A stretch of 32,000 bases of DNA from Bellilinea caldifistulae (GTDB taxonomy: Bacteria > Chloroflexota > Anaerolineae > Anaerolineales > Anaerolineaceae): the NCBI RefSeq assembly GCF_001306055.1, contig NZ_LGHJ01000010.1, positions 150,001 to 182,000 on the forward strand. The letters are read 5' to 3'. This document shows positions 1 to 32,000 of this stretch, piece by piece. The translations under genes were made by a program, and so were the position numbers. The notes beneath the pieces were generated by a model. That model did no database searches and was not told the origin of the DNA. It saw only the letters and a list, made by a program, of their open reading frames with translations. Each line of letters begins with the position of its first letter. Within the stretch, counting starts at the first letter, position 1.

Positions 1-374
1 AAGCGCCCAAACCGATTGGTCCTTATTCGGCAGCAGTAAAGGGTGGGCACTTTTTATTTACGGCGGGGCAAATTGGAATTGACCCGCAAACGGGTGAAAT
101 TGTACACGGGGGAGTGGAAGCAGAAACCCGTCAGGTGATGAAAAACATCCGCGCATTGCTGGAAGCAGCCGGCACCAGCTTCGAGCGAGTGGTCAAGACC
201 ACGATTTTCCTGCGGGATATGAACGATTTTGCCAAAGTGAACGCGATTTACGGAGAGTTCTTCCCCAGCGAACCGCCGGCGCGTTCCACTGTTCAGGTTG
301 CAGGGCTTCCCAAAGGCGCAGCAGTGGAGATCGAGGTGGTCGCTTTATTGGCGGAGGATGATCCCTGCTGTTGA
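1..374 (+). CDS. ridA: RidA / YjgF-YER057c-UK114 family enamine-imine deaminase (5' truncated by window edge; first full codon at 3)
   Basis: The frame is open from the window edge. Translation [32 protein letters not shown]...[22 protein letters not shown] matches the RidA family pattern. Stop TGA at 372-374. Confidence 0.85.
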
Positions 375-412
375 TCGAAGGACTTAAACATTCCCGGGAC
401 GTGAACCAGTCA

Positions 413-1408
413 ATGGTTCAATCGGTTTCAATCATCATTCCATGCTACAACGAGGAAAAAACCATTTCCTTGCTGCTGGATGCTATTTACCGTCAGACCT
501 ACCCGCGTCATTTGATGGAAGTGATCGTTGCCGACGGCGGTTCGGTGGATGAGACCCGTCAACGGATTGCGGCTTTTCAACAAACCCATCCCGATCTTAA
601 AGTGCGGGTGATTGATAACCCGAAGCGGATCATTCCGGCAGCGCTCAACCGCGCCATTGAGGCCTCTGAGGGGGAGATTATCTTACGGCTGGATGCTCAC
701 TGCGTACCGGCTGAGGATTACATTGAACGCAGTGTGCAAAATCTCGACAAAGGGGTTGGGGATAATGTGGGCGGTTTGTGGATAATCGAACCCGGCAGTC
801 AGGATTGGATCGGTTATTCGATTGCTGCGGCAGCTGCCAACCCGTTGGGGGTAGGGGATGCCCGCTATCGTTACAGCCGTCACATGGGAGAAGTAGACAC
901 GGTGCCCTTTGGGGCCTTTCATCGCTCGCTGATTGAAAAAATTGGCGGTTACGACGAGACCCTGCTGACCAATGAGGACTACGAATTCAATACGCGCATT
1001 CGCCAAAACGGTGGAAAGGTATTTTTTGATCCGGCTATTCGCAGCATCTACTACGCCCGGCCGAATCTAGGTTCGCTGGCACGCCAGTACTGGCGTTACG
1101 GTTACTGGAAATGGCGCATGCTGCGTCGCTATCCCCGCTCGCTGCGCTGGCGGCAGCTTCTTCCACCTCTATTTGTCACTGCAGTGGCTCTGATGTTGAT
1201 ATTATCCATGTTCATGGAAATTACACGTTTCCTGCTGATTGGACTTCTGGGTTTGTATGGGTTGGCGCTGATGGTTTCTGCCATCCCGTCAGCCGTGCAA
1301 AAGCGTCAATGGTATTTGGTTATTGGTGTTCCGCTGGCTATTGCTACCATGCACTTTTGCTGGGGATTGGGCTTTTTAACCAGTATGTTTCGCTCTCTGA
1401 AATCGTGA
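413..1408 (+). CDS. Family 2 glycosyltransferase with C-terminal transmembrane helices
   Basis: N-terminus MVQSVSIIIPCYNEE, then VADGGSVDET and LRLDAHC (the GT-A/GT2 signature order). The hydrophobic C-terminal third suggests 3-4 TM helices. The ORF is open from TTG 371, which overlaps the ridA stop, so the start is uncertain between 371 and 413. Confidence 0.8.
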   Translation: MVQSVSIIIPCYNEEKTISLLLDAIYRQTYPRHLMEVIVADGGSVDETRQRIAAFQQTHPDLKVRVIDNPKRIIPAALNRAIEASEGEIILRLDAHCVPAEDYIERSVQNLDKGVGDNVGGLWIIEPGSQDWIGYSIAAAAANPLGVGDARYRYSRHMGEVDTVPFGAFHRSLIEKIGGYDETLLTNEDYEFNTRIRQNGGKVFFDPAIRSIYYARPNLGSLARQYWRYGYWKWRMLRRYPRSLRWRQLLPPLFVTAVALMLILSMFMEITRFLLIGLLGLYGLALMVSAIPSAVQKRQWYLVIGVPLAIATMHFCWGLGFLTSMFRSLKS

Positions 1409-1421
1409 GATAATTAATTTC

Positions 1422-2846
1422 ATGGGTACACAACCACTATCACCTCGTCAAGGTCTTCGATTACGCCCTACTGAAAGACGCTCAACCCTTTTTCTTGGGG
1501 ATTTTCTGGTTGCCATTATCTCCTTGCTCTTATCACTCTATCTTTGGGCGCAGGGGGCAGAATGGTATCGTTTTTCCTGGGCATTTTTACAGGAAAGAGT
1601 ACCGCTGTGGTTCTTCTTTTTACCGGTAATCTGGCTGCTTTTACTGTCCGAATCATATAGTCCGCGGCGTTCCAGCATCCGCACTGAAACTGTGCAGGAA
1701 ATTACACTGGCTGCGGGAATCAGTCTGGTGCTATACCTGCTCGTCTTTTTCGTCTCGGAACCCAATTCATTACCCAGACGCGGGGTGGGTGTCTTCATCT
1801 TGTCGGCTTATCTGCTGACCCTTGCCTGGCGATTTTTGTATATTCGATTGTTTACTACACCGCTGTTCATGCGGCGGGTGTTGATTGTCGGAGCCGGGCG
1901 GGCTGGATCTGAACTTGTACGGATTATCAAGGAGATCTGGCCGCCACCGTTTTATCTGGTCGGGTTGGTGGATGATGACCCGGAGAAGATAGGGGGGAAT
2001 GTGATGGGTTATCCCATCCTGGGCGGAAACGAGCAATTATTCGATCTGGTGCAGGAGCATCAGGTCACCGATCTGGTATTTGCCATTTCAGGTGAGATGA
2101 ATCCTCAAATGTTCAGCCGCTTACTGGAAGCGGAAGAACAGGGAATTGAAGTAACCACCATGCCAACAATGTATGAAGAACTGCTGGGGCGCATTCCCAT
2201 TTATTTTTTACAAACTGACTGGGTGTTGCGTTCTTTTGTAGATCAGGTTCACGCCAGCGGCTTTTTTGAACTGGCAAAACGACTGATGGACATTTTTGGC
2301 GGATTGGTCGGGTCTTTTGTGATGATTGTCTTATTTCCAATTATTGCTCTTCTCATTATCGTTGATTCGGGCTTTCCGATTTTCTACCAACAAGTACGGC
2401 TGGGTAAAAACGGCAGACCGTATAACATGATCAAATTTCGGACGATGCGGCAGGATGCTGAAAAAGATGGGATTGCCCGTCCGGCGAGCAAGAACGATGA
2501 CCGCGCTACGCGGGTTGGCCGTTTTTTACGCAAGACCCATCTGGATGAATTACCCCAATTCATCAATGTCTTACGTGGGGATATGAGCCTGGTCGGCCCG
2601 CGTGCAGAGAGGCCCGAAATTGTAGAGCATTTACAGCAATACATCCCATTTTACCGGGCGCGCTTATTTGTCAAACCGGGGTTGACCGGATGGGCGCAGG
2701 TCAATTATGGGTATGCCGAAAATGTGGAGATGAATGCTATCAAATTGGAGTTTGATTTATATTACATCAAACGCAGGAACTTATTGTTAGATTTTCTCAT
2801 TCTCATCCGAACCATCGGTACGGTGGTTGGTTTTAAGGGTCAGTAA
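1422..2846 (+). CDS. Polyprenyl-phosphate glycosyl-1-phosphate transferase (bacterial sugar transferase, WbaP/EpsB-like initiating enzyme)
   Basis: Several N-terminal TM helices, a central Rossmann-like segment (VLIVGAGRAGSEL), and the C-terminal motif block FRTMR...DELPQFINVLRGDMSLVGPRAERPE...KPGLTGWAQV typical of this family. Confidence 0.88.
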   Translation: MGTQPLSPRQGLRLRPTERRSTLFLGDFLVAIISLLLSLYLWAQGAEWYRFSWAFLQERVPLWFFFLPVIWLLLLSESYSPRRSSIRTETVQEITLAAGISLVLYLLVFFVSEPNSLPRRGVGVFILSAYLLTLAWRFLYIRLFTTPLFMRRVLIVGAGRAGSELVRIIKEIWPPPFYLVGLVDDDPEKIGGNVMGYPILGGNEQLFDLVQEHQVTDLVFAISGEMNPQMFSRLLEAEEQGIEVTTMPTMYEELLGRIPIYFLQTDWVLRSFVDQVHASGFFELAKRLMDIFGGLVGSFVMIVLFPIIALLIIVDSGFPIFYQQVRLGKNGRPYNMIKFRTMRQDAEKDGIARPASKNDDRATRVGRFLRKTHLDELPQFINVLRGDMSLVGPRAERPEIVEHLQQYIPFYRARLFVKPGLTGWAQVNYGYAENVEMNAIKLEFDLYYIKRRNLLLDFLILIRTIGTVVGFKGQ

Positions 2847-2850
2847 TTGA

Positions 2851-4740
2851 ATGAAAAATAAACCTAATATTCGAAATCGTTATGTTTTAATGGGCGATTT
2901 AGCGCTGATTGTCCTTTCGGTATTCGGTGCGCTGATTCTTCGTTTTGAATTGGGAAGCCTCTTTTTTGCTTACCTGCCGTTTGGTTACTGGATGATTGCT
3001 GTTGCGCTGGTCATCAAACCAATTGTATATTACTTGTTTGGTTTGTACCGGCGGATGTGGATGTATGCCAGTGTTGAGGAATTAAAACTTATCGTTATTG
3101 CCGTAACAACTGCTTCCATCATGGTAGCAGTGGTCATGCTGATTCTCTTCACCCGTGGTTTTCTACCAGGCTACCTGCGCTCGGTCTTTGTGATTGACTG
3201 GCTGCTTTCACTGGCGATGGTTGGAGGGTTGCGCTTCGCTTTTCGTTTTCTGGCGGAGACACGTCGCCGTTTTGGAGAGATGCAGGCTGGCAGGGTAAAA
3301 CGAGTCCTGATCGTAGGTGCTGGGGATGCAGGCGCTCTGGTGGTAAAGGAGTTGCAGAAGAATCCCCAGTTAAATCTGATCCCGGTTGGCTTTCTGGATG
3401 ATAACCCAACCAAACAAAAACAGCAGATTCACGGTGTGCCAGTTGTGGGCACCATCAATGATATGACGCGCTGGTTGGAAAAACTGCGGGTAGATGAGGT
3501 CATCATTGCGATACCCAGTGCGCCGGGGCGAGTAGTCAGGATGGTTGCCGATATTGCTCGCCTAAAGGGGATTCCTTTCCGCACCATGCCGGGAATTTAT
3601 GAATTGTTGGGTGGTAAGGTCAGTGTCAGCCGTTTAAGAGAGGTGGATATTACCGACCTGTTACGTCGCCAGCCAACCCGTATCAAAGAAGAATGGATTG
3701 GTGAAGTTTTAGCAGATAAAATCGTACTGGTGACGGGGGCTGGCGGTTCCATTGGGCGGGAATTGTGCCGGCAGATTGCGCGCTACAACCCGGCTGAGCT
3801 GATTATGCTGGGCCACGGAGAAAACAGTATTTTTGAAGGACTTTTGGAACTGAAAGACCACTTTCCAACACTGACGATTCGCCCGGTGATTGCCGATGTG
3901 CGCGATCGAATGCGGCTTAATCAGGTTTTCAGCCAGTATCATCCGCAAATTGTTTTCCATGCAGCGGCTCACAAACATGTCTCGTTGATGGAAGTCAATG
4001 TGGAAGAAGCCGTTACCAATAACATCCTTGGTACCAAAAATCTGGTGGATTTAGCCATCCAGCACCGCGTGGAACGGCTGGTGATGATTTCCTCGGATAA
4101 GGCAGTCCGTCCGGCGAATGTGATGGGCGCTACCAAGCGGGTGGCAGAGATGCTGGTGATTGACGCGGCTTTACGAACGGGAATGGCCTTTTCGGTTGTG
4201 CGTTTTGGAAATGTGTTGGGAAGCCGTGGCAGCGTTGTGCCGATTTTTAAGCAGCAAATTGCTCGCGGAGGGCCAGTCACTATCACCCACCCGGATATGA
4301 AGCGTTATTTCATGACCATCCCTGAAGCCGTTTATCTTGTTCTGCAGGCTGCCGGAATGAGTAAAGGTGCTGAAACCTTTGTGTTAAATATGGGACAACA
4401 GGTGCGTATTCTGGATCTGGCGGAAGATTTAATCCGTCTCTCCGGTCTGGAACCTGGAAAGGACATTGAAATTGTATTTACCGGTGTGCGGCCGGGGGAA
4501 AAGTTGAGCGAAGATCTGTGGGACGAGGGTTTTCAATTCCTCTCGACCGAACATCCCGATATCTTCCGTTCCCAAAACACCGAACCGCTCAGCAGTGAGC
4601 GGCTGGCCGAATTTGTGGATGAACTGGTCAATCTGGCCCGTGAAGGATCAAGCGAAGAGATTATTCACCTGCTCGATCAGTTTATTCCCGGAGCGGTTAT
4701 TCAAAGCACACCCCCACCGGAGATCACTTCAATTATCTGA
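2851..4740 (+). CDS. Membrane-anchored nucleotide-sugar 4,6-dehydratase/epimerase (CapD / PglF / WbpM-like polysaccharide biosynthesis protein)
   Basis: N-terminal TM helices; two Rossmann segments (VLIVGAGDAG and VLVTGAGGSIGRELCRQI); catalytic block SSDKAVRPANVMGATKRVAE characteristic of CapD/PglF-type enzymes. Confidence 0.88.
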   Translation: MKNKPNIRNRYVLMGDLALIVLSVFGALILRFELGSLFFAYLPFGYWMIAVALVIKPIVYYLFGLYRRMWMYASVEELKLIVIAVTTASIMVAVVMLILFTRGFLPGYLRSVFVIDWLLSLAMVGGLRFAFRFLAETRRRFGEMQAGRVKRVLIVGAGDAGALVVKELQKNPQLNLIPVGFLDDNPTKQKQQIHGVPVVGTINDMTRWLEKLRVDEVIIAIPSAPGRVVRMVADIARLKGIPFRTMPGIYELLGGKVSVSRLREVDITDLLRRQPTRIKEEWIGEVLADKIVLVTGAGGSIGRELCRQIARYNPAELIMLGHGENSIFEGLLELKDHFPTLTIRPVIADVRDRMRLNQVFSQYHPQIVFHAAAHKHVSLMEVNVEEAVTNNILGTKNLVDLAIQHRVERLVMISSDKAVRPANVMGATKRVAEMLVIDAALRTGMAFSVVRFGNVLGSRGSVVPIFKQQIARGGPVTITHPDMKRYFMTIPEAVYLVLQAAGMSKGAETFVLNMGQQVRILDLAEDLIRLSGLEPGKDIEIVFTGVRPGEKLSEDLWDEGFQFLSTEHPDIFRSQNTEPLSSERLAEFVDELVNLAREGSSEEIIHLLDQFIPGAVIQSTPPPEITSII

Positions 4741-5735
4741 TGGCTGTATTGGATGCGGCTCAGTGGAGTACATTGCTGAAACAATTTCCCTCGGCACATT
4801 TACTGCAAACCGCCGAATGGGGTGAGTTCAAGGCCGCCTTTGGCTGGCAGCCACTAAGGCTGGTCAGTGGCTCTGCCGCCGCGCAAGTTTTATTCCGTCG
4901 TTTACCGCTTGGTCTGACCATTGCTTATCTCCCGAAAGGTCCGTTAGGCTCCGATTGGGCGAATTTGCTGGCGGAAGTGGACGAACATTGTCGCCGCCAA
5001 AGGGCTATCTTCCTGAAAGTTGAGCCGGACTGCTGGGAGGATGAGCCGGACTTTACCCATTTGCGGAATTACTTTACTGGCTGGTTTGAGTCAAGGCCAG
5101 TTCAACCCCGACGCACGGTTGAGATCAGTTTAGCGGGCAACGAAGAGGACTGGTTGAACCGGATGAAACAAAAGACCCGCTATAATATCCGCCTTGCGCA
5201 GCGCAAAGAGGTGGTTGTTGAAAATTCAACTGACGTGAACCTGTTTTATCGAATGATGGTCACGACGGGCGAGCGAGATGGATTTGGGGTTCACTCGCCA
5301 GATTATTATCAAAGGGTTTTTGATTCGTTTGCGCCAAAGGGGATGTGTGTGTTGTTATTGGCAAAGTATCAAAACACGCCGCTGGCGGGGTTGATGATAT
5401 TCGCCTTTGGCCAGCGGGCCTGGTATTTTTATGGAGCTTCCAGCAACGAGGAACGTCATCGGATGCCAGCTTATTTATTGCAATGGGAAGCAATGCGTTG
5501 GGCAGCTTCTCGCGGTTGTACGGTTTATGATCTGTGGGGCATCCCGGATGAGGATGAAGAAGTATTAGAAAGCCAGTTCTCGACACGAGAAGATGGCTTG
5601 TGGGGTGTTTATCGCTTCAAGCGTGGTTTTGGGGGAAGAGTACGTCGTAGTGTCGGCGCATGGGATCGGGTCTACCAACCGCTTCTGTATGCACTTTATC
5701 AGCAGTTTATTGCCCGGCGGCGAATAGAAGGGTAG
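4740..5735 (+). CDS. FemAB-family peptidyltransferase-like protein (paralogue 1)
   Basis: LLQTAEWGEFK, MKQKTRYNIRLAQRK and WGVYRFKRGFGG motifs typical of FemAB/FemX family proteins. The start ATG overlaps the upstream TGA by 1 nt (TGATG). Confidence 0.8.
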   Translation: MAVLDAAQWSTLLKQFPSAHLLQTAEWGEFKAAFGWQPLRLVSGSAAAQVLFRRLPLGLTIAYLPKGPLGSDWANLLAEVDEHCRRQRAIFLKVEPDCWEDEPDFTHLRNYFTGWFESRPVQPRRTVEISLAGNEEDWLNRMKQKTRYNIRLAQRKEVVVENSTDVNLFYRMMVTTGERDGFGVHSPDYYQRVFDSFAPKGMCVLLLAKYQNTPLAGLMIFAFGQRAWYFYGASSNEERHRMPAYLLQWEAMRWAASRGCTVYDLWGIPDEDEEVLESQFSTREDGLWGVYRFKRGFGGRVRRSVGAWDRVYQPLLYALYQQFIARRRIEG

Positions 5736-5739
5736 GAAG

Positions 5740-6258
5740 ATGGGGTTCTGTTTTCAGTGCGGTTCAGAATTGATTCGGTCATGGATGGAAAACCGGCAGC
5801 GCGAGGTTTGCCGGCGTTGTGGATGGGTTCACTATCCGCAGTTGAAGGTCAGCGCCGCGGCAATGGTGCTGGAGGAAAATCGGTTGTTACTGGTCAAGCG
5901 GGCAACGCCGCCGTGGCAGGGCTGCTGGTATTTACCTGCCGGTTACGTGGAAGCCGATGAAGACCCGGCCCACGCTGCCGAAAGGGAACTTTTGGAAGAA
6001 ACCGGCTTGCTTGCTTGTGCGGGCGCTTTACATGGCGCCTATTTTTTTGACGATGATCCGCGCGGCAACGGTTTATTGCTGGTTTATCATATGCGCCTTA
6101 CCGGTGGAAGTTTGAACCTCAATGACGAGACCGACCAGGCTGGCTTTTTTGAGATGAATCGACTACCTTCTCCCTTAACCGGCGCCGGTCATGACCGGGC
6201 GATTGCCGAATGGGTAGCGATGACGAAAACTGATCGGGGGTTACAGAAATGGAATTAG
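5740..6258 (+). CDS. Nudix hydrolase with N-terminal zinc ribbon
   Basis: Nudix box GYVEADEDPAHAAERELLEETGL. N-terminal CFQCG...CRRCGW provides four Cys for a Zn ribbon. A GGAAG-type RBS precedes the ATG. Confidence 0.85.
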   Translation: MGFCFQCGSELIRSWMENRQREVCRRCGWVHYPQLKVSAAAMVLEENRLLLVKRATPPWQGCWYLPAGYVEADEDPAHAAERELLEETGLLACAGALHGAYFFDDDPRGNGLLLVYHMRLTGGSLNLNDETDQAGFFEMNRLPSPLTGAGHDRAIAEWVAMTKTDRGLQKWN

Positions 6259-7346
6259 ACCAGTGGAACGATTTGCTTCTTGACCTGCCAGCAGCTCACA
6301 TTTTACAAACCCGTCAATGGGCTGAGGTGAAGGCCAATTATGGCTGGACGCCTTACCCAAAAGTCTGGCGGGATGAGGCCGGTAAGGTCCAGGCGGCTGC
6401 GCTGATTCTGGAACGTAGCCTGCGATTGGGGTGGTTTACCGCGGGGCTGCGGGTGATGTATGTCCCGCGCGGCCCTTTGATGGATTGGAAGGACGAACTT
6501 TGGCGCACCCGGGTGATTAGCGACCTGGAGAAAATAGCCCGTCGGCGGGGCGCCATTTTTCTCAAAATAGATCCGGAGGTCGTCATTGGTAAGGGCATTC
6601 CCCAGACGGAAGATGCGCTGGAAGACTCGCTCGGACGAGGCGTGATGAATTGGCTCAGGCAGCGTCGGTGGCGTTTTTCCACAGAGCAAATTCAATTTCG
6701 CAATACGGTCTGGCTGGACTTAGCCGGTTCGGAGGAAGACTGGCTGGCGCGAATGAAGCAAAAGACCCGTTACAATTTGAGGCTGGCTCAGCGTAAAGGT
6801 GTGACGGTTAGACTGGGAAGTATTCAGGATTTGCCGCTGCTATATCGAATGTATGCTGAAACCTCCCTGCGGGATGGCTTTACGATTCGCAGCGAAGCTT
6901 ATTACCTGACGGTTTGGCAAAAATTTTTGGAAGCCGGCATGGCCGAAGTGCTGCTTGCGGAGGTTGAAGGAGAGGTAGTTGCCGGTCTGATATTGTTCTT
7001 CTTCGCTGGCCGGGCGTGGTATCTGTATGGAATGTCACGCAACCTCCATCGGGACAAGATGCCGAATTATCCTCTTCAATGGGAAGCAATGCGCCGAGCC
7101 AAAGCCCACGGCTGTCAGATTTACGATTTATGGGGTGCTCCGGATGAATTTATTGAACAGGATCGCATGTGGGGTGTGTTTCGTTTCAAGCAGGGTTTGG
7201 GCGGGGAGGTGATTCGCACGATTGGTGCCTGGGATTACCCGGCCCGACCGCTATTGTATGTGCTTTATATGCAAATTTTGCCTCGTTTGCTGGAATGGAT
7301 GCGCCAGCGTGGGCAGCAGCAGACTCGCAAGGAGGTTGGGGTATGA
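6249..7346 (+). CDS. FemAB-family peptidyltransferase-like protein (paralogue 2)
   Basis: ILQTRQWAEVK, MKQKTRYNLRLAQRK and WGVFRFKQGLGG parallel the motifs in 4740-5735. It overlaps the Nudix gene by 10 nt. Confidence 0.8.
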   Translation: MELDQWNDLLLDLPAAHILQTRQWAEVKANYGWTPYPKVWRDEAGKVQAAALILERSLRLGWFTAGLRVMYVPRGPLMDWKDELWRTRVISDLEKIARRRGAIFLKIDPEVVIGKGIPQTEDALEDSLGRGVMNWLRQRRWRFSTEQIQFRNTVWLDLAGSEEDWLARMKQKTRYNLRLAQRKGVTVRLGSIQDLPLLYRMYAETSLRDGFTIRSEAYYLTVWQKFLEAGMAEVLLAEVEGEVVAGLILFFFAGRAWYLYGMSRNLHRDKMPNYPLQWEAMRRAKAHGCQIYDLWGAPDEFIEQDRMWGVFRFKQGLGGEVIRTIGAWDYPARPLLYVLYMQILPRLLEWMRQRGQQQTRKEVGV

Positions 7347-8305
7347 TGCCGCGGATTCGGATTGCTCATCTACCAACGCCGATTGAGCCATTACCTCGAC
7401 TCGGTGCGGTGCTGGGCGGGATTAAACTGTGGGTTAAACGGGATGACCTGACCGGTTTGGCGGGTGGTGGCAACAAAATCCGTAAACTGGAATATGTGCT
7501 GGCTGAAGCTCAAGCCAATGGTGCGCGCACCCTCATCACGGTTGGGGCGGTACAGTCCAATCATTGCCGGCAAACCGCGGCGCTGGCAGCCCGTTATGGC
7601 TTGGGGTGCATTTTAATCCTTTCGGGCGAGAAGGAAGTTTCGCCTTCCGGAAATTTACTTTTGGACCGCCTGTTTGGCGCAGATATCATCTTTTGTGGGG
7701 CCGAAGCACGCGATCAAGTTATTCAAAAGGTATTTGAGGAAACATGGTCGGCTGGAAAAAGACCTTTTTTGATACCGCTTGGTGCTTCCACTCCCATTGG
7801 GACGGTAGGTTATTTGACCGCATTTGAGGAATTCTTAGCCCAGGAAGTAGATGTGGATTGGATTGTGGTGGCATCCTCTTCGGCGGGAACTCAGGCCGGG
7901 CTGGTGCTGGGAGCTTTGAAAACAAGATGGAAGGGCAAGATTTTGGGCATCAGTATTGACCAGCCGGCAGCCGATTTGCAGCAGCGCGTGGCTGGCCTGG
8001 TTAATGAGACGGCAGAACGAATTGATTTGAAGGTGCGCTGTCGGCCTGAAGAGGTCATGGTCAATGATGAATATCTGGGAAAAGGTTATGGTATACCTTC
8101 TCCGCAGGAAATCGAAGCCATCCGTCTGTTTGCGCGTTATGAAGGATTGCTGCTGGACCCCGTGTATACAGGCCGGGCGGCGGCAGGATTACTGGATCTG
8201 ATCCGCAAGGGCTTTTTCAAACCGCAGGATCGTATCCTGTTCTGGCATACCGGCGGCACACCGGCTTTGTTCGCTGAGCGGTACCGTTCTTTATTGGGTG
8301 GATAA
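7343..8305 (+). CDS. PLP-dependent D-cysteine desulfhydrase / ACC deaminase family enzyme
   Basis: MMPRIRIAHLPTPIEPL...KRDDLTGLAGGGNKIRKLEYV contains the family PLP-lysine motif GGNKxRKLE. The start is trimmed from the 7169 ORF to ATG 7343, which overlaps the upstream stop (ATGA). The 7169-7342 extension merely overlaps the FemAB gene. Confidence 0.8.
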   Translation: MMPRIRIAHLPTPIEPLPRLGAVLGGIKLWVKRDDLTGLAGGGNKIRKLEYVLAEAQANGARTLITVGAVQSNHCRQTAALAARYGLGCILILSGEKEVSPSGNLLLDRLFGADIIFCGAEARDQVIQKVFEETWSAGKRPFLIPLGASTPIGTVGYLTAFEEFLAQEVDVDWIVVASSSAGTQAGLVLGALKTRWKGKILGISIDQPAADLQQRVAGLVNETAERIDLKVRCRPEEVMVNDEYLGKGYGIPSPQEIEAIRLFARYEGLLLDPVYTGRAAAGLLDLIRKGFFKPQDRILFWHTGGTPALFAERYRSLLGG

Positions 8306-8311
8306 TCAGCC

Positions 8312-10438
8312 TCAGGGCTTGATTGGCGGGCGCCAGGCTGCTCCAAAATCAAAGTCCTTGTCGGTTGTCAGGCGGACGAGGTTGGCGCCGTTAATGGTCA
8401 TCAGGTAGATATCGTGGTTGCGGCCATCCGGCCAACCCTCAAAAGCAAGCCAATTGCCATCAGGAGATATGCTTACCTGAGCAACTGGGCCCGGATCGGT
8501 CTGACCACGAGGTGGAATACGGGCTGCCCGGGTGGTAAAGCGGTCCTCGTAGCGTAAGGCAAACAAATTGGGAATGCCGTCCGATTTTAGCTGACTGAAC
8601 AGAATAATCGTTCCATCCGGAACCCATTTCGGCCAAAGGTCATTGACTTCACCGCTCAACGAAAAGCGGTTCTGGAATTGACCGCTGTCGGACATGACCC
8701 AGATTTGTCCATAAACCAATTCCCGAACATAGGCAATTTGGGTACCACTTGGCGACCAGGCCGGTTGCTTTTCGGTATATCGTTCACTGGTCAATTGTTT
8801 CAGGCTGCTATCTAAAAAGTTGTAGAGATAAATATCGGGGTTGCCGGCACGGGTAGAGGTAAATGCAAGTCGGTTACCATCCGGTGACCACGCCGGATCG
8901 TAGTCCGAAGCCGGGCTGGCAGGCAAAGGCAGAGGGATTGGGTCGCTGTTCGTAGTCAGATCAAGCGTGTAGATTTTGGCATTCTCGTACTGATCACGCC
9001 GGCCAGCACATGGCGAGATGAATGCCAGTTTCTGCCCATCGGGTGACCAGGTGGGCTGACAGGCACCGTCCGGCATATTAGTGAGTGGACGCTGCTGAGT
9101 TCCATCAGCATTCATCAGCCAGATTTGCATCACTCCCGTGCGATTGGAAGCAAATGCAATTTGCCCGCTTCCGCCAAACGCGGTGGGTGTAGGGCTGAAG
9201 GTGATGGTGGGAGTGGGAGTCTCGGTAGGTTCGGGTGTGGGGGTTGAAGTTGGAGAGGGGGAAGGGGTCTCAGTGGGTGTGGTTGAAGGGGGTAAAACAA
9301 AACCGATGGGCTGGGTAGTGGCTGCTACACTGATAAACAGGGTCGGGGAAGGCAAAGCGGGGAACAAGGCGCTGCGCAGTGCCATAGGAACCCCCGGTTC
9401 AATGATGAAGAAGATGGTAAGCACACTGGCCAGCAGGAGGGAAACCGGCAGCAAGCCATTATTCCGCCTTCGACGGGCAACCGGTTTAGAGGTGCGCCTT
9501 TTTAACATTGGATCCATCACCGCAATCGGCTGTGATTCGCCCTCTACAGATCGGATGACCTCGCTGGAGGGAAGTAGATTTTCAAGCGGCGGGGGGGTCA
9601 CAGTGATCTGGCTGATCGGCGGACGGTCAATTTCGCTGGCGTTGAGCAGCGCTTGCTTAAATTCCAATGCGCTTTGATAGCGATCTTGCGGATCCACTTC
9701 CAGGGCTTTTTCGATGACAACTGCCAGCTTGCGAGAAGTTTTTGGGGCAAATTCCCGCACAGGGGTCAATTCTGCTTTACCGGTCGCGCGGGACAAGCCA
9801 TCTTCTGGAATTGTGCCGGTAAGACAGGCATACAGGGTCGCACCAAGCGAGTAGATGTCGGTACGGGCGTCGGTCGGGGCTGTGCCGTATTGTTCTGGAG
9901 GGGAGTAGCCGGGTGTCATGGCTCTGGCCCCGGTGGTCGTTTGCTGGTTGCCGCTCATCACCTTTGCCAGGCCAAAATCCACGAGTGCAATTTGTCCTTC
10001 CGGGGTGATTTTGATGTTTCCGGGTTTAATATCGCGATGGATGATGGGGGGCGTACGGGTGTGGAGGTAATGCAGCGCATCACAAATGGCTACCCCAATC
10101 AAGATAACCTCATCTTCCGGCAGGGTTCCTAACCGTTCAATACGCTGGCGTAAATCTTCCCCGTCTATATAATCCATAATCAGGTACTGCCCCTGACCTG
10201 GAATCGTAAAATAATCTCCCACGCGGGGCAGGTTGGGGTGTCTTAAACTGGCGAGGATGTTGGCTTCACGTTGAAACTGGCGGGCATATTCATCCGTCAG
10301 AAACAGATTCTCCTTGACGGCAACCGCAATGCCCAAATTTTCATCCATCGCCTGATAGACGGAACCCATCCCACCCTGACCGAGGATGGAGACGATCCGG
10401 TAGCGGTTATTGAGCAGAGTACCTGGAGCAAGCGGCAT
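8312..10438 (-). CDS. Ser/Thr protein kinase with TM segment, Thr/Pro linker and C-terminal TolB-like (PD40 repeat) beta-propeller
   Basis: Hanks kinase motifs GQGGMGSVY, VAVKEN, HRDIKPGN, DFGLAK and PGYSPPE. One hydrophobic helix (LLPVSLLLASVLTIFFII). Linker TPTETPSPSPTSTPTPEPTETPTPT. Repeated (P)xWSPDGxxLAF units are typical of PD40/TolB propellers. Confidence 0.88.
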   Translation of the reverse strand: MPLAPGTLLNNRYRIVSILGQGGMGSVYQAMDENLGIAVAVKENLFLTDEYARQFQREANILASLRHPNLPRVGDYFTIPGQGQYLIMDYIDGEDLRQRIERLGTLPEDEVILIGVAICDALHYLHTRTPPIIHRDIKPGNIKITPEGQIALVDFGLAKVMSGNQQTTTGARAMTPGYSPPEQYGTAPTDARTDIYSLGATLYACLTGTIPEDGLSRATGKAELTPVREFAPKTSRKLAVVIEKALEVDPQDRYQSALEFKQALLNASEIDRPPISQITVTPPPLENLLPSSEVIRSVEGESQPIAVMDPMLKRRTSKPVARRRRNNGLLPVSLLLASVLTIFFIIEPGVPMALRSALFPALPSPTLFISVAATTQPIGFVLPPSTTPTETPSPSPTSTPTPEPTETPTPTITFSPTPTAFGGSGQIAFASNRTGVMQIWLMNADGTQQRPLTNMPDGACQPTWSPDGQKLAFISPCAGRRDQYENAKIYTLDLTTNSDPIPLPLPASPASDYDPAWSPDGNRLAFTSTRAGNPDIYLYNFLDSSLKQLTSERYTEKQPAWSPSGTQIAYVRELVYGQIWVMSDSGQFQNRFSLSGEVNDLWPKWVPDGTIILFSQLKSDGIPNLFALRYEDRFTTRAARIPPRGQTDPGPVAQVSISPDGNWLAFEGWPDGRNHDIYLMTINGANLVRLTTDKDFDFGAAWRPPIKP

Positions 10439-10513
10439 TAATGTTTATTCTACCTAAATTAAAAATCGGCGACAACGAATTCAGGGATGGGTTTTCATAA
10501 ATGAAAGGTGAGT

Positions 10514-10543
10514 TTGTTGGGCGGGTTACAGTCATGCTATAAT
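10514..10543 (+). promoter_or_regulatory. Putative sigma70-type promoter for 10578 gene (TTGTTG - 18 nt - TGcTATAAT, extended -10)
   Basis: TATAAT at 10538-10543 is preceded by TGc. TTGTTG lies at 10514-10519. The site sits in the divergent intergenic region about 35 nt upstream of the ATG. Confidence 0.45.
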
Positions 10544-10577
10544 CACCGGTAGTGGCTCTGCCGAACAGGAATTCACC

Positions 10578-11570
10578 ATGAATCTGGACATTCGCACCGC
10601 TGTTCAAACCACTTTTCTTCTTTTGCTGCTGGGTGTACTGATCAGCATCTTTACCGGTGTACGTACCATTCAATCCGGTAAACGACTCTTATACTTCCGC
10701 AAGCGTCGCGAAATGGTTTCGCGTGGCTGGCGGTTTATCTTCACGGCAGTATTGCTCGGTGGATTTGCCTTCGCAGTCAACCGTTACGCCGAACCGGTGG
10801 CTTACCAGATCTTTCCGCCTTCGCCGACAATTACTTTGACGCCTACGATTACCCTCACACCGACGATCTCTCTTACCCCAACCATTACTTTGACGCCGAC
10901 CCTCACCGAAACCCCGTTGGAATCACCAACCCCGATTCTGCCGGATGCAATTGCAGCCCAAATCGAAACGACCATTACCCCAAATCCGGAGGCGGTTTTC
11001 AGCCGGGTGGTCATTGCCAAACAGATTGATAAGGATTTTCAACCGGTCAATCCGCAAACCGAATTCCAAAATCCCGTGGGAAAGTTATATGCCACGTTCA
11101 GCTATGACAAAATGACAACTGGTGGGCAGTGGTCGGTCCTGTGGGTGCGAATGACCGATAATAAAATCTTGTGTTTTCTGACCGAACCATGGACAGGCAG
11201 TACTGGTGGTTATGGATATTCAGAATGTGAACCGCCTGCTGGCGAATGGCTGCCGGGAGATTATGAAGTCCAGATTTTTGTCGGTTTACAGTGGAAATCG
11301 TTTGGCAGGTTTACCGTGGTGGGTGAACCGCCCACACCAACTGCGACCGCCACACCCTCGCGAACCCCTTCCCCAACACCTACGGCAAGCGGGACACCAA
11401 CCCCGACCTTTACCCGTACCATTACCTTGACTCTGACCCCCACCCAAACCCGTACGGTTACTTTAACCCCTACTGCGTCACGGACACCGACCATCACCAT
11501 GACGCCAACTGTAACGCGAACACCGCGTCCCACCGACACACGCTGGCCAACTTACACGCCGGTCAGATAA
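10578..11570 (+). CDS. Membrane-anchored hypothetical protein with Thr/Pro repeat linkers flanking a globular domain
   Basis: Two N-terminal hydrophobic helices. [30 protein letters not shown] repeat, a globular core of about 130 aa ([11 protein letters not shown]...[10 protein letters not shown]), then a long TPT/TRT-rich C-terminal tail. No family recognised. Confidence 0.6.
10827..10916 (+). repeat. Imperfect 18-nt tandem repeat (about 5 units) encoding (T-I-T-L-T-P)n
   Basis: The units aca att act ttg acg cct / acg att acc ctc aca ccg / acg atc tct ctt acc cca / acc att act ttg acg ccg / acc ctc acc gaa acc ccg can be read directly. They lie in frame within the 10578 CDS. Confidence 0.7.
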
Positions 11571-11577
11571 TTGCAGG

Positions 11578-12510
11578 CTAAACCCGGGGTGCGGGGTTGC
11601 TCATTTCCGAAAGAGACCGGGCAATCTCTGCTGCCAGACGGCCATTGTTCAACAACAGTGCCAGATTAGCCTGCATACTGGCCCCGCCCGTGAGTTGATT
11701 GACTTTTTCCAGCAAATAGGGAGTTACAGCCGACCCACGAATGCCCAATTGTTCCGCTTCCTGCACGGCTTGGTGGATGATGTTTTCGATTGCATCTGCT
11801 GGAAGGGCTTTTTCAGCAGGCGGAGGATTTGCTACCAGGATGGCAGAATGAACGCCGGCTCCCCAATGAGCCAGCGCTACCTGAGCAATTTCTGCGGCGT
11901 TCTGGCAGACAAGGTTGACCTTCAGGCCGGATTTTCGGGAGTAGAAGGCCGGGAATTCATCACTTTGGTAACCAATTACTGGCACACCAAAGGTTTCCAG
12001 CACTTCCAGCGTGGCGGGCAAGTCAAGAATGGCTTTCGCTCCAGCGCAAACCACAATCAGTGGCGTGATGCTCAATTCGTGAAGGTCAGCCGAAACATCG
12101 AAAGGGGCGTTGCGGTGCACGCCCCCAATGCCTCCGGTGGCAAATACCCGAATACCCGCCTGATGAGCGGCAAAAAGTGTCCCGGCAACCGTTGTTCCAC
12201 CGGATTCGCCGCGCGCCAGGGCAATTCCAAAATCTCGGCGGCTGATTTTTCGGACATGCTTCATTTTTGCAAGCCGTTCGATTTCGGGGGCGGTTAAACC
12301 GACCCGAATTTTTCCATCTAACACGGCAATCGTGGCCGGTTCGGCGTTTTGGAGGCGGATGGTCTCTTCCATGTGGAGTGCCAGTTGCTGATTGTGGGGG
12401 TAGGGTAATCCGTGCGTGATCACCGCCGATTCCAGCGCAACAACTGGTTTGCCGGAAAAGAGGGCTTTTCGAACGGGGTTCGCAATTTCAAGGAAGTTGG
12501 CGGAGTTCAT
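11578..12510 (-). CDS. psuG: Pseudouridine-5'-phosphate glycosidase
   Basis: GKPVVALESAVITHGLPYPHN...GGTTVAGT...ATGGIGGVHR...DVSADL is the IndA/PsuG family pattern. It sits directly downstream of a PfkB kinase, the canonical psuK-psuG pair. Confidence 0.88.
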   Translation of the reverse strand: MNSANFLEIANPVRKALFSGKPVVALESAVITHGLPYPHNQQLALHMEETIRLQNAEPATIAVLDGKIRVGLTAPEIERLAKMKHVRKISRRDFGIALARGESGGTTVAGTLFAAHQAGIRVFATGGIGGVHRNAPFDVSADLHELSITPLIVVCAGAKAILDLPATLEVLETFGVPVIGYQSDEFPAFYSRKSGLKVNLVCQNAAEIAQVALAHWGAGVHSAILVANPPPAEKALPADAIENIIHQAVQEAEQLGIRGSAVTPYLLEKVNQLTGGASMQANLALLLNNGRLAAEIARSLSEMSNPAPRV

Positions 12511-13461
12511 TTAGATGATCAATCGGTCGTACAGAAGTTCCAGTGACAGGTTGGGGACGACCGCACCGGTATGCGTCAGCGTCAGAGAAGCGGCGGTAAC
12601 CCCCAGGCGGACCGCTTCGTCAATATCCATGTCGTTCAAAATACCAAAGAGGGTTGTGGCGGTCAGAGCATCCCCTGCGCCAATGCTATCAACAATCCGG
12701 GTTAATACCGCTGGAATGTGCCCGGAGGTTTGCGAAGTGGCATAACAAACGCCACCTTCTCCAATGGGAATCACGGCAATTTCGACGCCTAAACGAACGA
12801 ACTCACGGGCGGCGGCTAATGCGCTGGACACGTCATTCACCACAATCCGGTTATACAAGAGAGCCGAGGCTTCGCTGCGATTGGCATTCAGCAGAAAGAG
12901 CCGTGAAAGATGATTTTCGAAGCGTTTTGCCAGCGGCGTGGAGGTGGCATCCGCACAAACCGGAATGTTGTGACGTTTTGCCAGTGAAAAAACTGTCCTG
13001 AGGGTGGCCGGGGCAAGATTGGCATCCACAAAGACGAGGGCAGATTTGGCGAATAAATCTGCTAAGGAACGCAGGTAAGCCGACGAAATATGACGGAGAA
13101 TGGACATGTCGTCCAATCCGTAGTAAAGATTTCCGTTTTCGTCCAGAATTGCGATGTACGCTGCGGTGCTGGCATCGCTGACTTGCAAACAGTGACTGAC
13201 TTCAACACCAGCGGATGCGGTATGCTGGAGAAGTTGTGAACCAAGATCGTCTTTGCCGACTGCCGATATCAGCGTAACCGGTTGGCCTAAACGGGCAAGA
13301 TTTTCCGCCACGTTGCGGGCGACGCCCCCAAAGGATGTGCGGACGTGGGCTGGGTTGGAAGTACCGGGTTCGGGTACACCGATGGGCTGGCCTAACACAT
13401 CCAGACTGGCGGCTCCAATGATAAGTACCCGTTTATCGGGATGCAAACTGTCCAGGTACAT
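12511..13461 (-). CDS. psuK: PfkB-family carbohydrate kinase, probable pseudouridine kinase
   Basis: VLIIGAASLDVLG, GGVARNVAENLARLG and C-terminal DSIGAGDALTA (PfkB signature). Its stop abuts the psuG start with no intergenic base. Confidence 0.75.
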   Translation of the reverse strand: MYLDSLHPDKRVLIIGAASLDVLGQPIGVPEPGTSNPAHVRTSFGGVARNVAENLARLGQPVTLISAVGKDDLGSQLLQHTASAGVEVSHCLQVSDASTAAYIAILDENGNLYYGLDDMSILRHISSAYLRSLADLFAKSALVFVDANLAPATLRTVFSLAKRHNIPVCADATSTPLAKRFENHLSRLFLLNANRSEASALLYNRIVVNDVSSALAAAREFVRLGVEIAVIPIGEGGVCYATSQTSGHIPAVLTRIVDSIGAGDALTATTLFGILNDMDIDEAVRLGVTAASLTLTHTGAVVPNLSLELLYDRLII

Positions 13462-13533
13462 ACGGAATTTGTCCTTTTCGGCTGGCGAGATGGGATGGAT
13501 TATTTTTTATTCTACCAGACAATCTTCGCCTTC

Positions 13534-15066
13534 TCACAGAAAAGTTGCTCCGCTGCCGGAAAGATAATTTTCCAAAGCGGTGTGAAGGCATTGTCTGGCT
13601 GTGAGCAATCTGGAGGGAATGGCTTTACCCTGGGCGGTCATCTCGGCAATGATTTTGCTGACCTGGATTTCAAAATAGCGGACTATCTCGTAGTAAATCT
13701 GGTCGGGCTGGTAACCCTGTTGGGTGAGTTGAGCAATGGAGAGGAAAATATCCTGCTGGATAATTCGCTGATAGGTTTGTAAGCGGGCCTGATTACGGAT
13801 TTCTTCCAGGACACGCGGGCTGGAACGGGTCATGTTTTCGCTGGTCAAACGCCAGGCCTCAATGTGTTGATCCAGTAGAATCGGGTGGGTTGTGTTCCAT
13901 GTGCCCACGTTAATCCATTCCAGCCGTAATCCGCGTTGACGGGCTGCCAGCGGGAATTCCTGAGTAAAACTTTTGAAAAAGTTACTCAATTGCGGGCGGG
14001 GAATAAAGGAGGGGGGCGTCAGCGGTTGAGGCATTTGGGGGGAGTAAATGAAACGCAGGGGGCGGCGCAACGGTTGGCCATAAGCCAACCGGTGGATGGT
14101 GCTTTCCAGGGCAACCTGTCGGCGGATTTCGGGTTCTCCAACGGCCGAGAGAATCTCGCTCATCGTGTGATCCTGGATAAAGCGCAATAAATGATCTTCA
14201 ACCAGTTCGGTCATTGCGTGGGTCCAATGTTCCCCCACCTGTTGATAGGTGAGCCAGTAGAGATCACGCAGATGTGCCGGGTAAGGATTGTTCAGGGGAG
14301 TGTTTCCACTTTGTCGCCAGATGCTGAACAGCAGGTTGACATCCTGAATTTCGATTTTGATGCCATCCTTTGTCCGTCCGATGATTTTCTCATAATGAAA
14401 GGTATGATCGCGCACGTCAATGATGCGGCGCAGCCGTTCGAAGCCCTGCAAGGTGCGATCTTTTTTACTCATCCCGGCACGGATGAAATGAGGATTACCG
14501 TCCAATCGCTCGAAGATCACCGCAAATTCCGGATTGGGTTTTACGATCCCCGGCCCGCCGATTTGGATGAAAGGCGATTTGCGCTGCTCGGCCGATAATT
14601 TTTCCTCTTTTATCTCAAGAGTCTGATATTTGGGAATGGCAAATGCAGATTGAAGGATGAAACGGCGTGAAACAGAGGTATTGGCAATTTCATAAATATC
14701 GGCCTGGTATAGAGCGGCAAATTCCAACGCCAGCAAGAATGGCAGACCAATTGCCGCAGTCATCAATAAAACATCCAGTGAAAAGAAGGTGTTCCCCAAT
14801 GCCGAAAACAAATATTGAATCGGCGTCAAATCGCGGGGTACCACTGCCGGCACCAGCAAGCCTAGAAGCGCCGTTCCCAGTTGACCAATTGGATGACGGG
14901 CGGCCGTGTAGAAAAGAATGGTGGCGAAAAAAAGGATCGCCACGAACAGCCCGCGCAGGGTGGAGGTGGTTTGATCGAGTTGCAGTGTACGGCTGATCAG
15001 CCGTTCAAACCAACGCTGAATTTGGTCAAAGGAAAAGTCAAACGATGAGCGGGAAGATGACGTCAT
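13534..15066 (-). CDS. Polytopic membrane protein with divergent SPFH(band-7)-like core, unknown function
   Basis: 3-4 N-terminal hydrophobic helices. The segment IGGPGIVKPNPEFAVIFERLDG...IIDVRDHTFHYEKIIGRTKDGIKIEIQDVNLLFSI follows the SPFH beta-strand pattern (GPG..v.p.e.av..r...; vDvR; TKDG..i.i...v.f.I). The start ATG overlaps the upstream gene's stop (ATGA at 15063-15066). Confidence 0.6.
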   Translation of the reverse strand: MTSSSRSSFDFSFDQIQRWFERLISRTLQLDQTTSTLRGLFVAILFFATILFYTAARHPIGQLGTALLGLLVPAVVPRDLTPIQYLFSALGNTFFSLDVLLMTAAIGLPFLLALEFAALYQADIYEIANTSVSRRFILQSAFAIPKYQTLEIKEEKLSAEQRKSPFIQIGGPGIVKPNPEFAVIFERLDGNPHFIRAGMSKKDRTLQGFERLRRIIDVRDHTFHYEKIIGRTKDGIKIEIQDVNLLFSIWRQSGNTPLNNPYPAHLRDLYWLTYQQVGEHWTHAMTELVEDHLLRFIQDHTMSEILSAVGEPEIRRQVALESTIHRLAYGQPLRRPLRFIYSPQMPQPLTPPSFIPRPQLSNFFKSFTQEFPLAARQRGLRLEWINVGTWNTTHPILLDQHIEAWRLTSENMTRSSPRVLEEIRNQARLQTYQRIIQQDIFLSIAQLTQQGYQPDQIYYEIVRYFEIQVSKIIAEMTAQGKAIPSRLLTARQCLHTALENYLSGSGATFL

Positions 15067-16427
15067 GGGTTGTCTTCTGGGGTGGACATTTCTACCAGTT
15101 GGGTTAATTGCTCAATTTCCTGCTGCATTCTGGTTTGTGCCTGCGGGTTTCGTTCAAGGATGGTTCGAATGGAGTGCATAATGGTATGGAAAGTCCGTTT
15201 GACCGAAAGTACCTGTCCGGAACAGGTTTCTGCCAGAGGTGAAACTGCTTCGCTAAAAAAGTTGCGTACGGCCTGTTCCTGACTCTCGCGGGTGATGTAC
15301 TGCCGCTGGGTTTCGATCATTTCTTTTTCTTTTCTTGCCTGATTGAGCCAGGAGGTCTGCCAGCGTTTGATCAGGTCTTTTTCCACTTCTTCCGGCATTT
15401 CCAGATCGCGGATTTCCACTTTCAGAACGCGGATGCCGCGTTCCTGTAACATTTGATACTCCAGCGAGGGAACCTGTTGACCGGTTGGTTTTCCGAATAG
15501 ATCCAATTCGTCTGCCAGAGGTTGAGTTAACCTCTGGTGAATGATGGAGTGGATGGTTTGCAGGGCAGTGGGTTGATCAGTGCGGCTATGGAATAATTCA
15601 TCCAGCCGGAAACGGGAGAGGGTTTCTTTCCATATGTCTGCTGCCAGGCGGGGAGGCAGCCAGCGCCAGTCATTCAATCGGTCAGGGGTGTCTTCCGGAA
15701 GGTTGGCATCTACATTGCGGCGCAAGATGGCCTTCTCCACCGAAGAAGGCCGATACCCGTACTGACTCCCGCCTTCTCCTGGCTGGGCGTCAATTTTGAA
15801 GTGAACGATTATTTTGGGAACAAGCTCGATGTTATCACGCGTCAAGGCGCGAGTCTCCATGCGCTGTCGCTGTTGAACTTCCAGGCGGGCCGGTTGATCA
15901 TCGCTTATCCCTGTCGGTGATCCTGCCGAGAGAAACGGCCCGATTTTCCCTTTCTGAATGCGTAAATCCACAACGGCTTTATCGCCTTCCAGATATTCTT
16001 TCCGCTCTGTGAAAGTAATACCCGGGCCGATGGCACGATTGAAACGGTCGTCTTTTCTCAAAACCGCCGCGCTTGCGCTGTCTAAAATTACCACGCCCGG
16101 CCCTTCTTTTTTGATTTCTCCCTTACGCTGCCGGATTTTGCCGTTTTCGATGAAAATAGCCGGGCCGTGTCCTCCCTGAATGTACAAAAGCAGTCGCTGG
16201 TAAATGCGCCAGCGGTCTTCCAGTTTGCGGACAGGCAGGACGAATTGAGAGAAGAAAAAAAGCCAGAAAAACAGACCCAGCAGACAGATCACACCGGATA
16301 AAAAAAGCTGCCCAAACCCGGCCACAAAACCGCCCGGTACCCGGCTGATATACCAGATGGCTAATATGCCGGTCAGGGTAAGGGAAATCAGGATCACTCG
16401 GTAGCGGGAACGGAATAATGCTCGCAT
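15063..16427 (-). CDS. Membrane-anchored SPFH(band-7/HflK/flotillin)-like protein with C-terminal coiled coil
   Basis: Two N-terminal TM helices. GPGVVILDSASAAVLRKDDRFNRAIGPGITFTE...VVDLRIQ...ALTRDNIELVPKIIVHFKID fits the SPFH pattern. The Glu/Lys/Gln-rich helical C-terminus (EVEKDLIKRWQTSWLNQARKEKEMIETQRQ) fits the usual coiled-coil extension. Confidence 0.6.
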   Translation of the reverse strand: MRALFRSRYRVILISLTLTGILAIWYISRVPGGFVAGFGQLFLSGVICLLGLFFWLFFFSQFVLPVRKLEDRWRIYQRLLLYIQGGHGPAIFIENGKIRQRKGEIKKEGPGVVILDSASAAVLRKDDRFNRAIGPGITFTERKEYLEGDKAVVDLRIQKGKIGPFLSAGSPTGISDDQPARLEVQQRQRMETRALTRDNIELVPKIIVHFKIDAQPGEGGSQYGYRPSSVEKAILRRNVDANLPEDTPDRLNDWRWLPPRLAADIWKETLSRFRLDELFHSRTDQPTALQTIHSIIHQRLTQPLADELDLFGKPTGQQVPSLEYQMLQERGIRVLKVEIRDLEMPEEVEKDLIKRWQTSWLNQARKEKEMIETQRQYITRESQEQAVRNFFSEAVSPLAETCSGQVLSVKRTFHTIMHSIRTILERNPQAQTRMQQEIEQLTQLVEMSTPEDNP

Positions 16428-16522
16428 ATAAACCCTGCCTGTAATTCATTTTATATCACAAACCAATTTTCGGTATGATAGAATCAAACGGAAATCGGAT
16501 TGCTCGAAACAGGAATGAGGAG

Positions 16523-17482
16523 ATGCTGCGTTCATTGTTTATCACCCTTTCCAAAGCTTATTGGGCGCAGCGCTGGATTACCGGTTGGGCGCTGGCCTGG
16601 CGAGTGGCTTCCCGCTTTATCGCCGGCGAAACGGTGGAACAAGCCATCCGTGCTGTTCAGGTGCTTAACCAGCAGGGGTTGCTGGCAACACTGGATCAAC
16701 TGGGCGAAAATACCCAAACGGCTCAGGATGCCGAAGTGGCTGCCCAGGGGATTTTAAATTTACTTGATGAAATTGAGCGCACCGGCGTTCAGGCAAACGT
16801 TTCGGTCAAATTGAGCCAACTGGGATTGGTGGTTGACCCGCCACTGGCTGAGAAACACATCCGACGCATTGTGGAAAAAGCCCGTCAGACGAATAACTTT
16901 ATTCGGGTGGACATGGAAGACTCCAGTTTGACCGACTCAACCCTGGACATTGTCTCCGCTCTGCATGAGGAGGGGTTAACCAACGTCGGTACGGTGATTC
17001 AATCCTATCTCTATCGCAGCGTCGAAGATACCCGCCGCCTGATCGAGCAAGGTGTAAAAATTCGGCTGGTCAAGGGGGCTTATCAGGAGCCACCCCATCT
17101 GGCTTATCCGCGGAAAAGGGATGTGGATGCGGCATTTGACCGGCTGAGTGACCTGTTGATTGAAGCCTCTTTGGGTTTGGAGTACTCCCGCGCAACGGCC
17201 AGCGGGCGCTTTCCACCGCTGGCTGCCATTGCGACTCATGACGAGAAGCGCATCGAATATGCCATTCAAACCGCCAAACGCTACGGCTTGCCGGTTGAAC
17301 GTCTGGAATTTCAGATGTTGTACGGGATACGCCGGGATTTACAGGTAGAATTGGCTAAACAGGGCTACCCGGTGAGGATTTACGTGCCATTTGGTACCCA
17401 CTGGTATCCTTATTTTATGCGCCGGCTGGCAGAAAGACCGGCAAACTTGTGGTTTTTCGTTTCCAACCTCTTTCAGCGGTAA
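16523..17482 (+). CDS. Proline dehydrogenase (monofunctional PutA-domain type)
   Basis: FIAGETVEQAI...LDQLGE...VSVKLSQLG...IRVDMEDS...IRLVKGAYQEP...IATHDEK...FQMLYGIR...YVPFG..WYPYFMRRLAERPANLWFF is the family pattern through the C-terminus. ATG 16523 (MLRSLF...) has an AGGA/GAGGAG purine tract just upstream. The ORF is open from ATG 16475. Confidence 0.85.
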   Translation: MLRSLFITLSKAYWAQRWITGWALAWRVASRFIAGETVEQAIRAVQVLNQQGLLATLDQLGENTQTAQDAEVAAQGILNLLDEIERTGVQANVSVKLSQLGLVVDPPLAEKHIRRIVEKARQTNNFIRVDMEDSSLTDSTLDIVSALHEEGLTNVGTVIQSYLYRSVEDTRRLIEQGVKIRLVKGAYQEPPHLAYPRKRDVDAAFDRLSDLLIEASLGLEYSRATASGRFPPLAAIATHDEKRIEYAIQTAKRYGLPVERLEFQMLYGIRRDLQVELAKQGYPVRIYVPFGTHWYPYFMRRLAERPANLWFFVSNLFQR

Positions 17483-17487
17483 TTTTC

Positions 17488-18216
17488 ATGAATGATGAGC
17501 GTCCTCAACTTGCGGTGGTGACCGGGGCGGCTGTGCGTTTGGGCAAGGCAATTGCTGTTGCGCTGGCCGGCAAAGGCTACGCCATTGGCTTGCATTACCA
17601 CCACTCCGAAGAGGCTGCCCATCAAACGGCTGAAGAGCTGGAAAAATTGGGTGTACCAGTTTTTCCCTTTCGTGCAGATTTACGGGACGAATTGGCTATC
17701 AGGCGGATGTTCCAGCAGATTGCCGAAACGGGGCTGTCGCTCAGGGTTCTCGTCAATTCGGCAGCGGTGATGCCCAGACAGGATTTGCTCACGATCACGG
17801 CAGAAGATTGGGATGCGGTGATGGACGTCAATCTCCGGGCGGCGTGGTTGTGTGCGGTTGAGTCAGCCCGAATCATGCAGCCGGGTAGTGTGATTATCAA
17901 TATCAGTGATACCGGTGCGCGTAAGGTATGGACGGGCTACCCGGTTTATGTGATCAGCAAAGCCGGTCTGGAAATTCTGACCCGCTTGCTGGCACGTCGG
18001 CTTGCCCCGCACATCCGTGTCAATGCCATTGCACCGGGCTTGATTCTGCGTGGCGAGAATACCCCTGTTGAGGAGTGGGAGCGATTGGTTCAGCGATCGC
18101 CTTTGGGGCAAAGCGGCAGTGAGGATGAGATTTGCAGGGCGGTCACGTTTCTGCTGGAAAGTGTGTACATCACTGGGGAAGTACTTGTCATTGACGGCGG
18201 CTATGGATTAATCTAA
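17488..18216 (+). CDS. Short-chain dehydrogenase/reductase (SDR) family oxidoreductase
   Basis: AVVTGAAVRLGKAIA (TGxxxxxG), NSAA, and YxxxK as YVISK. The C-terminus ITGEVLVIDGG is typical of classical SDRs. The start is trimmed from 17449 to ATG 17488, just after the upstream stop. Confidence 0.82.
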   Translation: MNDERPQLAVVTGAAVRLGKAIAVALAGKGYAIGLHYHHSEEAAHQTAEELEKLGVPVFPFRADLRDELAIRRMFQQIAETGLSLRVLVNSAAVMPRQDLLTITAEDWDAVMDVNLRAAWLCAVESARIMQPGSVIINISDTGARKVWTGYPVYVISKAGLEILTRLLARRLAPHIRVNAIAPGLILRGENTPVEEWERLVQRSPLGQSGSEDEICRAVTFLLESVYITGEVLVIDGGYGLI

Positions 18217-18233
18217 AACACACAGGAATTGGA

Positions 18234-19145
18234 ATGCAAAAAAACTTTGGAAAAGTCTTGGGAGAGTTCATCCGCACTTCGCAGCCGCTCGCATTACTGG
18301 CTGGGGCGTTGTTATATGCCTGTGGGGTAGGGGTGTTGGTATATCTGGGTGAAGCCGTTGATTGGTCGGTTTACTGGTTGGGTCAGGCAGTGGTCACTTT
18401 ACTGCAATTAAGCAGCGTTTATCTCAAATCCTACTATGACCTTGTGCCGGAAATTCCACGAAGTTCCAGCAGTAATAATGGGCGCCTGGATGATTGGAAA
18501 CCAGTTTCTCGTAACCTCTATCTGCTGGCGGCTGCCACTACCCTGACGGTAGGCGCAATGACTACCTTTGTGCTGTATTCGCGCGGGGCGCTTCAACCGG
18601 CCAGTTTAATTTTTTTGGGGATTGCGTGGTTGTTTGCCTTCTTTTATGGGGTACCCCCATTAAGGCTGGTGTATTCCGGCTATGGTGAACTGATCAGCGC
18701 AATTTTTTTAACCACTCTGGTGCCGGGCTTTGCCTATTTGTTACAGCGGGGTGAGTTAATTCCGGTGATGGGATTATTCAATTTTCCACTGTTAGCCCTT
18801 TTTCTGGCATTTAGCCTGGCCACTTCGCTGGAAACCTATTTCAGCGAGATCAAAGCCGGTCGCCAGAATATGATGATTCGGTTAGGGTGGCAGCGTGGAA
18901 TGATTTTGCACAACTTCCTGATTGGCCTGGCTTTTTTACTGGTCGGAATCAGTCCGCTGACAGGTCTGGCATGGTCGCTGACCTGGCCGCGTTTGCTGGT
19001 CTTACCGGTGGGCATCTTTCAAGTCTGGCAGATGGTGCAAATTGCCAATGGGGCTAAGCCAAACTGGCGCCTGTTGCGGTTAACGGCAGCCGCAAGTTTT
19101 GGTTTGTTGCTTTACCTGCAAGTCTTTTCTCTGTGGACGGGGTAG
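18234..19145 (+). CDS. Polytopic membrane protein, UbiA/MenA-prenyltransferase-like fold with non-canonical carboxylate motifs
   Basis: About 8-9 hydrophobic helices. The segment ETYFSEIKAGRQNMMIRLG resembles the UbiA-family second motif region (DxxxDxxxGKxTLxVxLG). The first-motif position reads LKSYYDLVPE. The family call rests on recalled motifs only. Confidence 0.4.
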   Translation: MQKNFGKVLGEFIRTSQPLALLAGALLYACGVGVLVYLGEAVDWSVYWLGQAVVTLLQLSSVYLKSYYDLVPEIPRSSSSNNGRLDDWKPVSRNLYLLAAATTLTVGAMTTFVLYSRGALQPASLIFLGIAWLFAFFYGVPPLRLVYSGYGELISAIFLTTLVPGFAYLLQRGELIPVMGLFNFPLLALFLAFSLATSLETYFSEIKAGRQNMMIRLGWQRGMILHNFLIGLAFLLVGISPLTGLAWSLTWPRLLVLPVGIFQVWQMVQIANGAKPNWRLLRLTAAASFGLLLYLQVFSLWTG

Positions 19146-19148
19146 AAC

Positions 19149-20390
19149 ATGCCTGAATTTTTAGAATTGCTTCCTCCAACCAGAGCCTTGTCCTACTGGC
19201 TGAATTTCATTCCGCAATCCTTAAAGGAAACGGAACGGCTGGCAGTGGTGGATGCACTGGGGCGCGTGGCTGCCCGGCCGATATTCAGCCCCGAACCACT
19301 CCCAGCCTTTCCGCGCAGCAGTGTGGATGGTTACGCCGTGCGGGCAGCGGATACTTTTGGGGCAAGCGAATCACTGCCGGCCTACCTGATGGTCAAGGGC
19401 GAGCTGCCCATGGGAACGACACCCCCATTTGATTTGCAACCCGGCGAAGCGGCATTGATTCACACGGGTGGAATGCTGCCAAAAGGCAGTGATGCAGTGG
19501 TTATGCTCGAATACACCCAGCCTTCCCGGGAAAATGAAATCGAAGTGCTACGGGCTGTTGCGGAAGGGGAAAACGTTCTGAAACCCGGCGAGGACGTTAA
19601 GCAGGGCGAGGAGGTCGTTGCTGCGGGTGTACGGCTGCGTCCGCCTGAAATTGGTGGCTTAATGGGGTTGGGAATTTTGGAATTGGATGTTCTGCGCCGG
19701 CCGCGGGTAGGGGTTCTTTCCACCGGAGATGAAGTTGTACCGCCTGAGGCTGCCGTTCAGCCCGGTCAGGTGCGCGACATCAACAGTTATTCATTGAGTG
19801 CGTTGGTGGAGCAGGCTGGCGGAATCGCCCAACGATACGGGATATTCCCCGATCAGGCGGCAGCGCTGGAAGCCGGGCTGAGGAAAGCGCTTGACGAGTG
19901 TGATGCTGTGTTGATTACCGCCGGTTCTTCAGCCAGTACGCGTGACCTGACAGCGGAGGTGATCAACCGGATGGGTAAACCCGGTGTGCTGGTACATGGT
20001 TTGAACATCCGTCCGGGGAAGCCGACCATTCTGGCGGTTTGTGATGGTAAACCGGTCATCGGTTTGCCCGGTAACCCGGTGAGCGCGTTGGTGATCGCCT
20101 ATCTTTTCGTCCAGCCGGCGTTGAATCGTTTATGCGGTGTCCCTGGTCTGATCCATCCTGCCATTCGAGCAAAATTGACGGTTAATCTGCCTTCGCAAGC
20201 CGGCCGGGAAGACTACTATCCGGCAAAATTGGTTCAGAAGAATAACGCATGGCAAGCCGACCCGATTTTTTATAAAAGTAATCTAATATTTTCGCTCAGC
20301 CGGGCAGATGGGTTGATTCACATACCCGAAGACGCCACAGGGTTGGCGGCAGGGGAAGAAGCCGACGTTTACCTTTTGGGGAGAGGATGA
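19149..20390 (+). CDS. moeA: Molybdopterin molybdenumtransferase MoeA
   Basis: FPRSSVDGYAV, IHTGGMLPKGSDAVV, STGDEVV, ITAGSSAST and GLPGNPVSALV follow the MoeA/gephyrin-E domain motif order. Confidence 0.88.
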   Translation: MPEFLELLPPTRALSYWLNFIPQSLKETERLAVVDALGRVAARPIFSPEPLPAFPRSSVDGYAVRAADTFGASESLPAYLMVKGELPMGTTPPFDLQPGEAALIHTGGMLPKGSDAVVMLEYTQPSRENEIEVLRAVAEGENVLKPGEDVKQGEEVVAAGVRLRPPEIGGLMGLGILELDVLRRPRVGVLSTGDEVVPPEAAVQPGQVRDINSYSLSALVEQAGGIAQRYGIFPDQAAALEAGLRKALDECDAVLITAGSSASTRDLTAEVINRMGKPGVLVHGLNIRPGKPTILAVCDGKPVIGLPGNPVSALVIAYLFVQPALNRLCGVPGLIHPAIRAKLTVNLPSQAGREDYYPAKLVQKNNAWQADPIFYKSNLIFSLSRADGLIHIPEDATGLAAGEEADVYLLGRG

Positions 20391-21349
20391 AACCCATGAA
20401 TTTCGCAATTCGGCTGTTGGCTCTTATTGCCGGGCTTGCAGGCTTGCTGGTGGCAGGTTGTGTCGGTCGTATTCAGGCAGCTGCCCAGCAGCCTGCAAGC
20501 GAGGCAGTTGTCTCGGCGCAATCAACACAATTGCCTTCACGAACGCCTACCCTCTTCAAAACACCCACACCGATTGTCCCAAGTTTATCGCCATCTCCAA
20601 CACTCACGCAAACACCCAGCGGTACTCCTGCCCCTTCGTTAACGCCGACACCGGCGTTAGTATATTATCCTGCCGGACAAATCAATGTACCCATTCTCCT
20701 GTACCATCGGATTGTGGACGGCGAAGCGGTAAATCGGTATGAGGTGTCACTGGAAAATTTTCACCTTCAGATGGATTTTCTCCGACGGAATGGGTATGAA
20801 ACCATTACCCCTGTCCAGCTGGCAAAGGTGATCCTGAAGGGGGGAGAACTGCCAGCCAAACCGGTGATTTTGACCTTTGATGATGGCTATCGCAGTATCT
20901 ATGATCTCGCCTTTCCGGTTCTTAACCACTACGGGTTTGAAGGGGTCGTCTATGTTATCACCGGTTGTGTTGGTGCTCCAACCTACATGAACTCGGAGCA
21001 AATAACCGAGTTGTTTGCAAATGGGTGGGAAATCGGCAGTCATACGGTCAGCCACGAGGATTTGGTGAAAAACCCCTCTCACGTGTATGATCAAATTGTG
21101 GTGTCAAAACTTTACCTTGAGAAATTATTAGGTACAAAGGAACTGACTCTGGCTTACCCCTATGGTAAAGCCGATGAAAATATCACTCGAAAGGCAGCGA
21201 GATACGGTTATTATGCCGGGATGGGCCTGGGGGTCAGTAACATACATTCCGTTGAAACGCTTTATTTTCTCAGCCGACAGGAAATCAAATCCGATTGTGA
21301 TTTGGGTTGTTTTGAGGAAATCGTGACCGGCAAGAAAATCCAACCGTGA
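20387..21349 (+). CDS. Lipoprotein polysaccharide deacetylase (NodB homology domain)
   Basis: Signal peptide with lipobox LVAGC, a Ser/Pro/Thr linker, then LTFDDGY and GSHTVSHEDL (NodB metal/catalytic motifs). The ATG overlaps the moeA stop (ATGA). Confidence 0.82.
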   Translation: MKPMNFAIRLLALIAGLAGLLVAGCVGRIQAAAQQPASEAVVSAQSTQLPSRTPTLFKTPTPIVPSLSPSPTLTQTPSGTPAPSLTPTPALVYYPAGQINVPILLYHRIVDGEAVNRYEVSLENFHLQMDFLRRNGYETITPVQLAKVILKGGELPAKPVILTFDDGYRSIYDLAFPVLNHYGFEGVVYVITGCVGAPTYMNSEQITELFANGWEIGSHTVSHEDLVKNPSHVYDQIVVSKLYLEKLLGTKELTLAYPYGKADENITRKAARYGYYAGMGLGVSNIHSVETLYFLSRQEIKSDCDLGCFEEIVTGKKIQP

Positions 21350-21358
21350 GGAGGTAGC

Positions 21359-23314
21359 ATGTCCATTTATTTACAGGATATTCCTCTGAATGAGGCTCTG
21401 GCTCGTTTTGACAATGCACTGAAAAAAGCCAGTTTAAGCGGGGTTCTTGGGGAAGAAACGGTTGAGCTGCATGAACATCTGGTCGGACGGGTGACGGCCA
21501 AACCGGTTTGGGCGCGGATTTCCTCCCCGCATTATCATGCCGCTGCGATGGATGGTTTTGCCCTGCGGGCGGAGAATGTTGCCGGCGCGATGCCCACAGC
21601 CCCCGTAATTCTGACCGTTGGTCAACAAGCAGCTTACGTGGATACCGGCGATCCACTACCTTTGTGGGCTAATGCCGTTGTTCCGATTGAGAACGTGGAA
21701 GCCCTCGATAAGGACGGTCAGATAACGGAGGATGCCCGCCGGCCTCATTCAATCCGCCTGAGAGCCGCCTTACCGCCATGGTCGCATGTTCGTCCGATGG
21801 GTGAAGATATTGTGGCTACCCAGCTGGTGCTGCCATCCGGCCATGTGCTTCGACCGGTGGACTTGGGGGCGATTGCTGCCGCCGGGCATGATCGGGTTGT
21901 GGTCAGCCGAAAACCGCGAGTAGCAATTTTGCCAACCGGTACTGAATTGATCGAAATTGGCCAGCCGGTGGAAGCGGGGAAGATTATCGAGTTCAATTCG
22001 CTGGTTTTGGCGGCACAGGTGAATCAATGGGGGGGCGAGGCGGTTCGTTATCCGATCAGCCCGGATGAGTATGCGCTTATTCGTCAACGGGTACGGGAAG
22101 CGGCCGAGAAAAGCGATCTCATCCTGCTGAATGCAGGCTCATCGGCTGGTTCGGAGGATTTTTCCGCCGCAGTGGTGCAGGAATTAGGCGAACTGCTGGT
22201 TCATGGGGTTGCAGTGCGTCCCGGTCACCCGGTCATCCTCGGCATGATTGACCGGCAGGACGGCAGCCGGTGTCCCATTATTGGGGTGCCGGGCTATCCG
22301 GTATCGGCTGCGCTCACGGGAGAAATATTCATCGAACCCCTGCTGGCGCGTTGGCTCGGCCGGCCGCCGCATAAACCGATTGAAATTGAAGCAAAAATTA
22401 CCCGCAAATTAACCTCACCGCCGGGTGACGATGATTATGTAAGGGTTGTGGCAGGCAGGGTTGGAGATCAGTTGTTGGTAGCGCCGCTCTCACGTGGTGC
22501 TGGGGTGATTACCTCGCTGGTGCGTTCCGATGGAATTGTGGTTTTACCGCGTGGAATTCAAGGTATTGAAGCCGGCAGCCGGGTGAAGGTTCGCCTCTAC
22601 CGCCAGCCGGAAGAACTCAATCAGACCATTTTTGCAATTGGTTCACACGACATCAGTCTGGATTTGCTGGCTCAGTATCTGTCAACTTACGGACGAAGAT
22701 TGGTATCTGCCAATGTAGGTAGTCAGGGAGGGCTGGTAGCCTTGCGGCGAGGGGAAACTCACCTGGCTGGCTGTCATTTGCTGGATGCACAGACTGGTGT
22801 GTATAACCTTGCAGCGGTCCAACAGTACCTTCCGGACCAAAAGGTACGTATACTGGGATGGGTCAACCGTGTTCAGGGTTTGCTGGTTGCCCGAGGAAAT
22901 CCTAAGAACATTAAGGGATTACAGGATTTGGTGCGAGAAGATGTGATCTTTACCAATCGTCAACGGGGTGCCGGAACCCGCATCTTGCTAGACTACCAGC
23001 TTAGTTTGCTGGGAATTTCCCCGGCGCAAATTCGTGGTTATGGTCAGGAAGAGTACACCCATCTGGCCGTAGCGGCTGCGATTGCCTCAGGTCGGGCAGA
23101 TTGCGGTCTGGGAATTGCCGCTGCCGCAGTGGCTCTGGATTTAGAATTTATTCCCCTCTTTGAAGAGGAATATGATCTGATCATTCCATCGGTTTATACC
23201 GAAGATGATTTATTACAGCCCTTGTTTACCCTGGCTCAAGATGAGGATTTTCGCAAAGCGGTTGCCCAATTACCCGGTTATGAAACTTCCCGAATGGGAA
23301 GATGGATCCTATAA
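21359..23314 (+). CDS. MoeA-domain protein fused to C-terminal periplasmic-binding-protein-like (substrate-binding) domain
   Basis: The N-terminal ~410 aa repeat the MoeA motif order (AAMDGFAL, PTGTELI, LNAGSSAGSED, GVPGYPVSA). The C-terminal ~240 aa (IFAIGSHD...LRRGETHLAGCHLLD...TNRQRGAGTRILLD) look like a PBP-type anion-binding fold. A GAGGAGG RBS lies upstream. Confidence 0.8.
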   Translation: MSIYLQDIPLNEALARFDNALKKASLSGVLGEETVELHEHLVGRVTAKPVWARISSPHYHAAAMDGFALRAENVAGAMPTAPVILTVGQQAAYVDTGDPLPLWANAVVPIENVEALDKDGQITEDARRPHSIRLRAALPPWSHVRPMGEDIVATQLVLPSGHVLRPVDLGAIAAAGHDRVVVSRKPRVAILPTGTELIEIGQPVEAGKIIEFNSLVLAAQVNQWGGEAVRYPISPDEYALIRQRVREAAEKSDLILLNAGSSAGSEDFSAAVVQELGELLVHGVAVRPGHPVILGMIDRQDGSRCPIIGVPGYPVSAALTGEIFIEPLLARWLGRPPHKPIEIEAKITRKLTSPPGDDDYVRVVAGRVGDQLLVAPLSRGAGVITSLVRSDGIVVLPRGIQGIEAGSRVKVRLYRQPEELNQTIFAIGSHDISLDLLAQYLSTYGRRLVSANVGSQGGLVALRRGETHLAGCHLLDAQTGVYNLAAVQQYLPDQKVRILGWVNRVQGLLVARGNPKNIKGLQDLVREDVIFTNRQRGAGTRILLDYQLSLLGISPAQIRGYGQEEYTHLAVAAAIASGRADCGLGIAAAAVALDLEFIPLFEEEYDLIIPSVYTEDDLLQPLFTLAQDEDFRKAVAQLPGYETSRMGRWIL

Positions 23315-23336
23315 ATCAAACCAAAGGAGGTGTAAA

Positions 23337-23801
23337 ATGCCAGTTTCAGCCAATAACCCTGCTCCGGATTTTGAATTACTCGATGAGACGGGAACTCCCC
23401 GCCGCTTGAGTGATTATCGCGGAAAGCCGGTTGTTTTATATTTCTACCCCAAAGATGATACCCCTGGATGTACCAAAGAGGCGTGCAGCTTTCGTGATGA
23501 TTATTCCGAGTACGAGAAAGCGGGTGTCATCATTTTAGGGGTCAGTCCCGATTCGCCAAAATCTCATGCCAAGTTCAAAGAGAAATACAATCTTCCCTTT
23601 ACATTGCTGGCGGATGAGAATCATCAGGTTTGCGAATTGTACGGTGCATGGGGAAGAAAGAAATTCATGGGACGCGAATATGATGGTGTGTTACGCACCA
23701 CGTTTTTGATCGGCTCGGATGGCACCATTCTGCGGATTTTTCCGGATGTCAAGCCGGAAGGTCACTCGAAAGAAGTTTTGGCTGCCTTAGAGGCGGCTTG
23801 A
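23337..23801 (+). CDS. bcp: Thioredoxin-dependent thiol peroxidase (Bcp/PrxQ-type peroxiredoxin)
   Basis: APDFELLDETG...VVLYFYPKDDTPGCTKEAC carries the peroxidatic Cys in PGCT and the resolving Cys five residues later. AGGAGG RBS at 23325-23330. The start is trimmed from the 23205 ORF. Confidence 0.88.
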   Translation: MPVSANNPAPDFELLDETGTPRRLSDYRGKPVVLYFYPKDDTPGCTKEACSFRDDYSEYEKAGVIILGVSPDSPKSHAKFKEKYNLPFTLLADENHQVCELYGAWGRKKFMGREYDGVLRTTFLIGSDGTILRIFPDVKPEGHSKEVLAALEAA

Positions 23802-23815
23802 GATCTGTAGTTAAC

Positions 23816-23866
23816 AAACAGACAGGTCAGGCGAATTTACAAAAATTGCCTGACCTGTTTGTTTTG
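23816..23866. terminator. Bidirectional intrinsic terminator between convergent bcp and Rrf2 genes
   Basis: An 11-bp perfect stem ACAGGTCAGGC (23822-23832) / GCCTGACCTGT (23848-23858) is extended by A/T pairs. It is flanked by an A-rich 5' arm and TTTGTTTT at the 3' side. Confidence 0.7.
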
Positions 23867-23893
23867 GAATGAAGGTTGAAGGTGGATGGGTGA

Positions 23894-24370
23894 TCAGCCT
23901 TCTTGGATGGGAGCATCTTGATTTTCTTCCACCGGTTGAGTTTCTGACTGAACGCTCATCAATTCTGAATAGGCTGCCAGCTTTTCGAGGGTGGTGGAGG
24001 AGAGATAGGCAATAATATTGTTTTGCAACTCTTCCCACATCAACCGGGAAGTACAGATTTCATTGCGTGGGCAATCCTCCGTATCTTCCAGGCACGGGGT
24101 TAGACAGATGGGGCCTTCCAATACTTCGGCGATTTTGAGAACCGTGATGTTCTTCGCAGGATGGTTGAGCCGTAAACCACCGCGCGGTCCGGGTGTGGCT
24201 TTAATGAGGCCGGATTGCATCAGGGTGTGGGCAATTTGGTGAAGGAAAGGCAAAGGGATATTTAGGGACTCAGAAAGCTGGGCGCTCGGAATGGGTCGTC
24301 CCGTATTGTTACTGGCAAGCGCGATCATGACTTGCAGTCCGTAGTCCAGTCTTCTGCTGATTCGAAACAT
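23894..24370 (-). CDS. Rrf2-family transcriptional regulator (probable Fe-S cluster-binding type)
   Basis: MFRISRRLDYGLQVMIALA... wHTH N-terminus typical of Rrf2/IscR/NsrR. Cys cluster CLTPCLEDTEDCPRNEIC in the position of the cluster ligands. Confidence 0.85.
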   Translation of the reverse strand: MFRISRRLDYGLQVMIALASNNTGRPIPSAQLSESLNIPLPFLHQIAHTLMQSGLIKATPGPRGGLRLNHPAKNITVLKIAEVLEGPICLTPCLEDTEDCPRNEICTSRLMWEELQNNIIAYLSSTTLEKLAAYSELMSVQSETQPVEENQDAPIQEG

Positions 24371-24543
24371 GGTTCACTCCTTGAATTTCTACAATGATTA
24401 TTGATTTTGTAAGGTATTTTAATTGTATATCAATATTCCAGAAAGTGACAATAGTAATTTTACAGGTCGTAAAATATCTTAAGCGATTGTAAGGTGGAAG
24501 CAGGGGTGTTTTTGCGAAAATTCAAAGGAAATGATTAAAAATC

Positions 24544-24572
24544 TTGCCGATAATTCAAGGAGGAGGTATAAT
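24544..24572 (+). promoter_or_regulatory. Promoter of tRNA-Pro (TTGCCG - 17 nt - TATAAT)
   Basis: TTGCCG at 24544-24549 and TATAAT at 24567-24572 with a 17-nt spacer. The -10 element ends 10 nt before the mature tRNA 5' end. Confidence 0.6.
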
Positions 24573-24582
24573 GAGCGTCGTT

Positions 24583-24657
24583 CGGGGCGTGGCTCAGCCC
24601 GGTTAGAGTGCACGGTTCGGGTCCGTGAGGTCGGCGGTTCAAATCCGCCCGCCCCGA
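24583..24657 (+). tRNA. tRNA-Pro (anticodon CGG)
   Basis: Hand-folded cloverleaf. Acceptor CGGGGCG/CGCCCCG plus discriminator A; D arm GCTCAGCCCGGTTAGAG; anticodon stem CACGG/CCGTG with loop TTCGGGT; T arm GGCGG-TTCAAAT-CCGCC. CCA is not encoded. Confidence 0.9.
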
Positions 24658-24688
24658 CTTTCACAGGGATTCCATCCCTGTATTCCGC

Positions 24689-24726
24689 AACGCACCCGAT
24701 GGATCCCTGGGTGCGTTTTGTGTTTT
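24689..24726 (+). terminator. Intrinsic terminator downstream of tRNA-Pro
   Basis: Stem AACGCACCC (24689-24697) / GGGTGCGTT (24709-24717) followed by TTGTGTTTT. A second hairpin ACAGGGAT-tcc-ATCCCTGT lies at 24663-24681. Confidence 0.6.
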
Positions 24727-24743
24727 CAGCAGGAAGGTCAGGT

Positions 24744-25199
24744 ATGGTTACACTCCCCACATTTCTACCCGTTGTCGAAGCCGCCCGCAAGTACGGGCTG
24801 GATGAGACCCGCTTGCGCGCTCTGATTGAGAAAGGTAAAATCAGGGCTGGAGTGGTTGCGGGAGAAATGGTCGTGAGCGAGGATGAGGTCAGAGATCAAG
24901 CAGTTACTCGAAAAGAGGACTTACCCGAATATAAGAAGCACGCTCATCTGAAAGGGAAGCCGATTTGGATTAGCGAGGCGGAACGGAAATACGGGGTTCC
25001 TAATCCGACTGTCTCTGTTTGGGTAAAGCGGGGCTTAATTAAGGTACTGGGATACGAAAAAAACCGCAAACTAATTGATGAGGCAGACGTAGCTTATTGC
25101 GCCGAAATCTATAATCAGCGCAGAGGACAAGGCAAGTGGCTTTTTGATGATAACGGGCTACCTTATAAGCCAAAAACCGGCCCACTTGTTACAGCCTAG
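24744..25199 (+). CDS. Tandem helix-turn-helix (excisionase/MerR-like HTH) DNA-binding protein
   Basis: Two internal copies of one pattern: VVEAARKYGLDETRLRALIEKGKIRAG and ISEAERKYGVPNPTVSVWVKRGLIKVLG. AGGAAGG RBS at 24731-24737. The ORF-track start at 24531 runs through the tRNA and its terminator, so the start was trimmed to ATG 24744. Confidence 0.6.
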   Translation: MVTLPTFLPVVEAARKYGLDETRLRALIEKGKIRAGVVAGEMVVSEDEVRDQAVTRKEDLPEYKKHAHLKGKPIWISEAERKYGVPNPTVSVWVKRGLIKVLGYEKNRKLIDEADVAYCAEIYNQRRGQGKWLFDDNGLPYKPKTGPLVTA

Positions 25200-25205
25200 A
25201 AAAGC

Positions 25206-25240
25206 AAAAAACGGCACAAAACCGTTTTTTTTTTTTTTTT
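25206..25240 (+). terminator. Intrinsic terminator with 16-nt T tract
   Basis: Stem AAAAAACGG (25206-25214) / CCGTTTTTT (25222-25230), with the T run continuing to 25240. It lies immediately after the stop of the HTH gene. Confidence 0.75.
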
Positions 25241-25251
25241 GTTTTAAAATC

Positions 25252-25283
25252 TCTAGAAGTTATTGAAAACTTCTAGATATAAT
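25252..25283 (+). promoter_or_regulatory. Perfect 9-bp inverted repeat abutting a consensus -10 box (candidate promoter/operator for the downstream non-coding region)
   Basis: TCTAGAAGT (25252-25260) and ACTTCTAGA (25269-25277), followed directly by TATAAT (25278-25283). The T16 tract upstream could act as an UP-like element. The -35 region is weak (TAGAAG at 18-nt spacing). Confidence 0.45.
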
Positions 25284-25289
25284 GTTATA

Positions 25290-26094
25290 CTCCTCCTAGC
25301 ACTTTTCCAAACCAGCGTCCCGCTGAATGCCTCAAACACAACGCCCCGCCGGGCGTTGTGCGCCCGACCGGGGCGTTCCGTGAGCCGTGCGGTAACACGC
25401 TCACGGTTGAGGCAAGCAGACCGTGACTGCTCACCCCATCCGCGATTGTAGCATGAGATGACAGCCCTCTGCAAGCCTCTCACAAGGAATGTGATTTGCG
25501 GAGGGCTTTGTGTTTGCCGTGCGGTGTTGGCTCAAGGCCTTTCAGGCGGCAGGTGCTTGAGGGCGGGTTCAAGTCCCGCCCGCCTGAACTCCGTTTTTGC
25601 CACGCTAACTTCGGCCGTGTAGGGAGGCGTGGAGCGGGGCTGAGTCATCAGCACCCGGCGGGGCAAGGGACGGGGAGCCCTCGCCTGACGGAGCGGCAGG
25701 TGAGACCATCGGAAGCCTGCCGGGGGACGTGACAGCCGGGAGAGACCGGCAAGCACCTTGACAAGCGACATGGTAATCCTCTGTTTCCAACCGCCATAGA
25801 CGGGCAGGATGATCCCTGATCTTGCGGTGGGTGCAAGTCCCACCCGGTTGGACTGCCAAACCTGTCGGTGTCGTTGCACCATCAACGGACAGGTGCAGCC
25901 CGGCACACCCTAACCAGTGTCGGGAAACAGGCAGGGTGACGGCCCGGAGAGACGGGAATACTTCCCTGCCTGCAATGGTGGGGGGCAGCCCGGAGAGACG
26001 GGCAGAGGGGTTGGGGCTGAATCAGCCCAGCGAAGGCGAGGCAGACCCTCAAAGAGCCGGACTTGCGCGAGGGCAATCCCTCTCACTTGATCAA
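25290..26094 (+). ncRNA. Candidate large (about 0.8 kb) highly structured non-coding RNA, class unknown (GOLLD/ROOL-like context)
   Basis: No credible ORF: only short overlapping Arg/Pro/Gly-rich ORFs in several frames, none with an RBS. Many nested perfect helices are readable by eye. (1) GCCTCAA 25329-35 / TTGAGGC 25407-13 encloses three hairpins (25337-60, 25361-75, 25378-406). (2) A 12-bp helix 25463-74 / 25496-507 encloses TCACA-aggaa-TGTGA. (3) Others: 25541-88, 25600-05/25627-32, 25639-52, 25695-700/25716-21, 25826-44, 25861-66/25888-93, 25928-36/25964-72, 26069-82. The ends are approximate. Confidence 0.6.
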
Positions 26095-26166
26095 GCGGGA
26101 GTAGCTCAACGGTAGAGCGGCGGCGTCATGAGCCGCAGGGTGAGGGTTCAAATCCTACTTCCCGTT
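26095..26166 (+). tRNA. Non-canonical tRNA-like element, anticodon CAT (Met/Ile2 type); possibly a pseudo-tRNA or processing signal
   Basis: Cloverleaf by hand. Acceptor GCGGGAG/TTCCCGT has G1-T72 and G7-T66 wobbles. D arm GCTC-AACGGTA-GAGC. Anticodon stem GCGGC/GCCGC with loop GTCATGA (G at position 32 is unusual). T arm GAGGG-TTCAAAT-CCTAC has an A-A mismatch. No CCA is encoded. Confidence 0.5.
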
Positions 26167-26186
26167 CTGTGAAAACGAGGTTTCTC

Positions 26187-26291
26187 ATGTGTGAGCATCG
26201 AAGGAAAGTTGGCGACAATTACGGACTGACCTGTCTGGACTGCGGCAATGAGATGAGCACGGCTGAAACCCCATTTACTCTTCACCAATAG
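26187..26291 (+). CDS. Small (34 aa) Cys-containing hypothetical peptide (possible half zinc-ribbon)
   Basis: ATG 26187 lies 6 nt after ACGAGG. Translation MCEHRRKVGDNYGLTCLDCGNEMSTAETPFTLHQ. The stop is 3 nt before the TTG start of the next ORF, which has no RBS of its own, suggesting coupling. Too short for a confident call. Confidence 0.3.
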   Translation: MCEHRRKVGDNYGLTCLDCGNEMSTAETPFTLHQ

Positions 26292-26294
26292 GCT

Positions 26295-26612
26295 TTGGAA
26301 TGGGCAGATAAAGCCTATATTGCCCGCAAAAAAGGGCAATGGGAAGCGTCTATTGAACTTGCCAGGCAAGCCCTTCGATACGAAATTGAAGCAGCCGAGA
26401 AACTGCCGCCTGTTGCCGAAAGCGAACCTACCCGCAGTATTCTTTATCGTGGTGCCGCAAGCCTGGCGTATCAGGCAAGAGATTATGAATTGGCTTTGCG
26501 ATTGATAAAAAAGGGTTACACCACTTACACCCCTGAGGAAATTAGAGTTGATTTTAGAGATATTGAACATGCTCGAATCCGTGAGGTGAAAGATGAGAGA
26601 GACCTTTTTTGA
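26295..26612 (+). CDS. Hypothetical helical (TPR-like) protein
   Basis: 105-aa ORF with amphipathic helix-pair composition (AYIARKKGQWEASIELARQAL...AASLAYQARDYELALRLIKKG). The only possible start is TTG 26295; there is no internal Met. Confidence 0.45.
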   Translation: MEWADKAYIARKKGQWEASIELARQALRYEIEAAEKLPPVAESEPTRSILYRGAASLAYQARDYELALRLIKKGYTTYTPEEIRVDFRDIEHARIREVKDERDLF

Positions 26613-26797
26613 TCTGAAAGTCAAAGTGTTTCAAATCAAACTCGGTCATTTCCTTCTTGTTATCTGGAAAACCGATTCCCGCTGGCGTTTTGCTTTCTAC
26701 ATTGGCCACCGCCGGTTTGCCCATTAGAGGTGAGGAAAGAGGCGTGATTTGAAAGGAATTGCCGGCAAATGATTTCACCCTGTTGGTGAAATTCATC

Positions 26798-27325
26798 ATG
26801 TATGCCGTCTTGCGTCTGACGGACAACGGAGTGGCTTTTGCTTACGAGTTGGGCTGTCCCATCCGCAAGTCGGAGTGGGATGTTCTTGTCCAAAAACACA
26901 ACGCCGAAGAACACGCCAATCACGCCTTTGCTGTGCTACTGTTTGCCTACCATGCCCGCAGACGGGGCTGGCGGGTGGAGGTGTGTCCGCCGGTGGACAA
27001 TCCGCTGGTCGAGCCGGATGTGCTGGTCGAGAAGGACGGCGAGCGGATTTATGTCGAGGTGGAGGTTTTACGCCACCCACGCAAACGCAAGGACGGAGCA
27101 GATAACACATGGGTACGCAAGTGGCGCAATCAGCGGAATTTTCAAGGGCGGGTAGCGGTATGCACCCTGACGCCCAAACGGATGCAGGGAATACTCCGCT
27201 ATCTCAAACTGCGCTATCCGGGAGTGGCTACCGAACTGACCACGCTGGCAAAGCAGCCGGACTGCGACCTGTGGCTGGAACGCTGGAACTGGCCAAACGA
27301 GTTTTCGATGCGGGGGTATCGGTAG
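26798..27325 (+). CDS. Hypothetical protein with restriction-endonuclease-like (PD-(D/E)xK-type) motif arrangement
   Basis: EEHANHAF(helix)...RRRGWRVEV...VEPDVLVEKDGERIYVEVEVL follows the E...PD...(D/E)x(K) spacing of Hjc/endonuclease-fold proteins, but reads E-V-E where E-x-K is expected. The ORF is open from TTG 26759, so the start is uncertain. Confidence 0.4.
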   Translation: MYAVLRLTDNGVAFAYELGCPIRKSEWDVLVQKHNAEEHANHAFAVLLFAYHARRRGWRVEVCPPVDNPLVEPDVLVEKDGERIYVEVEVLRHPRKRKDGADNTWVRKWRNQRNFQGRVAVCTLTPKRMQGILRYLKLRYPGVATELTTLAKQPDCDLWLERWNWPNEFSMRGYR

Positions 27326-27329
27326 GGGG

Positions 27330-27370
27330 TTGACAATCCCAATCTTGTGTACTAAACTATAATTACACAA
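27330..27370 (+). promoter_or_regulatory. vapBC promoter with overlapping inverted-repeat operator
   Basis: TTGACA at 27330-27335, a 17-nt spacer, then TAAACT at 27353-27358. The inverted repeat TTGTGTA (27345-51) / TACACAA (27364-70) spans the -10 region. This is the usual arrangement for autoregulated RHH antitoxins. Confidence 0.55.
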
Positions 27371-27389
27371 TAGAAAGGAAAGGTGTGAT

Positions 27390-27674
27390 ATGCTGGTTCG
27401 TACACAAGTATTGTTTGACGAAGATACGCTGCGGAAACTGAAAGCCGCTGCCGAGGAACAGGGGCGCAGTGTTTCCGACCTGGTACGGCAACTGGTGGAA
27501 AGCGGGCTAGAACACCAGCGCCAGCAGGAATTACAGCAGTTTGAAGCATTGCTGGGCAAACTGCGCCAGATTCGGGAAGAAAACGCGGCTAAGTATGGTG
27601 AGGTGGAGACTGACCTGTTGGAGAAAGTGCGCGAAGAACGCAGCCGGGAACTGGGAGAATTGTTATGGGGTTGA
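27390..27674 (+). CDS. vapB: Ribbon-helix-helix antitoxin (VapB/CopG-like)
   Basis: The N-terminus MLVRTQVLFDEDTLRKLKAAAEEQGRSVSDLVRQLVE has the RHH pattern (beta strand, helix, helix). It overlaps the downstream PIN gene by 10 nt. AAAGGAAAGG RBS. Confidence 0.8.
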   Translation: MLVRTQVLFDEDTLRKLKAAAEEQGRSVSDLVRQLVESGLEHQRQQELQQFEALLGKLRQIREENAAKYGEVETDLLEKVREERSRELGELLWG

Positions 27675-28099
27675 TCGTCTTGGATGCCAGTGTGGTTGTG
27701 CCGTTGATGATGCCTCATCCGTTGTCTCAGGCAGCGGAGCGGTGGATTCGCCACTGGAAACGGGAGTATTACCGGTTGGTTTCGCCGTGTTTCATGCCGG
27801 TGGAGGCGGTTTCTGTTTTACGGCAAGTGGTGTACGGCGGAAGATTCAATCCGCAGCAAGCGTTGGAAGCGGTGGACATCCTTATGGCGCTAGGGATTGA
27901 ACTGGTTATGCCGGACGGTGAGGTGTTACAATCCTCGCTGCGCTGGGCGGAGCGGTTAGGACAGAGCAAAGCCTACGATGCCCAGTATGTGGCTCTGGCG
28001 GAGCAGTGCGGAGCGGAGTTGTGGAGCGCAGACCAGCGGCTGGTCAACACCCTGCAAGCACAGGGAGCAGGTTGGGCGCATTGGATTGGGGAGGTGTGA
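27665..28099 (+). CDS. vapC: PIN-domain toxin (VapC-like ribonuclease)
   Basis: LIVLDASVVV (first acidic residue), ...PVEAVSVL, ...AYDAQYVALAE, ...LWSADQRL give the conserved D/E/D/D spacing of PIN domains. The gene is paired with an upstream RHH gene. Confidence 0.82.
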   Translation: MGLIVLDASVVVPLMMPHPLSQAAERWIRHWKREYYRLVSPCFMPVEAVSVLRQVVYGGRFNPQQALEAVDILMALGIELVMPDGEVLQSSLRWAERLGQSKAYDAQYVALAEQCGAELWSADQRLVNTLQAQGAGWAHWIGEV

Positions 28100-28100
28100 G

Positions 28101-28589
28101 GTGGCAGTCGTTACACGCAAAGGTTTGAAACTGGCAGCCCGCAACCTGGCAGCCTTGCCGTTCAGGGTTTTGCTGTTTGCGTTTGAGTGGGTGCTGCGCC
28201 TGACGATCATCGCCGTACTGGTCTTTGTGCTGGCTGTTGGTGGGGTGGGCTGGTACTTCTACACCGTCAAAGCCAATCAGCCGATGCAGATTGACCCCCG
28301 CTTTGCCCGGACACTGCCGCCGGAAGGGATGACCTTTCGGGAGTTCTGGCAAGACCGCTTTGCCGGGTGGGAGAAGATTGACGAACGGGATTACCGCACG
28401 GGAAAATCCAAGAGTAAGTCACATTGTGTAAAAACGGAGTTGGAGGTGTTCCCGCAAGCGCATATTCTTGCGCCTTTCCTGCGGGTGTATTTCGTGCGCA
28501 CCCAGCCCGGAACAGCCGAAGCCGAATCGTGGATTCGGGGGATGAAAGGCATCATTGCGCCGGACGATCTGAATTTTGTAGACGCCTAG
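28101..28589 (+). CDS. Membrane-anchored hypothetical protein
   Basis: GTG 28101 lies 2 nt after the vapC stop and is preceded by GGGGAGGTG. One or two N-terminal hydrophobic helices (LLFAFEWVLRLTIIAVLVFVLAVGGVGWYFY), then a soluble domain of about 110 aa. No family recognised. The 27978 ORF start lies inside vapC and was trimmed. Confidence 0.55.
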   Translation: MAVVTRKGLKLAARNLAALPFRVLLFAFEWVLRLTIIAVLVFVLAVGGVGWYFYTVKANQPMQIDPRFARTLPPEGMTFREFWQDRFAGWEKIDERDYRTGKSKSKSHCVKTELEVFPQAHILAPFLRVYFVRTQPGTAEAESWIRGMKGIIAPDDLNFVDA

Positions 28590-28827
28590 TGGTGGCAGAT
28601 CGAGAACGAGTCCTGGTGGTATTGGGTAACGGCGTTAGGGCGTCCATGCCAGTTACCTCCGCCGCAAAGACCGGCGGCAACTCCCTGACCTTGCAATTTT
28701 GTAAGGAACTGAAAAATACCACTTGCGAACGGAAAAAATAACTTTGTAGAATAATCGGCGAGGAACGGGGCATGCGGCTCCGAGGGCATGAGAAGCCCGA
28801 AACGTGAGAACGCTGTTTGTATTTAAG

Positions 28828-28862
28828 CGGCTCTCCCCAGTCAGGGAGAGCCGTTTTGTGTT
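28828..28862 (+). terminator. Strong intrinsic terminator
   Basis: 10-bp G+C-rich stem CGGCTCTCCC (28828-37) / GGGAGAGCCG (28844-53) with a 6-nt loop, followed by TTTTGTGTT. Confidence 0.8.
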
Positions 28863-28877
28863 AACCGGAGGTGAATC

Positions 28878-29813
28878 GTGGAAATCAAACTGTCAAGCAT
28901 CAAAAAAGCATTAGTTGCCTTGTTTGTGGTGTTTGCGGCAATCGCCGCCGTGCGCTTCGTCCTGCCGATGTTCAACACTGCCCGGGCAGAACCCGAACCG
29001 ACCGCCGTACCGGACGGACGGGAAGCGGCTATCGCCGGTCTCACGGCGTTGTTTTCAACCGATGTGACCACCGGCTACGATGCCTGGCTGCAATCGGTCT
29101 GTGCGATCTCCACCGAAAACGGCTGCGCCTTCGCCGAACTGTTCACCAACTGGGACAGGGTGGTGGTGCAGAAATGCGGTGCGCCGAGCGTGACGCAGGG
29201 CAGAATCACTGCCGCAGCGGTCAAGACCGCTCCCAATTACGCCCTCGTGACCGGACAAGACCCGGAGAAGCGGGGGGTTGACCTGCAATTTACCCTGACC
29301 ATCGAACCCACGATCTTCCGCTACTACACGCTGGAAGAACGCAAGGAGGTCAACAAACGCTGCGTTGCTCCCAACGGCAGCATGGTAGAACTGCCGCCGC
29401 CCATCGAACAGAACTGCAAAGCCCCCAACCGGTATGTCGAGCAGGAGGAAGAAGTCGAGTACTGCGTCCTGCATGAACAGACCTTCTGTGAGCAGGCGAG
29501 GGTGCTGGCTTCGGCAAGCCTGAAAAAATCCAGCCGGGACTGGATTTTGAACGACCTGGCGAACTGGTATCCGGGGGCGACCCTCATCCGTCCCGATTGG
29601 AACTTCCGGTACGGAGCCAATCAGGGCTGTGATGCGTTCAACACTTTCCGCTGGACGCTGGTACAGGAAAAGGTGCAGATTCGTGACCCTGGCTTTTATG
29701 CCATGAGCGTATCGGGAATCACCAGCGGTACGCCGGTATCGCCGTCCCGTTCGTTTCAGATACCGGCAGGCGAGTTTGACGCCTACCTGATGATGACCAC
29801 CATCATCAAGTAA
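28878..29813 (+). CDS. Signal-anchored/secreted Cys-rich hypothetical protein
   Basis: GTG start with GGAGGTG RBS at 28867-28873. N-terminal hydrophobic helix ALVALFVVFAAIAAVRFVL. Eight Cys are spread through the mature part, consistent with four disulfides and an extracytoplasmic location. Confidence 0.65.
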   Translation: MEIKLSSIKKALVALFVVFAAIAAVRFVLPMFNTARAEPEPTAVPDGREAAIAGLTALFSTDVTTGYDAWLQSVCAISTENGCAFAELFTNWDRVVVQKCGAPSVTQGRITAAAVKTAPNYALVTGQDPEKRGVDLQFTLTIEPTIFRYYTLEERKEVNKRCVAPNGSMVELPPPIEQNCKAPNRYVEQEEEVEYCVLHEQTFCEQARVLASASLKKSSRDWILNDLANWYPGATLIRPDWNFRYGANQGCDAFNTFRWTLVQEKVQIRDPGFYAMSVSGITSGTPVSPSRSFQIPAGEFDAYLMMTTIIK

Positions 29814-29824
29814 AAGGGGGGAAG

Positions 29825-30388
29825 ATGAGTCTGGACACCCTGCTCCTGCCTTTCGTGTGGGTCTTGAACGGACTGCTGGCACTGGTCTGGCTGGCGGTGG
29901 ACAACCTGGCGCTGGTGCTGCTCATCCCGGCGCTGGCATGGCTGTACCTGCTGCTCGGTCAGCGGTTGCAGGAAGCCCAAGCCCGCCGGATGCGGCAGGT
30001 GCTGCTGCCCGCCGCTGGTCTGGCACTGGCAGCGGTGTTGTTTGCGCCCAGCCCTGCGCCGTACCTGCTGGCAGGACTGGCAGGAGTGAGCGGTTTTGTG
30101 GTCAAGGTGGACAATTACCGCCCGGACGAATCGGCATGGGAGAGCGTGCAGAACCTCATCCTGTACGCCCTGGTGGGACTGGGCGCACGGGTGTTGTTCT
30201 GGGTGATGGATGCACAACCGGCGGACAACCTGATTGCCGGGGTCAATTATCTGGGTGTACTGGCGTCTTTTGCACTGTGGGGGATGCCGGTGGCGCAAGC
30301 GGGATTGCTCATCAAGAACTTGCTGGCGCACGCCCCAACCGGCGCAGACCCTCGCACGGTCATCGAACGGGCAAGGGAGCGGAGATAG
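29825..30388 (+). CDS. Polytopic membrane protein, unknown function
   Basis: ATG preceded by GGGGGGAAG. About five hydrophobic helices (e.g. LLPFVWVLNGLLALVWLAV, LVLLIPALAWLYLLL, LILYALVGLGARVLFWV, YLGVLASFALWGM). Confidence 0.65.
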   Translation: MSLDTLLLPFVWVLNGLLALVWLAVDNLALVLLIPALAWLYLLLGQRLQEAQARRMRQVLLPAAGLALAAVLFAPSPAPYLLAGLAGVSGFVVKVDNYRPDESAWESVQNLILYALVGLGARVLFWVMDAQPADNLIAGVNYLGVLASFALWGMPVAQAGLLIKNLLAHAPTGADPRTVIERARERR

Positions 30389-30391
30389 GCG

Positions 30392-30775
30392 ATGTTGCGA
30401 ATACTGGATAACGGTATCGAAAGCAAGAACGGACAATTTCACGCCGCCTGGTGTCTGGTGGACGAGGACGGACGGCGGTACTACCGGGTTGCCGTCCTGC
30501 GGGAACGGCTGGAACGGGCGCAGGCAGAAGCGGCGCAGGAACGCCGTACCCGTGAGGAGTTGCAGAAGCGGCTGGAAGAGGCGCAGCAAGCGAAGGAGAA
30601 GCCGAAGAAGAAGAAAGGCGAAGCCAAACGGCAGCCTGAGCGGATTTTGACGCCGGAAGAACTGCCGCAGTTGTGGCGCAAGTTGGTCGAGGAGATGAGT
30701 GGGATGATTTTTTTCCCCCCTGCCCAGGAACACTTCAAGGCGCAGTTGAAGCCGAAGGAATCGGATATTCGCTAA
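30392..30775 (+). CDS. Hypothetical protein with central charged coiled-coil/Lys-rich segment
   Basis: ATG lies 8 nt after GGAG and 3 nt after the upstream stop. The RERLERAQAEAAQERRTREELQKRLEEAQQAKEKPKKKKGEAK segment looks like a charged helix. No family recognised. Confidence 0.55.
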   Translation: MLRILDNGIESKNGQFHAAWCLVDEDGRRYYRVAVLRERLERAQAEAAQERRTREELQKRLEEAQQAKEKPKKKKGEAKRQPERILTPEELPQLWRKLVEEMSGMIFFPPAQEHFKAQLKPKESDIR

Positions 30776-30784
30776 CGGCGCAAA

Positions 30785-30991
30785 GTGCTGGTGCTGTATG
30801 CGGTGGCGTGTGGTGGCGTCAGCAGCCGGATGGAGATTGACCGGGTGGTGAGCGTGGTGGAGGGATTGTCCGAGCGGACGAACTCGATCCGCCGTCCTTT
30901 GGATGAACTGGTGCAGAGCGGGTTGCTGATTTGCCAATCGATTCGCATGACCAGCCCGTACCTGGTCTCCGGGTGGCTCGTTGACAGGTGA
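30785..30991 (+). CDS. Small possible winged-helix DNA-binding protein
   Basis: 68-aa ORF with a GTG start. The pattern ...SSRMEIDRVV..GLSERTNSIRRPLDELVQSGLLI... resembles a wHTH (helix-turn-recognition helix-wing). No clear RBS. Confidence 0.35.
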   Translation: MLVLYAVACGGVSSRMEIDRVVSVVEGLSERTNSIRRPLDELVQSGLLICQSIRMTSPYLVSGWLVDR

Positions 30992-31150
30992 ATACGGCGG
31001 AGTGGCTGCTCTCCACATTCCCGGTGCGCTTACCCGCAGTGTGCCGGGACGGGTGGCGGTTGGCTGCCTTCTCTGTCTGCTCATCCGTGAGGGTGGGCGG
31101 GCAGAGGGCAGCCAGCCCAAAAAACCACTCGAAAAAAAGGAGAGCAGCCA

Positions 31151-31374
31151 TGAAGTACTTGATTCTTGCATTGTTGGCCGGAGCGGGATTGTATCTTGCG
31201 GGGGTGGACTTTGAGACCCTCTTGGGTCTGGACACCGCCGCGGTGGATACCGTCCTGCTGGTCGTAGCGGTGTTGTTCGTTGTGGCGTTCATTGCCCGTC
31301 TATTGTGGACGGCAATGTATATTGGCAGCGGACAATATGCGCTGGACAGACGGCTCGACCAGTGGATCAAGTGA
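31151..31374 (+). CDS. Small two-helix membrane protein
   Basis: AAGGAGAG RBS 6-7 nt upstream of ATG 31151. MKYLILALLAGAGLYLAG and VLLVVAVLFVVAFIARLLW are hydrophobic helices. The same frame is open from GTG 30988 (GTGA overlap with the previous stop), so a longer 128-aa form cannot be excluded. Confidence 0.55.
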
Positions 31375-31405
31375 CCGCCGTATGCGTGTCGAAGCGAGCC
31401 GAACA

Positions 31406-31434
31406 GACCGCCTGCGGGAGATAAGCAGGCGGTC
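31406..31434. terminator. 10-bp G+C-rich hairpin at the GC-content junction (terminator-like, no T tract)
   Basis: GACCGCCTGC (31406-15) / GCAGGCGGTC (31425-34) with a 9-nt loop. It sits between convergent genes. Confidence 0.4.
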
Positions 31435-31516
31435 CTGGTTATGCATGAATGAAATTTGACTTAAGAATGACCATTTTGATATGATCGATGCGATGCTGAA
31501 GGTAAAACCTGTTTTT

Positions 31517-31999
31517 TTATTCTTCCCAAACGCTCAAAGGAGTCTCCAAACATTGTTCAACTTCAGCTTCCAGAATGAAACGGGTAAATTCCTCGGGCGA
31601 TATGCTCAATACCTCTTCAATTGGTTTATATCTGTAGGTTTCTTCGTACTCTCTGAAAAAATCCAGGAATTCCTTTTTCTCGTCGGGAGACCAGACTACA
31701 ACACCACCTGTTTGATTAATCAGGGATTTTTTACAAATTCGAACAAAATCTTCACCATTCCTGCGAACCAGTTCAGCATAATCATATAACGTAATCATTA
31801 TTCCTTTATTTGGATAGAATATTTTTAGGGTGTATACAACCGGGCCTGTTCCCGGAATCCCGGTGATATATATCCACACTTCCGCGGGGACACCCAACTT
31901 TTTTACTAGTGAAACAAGATCGTAATCCTGGCGGGCCGTGATCCAGGCGATACTCAGGGTTTCCTTATGCAGGGAGAATCTGGCTATTCGAGAATTCAT
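31517..31999 (-). CDS. Hypothetical protein in AT-rich segment (may be 5' truncated by window end)
   Basis: 160-aa ORF with ordinary globular composition and codon usage clearly different from the preceding G+C-rich genes. The ATG lies 1 nt from the window edge, so the true start is unknown. No family recognised. Confidence 0.55.
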   Translation of the reverse strand: MNSRIARFSLHKETLSIAWITARQDYDLVSLVKKLGVPAEVWIYITGIPGTGPVVYTLKIFYPNKGIMITLYDYAELVRRNGEDFVRICKKSLINQTGGVVVWSPDEKKEFLDFFREYEETYRYKPIEEVLSISPEEFTRFILEAEVEQCLETPLSVWEE

Positions 32000-32000
32000 C

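Follow-up and report, generated by a model that had tools for sequence, protein, structure and literature searches.

A conserved, structured non-coding region ahead of the ssb operon of integrative elements in Anaerolineae: a candidate leader RNA

Introduction

What is the function of a region of about 0.8 kb that is non-coding, G+C-rich and strongly folded, and that ends at a tRNA gene? Such a region occupies positions 25297–26094 of the 32,000-nucleotide stretch of Bellilinea caldifistulae DNA analyzed here (contig NZ_LGHJ01000010.1, forward strand, positions 150,001 to 182,000; hereafter the window). A first-pass annotation, made from the sequence alone, took it for one large ornate RNA of a possibly new class, with the prophage or accessory lifestyle of GOLLD and ROOL RNAs. 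Here we describe the conservation, structure and genomic setting of the region and weigh the explanations that they suggest. The features referred to throughout are collected in Table 1; designations beginning with L denote homologous loci.

Results

The region is non-coding and strongly folded, and pair counts in two of its parts favour the + strand as RNA

No ORF within 25290–26094 has a match in Pfam, and the longest ORFs there reach 124 aa (− strand) and 97 aa (+ strand). When the region is compared with its four full-length homologues, just 11 of the 78 indel runs are divisible by three and the substitutions are distributed over the codon phases as 248/242/250, and therefore show no periodicity. 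The presence of ORFs of up to 124 aa on both strands might be taken to favour a hidden or frameshifted protein-coding gene, but this explanation is effectively refuted by the missing Pfam match, by the indel and codon-phase counts, and by the longest ORFs themselves, which switch frame and strand among homologues. The first-pass annotation was thus correct in taking the region as non-coding, and its description as G+C-rich and densely folded proved equally accurate: the G+C content is 0.647 at 25601–26000, compared to about 0.45–0.60 in the rest of the window, and the minimum free energy (MFE) z-score is −6.1 for the + strand (−5.9 for the − strand). G-U cells outnumber A-C cells by 41:11 in domain 2 and by 41:5 in module B, an excess that favours the + strand as the RNA strand. 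The relation is reversed in domain 1 (116 A-C and 75 G-U cells), for which a C-A mismatch that recurs in P6 and misalignment of columns in P1 are largely responsible.

The core motif marks a new family of RNA-like regions in Anaerolineae

The family was recovered with nhmmer, and its core motif is carried by 84 related copies, every one of them from a genome or metagenome of Anaerolineae. Rfam 15 returned only tRNAs, both for the window (at the gathering score and at E ≤ 10) and for seven homologous loci (at E ≤ 0.5). The GOLLD model had no match in the window (gathering score, E ≤ 10) nor in the seven homologous loci (E ≤ 0.5), the ROOL model had none in the window or the homologous loci, and the models for OLE, HEARO, raiA, RNase P, tmRNA (also sought with ARAGORN), group I/II introns, T-box and EAR were not matched either; group-II-D1D4-4 gave a chance-level match only (11.9 bits, E 6.8). 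Since it is absent from Rfam, including all of the large RNA classes, ribozymes and introns just named that had come into question, this is a new family, as the first-pass annotation had suggested it may be. A search of the literature found no description of such an RNA.

The region lies in a plasmid-like integrative element, at its left end

The element that carries the region is integrative and plasmid-like and has inserted beside tRNA-Pro; the region lies at its left end. A gene for a double HTH_17 protein, BECAL_01352, whose product is identical to P0001, lies between the tRNA-Pro gene and the region and has its own intrinsic terminator (Table 1). This arrangement recurs in the family. Of 36 related loci, 24 have a tRNA gene, not always the same one, whose end is at most ~600 nt upstream of the HTH gene, and the HTH gene (~150 aa) is the constant upstream partner of the RNA: the RNA pattern by itself retrieved 46 metagenome loci, and all 46 have it. 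On the other side comes ssb, as far as the sequence allows: in 21 of 24 loci found through this pattern alone it follows on the same strand. The stretch always leads from the promoter into same-strand protein genes (Zn-ribbon, NTase, ssb), and it is always co-oriented with the first of these genes and directly abuts it.

A tRNA-like cloverleaf had been reported directly after the region; it is present, and is in fact a genuine tRNA-Met(CAT) gene. This gene is also found in L002, L014, L034 and L145. Its T stem contains one mismatch in the window copy and is paired in L145 and L014. The first protein gene of the window copy is a remnant, of which only the first ~20 codons match the 69-aa Zn-ribbon gene of intact copies in tblastn; the conserved start of the Zn-ribbon protein, MCEHR.KVGDNYGLTCLDCG, is seen in L007 and L039. 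Two further copies of the region in the same genome are each followed by Zn-ribbon and SSB genes and ParA; one of these two also has an NTase gene, and an integrase adjoins one.

Searches of the neighbouring proteins against PHROGs, NCBIfam and Pfam yielded only SSB, pol-β-like NTase, ParA-like proteins, integrase and RHH/PIN proteins. No PHROG family was matched by the ten downstream element proteins tested, blastn found no match among phages and plasmids, and three exact-pattern scans of viral contigs found none. With its integrase, ParA and SSB, the surrounding element looks plasmid-like or ICE-like and, among the proteins tested, shows no phage signature. Of the lifestyle proposed initially, the location in accessory DNA, the adjacency to tRNA genes and the tRNA-like parts are supported. 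No second copy of the tRNA-Pro 3′ end (attR) was detected in the window within 3 mismatches, so the right end of the element was not located. An IS110-type guide or bridge RNA for the choice of the tRNA site was considered and rejected, as no cognate-specific complementarity to att/tRNA was found: the longest words common to the RNA and its own tRNA/attL are 8–13 nt, and those of non-cognate pairs have a mean of 8.9 and a maximum of 13.

Table 1 Features of the region and its flanks in the window
Feature	Position	Strand	Details and source
tRNA-Pro(CGG)	24583–24658	+	Chromosomal gene flanking the element insertion; ARAGORN and Rfam
Double HTH_17 (excisionase/MerR-like) gene, BECAL_01352	24744–25199	+	151 aa; Pfam and PHROGs
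Intrinsic terminator of HTH gene	25206–25245	+	Hairpin 25206–25230, then long T run; terminator scan
Palindrome, candidate operator	25249–25280		Arms 25249–61/25268–80, centre is the −35 box; inverted repeat I8
Sigma-70-type promoter	25263–25291	+	−35 box 25263–68, −10 box 25286–91, extended −10 TG; promoter scan
Predicted transcript 5′ end and spacer	25297–25328	+	Conserved TAGCACYTTYCCAA, then variable single-stranded spacer; alignment A4
Four-way junction	25329–25413	+	P1 25329–35/25407–13; P2 25337–46/25351–60; P3 25361–65/25371–75; P4 25378–89/25396–406
P5 hairpin	25415–25431	+	AGCAG/CTGCT, variable 6–7-nt loop
P6 hairpin	25435–25457	+	CYCRU.../...AYGAG; conserved loop motif UGUAGCA/UAUAYCA
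P7, intrinsic-terminator-like	25463–25517	+	12-bp hairpin 25463–74/25496–507 with inner hairpin, then UUUGUGUUUG
Conserved linker	25521–25534	+	GCGGUGUUGGCUCA; alignment A4
TLS1, tRNA-like minihelix	25541–25588	+	Acceptor-like stem 25541–49/25580–88; T arm 25563–67/25575–79
Module B (optional)	25589–25734	+	Closing helix 25608–12/25726–30 around three hairpins
Module B inner hairpins	25635–43/25648–57, 25659–69/25678–90, 25694–701/25715–22	+	
GAGAGA-loop hairpin 1	25735–25750	+	GCCGG-GAGAGA-CCGGC
Linker	25752–25785	+	Repeats 5′-end motif AGCACCUUGACAA; CCUC(C/U) anti-Shine-Dalgarno-like motif; alignment A5
TLS2, cloverleaf-like tRNA mimic	25786–25852	+	67 nt; acceptor 25786–93/25845–52
TLS2 arms	25805–10/25819–24 (anticodon-like), 25826–31/25839–44 (T arm)	+	Conserved UCCC in anticodon-like loop; T loop UGCAAGU
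Hc, two-part hairpin	25860–25894	+	Outer 25860–66/25888–94, inner 25872–76/25883–87
Hd hairpin	25899–25924	+	25899–906/25917–24
Nearly invariant AAACAGGCAGGGUGAC	25925–25941	+	5′ strand of helix 5 of the first-pass annotation; alignment A5
GAGAGA-loop hairpin 2	25942–25957	+	CCCG-GAGAGA-CGGG
Window-specific 46-nt tandem duplication	25958–26003	+	Direct repeat D1, 46-nt spacing
3′ tail	26004–26094	+	Hairpins 26014–28 (GGGCUG-AAU-CAGCCC) and 26069–82 (GAGGG-CAAU-CCCUC)
tRNA-Met(CAT) gene	26095–26167	+	Same orientation as the RNA; Rfam RF00005, 53.9 bits, and ARAGORN
Zn-ribbon protein gene remnant	26187–26291	+	First protein gene; tblastn

A conserved promoter precedes a four-way junction and a terminator-like hairpin

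The TATAAT box at 25278–83, initially noted as preceding the region, is not the conserved −10 element. The conserved promoter instead consists of TTGAAA, a 17-nt spacer and TATACT, and its combination with an AGCAC start is found in 76 of 78 copies and is conserved in alignments A2 and A6. The transcription start is predicted from the distance to this −10 box. The −35 box lies at the centre of a palindrome, and in the alignments the two arms of the palindrome change jointly between elements while the box itself is unchanged; the L007 version is a 15-bp palindrome.

Covariation supports most of the helices that had been drawn by eye. The three-hairpin junction at 25329–25413 is present and conserved, with compensatory changes in P1 and almost invariant P2–P4 stems. 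Both sides have changed in 4 of the first 5 pairs of P1, which tolerates insertions after its 5′ strand. The loop of P2 ranges from 4 to 8 nt, and apart from an A-U to G-C swap in L009 the P2–P4 stems do not vary; P4 contains a bulged C at 25386. The P2–P5 stems are conserved as sequence, without covariation, and this invariance is neutral on pairing and could also reflect recognition as DNA. In P6, a G-C pair in 33 sequences is replaced by A-U in 8, and about half show the C-A mismatch. The strongest covariation of domain 1 is that of P7, whose 12-bp helix had also been identified in the first pass: alignment columns 232/277 are CG in 29 and AU in 13 sequences, columns 233/276 are AU in 34 and CG in 12, and columns 235/274 are CG in 44 and UA in 7. 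The first ~220 nt end with P7. Its resemblance to an intrinsic terminator comes from the U-rich tract that follows the covarying helix; in alignment A4 the G+C-rich stem is followed by UUUGUGUUUG or UUUUUGUUUAG, and the terminator scan flags the site homologous to P7 in L146.

The conserved junction stands upstream of a terminator-like hairpin, and there is a sole candidate for an alternative, antiterminating pairing, between the 5′ strand of P2 and the 3′ strand of P7 plus the U-tract. This pairing reaches −17.3 kcal/mol in the window and is weak and inconsistently conserved family-wide, with a mean of −11.3 kcal/mol compared to −9.1 kcal/mol for shuffled sequences (mean z −0.83).

The tRNA-like minihelix at 25541–88, here TLS1, was likewise confirmed. 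It is found in 60 of 76 copies, with covariation in the T stem, which is GC in 25 sequences and AU in 21. TLS1 has an 11-nt GG-containing linker and a T loop of sequence UUCAAGU and lacks D and anticodon arms; its match to the Rfam mascRNA model is weak (21.5 bits, E 0.15) and below every family threshold. Over the whole of domain 1, 91.8% of cells are paired, compared to 34–45% when the partners are slid, and both sides have changed in 21 pairs, compared to 10.3 ± 1.8 in shuffles (0 of 500 reach 21).

A second tRNA mimic and variable modules follow the core

The later modules are gained, lost and duplicated from copy to copy. Module B, present in 15 of 45 long copies and absent from L007, L012, L039, L087, L094 and L146, shows compensatory changes in 15 of its 43 pairs, with a covariation term of −4.24 (RNAalifold, 14 sequences). 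The AGCACCUUACCAA motif of the linker at 25752–25785 is found in L109 just upstream of the ssb ribosome-binding site. The T-loop hairpin noted at 25826–44 is present, and is the T arm of the 67-nt cloverleaf-like TLS2. The T-loop motif of TLS2 is found in 42 of 45 long copies, and covariation extends over its acceptor (G-C in 15 sequences, A-U in 6), its T arm (U-A in 13, C-G in 6) and its anticodon-like arm (CAGGA/UCYUG, GAGCG/CGCUU and GGGCG/CGCCC). TLS2 has no D stem, and its T loop is non-canonical. Neither TLS1 nor TLS2 is called by the tRNA model or by ARAGORN; they were rejected as tRNAs and are regarded as mimics.

Downstream of TLS2, compensatory changes occur in five pairs of Hc, and the Hd loop takes an insertion of 35–45 nt in some homologues. 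The nearly invariant AAACAGGCAGGGUGAC is present in 32 of 45 long copies, and no conserved pairing partner for it was identified. The helix 25928–36/25964–72 proposed for this segment is present in the window. Family-wide it fails, as its 3′ strand lies in the 46-nt duplication and hardly any homologue has that strand; a pairing between the invariant AACAGGCAGGGUGAC and CCCUGCCUG was accordingly ruled out as a family feature. The duplication, which also holds GAGAGA hairpin 3 (25988–26003), is absent from L014 and L145. All three GAGAGA-loop hairpins counted in the first pass are thus present in the window, and one or two are usual in homologues. The 3′ tail is common to L014, L011 and L002, and its first hairpin covaries (GGGUUGG/CCAACCC in L002). 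In domain 2, 91.3% of cells are paired, compared to 30–46% with partners slid, and both sides have changed in 16 pairs, a number reached in 3 of 500 shuffles. A long-range helix with which RNAalifold closes domain 2 (GU..CCU with GGG..AC) was left out because its changes are one-sided only. The shortest variant of the family passes from the core by way of TLS1 and a single GAGAGA hairpin directly to the ssb ribosome-binding site and start, and ~290 nt separate its core from ssb.

Discussion

A structured leader of the ssb operon as the preferred reading

The idea of a single ornate RNA of ~0.85 kb does not hold up well against these data. Because of the P7 hairpin, the variable modules and the continuity from the promoter into same-strand protein genes, a modular structured leader or precursor fits better than a single globular RNA. 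Our tentative best explanation, somewhat short of an even chance, is that the region serves the element's early ssb operon as a 5′ leader or precursor RNA, long, structured and non-coding. Transcription of the region would start at the conserved sigma-70 promoter, whose −35 box within the element-specific palindrome suggests a probable repressor operator; the HTH protein is only a candidate for the repressor. The first ~220 nt, with the nearly invariant four-way junction and two hairpins, would end at the intrinsic-terminator-like P7 and probably form a checkpoint on the entry of RNA polymerase into the downstream genes, with termination at P7 putatively regulated by attenuation or cis-acting antitermination. 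Read-through RNA would contain the two tRNA mimics and, in some copies, the real tRNA-Met, and would probably be cut there by RNase P and RNase Z. Such cleavage of the mimics would part the leader, the structured modules (module B, the GAGAGA hairpins and Hc/Hd, to which we can assign roles only by conjecture) and the mRNA. Several points count against a leader: the structure of module B and domain 2 is richer than a simple leader needs, and there is no convincing conserved antiterminator alternative to P7. The sequence-level conservation of the P2–P5 stems, the excess of A-C cells in domain 1 and the length of the stacked helices in the tRNA mimics also weigh on this side.

Mobile elements offer precedents for parts of this scheme. 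HK022 put is counted among the leader attenuators and cis-acting antiterminator RNAs. In pLS20, a 456-nt leader attenuator (cATT) is located at the start of a conjugative-element operon (bioRxiv 10.1101/2025.11.24.689506), and canT of Tn916 is a cis-acting RNA antiterminator at the operon start in a conjugative element (PMC11658703). In all three, as in the present family, a long structured leader comes straight after the main mobile-element operon promoter and includes an intrinsic terminator, here a predicted one, that has to be read through for expression of the element genes. In contrast to these systems, whose descriptions hold no counterpart to the four-way junction, to the tRNA mimics or to the additional closed domains, the present region shows no clearly conserved "zipper" or other antiterminator pairing, and the likeness drawn here is one of architecture. 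The tRNA-like domain of tmRNA and the RNase P-processed CI RNA of phage P4 are comparable to the mimics as tRNA-like processing elements, in which RNase P and RNase Z cuts define RNA ends. Similar to TLS1, mascRNA at the MALAT1 3′ end combines an acceptor stem and a T arm without an anticodon arm inside a longer transcript. TLS1 and TLS2 share the acceptor stem and T arm with a conserved GG linker and resemble such substrates by shape only; their stacked acceptor and T helices measure 13–14 bp, compared to 12 bp in tRNA, and TLS2 has UGCAAGU as its T loop in place of UUCRANY. As for the promoter, plasmid p576 has repressor-controlled promoters for its establishment genes, which were recognized by way of an anti-restriction gene (PMC6294495). 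Like Reg576 of p576, the present system has an early or establishment operon, which here includes ssb, whose promoter overlaps with an operator, here a candidate one, made of repeats or a palindrome (PMC6294495), but the repressor is here only a candidate, the adjacent HTH protein, and the p576 systems have no long structured leader.

Alternative explanations

A further possibility, which we consider real if rather doubtful, is a new class of large multi-domain RNA with its own function, specific to integrative plasmid-like elements of Anaerolineae. In one form of this idea the junction may be a sensor, either a riboswitch or an antiterminator that binds RNA polymerase, through which a cellular signal would induce the element; in another, the processed tRNA mimics and modules may work in trans as tRNA decoys, as protein or ribosome sponges, or as an RNA assembly. 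A free-standing, trans-acting ornate RNA of the GOLLD/ROOL kind (scaffold, cage, sponge or tRNA decoy), for which the operon context would be incidental, strikes us as unlikely. Such an RNA would account for the several independently closed, covarying multi-helix domains, for the size of 0.5–0.9 kb and for the setting on mobile DNA with tRNA genes and tRNA mimics flanking or inside, and the hairpin loops with GGA, which recur, and the CCUCC motifs could serve as binding sites for proteins or ribosomes. GOLLD and ROOL are likewise large, multi-domain, covariation-supported bacterial RNAs on mobile DNA, often beside tRNA genes (PMC12286853, PMC5737381), and GOLLD, too, combines a conserved part with a variable one, at times with tRNAs in the linker, one GOLLD having first been identified downstream of a Met-tRNA (PMC12286853). 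The present region, however, is unmatched by the GOLLD, ROOL, OLE and raiA models even at E ≤ 10, is split by a terminator-like hairpin, varies greatly in module content, down to the shortest core-to-ssb distance given above, and is invariably co-oriented with and continuous with protein genes; moreover, it is confined to Anaerolineae, on elements that look plasmid- or ICE-like rather than phage-like.

That the hairpins act as DNA, for instance as a single-strand origin, primosome site, single-strand promoter, oriT or protein-binding repeats of a replication or transfer origin by ssb, appears improbable to us. The P2–P5 stems combine an invariant sequence with variable loops, as protein-recognized hairpins typically do, folding is equally strong on the two strands, A-C cells exceed G-U cells in domain 1, and the region is upstream of ssb in a plasmid-like element; conjugative plasmids reportedly have non-coding single-strand promoters in a leading region that also contains ssb. 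Nevertheless, there is a conserved double-strand sigma-70 promoter upstream, in the right position, the covarying terminator with its U-tract, the T-loop motifs and a real tRNA gene are all on the same strand, G-U cells far exceed A-C cells in domain 2 and module B, and we know of no multi-branch or tRNA-shaped folds in ssi or Frpo elements. We give little credence to a decaying array of element-borne tRNA genes that left functionless relics, even though two tRNA-shaped elements and tRNA-Met stand in series and the window copy is itself decaying, as judged by the tRNA-Met T-stem mismatch, the 46-nt duplication and the truncated downstream gene. Conservation and covariation of both mimics extend over dozens of diverged elements, and the four-way junction, module B and Hc/Hd are conserved and covary as well while bearing no resemblance to tRNA.

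Implications

If the region is indeed such a leader or RNA, it would represent a large structured RNA family, so far undescribed, that numbers 84 copies or more and reaches three in a single genome, all within an understudied phylum. A promoter-proximal, almost invariant junction with a terminator, two conserved tRNA mimics and extra closed, covarying domains would stand before a mobile-element ssb operon, a combination unseen in the systems compared. The family would provide a tractable case for the gating of early genes by integrative elements outside the model phyla and a test case for tRNA-shaped punctuation in the processing of bacterial mobile-element transcripts, and it would bear on the purpose of large ornate RNAs that adjoin tRNA genes.

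The repeated RNA also affects genome assembly. Assembly GCA_001050215.2 contains a scaffold gap of 1105 N in place of window positions 25436–25871 (436 nt); the window is therefore taken from a different assembly, and its sequence across this interval agrees with that of the gap-free paralogue L145 and the orthologue L014. The RNA repeat breaks short-read assemblies of Anaerolineae and accounts for this gap in the reference genome.

A conserved, structured putative RNA between an HTH gene and ssb

For the non-coding stretch that follows the excisionase-like HTH gene, the most fitting description is a structured leader RNA, modular and bearing two tRNA mimics, that is carried by integrative elements of Anaerolineae and has a proposed function only. 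The stretch does exist as a conserved feature, and covariation backs its structure. An nhmmer search located the region 3' of the HTH gene in over 25 genomic loci, and an exact-pattern scan of metagenome contigs for the most conserved hairpin (CCGTGAGCCGTG, 4-10 nt, CACGCTCACGG) added 63 loci, retrieved without reference to any protein. Among these pattern-found loci, a co-oriented HTH gene precedes the region in 46 of the 46 with enough sequence, and a same-strand ssb follows it in 21 of 24. The core is carried by 84 copies in total, and the promoter is followed by the conserved start TAGCACYTTYCCAA in 76 of 78. Bellilinea caldifistulae (Anaerolineae, Chloroflexota) has three copies, that of the window and two further copies of the element left end, L145 and L146 (DF967971.1, ~3.20 Mb and ~3.67 Mb). 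More remote HTH relatives (L005, L008, L017, L020, L026, L028, L033, L042, L048, L049, L055 and L061-L081) retain a promoter-like region without the RNA core; in L017 a 1120-aa ORF stands where the core would be.

Features of the locus (window positions)
Feature	Position	Description
tRNA-Pro(CGG)	24583-24658	
HTH gene (BECAL_01352)	24744-25199	double HTH_17, excisionase-like, 151 aa
Intrinsic terminator	25206-25245	strong
Sigma-70 promoter	25263-91	TTGAAA, 17-nt spacer, TATACT
Non-coding region	25290-26094	between sigma-70 promoter and tRNA-Met(CAT)
Domain 1	25297-25517	four-way junction (P1 closing P2, P3, P4), hairpins P5 and P6, then P7
TLS1 (tRNA mimic)	25541-88	9-bp acceptor-like stem, 11-nt linker with conserved GG, canonical T arm
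Module B	25589-25734	optional; closed multi-helix domain of its own
Domain 2		in order: GAGAGA hairpin 1, linker repeating the 5'-end motif, TLS2, Hc, Hd, invariant AAACAGGCAGGGUGAC, GAGAGA hairpin 2
TLS2 (tRNA mimic)	25786-25852	67-nt, cloverleaf-like
tRNA-Met(CAT)	26095-26167	
Small Zn-ribbon ORF	26187-26291	remnant, 3' of tRNA-Met(CAT)

The first-pass annotation had read the region as non-coding, and this holds, since none of its ORFs matches Pfam, the indel runs seen in comparison with four full-length homologues are divisible by three in only 11 of 78 cases, and substitutions against the homologues are even across codon phases (248/242/250). The region is G+C-rich (0.647 at 25601-26000) and much more stably folded than shuffled sequence, with z-scores of -6.1 (+ strand) and -5.9 (- strand). 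A search of the window against Rfam 15, at gathering score and at E <= 10, returned the flanking tRNAs only, and the covariance models of GOLLD and ROOL, two of the families named in the first-pass annotation, did not recognize the region. Our literature searches turned up no description of this RNA. The RNA is a new family, outside Rfam.

Helices and covariation

Across 54 non-redundant sequences, 91.8% of domain 1 cells are paired, compared with 34-45% when the 3' partners are slid, and 21 pairs have changed on both sides, a number that 0 of 500 shuffles attained (10.3 +/- 1.8). The covariation is located in P1, P6, P7 and the minihelix that follows. P2-P5 are almost invariant and are therefore uninformative on pairing, either way; the invariance of P4 was partly built in by the search pattern, and P4 is also invariant, one base excepted, in the 19 loci to which the HTH protein had led. 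Sequence varies freely in the P2, P4 and P5 loops, and in two of them, P2 and P4, so does length. P7, a covarying G+C-rich stem directly followed by UUUGUGUUUG or UUUUUGUUUAG, bears by its sequence the signature of an intrinsic terminator. The T stem of TLS1, present in 60 of 76 copies, covaries (GC in 25 sequences, AU in 21). Module B occurs in 15 of 45 long copies, with compensatory change in 15 of 43 pairs. Domain 2 (21 sequences) has 91.3% of cells paired versus 30-46% when slid, and two-sided change affects 16 pairs (3 of 500 shuffles reach as many).

Most helices of the first-pass annotation reappear in the family: its junction is the four-way junction of P1 and P2-P4, its 12-bp helix is P7, its tRNA-like minihelix is TLS1 and its second T-loop hairpin is the T arm of TLS2. 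The helix 25928-36/25964-72 and the third of three GAGAGA hairpins do exist in the window, but both depend on a 46-nt tandem duplication (25958-26003) found in the window only. TLS1 and TLS2 were rejected as tRNAs by model and by geometry. In a subgroup (L035 at 4780-4830, L090, L091, L097, L113, L123) an insertion takes the place of the TLS2 anticodon-like arm and brings one more canonical T-arm hairpin (GGUGGGUUCGAGUCCCACC), arranged in tandem with the normal one.

The ratio of G-U to A-C cells is 41:11 in domain 2 and 41:5 in module B, a large excess that points to the + strand as the probable RNA strand. The domain 1 ratio (75:116) is ambiguous for strand, owing to a C-A mismatch that recurs in P6 and to P1 columns whose alignment is imperfect.

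Promoter and 5'-end motif

The -35 box lies at the centre of a palindrome (window 25249-25280; L007 4492-4527; L145 ~6510-6540). The palindrome arms change jointly between elements, even between the window copy and its 96%-identical paralogue L145, while the -35 box is constant. The palindrome looks like an element-specific operator, and the adjacent HTH protein is a candidate for its binder. A motif, AGCACCUU(N)CCAA, stands at the predicted transcript start (25297-25310), is repeated at the start of domain 2 (25752-25764), and directly precedes the ssb ribosome-binding site in L109. The second copy is followed by a CCUCC(UUU) stretch resembling the 16S rRNA 3' end (UCACCUCCUUUC in L047).

A proposed leader of an early operon, or a free-standing RNA

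Constant between copies are a promoter that looks repressible, domain 1 ending in its terminator, in most cases TLS1 and, further on, a same-strand ssb operon. In L109, the shortest variant, the core, TLS1, a module B stub and one GAGAGA hairpin lead straight into the ssb ribosome-binding site and start codon. For these reasons we favour the view that the region forms a long and structured leader, or precursor, for the early operon of the element. Structure, synteny, promoter, the signature of a terminator and the lack of coding are direct results of the analysis, whereas we infer that the region is transcribed, controlled at termination and cleaved: domain 1 and P7 would form an attenuation or antitermination checkpoint, and the tRNA mimics and tRNA-Met may mark sites for processing by RNase P and RNase Z. 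Precedents for RNAs heading mobile-element operons include the 456-nt leader attenuator of pLS20 (bioRxiv 10.1101/2025.11.24.689506) and the cis-acting antiterminator RNA canT of Tn916 (PMC11658703), and in p576 plasmid establishment genes are under repressor-controlled promoters (PMC6294495).

A free-standing ornate RNA is a serious rival to the leader reading, because an antiterminator pairing convincingly conserved across the family was looked for and not found, and because module B and domain 2 are richer than a plain leader needs. GOLLD and ROOL are closest in lifestyle, being large, ornate, on mobile DNA and near tRNAs, and in GOLLD, too, one half is variable and the linker sometimes includes tRNAs (PMC12286853), although the region fails both covariance models.

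The element and its tRNA-gene targets

The HTH protein family is restricted to Anaerolineae, with several paralogues per genome. Of 80 genomic loci retrieved through this protein, 36 were scanned for tRNA genes, and in 24 of these a tRNA gene ends at most ~600 nt upstream of the HTH gene, with varying identity (Pro, Arg, Lys, Met, Gln, Cys, Val, Asn, Gly). The locus is the left end of a tRNA-gene-targeting integrative element. Close relatives (HTH proteins 60-80% identical) adjoin different tRNAs, ~50-600 nt upstream of the HTH gene (L002-L081); tRNA genes of so many identities beside closely related elements imply that the integration site probably changes often. A guide RNA choosing the tRNA target was rejected, and no part of the RNA proved complementary to the cognate tRNA.

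Intact copies encode, in order, a Zn-ribbon protein, in some copies a pol-beta-like nucleotidyltransferase, SSB, several unknown proteins and ParA-like proteins. One copy, L145, has a tyrosine integrase adjoining the HTH gene, divergently oriented. Ten downstream element proteins matched no PHROG family and the RNA matched no viral, phage or plasmid record, so that the element looks plasmid-like or ICE-like, not phage-like.

Assembly gap and state of the window copy

The gene directly upstream of the region is identical to BECAL_01352 and maps to DF967971.1 (assembly GCA_001050215.2); a mechanical 222-aa ORF (24531-25199) spans tRNA-Pro, and the real HTH gene begins at 24744, as in the database protein. 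In GCA_001050215.2 a 1105-N scaffold gap (L001 10693-11797) stands for window 25436-25871, where the window has 436 nt; the window must accordingly derive from a second assembly with this gap closed. The closing sequence is credible, since it aligns throughout with the gap-free paralogue L145 and with L014, the Thermanaerothrix solaris orthologue, while keeping its own differences. Of 79 HTH loci, 27 have a contig end within or just past the region, as do 25 of 63 pattern loci; the region acts as a multi-copy repeat that breaks short-read assemblies, hence the gap.

The window promoter and RNA are ~96% identical to those of L145. The gene sets of L145 and L146 are intact (Zn-ribbon, SSB, ParA-like, and the nucleotidyltransferase gene additionally in L145). 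The window copy looks like a decaying relic, given its private 46-nt duplication, a module B closing-helix mismatch present in no other sequence, a tRNA-Met T stem mismatch (26140-26160, GAGGG/CCTAC; fully paired in L145, GAAGG/CCTTC, and L014, GAGGG/CCCTC) and a Zn-ribbon gene reduced to its first ~20 codons, followed by unrelated DNA. Unlike intact copies, the sequence 3' of this truncation (to 32000) holds a TPR-like 105-aa ORF, unknown ORFs and an RHH-PIN toxin-antitoxin pair at 27390-28099.
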